Below are positions 1 through 24,000 of a stretch of 24,000 bases of DNA, one piece after another. Position 1 is the stretch's first letter; every line of letters begins with the position of its first letter. Source of the DNA: Lysobacterales bacterium (GTDB taxonomy: Bacteria; Pseudomonadota; Gammaproteobacteria; Xanthomonadales; SZUA-36); the NCBI GenBank assembly GCA_963665545.2, contig CAXXKZ010000007.1:111378-135377 (forward strand), given 5' to 3'. The notes below the pieces were generated by a model. The model was not told the DNA's origin and made no database searches. It saw nothing but the letters and a program-made list of their open reading frames with translations. A program made the position numbers and the translations under genes.

Positions 1-84
1 CAACACGGCGGCATTTCGCCTCGATCGTGGCGAAGCGCTGGCCCATACGGGCTATGGCGTGGTCACCCAAGGTCTTAGAGACGA

Positions 85-1680
85 TTAGAGGTCCGCGCTC
101 AAAAACTCGTTGAGCTGATCAAGCAACTGGCGGGCTTGATAAAACTGCGGCTGCAACTCCATGGCCATCTCAAGATGGCTTTTGGCTTGCAACAATCTGG
201 CCCGGTCATGCGGGTAGAGTTCGAGAAGCATTTGTGCGCTGGTAAATTCTTTCATATGGGGGAGCCTTTCGGCAGCGACCGCGAGCTCAAATTGATTTTT
301 CGCATCGCTTTCGCGGTTCATGCGCAGGTACAGGATCGCCAGGTTAAAGTGGATCGTGGCGGACTCTTTCGAAGGCCTCAATGCCGCCAAATAGGCCTGT
401 TCCGCCGTTGTGAAACGGCCCGCACGGGAATAGGCTGATCCACACTTGAAGCTCAGGCCCCGGCGCGTGCTTTTGCCCTCTTGCCACTTGCCGGTCTCCA
501 AGTCGCAAATTTCAATGGCCCGCGAAATGTCTTGCTCCTCAAGATGCGCGTCGACCAGGGCCGCCAGAATGGCGGTACCGCGAGCGCCATGTTCATAGTC
601 GCTTTCAAGCAGTGTTTTATTGCTGTCCCAATCCGCATTTCTCGCCCAGGTCAGCGGCGTCAGCACGACGATGAGGGCGCCCACCGAGACCATGGCCACT
701 CGCAGATTAAACCGCTGCACCAGGTGCACCAGCCCAAATGCGAGAATGACCGCAAAGCCGATTGATGGCATGTATAGACTGCGCTCCGAGAGGAACACCA
801 GGGCCCCGGATTCGGCGATGAGCCGGCTGGAAGGCAAGAGTGCGATGTAGAAAAATGCCAGCCCTATGATCAGCCCGCGCCGCTGATACCTGTAGCCCAC
901 TACCGCCCCGCCCAAAAGTACCAATTGCGAGGCCAGCGCGATCCATGTGTTCACCACCGCAATCTGAGGGAAGACTTGCAGGGGATGTGGCCAAACCATC
1001 AGTTTCATGGCCTTAAACCACAATTTGATCGCCGGCCGCAATCGTCGTGCATCGAAGCCCAGCGGCTTTTCTGCAACTTGGCTGGCTTGCGTGGCTGCAG
1101 CTTGCGTGGCTTCGGCTTGCGTGGCTATGGCTTGCGTGGCTACGGGCGCAATGGTTTCTTCAATGGCGCTTGGCAGGGTCAGTGCATTGGCCCGCAGGCC
1201 CAGATAAATGCCCAGGGGGATCAACAGCAACAGTACCGGAATGCACTTGCGCCATCGCAGCCACCCATTTTCAGATGAAGTGAGCCAGAGCATGGCAACG
1301 GCCAGGGCCGGCAAGGAGATCGCATTCTCCCGGCAGAAAAGGACCCCCATATAGATCAGGGTCAGGCCAAACCAGGACTTCTTGGGGTGGGCTTCGTGAC
1401 TGTGCAGAAACCACCAAAGACCACCTGACACGCCCAGTGATGCAAGGATTTCGGAACGGTTGAAGATCGAGTTGACGACCTCTGTGTGCAGCGGGTGTAC
1501 ACCGAACACCAACGCGGCCAAAAGTGCGACGTTGGTAGACAAAGTCATCGGGTTGCCCGACGCAAGCAGCAGCTGGCGGACAAGACCAAAAACCAGCACC
1601 GTTGTCAGCGCGTGCAGCACGATGTTGGTCAGGTGATAGCCGGCCACCCAATCGCCGAACAGGCGAGCGTCGAGTGTCAC
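85..1680 (-). CDS. TMTC-like polytopic membrane protein with C-terminal TPR repeats (GT-C-type glycosyltransferase-like). This is the downstream 531-aa part of a gene interrupted by an in-frame TAG at 1732-1734.
   Basis: 531-aa ORF that is collinear with the neighbouring 634-aa paralog along its length, e.g. VHPLHTEVVNSIFNRSEILA vs VHPIHTEVVNSIFNRSEMLA and LTPLTWARNADW in both. Many hydrophobic segments; TPR-like helical C-terminus (AEQAYLAALRP...HFNLAILYLRMNRESDAKNQFELAV). The ORF-track start is a GTG at 1678-1680, but homology continues upstream through a stop codon. Confidence 0.8.
   Translation of the reverse strand: MTLDARLFGDWVAGYHLTNIVLHALTTVLVFGLVRQLLLASGNPMTLSTNVALLAALVFGVHPLHTEVVNSIFNRSEILASLGVSGGLWWFLHSHEAHPKKSWFGLTLIYMGVLFCRENAISLPALAVAMLWLTSSENGWLRWRKCIPVLLLLIPLGIYLGLRANALTLPSAIEETIAPVATQAIATQAEATQAAATQASQVAEKPLGFDARRLRPAIKLWFKAMKLMVWPHPLQVFPQIAVVNTWIALASQLVLLGGAVVGYRYQRRGLIIGLAFFYIALLPSSRLIAESGALVFLSERSLYMPSIGFAVILAFGLVHLVQRFNLRVAMVSVGALIVVLTPLTWARNADWDSNKTLLESDYEHGARGTAILAALVDAHLEEQDISRAIEICDLETGKWQEGKSTRRGLSFKCGSAYSRAGRFTTAEQAYLAALRPSKESATIHFNLAILYLRMNRESDAKNQFELAVAAERLPHMKEFTSAQMLLELYPHDRARLLQAKSHLEMAMELQPQFYQARQLLDQLNEFLSADL
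1085..1144. repeat. Four tandem copies of a 15-bp unit (GCTTGCGTGGCTnnn), in frame within the CDS
   Basis: Copies at 1085-1099, 1100-1114, 1115-1129 and 1130-1144 share the first 12 nt exactly and differ only in the last 3 nt. On the minus strand this encodes ATQAIATQAEATQAAATQAS in a loop that is not conserved in the paralog. Confidence 0.9.
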
Positions 1681-1731
1681 TGATACCAGGAGTAATGGCC
1701 GATAGAGGCCCGATTGAACGCCGCTGGCAGC

Positions 1732-1950
1732 CTACAAATCTTCGCGGAAGAACTGGGCAATATCAAACAGGCCCAGCGCCAAGAACCGGTCGCTCACCGC
1801 AAACTCTACGTCATCCATTGCCAGGCTGTTGGGCCAGGCGTTTGCGTATGCGAGCAAGGTCAACAGAACCAGCAAGACCACAGGCAGAAAATGCCACCCG
1901 GTTCGGTGTGGTGGGCGGGCACCTGTGTGCCTTGGCTTTGGGAGATTCAC
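1732..1950 (-). CDS. N-terminal fragment (72 aa) of the same TMTC-like gene. It carries TM1 and the first-loop DD motif and ends at an in-frame amber codon.
   Basis: AYANAWPNSLAMDDVEFAV...FFREDL* aligns residue for residue with the paralog's TFANGWTDQAVMDDLAVIP...YFTQDLW. It is in the same frame as ORF 85..1680 (1734-1680=54). Its GTG start (1948-1950) overlaps the upstream paralog's TGA (1947-1949) as GTGA. Confidence 0.65.
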   Translation of the reverse strand: MNLPKPRHTGARPPHRTGWHFLPVVLLVLLTLLAYANAWPNSLAMDDVEFAVSDRFLALGLFDIAQFFREDL

Positions 1951-3851
1951 TCTGGGCCTAAAGCACGGTTCAGCGAACTCAGCTGCCTGCGCACCAGCTC
2001 AGACTGAGGGTTGAGTGCCAGTACTTTGCGCAAATGGACCCGCGCTTCTCTGAGTTTCGGCGGGCTCTTGGGGTAAAGCCGTATGAGCATGTAGCCGCGC
2101 TTGTACGCCTTGTAAAAGTCACTGGTCTCGGTTGCAATGGAGTGCTCGAACTGATTTCTGGCCTTTTCATTCTGACCGGTCATGGCGTATATCTGACCGA
2201 GCTCAAAGTGAGCGGCGGTGCGCTTGCCCGACTCTTCAGTCAATCGTATGAAGGCCGCTTCTGCTTGCTCAAGCTTGCCCAGGCCAATGAGTACGTAGGC
2301 GCATTTTAACTCCAGGTTGTCAGTTTGAATGACTTTGTCTTGATGCGCCTGACACACTGCGTTGGCCTTGCCCTGCTGACCTTCCCTGAGGTGCGCGTCG
2401 ACGAGGGCGGTGATGGCGCGGGACTTCGGATCGGGCAGTCTGACGATACTTTCAAAAAGTTTTACGTTGCTGGCCCAGTCGGCGTTTCTGGCCCAGGTCA
2501 GCGGCGTCAGGATGAATGCATAGAGCGCAACCATGATGACTGCTGCCCGAATGTTGGATCGCTTCACCAAACCGCCAAGGGCAAAGGCCAGCAAAATGGT
2601 CAGTCCGACCGATGGCAGATAGAGGAATCTTTCATACAGGTTTGCAGAACTCCCATCCCCGCCAACAATCTGGCTTGAGGGCAGTAGGGCGATATAGAAA
2701 AGCAGCAGACCGATCAAGGGCCCGGCCGTTCCGTGCGCGTACCAATACAAGGCCAGTCCGAGCAATGCCAATTGAATCCCCAGGGCCAGCACGGCGTTGG
2801 TGTCAGATCTGTTGTGGTAGATCGTCAATGGATGAGGCCAGACTGTAAGCCCCAGCGCATCAAACCAAATCTTTGAGATGTGCTTGATGTCAGGAGCGGT
2901 GAATTTCAGGGTCGAGACTGCCCGGGCATCCGCTTGGGCATTATCGCGGGTGCCTGACTCGGTTGCTGCCGAATCCGGCGCTTCGGTGGAATCATCGATG
3001 AGCGTGCTCCTGACCTCGGTGGGCGAACTGAAAATGTTTTCGAACGGCACAACACCATCAAGCGCAAACGCACGCATTAAGAGAAAGACGCCAAGCGGTA
3101 GCAAGAGCAATATCGCCGGCGCACAATCGCGCAGGCGTTGCAGCCAGGAACCGGTGTGAGTCAGGTAAATCAGCACGACCACAAGTCCGGGAAGTGCAGC
3201 GGCAGATTCACGGCACAGCAATACCGCAAAGTAAATCAACCCCAGCCCCAGCCAGGCTTTGAGGATCTGTGATTCCTGGTGGCGAAGAAACCAACACAAA
3301 CCGCCGACCGTACCTATGGTGGCAAGCATTTCCGATCTGTTGAAAATCGAATTGACCACTTCGGTGTGAATCGGATGCACGCAAAAAACCACAGCCGCAA
3401 GCAACGCCAAGCGCGCGGACAGGTCACTTGCTGTGCCACCGATTTTCAACAAATCACGAGTTAACACAAAAACCAGCGAAGTGGCCAGCAGGTGAAGCGC
3501 AATATTGACGAAGTGGTAACCGGCCAGCCAGGCGCCGAAGACTGAGGTATCCAGCGCAATGGAAACCATCAGCAAGGGCCGGTACAGACCCGTGTTCAAG
3601 CCAATGGAGGACCACAGATCCTGAGTAAAATATTCTCCAATATCACCCAGCCGCAGACCCTTGAACAGGTCAGTAGGAATGACGGCCAGGTCGTCCATAA
3701 CGGCCTGGTCAGTCCAGCCGTTCGCAAATGTGATGACGGTGATCACCGTCAGGATGAGGTAAGGCAAAGTTGAGGGAGGCAGCTGCATTGAGCGCCGCGG
3801 CGACGGTTGATTGCTCGGCTGCTTCATTCGTGACCGGCTGCGGCGCGACAT
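1947..3851 (-). CDS. TMTC-like polytopic membrane protein with C-terminal TPR repeats (GT-C-type glycosyltransferase-like), intact paralog
   Basis: 634-aa ORF. Basic cytoplasmic N-terminus, then TM1, then a VMDD acidic loop motif typical of GT-C enzymes. About 10 or more hydrophobic segments, a DUF1736-like HPIHTEVVNSIFNRSE block and a TPR-like C-terminus (LGKLEQAEAAFIRL...HFELGQIYAMTGQNEKARNQFEHSI). Family assignment is from memory, not searched. Confidence 0.85.
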   Translation of the reverse strand: MSRRSRSRMKQPSNQPSPRRSMQLPPSTLPYLILTVITVITFANGWTDQAVMDDLAVIPTDLFKGLRLGDIGEYFTQDLWSSIGLNTGLYRPLLMVSIALDTSVFGAWLAGYHFVNIALHLLATSLVFVLTRDLLKIGGTASDLSARLALLAAVVFCVHPIHTEVVNSIFNRSEMLATIGTVGGLCWFLRHQESQILKAWLGLGLIYFAVLLCRESAAALPGLVVVLIYLTHTGSWLQRLRDCAPAILLLLPLGVFLLMRAFALDGVVPFENIFSSPTEVRSTLIDDSTEAPDSAATESGTRDNAQADARAVSTLKFTAPDIKHISKIWFDALGLTVWPHPLTIYHNRSDTNAVLALGIQLALLGLALYWYAHGTAGPLIGLLLFYIALLPSSQIVGGDGSSANLYERFLYLPSVGLTILLAFALGGLVKRSNIRAAVIMVALYAFILTPLTWARNADWASNVKLFESIVRLPDPKSRAITALVDAHLREGQQGKANAVCQAHQDKVIQTDNLELKCAYVLIGLGKLEQAEAAFIRLTEESGKRTAAHFELGQIYAMTGQNEKARNQFEHSIATETSDFYKAYKRGYMLIRLYPKSPPKLREARVHLRKVLALNPQSELVRRQLSSLNRALGPE

Positions 3852-3888
3852 CAGCGGAGTCTACGGCTTCGGTACCCTTGCTTCAAGC

Positions 3889-4572
3889 CTAGCGTCGCAA
3901 TATGGCCCACCACCTGGCGACGTTGAGCAGGCTCATCAAGGATGCCGACACATAGGTCAGGGCCGCGGCGCGCAACAGGCGCCGGGCGTGAGGTAAGTCG
4001 GACTCGGTCAGAATGTTTTGCTGTTTCAGTAGCGGCATGGCGCGGCCGAAACTGGCGTCAAACTCGGTGGGCAGGGTGAGCAGGTGCATCAGCACGCCCG
4101 AGCCCAGCGTCATCAGGCCGCCGAAAATCATCAGCAACCCTGCAACCGGCGCCCGGGTAATGCCGATGATCAGTGGTGCGGCCATCATCAGCGCCGCGCC
4201 GGTTTTTTCAACCGGGCGGACCCAGCGCACCAGCCGGGTGCGCCACAGCAGCGGAATATAGCCGCTGGCGTGCTGCTGGGCGTGGCCGACCTCGTGCGCG
4301 GCTATGGTGATGGCGGTCAGTGAGTGGCTCTGATAATTTTCCGCGGACAAACGCACCATCCGCTGCTCCGGATCGTAGTGGTCGCCCGCGTCACTGACTT
4401 CAGTGCCGACTTCTGTGAGCCCCAATTCATCGAGCAGGTGCCGCGCCAGTTCACCACCCGATCCCGCGTAGCGATCCGCCGGTTGGCTGTAACGGCCCAT
4501 CACCCGGCGAACCCAAACTGATGGTCCCAGGACAGCGACCAGAAGGATGACGATGATGATCAAATAGGGCAT
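3889..4572 (-). CDS. Membrane zinc metallopeptidase, YugP-like (Zn_peptidase_2 family)
   Basis: 227-aa ORF. N-terminal TM segment (YLIIIVILLVAVLGPSVWV), HExxH motif (AAHEVGHAQQH) and C-terminal hydrophobic segments. Lies 37 bp upstream of the TMTC-like paralogs on the same strand. Confidence 0.85.
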   Translation of the reverse strand: MPYLIIIVILLVAVLGPSVWVRRVMGRYSQPADRYAGSGGELARHLLDELGLTEVGTEVSDAGDHYDPEQRMVRLSAENYQSHSLTAITIAAHEVGHAQQHASGYIPLLWRTRLVRWVRPVEKTGAALMMAAPLIIGITRAPVAGLLMIFGGLMTLGSGVLMHLLTLPTEFDASFGRAMPLLKQQNILTESDLPHARRLLRAAALTYVSASLMSLLNVARWWAILRR

Positions 4573-4623
4573 AAGCTTTGCGCCGATTTGATAGCATTAT
4601 AAAGGAGTCTTGCTTCCCTGCTC

Positions 4624-4777
4624 CCGCCTTCGGCGGAAGGCGGCTGCGCGCGACGGCATTTAACTTAGTCTGGCTTCGCCAGCCATGGCCGGTGACGAAG
4701 GGGGTACGGTTTCGCCGTAGGCGAAGAAGTGCCCGATGAGCGCCGTAGCGCGTAGGCGGCTGCACGCGCGACGGCAT
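4624..4777. repeat. GC-rich hairpin and direct-repeat cluster (REP-like) in a divergent intergenic region
   Basis: Perfect hairpin CCGCCTTC-GGCG-GAAGGCGG (4624-4643). Hairpin TTCGCC-GTA-GGCGAA (4711-4725). CTTCG...CGAAG arms at 4674-4678 and 4696-4700. Direct repeat GGCGGCTGCGCGCGACGGCAT (4639-4659) vs GGCGGCTGCACGCGCGACGGCAT (4755-4777; identical apart from a 2-nt AC insertion). CGCCGTAG recurs at 4713 and 4741. Confidence 0.7.
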
Positions 4778-4844
4778 GCACAAGGCGACTCTTCGCAGAT
4801 TTTGGGGGTTGGTATTCGGGGCTCGTTCGGCGATCATAGCCGGC

Positions 4845-6275
4845 ATGGATAATGTAGCAAGCAACGCGCTGGAACCGGACGGTGAGCGGATGCGGGAAAT
4901 GGTCAATAGCGTCATGGACCACATCGTGCCGCTGTTGACGACTTTGAATGATCAGCCAATGGATGGCACCGCCGACTCGACGCCGGAGTTTCTTGAGTCA
5001 CTGATCGAGCCGTTGCCGCAATCTGGCGCTAATTTCGATGCCCTGATGGACCAGTTGTTCGATGATTTACTGCCCAAATCCGTCAACACGATTTCGGGTG
5101 GCTTCATGGCCTACATCGGTTGCGGGGGAATTTTCGAGGCCGCTGTGGCGGACCTGATTGCCAACAGCCTCAATCGCTATACCGGCACGGCTGCGGAGGG
5201 TTCGGCCCTGGTGCAGATTGAAGCCAATGTCGTTCGCTGGTTTTGCGACATCATGGGTTTGCCGGATACAGCGGGCGGCTTCTTGTGCTCCGGCGGCTCG
5301 ATCGCCAATCTTAGCGGGGTCATCACAGCGCGCCACATCAAATTGGGCGAGGATTTTTCCAGGGGCACAATTTATATATCCGATCAGACCCACCATTGCG
5401 TCGCCAAAGCGGTGCGTTTGGCGGGCATACCCAGGGCAAATCTGCGGGTCTTGCCGGCCGATGAGCATTTTCGGCTTGATCCAGAGCGCGTTCGGGCGGC
5501 CATCAAAGAGGATCGTGATCGCGGCATGCAACCCTTCCTGCTGGTGGGCAGTGGCGGAACGACCAATACCGGCGCCATTGACCCCCTCGATGAATGCGCG
5601 GACCTCGCCCGTGAAGAAGACCTCTGGTTTCATGTCGACGGCGCTTATGGCGGGTTTTTCCGGCTGACAGAACGCGGCAAGCAAGCCTTGAAGGGAATTG
5701 AGCGGGCAGATTCGGTGGTCCTCGATCCGCACAAGACCCTGTTTCTTCCCTACGGGACCGGGGCACTGGTGGTGCGTGACCGTGAAACGTTGCTGCGTAC
5801 CCACCGCCAATCAGCCGACTACATGCCCGATTCAAGAGCTGAAAGTGGGCTGATGGAATTCTGCGAACTGTCACCGGAGTTGACCAAGCCATTTAGGGGC
5901 TTGCGCGTGTGGCTGCCAATGAAGCTCCATGGTGTGGGTGTTTTTCGCGACCGGCTGGACGAGAAGCTCGACTTGATCCGATGGGTGGAAAGCCGGATCA
6001 GAGAGGTAGCGGAGCTCGAAGTGCTGGCCGAGCCGGAACTATCGGTGGTCGCTTTTGCCATCCGCGACACCGGCCAGTCGCTGGCGCAACGCAACGCTCA
6101 GTCACGCCAGTTGATCAATGACATCAACGCTCGGCAACATGTGTTTCTCAGCAGTACGAGCCTCAATGGCGTCTTTGCGCTGCGCATCGCCATCGTCTCG
6201 TTCCGCACACACAAAATGCATCTGCAATTGCTGGTGGACGATCTGAAAGCCGCGCTTGGCGACATGGCGCCCTGA
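4845..6275 (+). CDS. Pyridoxal-phosphate-dependent decarboxylase, group II (aromatic-amino-acid/tyrosine decarboxylase-like); substrate unknown
   Basis: The ORF runs 4776..6275. I prefer the ATG at 4845 (MDNVASN...) because the preceding 23 codons lie in the repeat region and look non-protein-like. SGGSIANL motif and the PLP-lysine motif LDPHKTLFLPYGTG. Confidence 0.85.
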   Translation: MDNVASNALEPDGERMREMVNSVMDHIVPLLTTLNDQPMDGTADSTPEFLESLIEPLPQSGANFDALMDQLFDDLLPKSVNTISGGFMAYIGCGGIFEAAVADLIANSLNRYTGTAAEGSALVQIEANVVRWFCDIMGLPDTAGGFLCSGGSIANLSGVITARHIKLGEDFSRGTIYISDQTHHCVAKAVRLAGIPRANLRVLPADEHFRLDPERVRAAIKEDRDRGMQPFLLVGSGGTTNTGAIDPLDECADLAREEDLWFHVDGAYGGFFRLTERGKQALKGIERADSVVLDPHKTLFLPYGTGALVVRDRETLLRTHRQSADYMPDSRAESGLMEFCELSPELTKPFRGLRVWLPMKLHGVGVFRDRLDEKLDLIRWVESRIREVAELEVLAEPELSVVAFAIRDTGQSLAQRNAQSRQLINDINARQHVFLSSTSLNGVFALRIAIVSFRTHKMHLQLLVDDLKAALGDMAP

Positions 6276-6289
6276 GGGAGGGCGCTAAC

Positions 6290-6890
6290 TGTGAATTCCA
6301 GCAACGTTTTTCACAAAAAGTGCGCCAAAATCTAGTTGGTTCTCAGCTCATCGTTCGAATGGGCTGGGGTATCTGCGTTTGTCATTTTTGTCAGGGAGCC
6401 GGCTGAGAGTAACAGTGCTGTTTCCAGGACACGCCACCAGTACATCCCTGTAAGCTCGGATGCGTCATCCCTGACGCATACGGCCCTGGAAGCAGCACTA
6501 TCACTCTTTCCGGCTTTGACCAACTGATGGCACATAGGGGTCACAAATGTCGTCCATTTGACGCGTGTGTCATGCCATTGGCTGCCCCAGGGCGGTTGCG
6601 GTCGTTTAAGCCCAGGAACCGCACCGTGGCAGCAAAGTGTCGTGAGGGGGTTATGGTTCGTTCCGTCAAGGTGGATGCCGAGGGACGACAAGCGACTGGG
6701 TCGCTGGTCCATGGATGGACCAGCGAGGCGATAGGGAACAGGATGTTCCGTGGAGCCGACCCACCAAGCGCGGAGGAGTGAGGGAAGCCCGTCGGGCCAT
6801 CCGCCAGGAGCGAACCATAACCCCCGCACGACACTTTGCGGTAACGATGGCACCAAACCTCACGTGTGAACAACGTTGCTGGAATTCACA
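6290..6890. mobile_element. 601-bp non-autonomous (MITE-like) element with 19-bp perfect terminal inverted repeats, flanked by a 6-bp direct repeat GCTAAC (6284-6289 and 6891-6896)
   Basis: TGTGAATTCCAGCAACGTT (6290-6308) is the exact reverse complement of AACGTTGCTGGAATTCACA (6872-6890). The match extends to 25/26 with TTCACA. The identical hexamer GCTAAC abuts both ends. There is no credible ORF inside, only overlapping multi-frame W/P/R-rich ORFs. The interior is rich in long helices. Confidence 0.6.
6632..6839. repeat. Internal long inverted repeat (29-nt arms, 28/29 complementary) enclosing about 150 nt
   Basis: GCAAAGTGTCGTGAGGGGGTTATGGTTCG (6632-6660) vs CGAACCATAACCCCCGCACGACACTTTGC (6811-6839). 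The single mismatch is 6645 with 6826. Extendable by 4 more pairs inward (6661-6664 with 6807-6810). The enclosed region holds an 11-bp perfect hairpin, TCGCTGGTCCA-TGGA-TGGACCAGCGA (6701-6726). Confidence 0.85.
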
Positions 6891-6891
6891 G

Positions 6892-8238
6892 CTAACCCAC
6901 CCCTGCGCTGCATTTCTTGACCACGGCCACGATGGCGCCTGTCAGCGTTTCAAGCTGCTCAGCAGATATCACGTACGGCGGCATGACGTAGATTAATTGG
7001 CCAAAGGGCCGGACCCAAACTCCCTCGGCAACGAACATGCGCTGCACTTCGGCCATGTCCACTGCCTTTTCCATCTCCACCACACCGATGCTGCCCAGCA
7101 CCCGCACATCGTTGACGCCGTCGATGGTGGTGCACGGCGCCAGCCCTGCCCGAAGTGCGGTGGCAATCCCCTGCACCTGTTCGGGCCATGGTGACGCAGA
7201 CAACAGGTCAATGCTGGCCACGGCCACCGCGCAGGCCAGCGGATTGGCCATAAAGGTCGGGCCGTGCATGAACAATCCACCGGTATTCGCCGCGGACGAG
7301 ATGGTGGCGGCAATGCAAGCGCTGGTCACGGTGGCTCCGAGACTCATAAACCCACCCGTCAGCGCCTTGCCGATACAGATAATGTCCGGTGTAACGCCGG
7401 CGTGCTCGCAGGCAAACATCTTGCCGGTTCTGCCGAAGCCGGTGGCAATTTCATCGCAGATCAGCAACAGACCGTATTCATCGCACAGCGCGCGGGCCTG
7501 GGCCAGGTACTGTGGGTGATAGAACCACATGCCGCCCGCGGCCTGCACGATGGGTTCGAGAATAATTGCAGCCAATTCGTGATGGTGACGGGCCACCAAT
7601 TCAGCCAATGGCACGACATCTTGCGGGTCCCAGTCGGCGTCGAACCGCGTGCGGGGCTGGGGCGCGAAGACCTGCTCGGTAACCATGCCGCCAAACAGAT
7701 CGTGCATGCCCGTAACCGGGTCGCATACCGACATCGCCATAAAGGTGTCGCCGTGGTAGCCCGACCGGATCGTCAACAGGCGGCGCCGGTTCTCCTCAGC
7801 CTGCGCCAGCCAGTATTGGAACGCCATCTTGATGGCCACTTCCACGGCCACCGAACCCGAATCGCTATAGAAAATCCGCTCGAGCCCGGCCGGCAGCAGA
7901 TCGATCAGCCTGCGGCCCAGTTCAATAGCGGGTTCATGCGTGATGCCACCGAACATCACGTGCGGCATTTTTGCAATCTGATCGGCAGCGGCCGCGTTCA
8001 GCACCGGGTGGTTGTAGCCGTGAATAGCGGTCCACCACGAGGACATGCCGTCGATCAGCCAACGACCGTCGGCGAGCTGCAATTGCACACCATCGGCCGC
8101 CTGTACCGGGTATACCGGCAGCGGGTCCGACATGGAAGTGTATGGATGCCACAGGTGATTGCGGTCAAAGGCCAGTTGATCGTCCAAATTCCGCTTCGAG
8201 CGGTCCCACGAGGCCTTTTTTGGGCGGCCGCCCGTCAC
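6892..8238 (-). CDS. bioA: Adenosylmethionine-8-amino-7-oxononanoate aminotransferase
   Basis: Strong recalled similarity to E. coli BioA: [71 protein letters not shown] chose the GTG start at 8236-8238, which overlaps the bioD TGA as GTGA. Alternatives are ATG at 8265 (ORF-track start) or TTG at 8187 (giving MDDQLAFD..., closest to the E. coli N-terminus). Confidence 0.95.
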
Positions 8239-8873
8239 TGCCAGTCGCCCAATTGAGCTGCACACTGCCGCACAAAGGTGGCTGACACCTCGGGGGCGAG
8301 TGGAATATCCAGCAGGACCGGCAGCCCTGTTCGCTCGACGATCACCGCCCTTGATGATTGACTGCCCTCGCCGTCGGACCCGGTGTTGTTGAAGACAATG
8401 CCGTGAATTGCAATGCCGCGCGATCGCAGTGCATCGACCGACAGCAAGCTGTGGTTGATGCTGCCGAGATAGAGATTGGCCACCAACACGACCGGCAAGC
8501 CCCAGTCACCTATCAGGTCCAGGTTGCTCAGACCATCGCTCAAAGGCACCATCAGGCCACCGGCGGGCTCTACCACCAGGAATCGTGCGGTGCGCGGAAG
8601 CTGCAGGGATGCACGGTCAATTTCCAGCCCGTCTATCTCAGCCGCGGCATGAGGCGACATGGGGCGGCTGAGGCGGAAGGCTTCAGGGTGCACCTCGCCG
8701 CCGTCTGCAAGCCGGGCAACCGTCATGCTGTCTGAGTTCTCAAGCTCACCGGCTTGAACGGGTTTCCAGTAGTCGGCGGTGTAACGCTCGACGAATATTG
8801 CAGCAGCAAGGGTCTTGCCGACTCCGGTCCCTATCCCCGCGATGACGCAGCCGTGCACGTGTGCTCTCCCCAA
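8235..8873 (-). CDS. bioD: Dethiobiotin synthetase
   Basis: 212-aa ORF with an N-terminal P-loop (GIGTGVGKT), a YWKPVQAG motif, and a position between bioF and bioA. The start is uncertain: ATG at 8873 overlaps the bioF end by 43 nt, and an in-frame GTG at 8856-8858 is an alternative. Confidence 0.9.
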
Positions 8874-10066
8874 TCCTCCCCACGACCGTCACGCGAGCCC
8901 TTCAGCACCTCGGCCAGCGCGGCCAACAGATCGTCGATTTCATTGGCGGTGTTAAAAGCATGCAGGCAAATGCGAATTCGCTCGGTGCCCGCGGCAACAC
9001 TCGGCGCGCGGATGGCCTTGACCCAGAATCCCCGAGCTTGCAGTTGATCGGCGGCAGCCAGGGCCGCCTCTTCGCCGGGCACGATTATCGACTGCACCCA
9101 GCTGTCACTATCCACCCAGCCGTGTAGTGAAGGGTGTTGGGAAGCAAGCTGCGAGCTTTGGGCCGCGCGGCGGAAGTGATCCACCAGCTTCAGGAGCTGT
9201 CGGCGACGATCATCGAGGTCCGGCAGTAGCCGGTAGGCCGCCCGAATGGCCAGCAACTGATCATGCGACGGTCCGGTCGAAAATATGAAGGGTCGGGAAA
9301 AATTTACCAGGTAAGACTTCAAAGCGGCCGAGCCCAACACGACGGCGCCGTGCAAGCCCATGCCTTTGCCAAAGGTGTGCACTCGAGCGAAGACCTCGTC
9401 GGCCAAACCCAGCTCACTGACCAGGCCGGCGCCGGCCGGCCCCATGATCCCATTACTGTGCGCCTCGTCGATGATCACGGCCGCAACGGCGTTGCGGGCC
9501 ACTGGGATGATTTTTTCTAGCGGCGCGAAATCGCCATCCATCGAGTAAAGGGATTCGATGCCGACAAAAACACAACCCTCGGCAGTGGCGCGGGCCTGAT
9601 CCAGTTTTCGTTCCAGATCGCCCAGGTCATTGTGTTTGAATTTCAGTTTCTCAGCCTTGCTCAGCCGCGCCCCGTCAATACTGGAGGCGTGCACCAATTC
9701 GTCCATTACCAGGCAATCGCCGGCTTTGGCGACGGCGGAATACAAACCCAGGTTGGCGGCAAAGCCGCTGCTGAACAACAGCCCGGCATCGCCACCATGA
9801 AATTCGGCCAGTTCCTGCTCCACCGACTCGGCCAGGGCGCTGTTGCCGGAAATCAGTCGTGAGCCGGTCGATCCTGCAGGTATGTTGTGCCAGGCGGCGC
9901 GTTGTTGGTCGATGGCCCGGCGGAGTTCAGGCGAACGACTCAGGCCCAGGTAATCATTGGAGCAAAAGTCCACGCCATCATGATGGATGGTGAGCGTTCT
10001 CAGCCTGTCGCTTTGCGCTCGCCGGCGCAGCGCGCCACGGAGGCTTTGCTCGACTTCATGATTCAC
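8831..10066 (-). CDS. bioF: 8-amino-7-oxononanoate synthase
   Basis: 411-aa ORF. SNDYLGLS motif, SMDGD motif and the PLP-lysine motif HTFGKGMG, all matching E. coli BioF from memory. The GTG start lies 2 nt after the bioB TGA. About 20 aa of C-terminal extension relative to E. coli. Confidence 0.9.
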   Translation of the reverse strand: MNHEVEQSLRGALRRRAQSDRLRTLTIHHDGVDFCSNDYLGLSRSPELRRAIDQQRAAWHNIPAGSTGSRLISGNSALAESVEQELAEFHGGDAGLLFSSGFAANLGLYSAVAKAGDCLVMDELVHASSIDGARLSKAEKLKFKHNDLGDLERKLDQARATAEGCVFVGIESLYSMDGDFAPLEKIIPVARNAVAAVIIDEAHSNGIMGPAGAGLVSELGLADEVFARVHTFGKGMGLHGAVVLGSAALKSYLVNFSRPFIFSTGPSHDQLLAIRAAYRLLPDLDDRRRQLLKLVDHFRRAAQSSQLASQHPSLHGWVDSDSWVQSIIVPGEEAALAAADQLQARGFWVKAIRAPSVAAGTERIRICLHAFNTANEIDDLLAALAEVLKGSRDGRGEDWGEHTCTAASSRG

Positions 10067-10068
10067 GA

Positions 10069-11157
10069 TCAGGCGATCGCCTCACCTTGAGCCGTGGCCC
10101 GAGAGCTGGCCTGAGCCCTGGCTCGAGTCTCAATTTGGGCCTCAGGCCGTGGCGGCATGGCATTGAGACCCAGTGTTTCAAACATGGCCCTGTCATCATC
10201 AACGGCGGGATTGGGGGTAGTGAGCAGCTTTTCACCGGCAAAGATGGAATTGGCGCCGGCCAGAAAGCACAAGGCTTGTTCTTCGGCACTCAGTTCCAGC
10301 CGACCGGCAGAAAGACGCACCATGGACTGCGGCATCAGTATGCGTGCCGCGGCGATCATGCGCACCAATTCAAACGTGGGTACCCGAGTCTGGTGCTCCA
10401 TAGGCGTACCAGGCACGGCGACCAGTGCGTTGATCGGCACCGATTCGGGGTGCTTGGGCAGCGTCGTCAGGGTGTGCAACAAATCAATGCGGTCGTCTTC
10501 ACTTTCGCCCATGCCAATGATGCCGCCACAGCACACTGTGATGCCAGCATCACGCACTCGACCCAGCGTGTCGAGGCGATCCTGGTAGGTTCGGGTGCTG
10601 ATAATTTTTGGGTAATAGTTTGCGCTGGTATCCAGGTTGTGGTTGTAAGCGCAAAGACCCGCTTCTTTAAGCCTGCGGGCCTGGTCGTCGCTCAGCATGC
10701 CCAGGGTGCAACACACCTCCAGGCCCATCTCGCTGATACCGCTGACCATGTCCAGAACACGATCAAACTGGGCGCCATCCCGAACTTCGCGCCAGGCGGC
10801 GCCCATGCAAAAACGGGTACTGCCTGCCGCCTTGGCCTCACGGGCGGCATCCAGCACCGGGTTGATCTGCATCAGCCTGTCGAATTCGACATCACTGTGA
10901 TTGTGCACGGATTGGGGGCAATAAGCACAGTCCTCCGGGCAGCCGCTGGTCTTGATCGACAACAAGGTGCATACCTGCACATCATTGGGTTGATGAAACT
11001 GGCGATGGACGCTTGCGGCCTCAAAAACCAGGTCAAGAAAAGGCATGCGGTAGAGTTGCGCCACGTCTTCGCGGTCGAGATTATTCGGTGCCGGGTTCAG
11101 TGCCGGTTTCTGGGGCGTGTTCTGATTGGGGGTCTGGGCCGTGGTTTGGGTCATCAC
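10069..11157 (-). CDS. bioB: Biotin synthase (radical SAM)
   Basis: 362-aa [14 protein letters not shown] radical-SAM cluster motif and a conserved BioB core ([18 protein letters not shown]). Low-complexity N-terminal ([21 protein letters not shown]) and C-terminal ([18 protein letters not shown]) extensions. Start is GTG at 11157 or the adjacent ATG at 11154. Confidence 0.95.
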
Positions 11158-11267
11158 CTGTAGATTCCTGCGGGTTCGCTGTGCCGGTATGGGATGGCAA
11201 TTGTAGCCTCATCCGCGACTAAAATCGTGGAATAATGGGCGCTGGGCATGACAGTAGAGAATCAGCA

Positions 11268-12140
11268 ATGTCAGTCATATCTGTAGAAAAACTGTCCTAC
11301 CAATATCCTGGCGGCGGGGTGGAGGCGGTTCGAGAGGTCTCATTTGAGGTTGGCCGCGGGGAAGTATTTGGTTTTCTGGGGCCCAGCGGGGCGGGCAAGA
11401 GCACCATGCAAAAGGTCCTGACCCGGCTGTTGCCGGGCTACAGTGGAAGCGCCCAGGTGTTCGGACAAGACCTGTCGAGCTGGGGCGATAATTTCTACGA
11501 AAACATCGGTGTGTGCTTCGAATTGCCGGCCAGTTATCTCAAGCTCACGGCGCGGGAAAATCTGGACCTGTTTGCCGTCCTTTACCGCAATGAGGTGCGC
11601 ACGACCGACGACCTGCTCGAGCAGGTAGGGCTGCTCGACGCCGCAGATCAACGTCTGTCGGAGTTTTCCAAGGGCATGCAGATCAGACTCAATTTCGCCC
11701 GCAGCCTGCTGAACCGCCCGGAGCTCCTGTTCCTCGATGAGCCCACCGGTGGGCTTGACCCCGGCAATGCGGCACGCATCAAGAAAATTATCCGGGCGCA
11801 ACGCACCGCGGGCACGACGGTTTTCCTGACCACCCACGACATGATGGTCGCCGATGAACTGTGTGACCGGGTGGCGTTCATCGTTGAAGGTAAGATCCCC
11901 ATTATCGATACCCCGCGTGAACTCAAGCTCAACTATGGTGACGCGGTGGTCGACATCAAGTGGCGTGATGACACCGGCCTCGATCGGCAATCCGTGCCGC
12001 TGGGATCATTCGATTCGCGCTCGTTGGCAGAGTCGTTGAATGCGCTGCAATCTGGTGGGCGGCGCATCGAGACGATTCATTCCCGCGAGGCCACGCTGGA
12101 ACAGGTTTTCCTCAAAGTGACCGGCAGCAGCTTGCAATGA
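11268..12140 (+). CDS. ABC transporter ATP-binding protein (ABC-2/drug-exporter type)
   Basis: Walker A GPSGAGKST, signature-like FSKGMQIRL, Walker B LLFLDEPTGGLD, H-loop TTHD. I prefer the ATG at 11268 (MSVISVEKL...) over the ORF-track start at 11235. The stop overlaps the permease start as ATGA (12137-12140). Confidence 0.9.
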   Translation: MSVISVEKLSYQYPGGGVEAVREVSFEVGRGEVFGFLGPSGAGKSTMQKVLTRLLPGYSGSAQVFGQDLSSWGDNFYENIGVCFELPASYLKLTARENLDLFAVLYRNEVRTTDDLLEQVGLLDAADQRLSEFSKGMQIRLNFARSLLNRPELLFLDEPTGGLDPGNAARIKKIIRAQRTAGTTVFLTTHDMMVADELCDRVAFIVEGKIPIIDTPRELKLNYGDAVVDIKWRDDTGLDRQSVPLGSFDSRSLAESLNALQSGGRRIETIHSREATLEQVFLKVTGSSLQ

Positions 12141-13621
12141 GCCCTGCCCGCCAGGCACGAACCGAACTGACGCTGCAAGGCCGCTATGGCATCCTCTATG
12201 CCGCGACGGCCGTTGTGATTCTCTGGGCGATCGTGCTTTGGGCCTTGCAACCGCCGCTTCGGGCCTTTTTGCTGCCGCCCCTGTTGGTCATGGATACCGC
12301 CGTATTTGGTTTTTTCCTGATGTCCGGCATGATGTTTCTGGAGAAGAATGACGGCGTGCTTGCCGCACTGGTTGTCACACCGATGTCCACCCGCACTTAC
12401 TTGCTGCGGAAAGTCCTGGTGTTAACAGCCGTGGCAGTAGTGCTGAGCCTGGTACTGGTGGGCTTGATGCTGGGCAACGCGGTGAATTGGCTGTGGCTGA
12501 CCGCGGGCATTGCGTTCGGGTCAGTGATGACCATGCTCGCCGGCTTTGTGTTGGCGACCCGATTCAACAGTATTTCGCAGTACCTTATACCGGCCAGCCT
12601 GATCATGATTGTGGTGCAGGTCCCGGCGCTGCATTACTTCAACCTGGTGCCGAGCGACCTGTTTTATTTGCTGCCCACCATGGCGCCGCTGGTGCTGGTC
12701 GAAGGCGCCTTCACAGGCTTGACAGCCACCGAAGCGGTCTACGGCATCGCATATAGCGCCGTGACCTGCCTGCTGCTACTGCGCTGGGCGGTTCGGGCTT
12801 TCGACCGTTTTGTAGCGGGCGGGCAGGCCGCAGCAAGCCGGCCTGTGGGCAGTGGCTCCACGCCCCCTCGTTCCCGCACCCCTCGTTCGCGTAACCGCAT
12901 ACTGGCATTGTTGGCGGGTGATGTGCGCAATATTCGGCGTGAGCCAATCTTGGCGTTCCTTTCAGTCTATGCCCTGATTCTGGCCACCGTGGGTCGCTGG
13001 CTGATTCCCTGGCTGGTGGAGGTCAGCGCGCCATTTGATTTCACCCCCTATGTCCTGTTGCTGGTCACTTTTCTCGCTGTTCAGACCGGGCCCCTGGTGC
13101 TGGGTGCCGTGGCCGGAATGCTGTTGCTGGACGAGCGCGATGACCGCAGCCTGCTGGCGTTACGGGCCACGCCCTTGCCACTGCGGCACTATGTGGTTTA
13201 TCGCACGGCCGTGCCCGTCGCGTTGAGTGCTTTGCTGTGTTTTGCGTCGGTCTATTTTGTCGCCCTGGTGGATGCCTCGGGAGTGCGGGTTGCCGTGGTG
13301 GCGGTCATCGCGGCGCTGGAGGGACCCATACTGGCACTGGCCGTGGCGGGCATGGCCAACAACAAGGTAGAGGGCATGGCGCTGTTGAAAGGTATGGGAA
13401 TATTCATGTTTGCGCCGGTCGCTGCATATTTCCTCGAGACGCCCTGGCGCTGGGCGCTGGGCGTGTTTCCCACCTTTTGGCCGGCGGAGTTGTTTTGGCA
13501 GGCGGTGGAGCCGTATGCTGCGTATCCCGAATTGAGCTTCTGGGCAACGGCCGTGGCCGGCTTGGGTATCCACTTGCTGTTACTGGCATGGCTCCTGAGA
13601 AGATTTGAGCAGAAGATTTGA
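12137..13621 (+). CDS. Fused tandem ABC-2 family permease (two homologous halves of about 6 TM segments each in one polypeptide)
   Basis: 494-aa, highly hydrophobic ORF. The two halves share the ABC-2 loop pattern (FLEKNDGVLAALVVTPMSTRTYLLRKV vs LLDERDDRSLLALRATPLPLRHYVVYRTA). They are joined by a basic, Pro-rich linker (STPPRSRTPRSRNR). Confidence 0.8.
   Translation: MSPARQARTELTLQGRYGILYAATAVVILWAIVLWALQPPLRAFLLPPLLVMDTAVFGFFLMSGMMFLEKNDGVLAALVVTPMSTRTYLLRKVLVLTAVAVVLSLVLVGLMLGNAVNWLWLTAGIAFGSVMTMLAGFVLATRFNSISQYLIPASLIMIVVQVPALHYFNLVPSDLFYLLPTMAPLVLVEGAFTGLTATEAVYGIAYSAVTCLLLLRWAVRAFDRFVAGGQAAASRPVGSGSTPPRSRTPRSRNRILALLAGDVRNIRREPILAFLSVYALILATVGRWLIPWLVEVSAPFDFTPYVLLLVTFLAVQTGPLVLGAVAGMLLLDERDDRSLLALRATPLPLRHYVVYRTAVPVALSALLCFASVYFVALVDASGVRVAVVAVIAALEGPILALAVAGMANNKVEGMALLKGMGIFMFAPVAAYFLETPWRWALGVFPTFWPAELFWQAVEPYAAYPELSFWATAVAGLGIHLLLLAWLLRRFEQKI
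12864..12893. repeat. Two tandem 15-bp units in the inter-domain linker of the permease
   Basis: CCCCTCGTTCCCGCA (12864-12878) followed by CCCCTCGTTCGCGTA (12879-12893), encoding PPRSR-TPRSR. Confidence 0.8.
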
Positions 13622-13655
13622 GCAGAAGATTTGAGTAGAGGATTTGAGAGGATTG
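13598..13655. repeat. 13-bp tandem repeat (AGAAGATTTGAGC), 3 near-perfect copies plus about 1.5 degenerate copies
   Basis: Copies at 13598-13610 and 13611-13623 are identical. The copy at 13624-13636 has 1 mismatch. 13637-13649 reads AGAGGATTTGAGA, followed by a partial GGATTG. The repeat spans the permease stop (13619-13621) and supplies the purine-rich RBS (GAGAGGA) for the ATG at 13658. Confidence 0.9.
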
Positions 13656-13657
13656 TA

Positions 13658-14434
13658 ATGGCGGATTTCGAAACCGTGCGATATGACCTGAATGGCGCCG
13701 TGGCGACGGTGTCGATGAATCGCCCGGACGCATTGAATGCATTTAACAGCGCGCTGCGAAAAGACCTGGCGGGCGCACTGACGCTGGCCGGCGGAGACAA
13801 CAAGGTCCGCGCAGTATTGCTCAAGGGTGAAGGCCGTTTGTTCGGCGCCGGCGCTGACCTGACCAGTGACGTCACAGATGATACCTACACAATGTTGATG
13901 GAAGAGTGGCGCCCCAGCCTGCGGCAGATCACGCAAATGCCCAAGCCGGTAATCGCCGTGGTACAGGGCGCTGCGGCCGGCATCCACATTTCCTTCGCGA
14001 TGGCCTGTGACCTCGCCATCATGGCGGATGATGCGCGCCTGGTGACGCCGTTTTCCAATATTGGCCTGATCCCGGATGGCGGCGCCAACTGGCTGTTGCT
14101 ACGCCAGTTGGGTTACAAACGCGCCTTCCGGATTGCGGTTGAGTCGCAAATACTGTGTGCTGCTGAGGCACTCGAAATGGGTCTGGTCAATCGCGTGGTG
14201 CCGCTCGACCAACTGGATTCGGAGGCAGACGCCTGGGCCGCCGAACTGGCCGCCCGCGCACCGCTGGCGATTGCCGGTATCAAAAAGGTCATGCGTTTGT
14301 CGGAAAATGTCGGGTTTGAAGAGGCCTATGAGGCGGAGTCGCGCATCCAGGGTGAGGTGTCCACCAGTGAGGACACCCAAGAAGGCGTTGATGCCTTCCT
14401 GAACAAACGCGAAGCAAATTTCATCGGCAGATAG
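13658..14434 (+). CDS. Enoyl-CoA hydratase/isomerase (crotonase) family protein
   Basis: Typical crotonase N-terminus (VATVSMNRPDALNAFNSAL, LLKGEGRLFGAGADL) and C-terminal EGVDAFLNKREANF. I prefer the ATG at 13658, preceded by GAGAGGA, over the ORF-track TTG at 13631. Confidence 0.85.
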   Translation: MADFETVRYDLNGAVATVSMNRPDALNAFNSALRKDLAGALTLAGGDNKVRAVLLKGEGRLFGAGADLTSDVTDDTYTMLMEEWRPSLRQITQMPKPVIAVVQGAAAGIHISFAMACDLAIMADDARLVTPFSNIGLIPDGGANWLLLRQLGYKRAFRIAVESQILCAAEALEMGLVNRVVPLDQLDSEADAWAAELAARAPLAIAGIKKVMRLSENVGFEEAYEAESRIQGEVSTSEDTQEGVDAFLNKREANFIGR

Positions 14435-14469
14435 TACCGATAATCACCCAAACCCCCTGGAATACACTT

Positions 14470-15669
14470 ATGTTTGATCACCTGAACCAGCTCCCTCCTG
14501 ACCCCATCCTGGGCATTATCGCGGCCTATGACGCGGACGACAACCCGGACAAAATCGACCTCGGCATCGGCGTTTACAAGGACGAAAGCGGCGCCACACC
14601 GATGCTCGATTCCGTGGTCGAGGCGGAGAAGATCCTGATCGCCAATCAGACCACCAAAACTTACCTCGGTCCGCCGGGCGTCGCTGCATTCAACACGGCG
14701 ATTTCGCAACTGCTTTTCGGCGCGGACAGCGCAGTTCTGGCTGATGGCAGGGTGCGCACCGTCCAGACCCCTGGCGGCACTGGCGCATTGCGCGTTGCCG
14801 GTGACTTGATCCACTACGCCAACGCCGATGCCAGGGTCTGGGCCAGCACGCCGACCTGGGGCAACCACGAAGCGCTGTTTCCGGGCGCCGGCCTGGCAAT
14901 GGGCAAGTACCCCTACTTCGATGCCGACAACAACAGCCTGCGCTTCGATGAGATGGTGGATGCCCTGTCACAACTGGGCCCCGGTGACGTGGCGCTGTTT
15001 CACGCCTGCTGCCATAACCCGTGCGGTGTCAGCCCCCAGCCGGAACAATGGGCAATACTCGCCAGTCTGGCGTCCAGCAAGGGATTTCTGCCCGTGATCG
15101 ACGCCGCCTACATTGGGTTCGAACGCGGCATTGAGGAAGATGGCCTGTCGATCCGGCTGTTTGCCGAGCACTGCCCGGAAGTCGTCATCGCCAGCTCTTG
15201 CTCGAAGAATTTCGCCCTCTATCGCGAACGCGTCGGCGCCATTTCCGTGGTCTGCTCGGACGCCGCCCAGGCAGCGGCGGCGGAGTCCGTCATCCATAAT
15301 CTGACACGCAAGAGCTACTCCATGCCGCCGGCCCACGGGCCGGCCATCGTCGACATTATTCTTCACTCCGAAACGCTCACTGAACAGTGGCGAGGCGAAG
15401 TAGCCAGGATGCGCGACCGCATCAGATCTCTGCGACACGCCCTGGTGGATCGAATCGCTGCAGCGGGCATCCAGAGGGACTTCTCCTTCCTCAAACAGCA
15501 ATCCGGCATGTTTTCTTTCCTGGGCCTGTCGGTGCAACAAGTGCATCAACTGCGGGACGAGTTTGCGATTTATACTGTGGACTCGGCACGGGCCAATGTG
15601 GCCTCGTTCAACGAGAACAATATGGATTATTTCGTATCGAGCCTGGCGGCGGTTTTAAACGCGGCGTAG
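14470..15669 (+). CDS. Aromatic-amino-acid/aspartate aminotransferase (AspC/TyrB family, class I PLP)
   Basis: 399-aa ORF collinear with E. coli TyrB/AspC from memory: DPILG, IDLGIGVYKDESG, QTPGGTGALRV, HACCHNPCG, the PLP-lysine motif SCSKNFALYRERVG, and MFSFLGL. Context next to Lrp and hppD suggests a tyrosine-catabolic role. Confidence 0.9.
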   Translation: MFDHLNQLPPDPILGIIAAYDADDNPDKIDLGIGVYKDESGATPMLDSVVEAEKILIANQTTKTYLGPPGVAAFNTAISQLLFGADSAVLADGRVRTVQTPGGTGALRVAGDLIHYANADARVWASTPTWGNHEALFPGAGLAMGKYPYFDADNNSLRFDEMVDALSQLGPGDVALFHACCHNPCGVSPQPEQWAILASLASSKGFLPVIDAAYIGFERGIEEDGLSIRLFAEHCPEVVIASSCSKNFALYRERVGAISVVCSDAAQAAAAESVIHNLTRKSYSMPPAHGPAIVDIILHSETLTEQWRGEVARMRDRIRSLRHALVDRIAAAGIQRDFSFLKQQSGMFSFLGLSVQQVHQLRDEFAIYTVDSARANVASFNENNMDYFVSSLAAVLNAA

Positions 15670-15673
15670 GTAT

Positions 15674-15734
15674 CCGGGGCTCCAGGTCGCGGGCCAAGGG
15701 GCCCTCGGAGCCGCAGGCGACCCGCCGGCCCCGG
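15674..15734. terminator. GC-rich nested hairpin region between convergent genes (possible bidirectional terminator)
   Basis: Outer arms CCGGGGC (15674-15680) and GCCCCGG (15728-15734). Inner arms GGCTCC (15678-15683) and GGAGCC (15707-15712). Core GGGCC-AAGG-GGCCC (15691-15704). No clear U-tract on either strand. Confidence 0.3.
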
Positions 15735-15769
15735 TTGGGTAAGTCGAGCAAAGCGAGACTCCTTCAGTG

Positions 15770-16288
15770 TCAAAGTGGCAGGGCGGTGGTGTATTTGACC
15801 TTCCTCAGGGCAAAAGTGGAATTGGCTGAGTGCACGTGGGGGTGATGCAGAATCTCGTTGTTGAGAAAATGGTTGTAGGAATCCATGTCCCTGGAAACGA
15901 TGTACAGGATATAGTCGTTATCGCCCGACACTGACAGGCACTCCGTCACTTCCGGCAGGTTTTGTACGTGGGCTTCGAATTCGGTGCGCGTGATGTCCGA
16001 ATGCTCGACCATGCTCACCGCCAGCAATACGTGAATCTGCAGCCCCAGGGCCTTGGGGTTGAGCAGCGTAACTCGCCCCTCGATGATGCCGGCTTCTTCG
16101 AGGTCACGAATGCGGCGCCAGGTGGAAGTTCTGGACAGGCCCGCGCGCTCGGCCAGTTCGATCTGGGTGAGTGTTGTATCCGTTTGCAGCGCGTCAAGCA
16201 GCCGCAGGTCTGAAGCAGTCAGTTGCAATGTATTGTTCTCCAGATATGTCACATGGTTGGCGAGGGCGCTGTCCAAACGTTTAAACAA
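15770..16288 (-). CDS. Lrp/AsnC family transcriptional regulator
   Basis: HTH region DLRLLDALQTDTTLTQIELAERAGLSRTSTWRRIRDLEEAGII followed by a RAM/AsnC_trans_reg-like C-terminal domain. The ORF-track start is TTG at 16288. An in-frame GTG at 16250-16252 would give a more typical protein of about 160 aa. Confidence 0.85.
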   Translation of the reverse strand: MFKRLDSALANHVTYLENNTLQLTASDLRLLDALQTDTTLTQIELAERAGLSRTSTWRRIRDLEEAGIIEGRVTLLNPKALGLQIHVLLAVSMVEHSDITRTEFEAHVQNLPEVTECLSVSGDNDYILYIVSRDMDSYNHFLNNEILHHPHVHSANSTFALRKVKYTTALPL

Positions 16289-16390
16289 GGACCGTCAATG
16301 TGTATAAACGTACAATATAATTACAATAAATGAAACAAACGTTTCAATATATGAGCAAATACTGCGATTCTGAAACACGTATTTCGGCTC
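16275..16390. promoter_or_regulatory. AT-rich divergent promoter/operator region between the Lrp-family gene and hppD, with repeated AAACGT(TT) and TGAAAC motifs
   Basis: AAACGTTT at 16275-16282 and 16337-16344; AAACGT at 16306-16311. Palindrome TGAAAC-AAAC-GTTTCA (16331-16346). A second TGAAAC at 16371-16376, 40 bp downstream of the first. This is the most AT-rich stretch in the window. Confidence 0.35.
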
Positions 16391-16439
16391 AATCTGGGAT
16401 AATGCCCGCCTGGCAGACGAATTAGCGGAAGAATGCAAG

Positions 16440-17525
16440 ATGACTGATATGTTTGAAAATCCCATGGGGCTCAATGGTTTTGAGTTTGTTGAATTTGCCT
16501 CACCCACGCCTGGTGTGCTCGAGCCGGTGTTTGAAATGCTCGGCTTCACCGCCGTGGCAAAGCACCGCTCCAAAAACGTCACGCTGTATCGCCAGGGCGA
16601 TATCAATTTCATTCTCAATGAAGAGCCCGGGAGCTACGTGGCGTTTTTCGCCGAGGAGCATGGTCCCTGTGCCTGCGGTATGGCCTTCCGCGTGGAAAAT
16701 GCCCAGGAGGCTTACGCGCTGGCGCTGGAAAAGGGCGCCCAGCCCATCGATATTCCGACCGGCCCGATGGAACTGCGGCTGCCGGCCATCAAGGGCATCG
16801 GCGGCGCACCGCTGTACCTGATCGATCGTCACGGGGACCGCGCGAGTATTTACGATATCGATTTCGAGTTCTTCGAGGACGTTGAGCGGCATCCTCGAGG
16901 CTGCGGTTTTGGCGTGATAGATCACCTGACCCACAATGTTTACCGCGGCAGAATGAATTATTGGGCGGATTTCTACGAGCGCTTGTTCAATTTCCGGGAA
17001 ATCCGCTTTTTCGACATCAAGGGTGAGTACACCGGCTTGACTTCCAAGGCGCTGACGGCGCCGGACGGCAAAATCAGGATTCCTCTGAATGAAGAGGCAT
17101 CACAAAGTACCGGGCAAATCGAAGAGTACCTGATGGCCTATAACGGCGAAGGCATTCAACACATTGCCCTGAGCTGCGACAACCTGGTGGAATGCTGGGA
17201 CGCGCTCCAGGCGCGAGGCCTGCCGTTCATGACGGCGCCACCGGATACCTATTACGAAATGCTGGATGAGCGGCTGCCCGGTCACGGCGAGCCGCTGGAC
17301 CAATTGCGTCCCAGGGGCATTCTGGTTGACGGCTCCACCGATGATGGCGAACCGCGCCTGCTGCTGCAAATATTTTCCGAGACCATGGTCGGCCCGGTGT
17401 TTTTTGAATTCATTGAGCGCAAGAAAGACGAGGGCTTTGGAGAAGGCAACTTCACCGCGCTGTTTGAATCCCTGGAAAGAGACCAGATTCGCCGCGGCGT
17501 GATTGAGGGCAGCGAGGCGGCCTGA
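16440..17525 (+). CDS. hppD: 4-hydroxyphenylpyruvate dioxygenase
   Basis: 361-aa ORF. The N-terminus [17 protein letters not shown]...[30 protein letters not shown] and the GIQHIAL and FFEFIERK motifs match Pseudomonas-type HppD from memory. Confidence 0.95.
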
Positions 17526-17583
17526 GCACGCGGCGGCAAATGCCGTTATCCTATGCGCCACTAATCCCGGATGGCGGCGTTTC

Positions 17584-19665
17584 ATGCTCAATCTCGCGAG
17601 GCAATTGTGCGGCATGGTGCTGGCTTTTTTCTGTGGCGTCAACGGGGCTTTATGGGCATCCGCCAACGCTGCAGACCGCCACCTGCTCGAGGAAATTGTA
17701 GTCACGGCCACGCGCCTGCCGGCGTTGGCCTCAAAGCTCCCGGTAGCGGTCAGCGTTATCAGCCAGGATGAGATCCAACTCGGGCGCCAGCAACTGGGCC
17801 TGGATGAGTCCCTCGCGCGGGTACCGGGGCTGTTTTTCCAGAATCGCTACAACTTCGCCCAGGACCTGAGAATCTCCATCCGTGGGTTTGGGGCGCGGGC
17901 CAATTTTGGCATTCGCGGCATCCGTATTTTCGTCGATGACATCCCGCTGACCCTGCCCGATGGTCAGAGCGGTGTTGATGCGTTGGATCTGGGCACGGCG
18001 CAGCAGATCGAAGTCATTCGGGGGCCATATTCAGCGGTCTATGGCGCCTCCACCGGTGGTGTGATCAATATTCGGTCCGAAGACGGGCCCGACCAGCCGA
18101 CGATTTCCGGTCGGGTGAATGTGGGGGCTTACGACTATCGCCAGTGGCAGATCAAGGCAGGCGGCCAGCACGGATCACTCAACTGGCTGGCCAACGGCAG
18201 CGCGACAGAACTGGGCGGTTATCGCGACCACGCCGCACTCGAGAGTGATCTGTTCAACGCCAAGTTGTTCTATGATTTCGACGCAGATACCCGCCTGACC
18301 CTGGTGGTCAATGCCGTGGATTCGCCACTGGCTGACGACCCGGGTGGCCTCAATGCCGGTGAAGTGATCGAAGACCGCCGCCAGGCGGCGCCCAGAAACG
18401 TCGCCTTCAATGCCGGCGAAGCGCTGGAGCAGCAGACCGTGGGCCTGTCATTTCGCACCCAGTTTTCCGCGCACCATGGCCTGATGTTGCGCACCTATCA
18501 CGTCAGCCGGGAATTCAGCAACCGCTTGCCCTTCGACGTGAACAGCAATGGTCAGGGCGGCAGCGTCGACCTCGACCGGCGCTTCAGCGGCCTGGGTGGC
18601 AATTACAGCTGGACCCCGGCCGGCGGCGCGCCGGGCCTCAAAACCCTGGTCATCGGCTTTGACTATGATGCCCTGCGCGATCACCGCCGCCGCTTCGCCA
18701 ATGACCTGGGCGTGCTCGGCGCATTGACCACGGACCAGGATGAGGACGTCACCGCGCGCGGCCTGTATGCCCAGGCTGTGTTCTCACTGCCACAGGCCGT
18801 GGAACTGACGCTCGGTGCGCGTTATGACAAGTTGAAGTACGAGATCGGCAACCGGCTGGATGCCGAATCGGGTTCGGGCGATATCAATTTCAAGGCCTTC
18901 AGTCCGTTGGCCGGGCTGAGCTGGGCGGTCAGCGAGGGGCTGAATGTCTATGCCAATGTGTCCGAATCGTTTGACTCGCCGGCCACCACCGAGCTGGCCA
19001 ATCCGGTTGGCCCAAGCGGATTTAACGCCAACCTCGATCCGCAGACGGCCACCAATTACGAAATTGGCTTGAAAGGCTTGGCACATGAAAAGATCCGCTA
19101 TGAACTGGCCCTGTTTCACATCAATGTCAAGGACGCGCTGGTGCCATTTGAGCTGGCGGGGTCCGGCCAGACGTTTTTCGAAAACGCCGGGCGCTCGACC
19201 CATCGAGGACTTGAAGCCACAACGACATTTCAACTCGCCGACGGTCTGACGGGCACGCTGAGCTATACCTGGTCTGACTTCAGTTTCGACGAATTCAGCG
19301 ACAGCAACGGCACCTCCTTCGACGGCAACCGCATTCCAGGCATCCCCCAACACCTGATATTCGCCGAATTGAACTGGCGCCACGACACCGGTTTCTATGC
19401 GGTTGCCGACGTGGTCTTTGCGGGCGAATTCTATGCTGACAACGCCAACTCGACCGGCACCGAATCGAGCGCGGTGATGAACCTTCGAGCGGGTTGGGAA
19501 ATCGAAGCTGAATCCTGGTCCTTTGCGCCCTTCATCGGGATCAACAATTTGCTCGCCGAAAAGTACTTCTCGAATGTTCGTCTCAATGCCTCTTTCGGCC
19601 GTTACTGGGAACCGGCGCCTGAACGCAATCTTTACGCCGGCGCCCGGTTGTCCTGGCGGTTTTGA
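17584..19665 (+). CDS. TonB-dependent outer-membrane receptor
   Basis: The ATG at 17584 gives a signal peptide (MLNLARQLCGMVLAFFCGVNGALWASANA). TonB-box-like EEIVVTATR, a plug domain (IEVIRGPYSAVYGASTGGVINI), a beta-barrel region and a terminal aromatic residue (LSWRF). The ORF-track start at 17503 overlaps hppD and is unlikely. Confidence 0.9.
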   Translation: MLNLARQLCGMVLAFFCGVNGALWASANAADRHLLEEIVVTATRLPALASKLPVAVSVISQDEIQLGRQQLGLDESLARVPGLFFQNRYNFAQDLRISIRGFGARANFGIRGIRIFVDDIPLTLPDGQSGVDALDLGTAQQIEVIRGPYSAVYGASTGGVINIRSEDGPDQPTISGRVNVGAYDYRQWQIKAGGQHGSLNWLANGSATELGGYRDHAALESDLFNAKLFYDFDADTRLTLVVNAVDSPLADDPGGLNAGEVIEDRRQAAPRNVAFNAGEALEQQTVGLSFRTQFSAHHGLMLRTYHVSREFSNRLPFDVNSNGQGGSVDLDRRFSGLGGNYSWTPAGGAPGLKTLVIGFDYDALRDHRRRFANDLGVLGALTTDQDEDVTARGLYAQAVFSLPQAVELTLGARYDKLKYEIGNRLDAESGSGDINFKAFSPLAGLSWAVSEGLNVYANVSESFDSPATTELANPVGPSGFNANLDPQTATNYEIGLKGLAHEKIRYELALFHINVKDALVPFELAGSGQTFFENAGRSTHRGLEATTTFQLADGLTGTLSYTWSDFSFDEFSDSNGTSFDGNRIPGIPQHLIFAELNWRHDTGFYAVADVVFAGEFYADNANSTGTESSAVMNLRAGWEIEAESWSFAPFIGINNLLAEKYFSNVRLNASFGRYWEPAPERNLYAGARLSWRF

Positions 19666-19669
19666 TGGC

Positions 19670-19930
19670 ATGAGGCCCCCACAAAGCGCCATCGTCGATG
19701 CTCGGGACGAAGTTTGCCCGGTGCCGCTTACCCTGGCCGAAGCCAGGTTGCCGGGCCTGCTGCCGGGGGATGAATTGATCGTGCTGTGTACCGACCCGGC
19801 CGCGCCGATCGATTTTGAAGCCTGGTGCCTGGCAAACGGCCACAACTATCTGGGCGTCACCGAAAAACCCACCTGGTCAGAAATCAAGCTCAGGGTTGCG
19901 AGTCAGGGCCCTATGCAATCAGGGTGTTAA
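19670..19930 (+). CDS. TusA/SirA-like sulfur-carrier family small protein
   Basis: 86-aa product from the ATG at 19670, which is 4 nt after the receptor's TGA. DARDEVCPVPL contains the CPxP active-site motif of the TusA family, and the size is typical. The 3' end overlaps the convergent allA by 20 bp. Confidence 0.7.
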   Translation: MRPPQSAIVDARDEVCPVPLTLAEARLPGLLPGDELIVLCTDPAAPIDFEAWCLANGHNYLGVTEKPTWSEIKLRVASQGPMQSGC

Positions 19931-20417
19931 TCAGGCAGGGGAATTGCAGTTGTTGCTCAATGCAGTTGCCGCCGGGCCCCTGGCGGTCGATTACCAGGTA
20001 GCTGGCAGGCTCGCCGACGGTGATCTGGTAGTGATGCCAGGTGCCGGCATCCAGGTTCACGCCCTGGCGCCCGTTGGTGACAAACAGCCGGATGCCATCT
20101 GGATCAATGTGGTCCGAGGCCGGCGCAACCACCACTGGAAACGGGCGGTCATGCAGCGGCATAAAGGCCTGGCTGCCCAGCGGGTGGTATTCCAGACTTT
20201 CCACGCTAAACGGCAAGGCGATAGCCTCACTGCGATAGAGATGCACTGCGGTGCGCCCGCCTTGCTTGACGGTATCTACCCGGGCAAGGTCGGCGTACTT
20301 GTGGGTCCGGCCACCATTGATGGACAGGGCGTCATGGTCGTGGCATTGAATGACCTGCCCAAACGGCGCGAAAGCGTCATCGGTCAGCGGTGCTGCTTGC
20401 AGAATAAGTTGAGTCAT
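19911..20417 (-). CDS. allA: Ureidoglycolate lyase (ureidoglycolate hydrolase family)
   Basis: 168-aa ORF. The N-terminus LILQAAPLTDDAFAPFGQVI is typical of AllA. Cupin-like sequence, positioned downstream of allantoicase. Confidence 0.85.
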   Translation of the reverse strand: MTQLILQAAPLTDDAFAPFGQVIQCHDHDALSINGGRTHKYADLARVDTVKQGGRTAVHLYRSEAIALPFSVESLEYHPLGSQAFMPLHDRPFPVVVAPASDHIDPDGIRLFVTNGRQGVNLDAGTWHHYQITVGEPASYLVIDRQGPGGNCIEQQLQFPCLINTLIA

Positions 20418-20427
20418 CGCGCCGCGC

Positions 20428-21504
20428 CTAAATCGTCAGTGCTCGGAAACGCCCAAACAGGCGCAACCGGCTGACCCCACCGTCAGGGTATATATCAAAA
20501 CGCACATGGCTGACTTCGCCGGCCTCAAGCAGACCCTCTGCGAACACCTTCACCTGGTCCGGACCCAGGCTTGATTCCCCCAGAAGCGGCAGCCAGTAAT
20601 CCGCTTCCGCCGTCACATCGGTGTCGTCCACATCACCAAGCATGGCGCCATGAACAGAGCACCGGGCCGGATAATTGCCTTTGAAAAACGCCGTATCCAC
20701 CTCGATTCGCTCGATCTTGCCCGGCCGGCCCAGCTTCAGGATGACCCAGTCATTACCGGGCGTGCGGCGCCGCCGCGTTTCCCAACCATCGCCCATATTG
20801 ACGCCTTTGCCCGGGGCGATCAGGTTGTTCATGTGGCCATAATGCATGTCATTGCAGGCCAGCGCGCGACCGCCGTGGGTCATTGCCACCAGATCGTATA
20901 ACTCGTCGCGATCAAATTGCGACCAGTCGCAATGCGCCTGGCCATACAGGCGCAGGCGGGCCACCCCGCCGTCGGGGTAAATGTTCAGCCGTACATGGGT
21001 CCAGGTGCGTCCATCATCGACCTCAAACCAGTTCTGTGAATCGCCGCGCAAGTCAGTCCGCGCAAGCAAGGGCTGCCACTGCGTGGAATCATCCGGATCA
21101 TGCTCTGAATGGCACACCTCAAGGCCCGCCTGGGGCGGGTAATTGCCGGTGAAATGCCGGGTGTCGATTTCCACACCCAGGATGGTGCCGGGGCAGATCC
21201 GCAGCACGCACCAGTCGTGTCCGGGCTCGCGTTTGCGGCGGCTCTCCCAGCCGTCCATCCACTTGCCGTGGGCATCGTACTTGCCGTCGATGAATACCGG
21301 CGTTTGGGGATTTATCAGACGCTCCTTGGGCGCGAAAAAGTCATCCGAGGCGGCCAGTACCTTGGCCCCCAGTCTGGGTTGTGCCAGGTCGATAAAGTGA
21401 AAACTGAAGCCGGGTGAGGCCGGTCCCAATCCCAAACCCAATCCCGGGCCTACGCCTATACCTGTGTCCACACGTGACCGCAATTTTGTTTCTGAAGGAC
21501 TCAT
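20428..21504 (-). CDS. alc: Allantoicase
   Basis: 358-aa ORF with two internally repeated allantoicase domains (GWESRRKREPGHDW.. and GWETRRRRTPGNDW..; both end ..YPDGGVxRLRLxG). ATGA overlap with the uraD stop (21501-21504). Gly-rich N-terminal extension GIGVGPGLGLGLGP. Confidence 0.9.
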   Translation of the reverse strand: MSPSETKLRSRVDTGIGVGPGLGLGLGPASPGFSFHFIDLAQPRLGAKVLAASDDFFAPKERLINPQTPVFIDGKYDAHGKWMDGWESRRKREPGHDWCVLRICPGTILGVEIDTRHFTGNYPPQAGLEVCHSEHDPDDSTQWQPLLARTDLRGDSQNWFEVDDGRTWTHVRLNIYPDGGVARLRLYGQAHCDWSQFDRDELYDLVAMTHGGRALACNDMHYGHMNNLIAPGKGVNMGDGWETRRRRTPGNDWVILKLGRPGKIERIEVDTAFFKGNYPARCSVHGAMLGDVDDTDVTAEADYWLPLLGESSLGPDQVKVFAEGLLEAGEVSHVRFDIYPDGGVSRLRLFGRFRALTI

Positions 21505-22034
21505 GCCTGTGCCAACACCTCGGCAATGCGAAAACCGCCGATTTGGATGACCTCTTCAATGGCGGTGTCGAACTCCGCATCAGGCTCGCCTGCCAGCCGC
21601 TGGCGGAACACCTGCAGAATCTCGCCCCGATGGCGCCCCTTGACCGCCATGATGAAAGGGAAACCGAATCGTTCCAGATAGCGCCGGTTGAGTGCTTCGA
21701 ATTCGCCCAATTCCTCCGCCGTGCACTGATCGAGCCCGGCGGAATGCTGTTCCTGACGGGATTCAGTGGTCAGCGCCGCGGCATCGACCATGGCAGCGCC
21801 CAGTTGGGGGTGGGCGCGCAGCAGCTGCAACTGCTGATCCGCCGTTGCGTTCCGGATCACGTCGGCGAATGCCGCCAGCAGAGAATCGGCACTGAGGTCT
21901 GCGGGCAGACCGTTTTCCAGCACTTTACTGGCGATCCAGGGTGAATGCTCGAACACACTGGCGAAACGATCGATGAAGCTGGGATCGACGAAGCTGGCGT
22001 CGTCCGTGCGTTGTTTGACGACCATCGAAATCAC
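21501..22034 (-). CDS. uraD: 2-oxo-4-hydroxy-4-carboxy-5-ureidoimidazoline (OHCU) decarboxylase
   Basis: 177-aa ORF. FEHSPWIA and LRAHPQLG motifs and a C-terminal FPFIMAVKG block. The GTG start overlaps the puuE TGA as GTGA (22031-22034). Confidence 0.85.
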   Translation of the reverse strand: MISMVVKQRTDDASFVDPSFIDRFASVFEHSPWIASKVLENGLPADLSADSLLAAFADVIRNATADQQLQLLRAHPQLGAAMVDAAALTTESRQEQHSAGLDQCTAEELGEFEALNRRYLERFGFPFIMAVKGRHRGEILQVFRQRLAGEPDAEFDTAIEEVIQIGGFRIAEVLAQA

Positions 22035-22948
22035 TCAAGCGCGCCCGGTGGGTGCAGCGTTTGCCAATGGCGCGCAATGTCGATGCGGCGGCACCACCAC
22101 ACATCATCGAAGCCATGCGCGTAGCGGATGAATCGCTCTAGCGCCGCCATGCGGCCCGGCCGGCCGGCAATGCGGCAGTGCAGGCCCACCGACATCATGC
22201 GCGGTGAGGTGGCGCCCTCTTCGCGCAGCACATCGAAACTGTCCTTGAGATAGCTGTAGAACTGCTCGCCGGTGTTGAAGCCCTGGGCGGTGGCGAAGCG
22301 CATGTCATTGGCATCGAGGGTATAGGGGATCACCAACTGCGGCTTGCCGTGCTGGAGATCCCAAAACGGCAGTTCGTCGCTGTAGTCATCGGCGTCGTAG
22401 AGAAAGCCGCCCTCCTCAACCACCAACTTGCGGGTGTTCGGACTCGTCCGGCCGGTATACCATCCCAGTGGTCGCTCACCAATGGCCGTTTCGATCGCCG
22501 CAATCGACATCTGCATGTGCTTGCGCTCGATCTCCTCCTCGATATTCTGGTAATCGATCCAGCGATAGCCATGCGAGCAGATCTCGTGGCCATCATCGGC
22601 CAGGGCTTTGACCGGATCGGCGTTGCGCTCCACCGCCATGCCAATGGCGAATACAGTGACCGGCACGCGGTACTTTTTGAACAATCTTCTGAGTCGCCAG
22701 ACCCCGACCCGCGAGCCAAACTCATAAATCGATTCCATGCTCATATGGCGGGCATCGGGGTGGGCCGCAGCGCCAATGATCTCCGACAAAAATGTTTCTG
22801 ACGCCGAGTCACCATGCAGGATGCAGTTTTCACCGCCTTCCTCGTAATTGAGCACGATCTGCAGCGCCAGGCGCGCCTCGCCAGGCCACTGCGGGTCGGG
22901 CGGGTTTTGTCCATAACCGATCAAGTCTCTTGGATAAGCGCCGTTCAC
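22031..22948 (-). CDS. puuE: Allantoinase, PuuE type (polysaccharide deacetylase fold)
   Basis: 305-aa ORF. YPRDLIGYGQNPPDPQWPGEARLALQIVLNYEEGGE is the characteristic PuuE N-terminus (from memory). Sits in the urate-catabolic operon. Confidence 0.9.
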   Translation of the reverse strand: MNGAYPRDLIGYGQNPPDPQWPGEARLALQIVLNYEEGGENCILHGDSASETFLSEIIGAAAHPDARHMSMESIYEFGSRVGVWRLRRLFKKYRVPVTVFAIGMAVERNADPVKALADDGHEICSHGYRWIDYQNIEEEIERKHMQMSIAAIETAIGERPLGWYTGRTSPNTRKLVVEEGGFLYDADDYSDELPFWDLQHGKPQLVIPYTLDANDMRFATAQGFNTGEQFYSYLKDSFDVLREEGATSPRMMSVGLHCRIAGRPGRMAALERFIRYAHGFDDVWWCRRIDIARHWQTLHPPGALE

Positions 22949-23046
22949 CCCAAGAGTCTAACGTGCTTTAGCCGCCTGTGGGGCCAGCGGCGGTCACCCG
23001 GGCGATCTTCTGTTGCTATACTTCCAGACTACCCTCAACGGAGCAA

Positions 23047-23400
23047 ATGATGGGCGCGTTGACCACTCATGTGCTTGACACTTCCTGTGGCAAGCCTGCT
23101 GCCGGTGTGGTCATTGACCTCTACCGGTTGGACGAAGAAGCGGTACATCTGGCCAGCGCCATGACAGATGCCGACGGCAGGGTGGTCGGTGCCTTGCTGG
23201 AGGGACAGGACTTCAGCCCGGGGGAGTATGAATTGTTGTTTCACGCGGGCGATTACTTCAGAGCGCGCGGCGTGGCGCTCGATGAGCCCGCTTTTCTCGA
23301 TCACGTGGTGATCAGATTCGGCATTGCACAGGGTGATGCCCACTACCACGTGCCCCTGCTGATCTCGCCCTTCGCTTACAGCACCTACCGGGGCAGTTAG
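23047..23400 (+). CDS. uraH: 5-hydroxyisourate hydrolase (transthyretin-like)
   Basis: 117-aa product from the ATG at 23047, preceded by GGAG. LTTHVLDTSCGKPAAGV N-terminus, HYHVPLLISPFAYSTYRGS C-terminus with the YRGS signature. Confidence 0.9.
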   Translation: MMGALTTHVLDTSCGKPAAGVVIDLYRLDEEAVHLASAMTDADGRVVGALLEGQDFSPGEYELLFHAGDYFRARGVALDEPAFLDHVVIRFGIAQGDAHYHVPLLISPFAYSTYRGS

Positions 23401-23416
23401 GTCGCGAAGTGACGCC

Positions 23417-24000
23417 ATGAGATCCGCGGTTCGATTCATCCTTGGCACGCAGGCCGTTGAAGTCGGTGGTTTTGATCCACATCTCACCGTGCTCGAGTGG
23501 CTCAGAACCGAGCGTTTTCGCACCGGCACCAAGGAGGGGTGCGCGGAAGGCGACTGCGGCGCGTGCACGGTGGTGGTGGGTGAGTGCAGTGACGGTAAGA
23601 TGTCATACAAGGCGGTCAATTCCTGCATCCAGTTGCTTGGCACGCTGGACGGTAAACAACTCATTACCGTTGAAGACCTTCAAAGCGACGGTCCGGGCCA
23701 GGCCTTGCATCCGGTGCAGCAGGCGATGGTGGACTGCGATGGCTCGCAATGCGGATTCTGCACACCGGGGTTTGTCATGGCGCTGTTCGCGCTCTACCAC
23801 GCCGAGCGATCCGACCCGAGGGGGGAATTGAGCCGCCAGGAGATCGACGCAGCCCTGGCCGGCAATCTGTGCCGCTGCACCGGCTATGCACCCATTGTGC
23901 GGGCGGCCCGGGCAGCCATACCAGGGCCAGGTGAGGTCGCCGACCCGTTTTCAGCGCAGCAAGAATCGCTGACGAAACAACTCGGGGAATTCGTCGTCAA
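23417..24000 (+). CDS. xdhA: Xanthine dehydrogenase small subunit (2Fe-2S/FAD-binding), 5' part; runs off the window
   Basis: My own translation from the ATG at 23417: MRSAVRFILGTQAVEV...GTKEGCAEGDCGACTVVVGE...CDGSQCGFCTPGFVMAL...GNLCRCTGYAPIV. This gives both 2Fe-2S cysteine motifs. It is open to position 24000. It is absent from the ORF track, presumably because it has no stop in the window; the track's 23442..23831 ORF is an off-frame shadow. Confidence 0.85.
   Translation, partial: MRSAVRFILGTQAVEVGGFDPHLTVLEWLRTERFRTGTKEGCAEGDCGACTVVVGECSDGKMSYKAVNSCIQLLGTLDGKQLITVEDLQSDGPGQALHPVQQAMVDCDGSQCGFCTPGFVMALFALYHAERSDPRGELSRQEIDAALAGNLCRCTGYAPIVRAARAAIPGPGEVADPFSAQQESLTKQLGEFVV

Follow-up and report, generated by a model that had tools for sequence, protein, structure and literature searches.

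The window (the whole stretch of DNA analysed here, 24 kb) holds two convergent genes with a 601-bp element between them: a PLP-dependent decarboxylase gene, whose open reading frame ends at 6275 (476 aa in the public gene call), and bioA, the first of a minus-strand run bioA-bioD-bioF-bioB (Pfam Aminotran_3, AAA_26, Aminotran_1_2 and Radical_SAM+BATS, respectively). The insertion lies 8 nt beyond the decarboxylase stop codon, and the features of the locus are as follows:

4776..6275, plus strand: PLP-dependent decarboxylase gene (Pyridoxal_deC, 180.9 bits)
6284..6289: left target-site duplication GCTAAC, identical to 6891-6896
6290..6315, plus strand: left TIR, IRR-type, with an exact core at 6290-6308 (19/19 against the right end)
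6332..6856, minus strand: spurious 174-aa ORF inside the element, no Pfam match
6397..6516, minus strand: module 1 ("type II"), predicted from covariance model R2, fold z and covariation
6517..6621: central spacer between the 5' sides of both modules, partly conserved in a second copy
6622..6849, plus strand: module 2 ("type I", TwoAYGGAY-like), predicted from inverted repeat I1, fold z, Rfam and covariance model R1
6865..6890, minus strand: right TIR, IRR-type, with an exact core at 6872-6890, reverse complement of the left TIR
6891..6896: right duplication copy GCTAAC, which holds the bioA stop (TAG, the complement of 6892-6894)
6892..8265, minus strand: bioA (ORF; Pfam Aminotran_3)

The TIR cores at 6290-6308 (TGTGAATTCCAGCAACGTT) and 6872-6890 are reverse complements of each other at 19/19 positions, the inverted repeat extends to 6277-6315 and 6865-6903 at 85%, and the hexamer GCTAAC lies directly outside both TIRs. 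With up to three mismatches allowed, the 19-mer occurs at two places only in the 24 kb window, which are the TIRs themselves; shuffled sequence gave 0.01 matches, and 0/100 shuffles reached two. A sequence-only reading of this DNA had reported the 19-bp ends, the GCTAAC on either side and the position of the bioA stop within the right-hand copy, and had taken the whole for a MITE. All of these observations held up: the element is short and non-coding, with inverted ends and a 6-bp duplication, as expected of a MITE. No transposase was found within the window, and a tRNA/tmRNA search of the window gave no match.

The 19-mer is identical (19/19) to the IRR, on the transposase-3' side, of autonomous insertion sequences of ~1,037 bp (L001 and others, plus L108, L085, L070 and L166). 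The IRL of this autonomous IS is distinct (TGTGAATTCTGTGAAGGTTGT, conserved in four further full-length copies), whereas both ends of the window element are IRR-type. The partner transposase (316 aa) matched the Pfam domains rve (66 bits), rve_3 (54.4 bits) and LZ_Tnp_IS481 (38.1 bits; cut-off 22.2), and shares 52% identity with an IS481-family transposase of Bordetella pertussis. Its reading frame runs through the end of the element (...NVAGIHS) and terminates at the TAG of the flank (NCTAGN-type), with the terminus ...ATT CAC AGC TAG in the Terriglobia copies as well as in L108, L085, L070 and L166. About 20 near-identical autonomous copies occur in one Terriglobia MAG, and an active Terriglobia copy (L022) has the flanks GCTAAC/GCTAAC, the same as in the window. 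The sequence-only reading had guessed at the IS481 family and proposed a search for a cognate autonomous IS; such a partner was identified in other genomes, and its rve and HTH/LZ_Tnp_IS481 domains together with the NCTAGN/NCTAAN flanks bear out the guess. The window element shares TGT-initial inverted ends and an NCTAGN-type 6-bp duplication with IS481, IS1002, ISLxc2 and ISRe46/TnRErm46, and resembles this family in that the TAG of the duplication ends the transposase and can end a flanking gene; it differs in lacking a transposase and in carrying structured RNA, instead of a gene, as its passenger. The source contig holds none of the top 120 transposase relatives. In the annotated plasmid collection the partner IS was not present under any name (best match 50% identical) and the inverted end gave chance-level matches only, while scans of viral contigs for the inverted end and for the module pattern found nothing.

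The 19-mer, an end of the TGTGAATTC... type, was located in 59 stretches from genomes and in at least 120 from metagenomes; the sites are unrelated, number well over a hundred and span several phyla. Paired 19-mers delimit 40 distinct non-coding elements, all of them short (102-641 bp). The flanks of 53 elements conform to the IS481 target NCTAGN/NCTAAN, the window representing the CTAA variant. Perfect 6-bp duplications were found at 12 of the 53, against 2.35 expected (0/20,000 shuffles reached 12; p<5e-5). Flank pairs are often imperfect, and the adjoining bases favour C on the left side and G on the right side, a bias not accounted for by a simple 6-bp duplication; the exact length of the duplication is somewhat uncertain.

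A second copy of the window element (L065; 85% over 545 nt) lies beside a different gene with a GCTAGA flank, and its module 2 is 94% identical. Sibling elements are multi-copy within MAGs, with nine loci in a Wenzhouxiangellaceae MAG and four each in two others. The blastn relatives of module 1 were situated inside other elements with the same inverted ends (L072, 91%; L159, 94%; L100, 83%), and the two module types recur in varying combinations across elements, although every comparison locus was chosen via the inverted end and the frequency of modules in such elements carries that bias. The nearest relatives (66% amino-acid identity) lack the element between decarboxylase and bioA and have a ferredoxin-type gene there. 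The empty site would be expected to read GGGAGGGCGCTAACCCACC; among decarboxylase homologues (the nearest ~70% identical or less), the loci were non-syntenic or had the ferredoxin-type gene at the junction, and no empty site was found. In blastn searches, the element had no match among plasmids or E. coli genomes, and the sibling element L030 had none among plasmids.

Judging from its sequence, the interior consists of two structured RNA modules of the TwoAYGGAY class in divergent orientation; in each, a long stem carries two hairpins at its top, with loops that fit the CsrA/RsmA binding consensus. The outer stem of module 1 (about 6408-6505, minus strand) was 93% paired with 18/24 pairs compensatory, a result reached by 0/500 shuffles, and no other register that was tried exceeded 50% pairing. 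Its apical hairpins carry the minus-strand loops UCAGGGAUGA (stem 6457-6482) and UACAGGGAUGUA (6441-6452), an ARGGAU variant, and the Rfam TwoAYGGAY model does not detect this module. Covariance model R2, which was built without the window, matched module 1 with 104.8 bits on the minus strand (E 1.5e-25) and 30 bits on the plus strand, and the fold z was -7.4.

Module 2 is formed by a basal stem at 6622-6664 and 6807-6849, corresponding to inverted repeat I1 (43-nt arms, 86% complementary), around a core at 6668-6808 that includes hairpins at 6701-6726 (loop CAUGGAUG) and 6734-6749 (loop ACAGGAUGU). The fold z of this module was -7.25, and covariance model R1, for which only other elements were used, matched 6668-6808 (36.4 bits, E 5e-9) and nothing else in the 24 kb. 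Among siblings, 21/38 aligned pairs were compensatory; across the elements such changes alter the stems, and the loop motifs remain constant. On the GGA strand, G·U pairs outnumber A·C (52 vs 9 and 70 vs 11), and this excess together with the compensatory changes supports structure at the RNA level. Hairpins with GGA loops reach 4.95 per kb inside the elements, compared with 1.02 per kb in the background. The arrangement of the modules is also regular: an outward-facing end lies within 300 nt of the 3' side of the module in 24/25 type I and 30/41 type II cases, at a stereotyped distance, and all doublets are divergent (18/18). A metagenome scan for the apex pattern of module 2 found nothing.

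The Rfam scan of the element, which the sequence-only reading had also suggested, returned sub-threshold matches to TwoAYGGAY and Ysr224, and nothing in the whole window matched at gathering level. The TwoAYGGAY match (RF01731; 6698-6762, 38.1 bits) falls below the gathering score of 43 and covers model positions 45-113 only, whereas two siblings lie above this threshold (L030, 48.8 bits; L041, 47.0 bits). Module 2 shows the TwoAYGGAY architecture of two consecutive AYGGAY-type hairpins on a common basal stem with covariation. TwoAYGGAY is a widespread RNA family whose function is, to our knowledge, unexplained. Binding to CsrA has been proposed for it (PMC4333381), and an extended Pseudomonadota form with divergent doublets, short flanking repeats and REP arrays was described in a recent preprint, in which the expansion was considered mobile-element-like with its mechanism left unresolved, and IS481, inverted ends and a transposase are not mentioned (bioRxiv 10.64898/2026.09.22.753630). 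The window modules resemble this family in their adjacent AYGGAY-type hairpins on an elongated common basal stem, their multiple copies, their divergent doublets and the proposed CsrA/Rsm link; they differ in being bounded by IS481-type ends with duplications, and in that the window copy is under the Rfam threshold. Ysr224, reported to rank among the most abundant annotated sRNAs if every instance is included (PMC9029176), scored 31.4 bits on the plus strand at 6381-6487 (RF02770), far short of the gathering score of 70. This weak match shares the hairpin GCG.CAUCCCUG.CGC and the motif UGUAAGCUCG with module 1, but the GGA loops are on the other strand.

The four GGA hairpin loops of the two modules match the CsrA consensus, and UUACAGGGAUGU agrees at 11/12 positions with the SELEX consensus RUACARGGAUGU (PMC4347634). 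Repeated GGA motifs in hairpin loops of this kind are shared with the sponge RNAs CsrB/CsrC and RsmX/Y/Z; the window modules differ in having only two sites each, a long double-stranded basal stem and a transposon as carrier, with neither a recognisable promoter or terminator of their own nor sequence homology. Consensus scans of the element for a sigma-70 promoter and an intrinsic (U-tract) terminator found neither, and by these scans it is not an independent sRNA transcription unit; as no promoter of its own was found, read-through from the flanking genes would be the simplest source of a transcript. It is conceivable, at somewhat less than even chances, that each module, once transcribed, uses its pair of GGA loops to bind one CsrA/RsmA dimer, so that the element would act as a mobile decoy.

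Taken together, these results make it quite probable that the 601 bp represent a non-autonomous transposon (MITE) of the IS481 family carrying two head-to-head structured RNA modules. Both termini are copies of the IRR of the ~1,037-bp autonomous IS, and a transposase supplied in trans presumably recognises the two IRR-type ends. Where a transposase gene would be expected, the element has the two modules placed head to head, each with a long basal stem and two hairpins with A(N)GGAU loops in the TwoAYGGAY architecture, and the orientation of the 3' end of each module toward the nearer transposon end equals the polarity of the transposase gene toward the IRR. The position at bioA fits the habits of the family, in which the duplicated TAG ends the transposase frame and can also end neighbouring genes (PMC6794481, PMC2516522; for neighbouring genes, PMC6794481), which would account for an insertion exactly on the bioA stop. 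More generally, such elements would sit exactly on stop codons because their target is CTAG/TAG. At this locus, insertion would have occurred at an NCTAAN/NCTAGN target that already held the bioA TAG, and the 6-bp duplication would have regenerated the stop, so that bioA remained intact.

The same features might alternatively belong to a small-RNA locus that is resident and passed on vertically, a TwoAYGGAY doublet whose inverted repeats are part of the RNA or of its regulation. The purifying selection on the interior structure would be consistent with such a locus, as would the decayed copies in which modules persist without intact ends and the lack of a second copy in the 21 kb of the source genome that was covered. 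However, the ends are the IRR of a DDE transposon, they recur in several phyla, the unrelated sites numbering well over a hundred, with duplications in excess, L065 carries the same element beside a different gene, and the nearest relatives do not have it at the junction, all of which renders vertical inheritance highly improbable. The element could also be the functionless deletion derivative of a decayed IS, its hairpins being the incidental palindromes typical of MITEs. TIR-only (32 bp) and ~100-bp versions of these elements do occur, and some ends retain only a fragment of the transposase C-terminus, yet nothing in the interior of the window element resembles the transposase gene. The compensatory stem changes around fixed loop motifs, the strand-specific bias of G·U over A·C and the recurrence of two module types in varying combinations across elements likewise argue against decay, which we consider improbable.

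A role at the level of DNA or transcription deserves more weight, and would cast the modules as bidirectional terminators, stabilisers of mRNA 3' ends (like REP or ERIC) or aids to transposition, and not as protein-binding RNAs. The location between two convergent genes, the very stable stems and the consensus scan that found no promoter would all suit such a role. The scan for a U-tract terminator came back empty as well, though, and termination would require neither conserved GGA loops, with their match to the CsrA consensus at 11/12 positions, nor the spacing of the paired hairpins; this role seems unlikely, if clearly worth considering. Other candidates were set aside. A CRP-type site for TGTGAA...TTCACA has the wrong spacing, and its inner half is not conserved among copies. 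A CRISPR repeat, integron attC, REP/RAYT or IS200/605 hairpin, and likewise a retron or group II intron RNA, are at odds with ends that are those of a DDE IS, and had no such Rfam match.

Short non-coding elements with inverted ends are familiar from intergenic regions, where the bacterial MITEs Correia/NEMIS (Neisseria), ERIC, RUP and BOX often lie beside stop codons, are co-transcribed with their neighbours and give rise to structured transcripts. Those elements involve another transposase family and target, and each is a single imperfect palindrome, in contrast to the two discrete modules with conserved loops of a protein-binding type in the window. As a preferred reading, the RNA-carrying IS481-family MITE would have a cargo of a different kind, neither junk nor a resistance gene but a structured RNA that is conserved and has loops fitting the binding site of a global regulator. 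If so, transposition could alter the titration of this regulator besides disrupting genes.

For TwoAYGGAY, the IS481-type ends, the duplications and the fixed geometry offer a concrete and testable mechanism of transposition, and suggest transposon-borne modules as a route by which the family spreads through genomes. If the modules do ride IS481-family MITEs, this would explain the swings in copy number and the divergent doublets described in the 2026 preprint. We advance only tentatively, as rather doubtful, the broader proposal that TwoAYGGAY-class RNAs are passengers of IS481 MITEs, held at a fixed polarity and spacing to an IRR-type end, and that a DDE transposase acting in trans spreads CsrA/RsmA-decoy RNAs within genomes and between phyla.

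These elements also have consequences for annotation, as gene callers place false ORFs in them. The sole long ORF inside the window element (6332-6856, minus strand, 174 aa) had no match in a Pfam search, in keeping with the earlier view that the interior has no credible coding capacity, a view that had overlooked the structured RNA cargo. The public record nevertheless lists it as a 173-aa gene (L060). In the databases this ORF is related only to ORFs called on further copies of the element; some of these read through the inverted end, and such read-through ORFs point to two probable further copies (P0123 and P0124) on other large contigs.

The 601-bp element in the decarboxylase-bioA junction is a transposon-borne doublet of RNA modules of the TwoAYGGAY class (Rfam RF01731), and this doublet is the more interesting part of the locus beyond its earlier interpretation as a MITE, a short IS481-family element without a transposase gene. 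The insertion is real and that interpretation was correct: as claimed from the sequence alone, 6290-6308 is the exact reverse complement of 6872-6890, with GCTAAC outside both ends. Searched with up to three mismatches, this 19-mer occurred at two sites in the window, both of them element ends (0.01 matches in shuffles). By Pfam matches, a Zn-peptidase gene and the PLP decarboxylase gene, whose ORF stops at 6275, are followed by bioA-bioD-bioF-bioB in the reverse orientation; the minus-strand bioA ORF, preserved as stated, ends with TAG at 6892-6894, within the right GCTAAC.

The sequence-only reading also held that the transposase-less interior is non-coding. This part stood, and a Pfam search with the 174-aa ORF in the element gave no match; what it missed is that the interior consists of two structured RNA modules:

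6397-6516, minus strand, module 1 (type II)
6622-6849, plus strand, module 2 (type I)

In the source record (ENA ERZ28669063, contig ctg73275, 1.42 Mb), gene callers annotated a protein of 173 aa at 6332-6856 (minus strand) within the element, and other copies carry similar false annotated proteins (P0121-P0124), some of which cross the inverted end (..CEQRCWNS..).

The two halves of the element folded with z-scores of -7.25 and -7.38 relative to shuffles. The Rfam search matched TwoAYGGAY at 6698-6762 with 38.1 bits, below the threshold of 43; sibling elements at two comparison loci exceeded it (L030, 48.8 bits; L041, 47.0 bits) and two others scored near it (L025, 41.8; L052, 37.6). The type I alignment of 12 units from other elements showed compensatory changes at 21 of 38 consensus pairs, and the resulting model found 25 units in 617 kb, with a single match in the window (6668-6808, E 5e-9). 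For type II, the 24 pairs of the outer stem were 93% paired versus 72% in shuffles (18 compensatory; none of 500 shuffles equal) and at most 50% paired in slid registers; the model detected 42 units and, when built without the window, scored 104.8 bits on its minus strand versus 30 bits on the plus strand. G·U exceeded A·C on the GGA-loop strand (52 versus 9 in type II, 70 versus 11 in type I, in alignments obtained by fitting to models of that strand), which argues for an RNA read from this strand. The apical hairpin loops were constant (CAUGGAUG, ACAGGAUGU, YCAGGGAUGR, CGGGAA) and the stems wholly different between copies. Density of GGA-loop hairpins was five times higher within elements than in the surrounding DNA of comparison loci that had all been selected via the transposon end. 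The modules are RNA structures under selection.

A weak match to Ysr224 in Rfam was also found at 6381-6487 (plus strand), antisense to the GGA loops of module 1. A review ranks Ysr224 with the most abundant sRNAs in annotations if each instance is counted (PMC9029176), and it may therefore represent this type of repeat in Yersinia.

A September 2026 preprint describes TwoAYGGAY RNAs of Pseudomonadota with extended structures, widely differing copy numbers and more divergent doublets than expected (68%, spaced by a median of 249 bp), an expansion it calls mobile-element-like with its mechanism left unresolved (bioRxiv 10.64898/2026.09.22.753630). IS481, inverted repeats, MITEs and target sites are all absent from its text, which refers to transposases only in another context; our literature search returned nothing linking miniature inverted elements with CsrA, or IS481 with MITEs. 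Binding of CsrA by TwoAYGGAY was proposed on motif matches (PMC4333381), and the CsrA SELEX consensus is RUACARGGAUGU, with GGA within a hairpin loop (PMC4347634), beside which the second hairpin of module 1, UUACAGGGAUGU, can be set. Our best functional guess is that each module would bind one CsrA/RsmA dimer. A promoter and terminator scan of the window element detected neither.

The exact 19-mer was present in 59 stretches in a scan of one genome per species, ~20 of them from one Terriglobia MAG and the remainder mostly from Gammaproteobacteria MAGs (Wenzhouxiangellaceae, Lysobacterales, Ectothiorhodospiraceae, Oceanospirillum), and in at least 120 stretches in a metagenome scan. The Terriglobia copies belong to a ~1,037-bp element (99.7-99.9% mutual identity) with a 316-aa ORF that enters the 19-mer (...NVAGIH) and stops at a TAG in the flank. 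Its protein matched rve, rve_3, several HTH models and LZ_Tnp_IS481 in Pfam; its best plasmid matches were annotated IS481 family transposases (~50% identity), and a close homologue shared 52% identity with the Bordetella pertussis IS481 transposase. In four further full-length copies from metagenomes, the left end (TGTGAATTCTGTGAAGGTTGTTCACA) was conserved, the right end was identical to that of the Terriglobia copies and the stop again lay in the flank. Because full-length copies pair a distinct, conserved left end with the 19-mer, the latter is the right inverted repeat (IRR) of this IS, in line with the IS481-type family guessed previously, and the window element carries an IRR at each end. 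The exact 19-mer is common to the Acidobacteriota (Terriglobia) MAG CBDCFM01 (L001-L055) and several Gammaproteobacteria MAGs, which points to spread across phyla or else to a problem of binning; a Cyclobacterium match (L054) is apparently unrelated.

CTAGC, CTAAC or close variants adjoin nearly every end. Among 53 elements with both ends (40 short and 13 full IS copies), 12 had identical 6-bp flanks, versus 2.35 after partner shuffling (0 of 20,000 shuffles reached 12), and the rare hexamers CCTAGG, GCTAAT and GTTAGG matched left and right. These data fit the published rule that IS481-family elements duplicate NCTAGN, in which the TAG terminates the transposase ORF and can also terminate an adjacent gene (PMC6794481, PMC2516522); this rule explains why the window element lies on the bioA stop with bioA intact. 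The element was most probably moved into an NCTAAN site at this stop by an IS481-family transposase working in trans. Many flank pairs disagree at their outer bases, and the element-adjacent base is mostly C at the left end and mostly G at the right, an asymmetry that goes beyond what a simple 6-bp duplication explains.

In these loci, all chosen through the transposon end, 24 of 25 type I units had an outward-facing end within 300 nt of the module 3' side, at distances clustered around 67 and 101-109 nt; for type II the figure was 30 of 41 units, with clusters around 22, 35 and 85 nt. Modules without such an end were mostly at contig ends or beside decayed ends. Given this fixed geometry, a module followed by an IRR is the building block, with the polarity of the transposase gene toward its IRR. 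All 18 two-module elements were divergent (minus then plus). In the window element, a type II block and a type I block are joined head to head. Relatives of module 1 (83-94% identity) were paired with other partner modules at L072 and L100; module types recombine. At L025 (3789-3976) and L100 (293-627), the latter a full divergent doublet, module copies had transposon ends that were missing or had decayed to 12-16 of 19 positions; these are immobilised remnants retaining the RNA structure.

Across all loci, 43 facing end pairs (40 distinct) lay 102-641 bp apart among the matches listed, and blastn similarity of the window element to other short elements was confined to the ~26-nt ends. One version is a 32-bp perfect palindrome in which two opposite-strand 19-mer ends overlap at AACGTT:

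L069, 10111-10142, ends-only element (flanks CCTAGC/GCTAGC)
L132, 7171-7202, ends-only element

Only the last 29-73 transposase codons precede the end at L026 (4446-4610), L162, L181, L124 and L113, which look like deletion intermediates from full IS to short elements.

Further copies of the window element were sought with the ORF called inside it. The 878-bp contig L065 contained its right 545 nt at 85% identity, with GCTAGA directly beyond the inverted end, and by our reading of the translation this copy adjoins the 3' end of a putative RNase HII-like gene; two more related ORFs, on 1.6 Mb and 0.33 Mb contigs, cross the inverted end (CEQRCWNS). The element was absent from the decarboxylase-bioA junction of the nearest syntenic relatives (66% amino-acid identity), where a ferredoxin-type (Fer4) gene of 289-290 aa, not present in the window, is found:

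L062, 5579-6448, Fer4 gene
L064, 5572-6444, Fer4 gene

At L058, ~45 nt separate a 584-bp two-module element (3447-4030) from a cobalamin riboswitch downstream of it (4075-4297; 110.6 bits, above the Rfam threshold).
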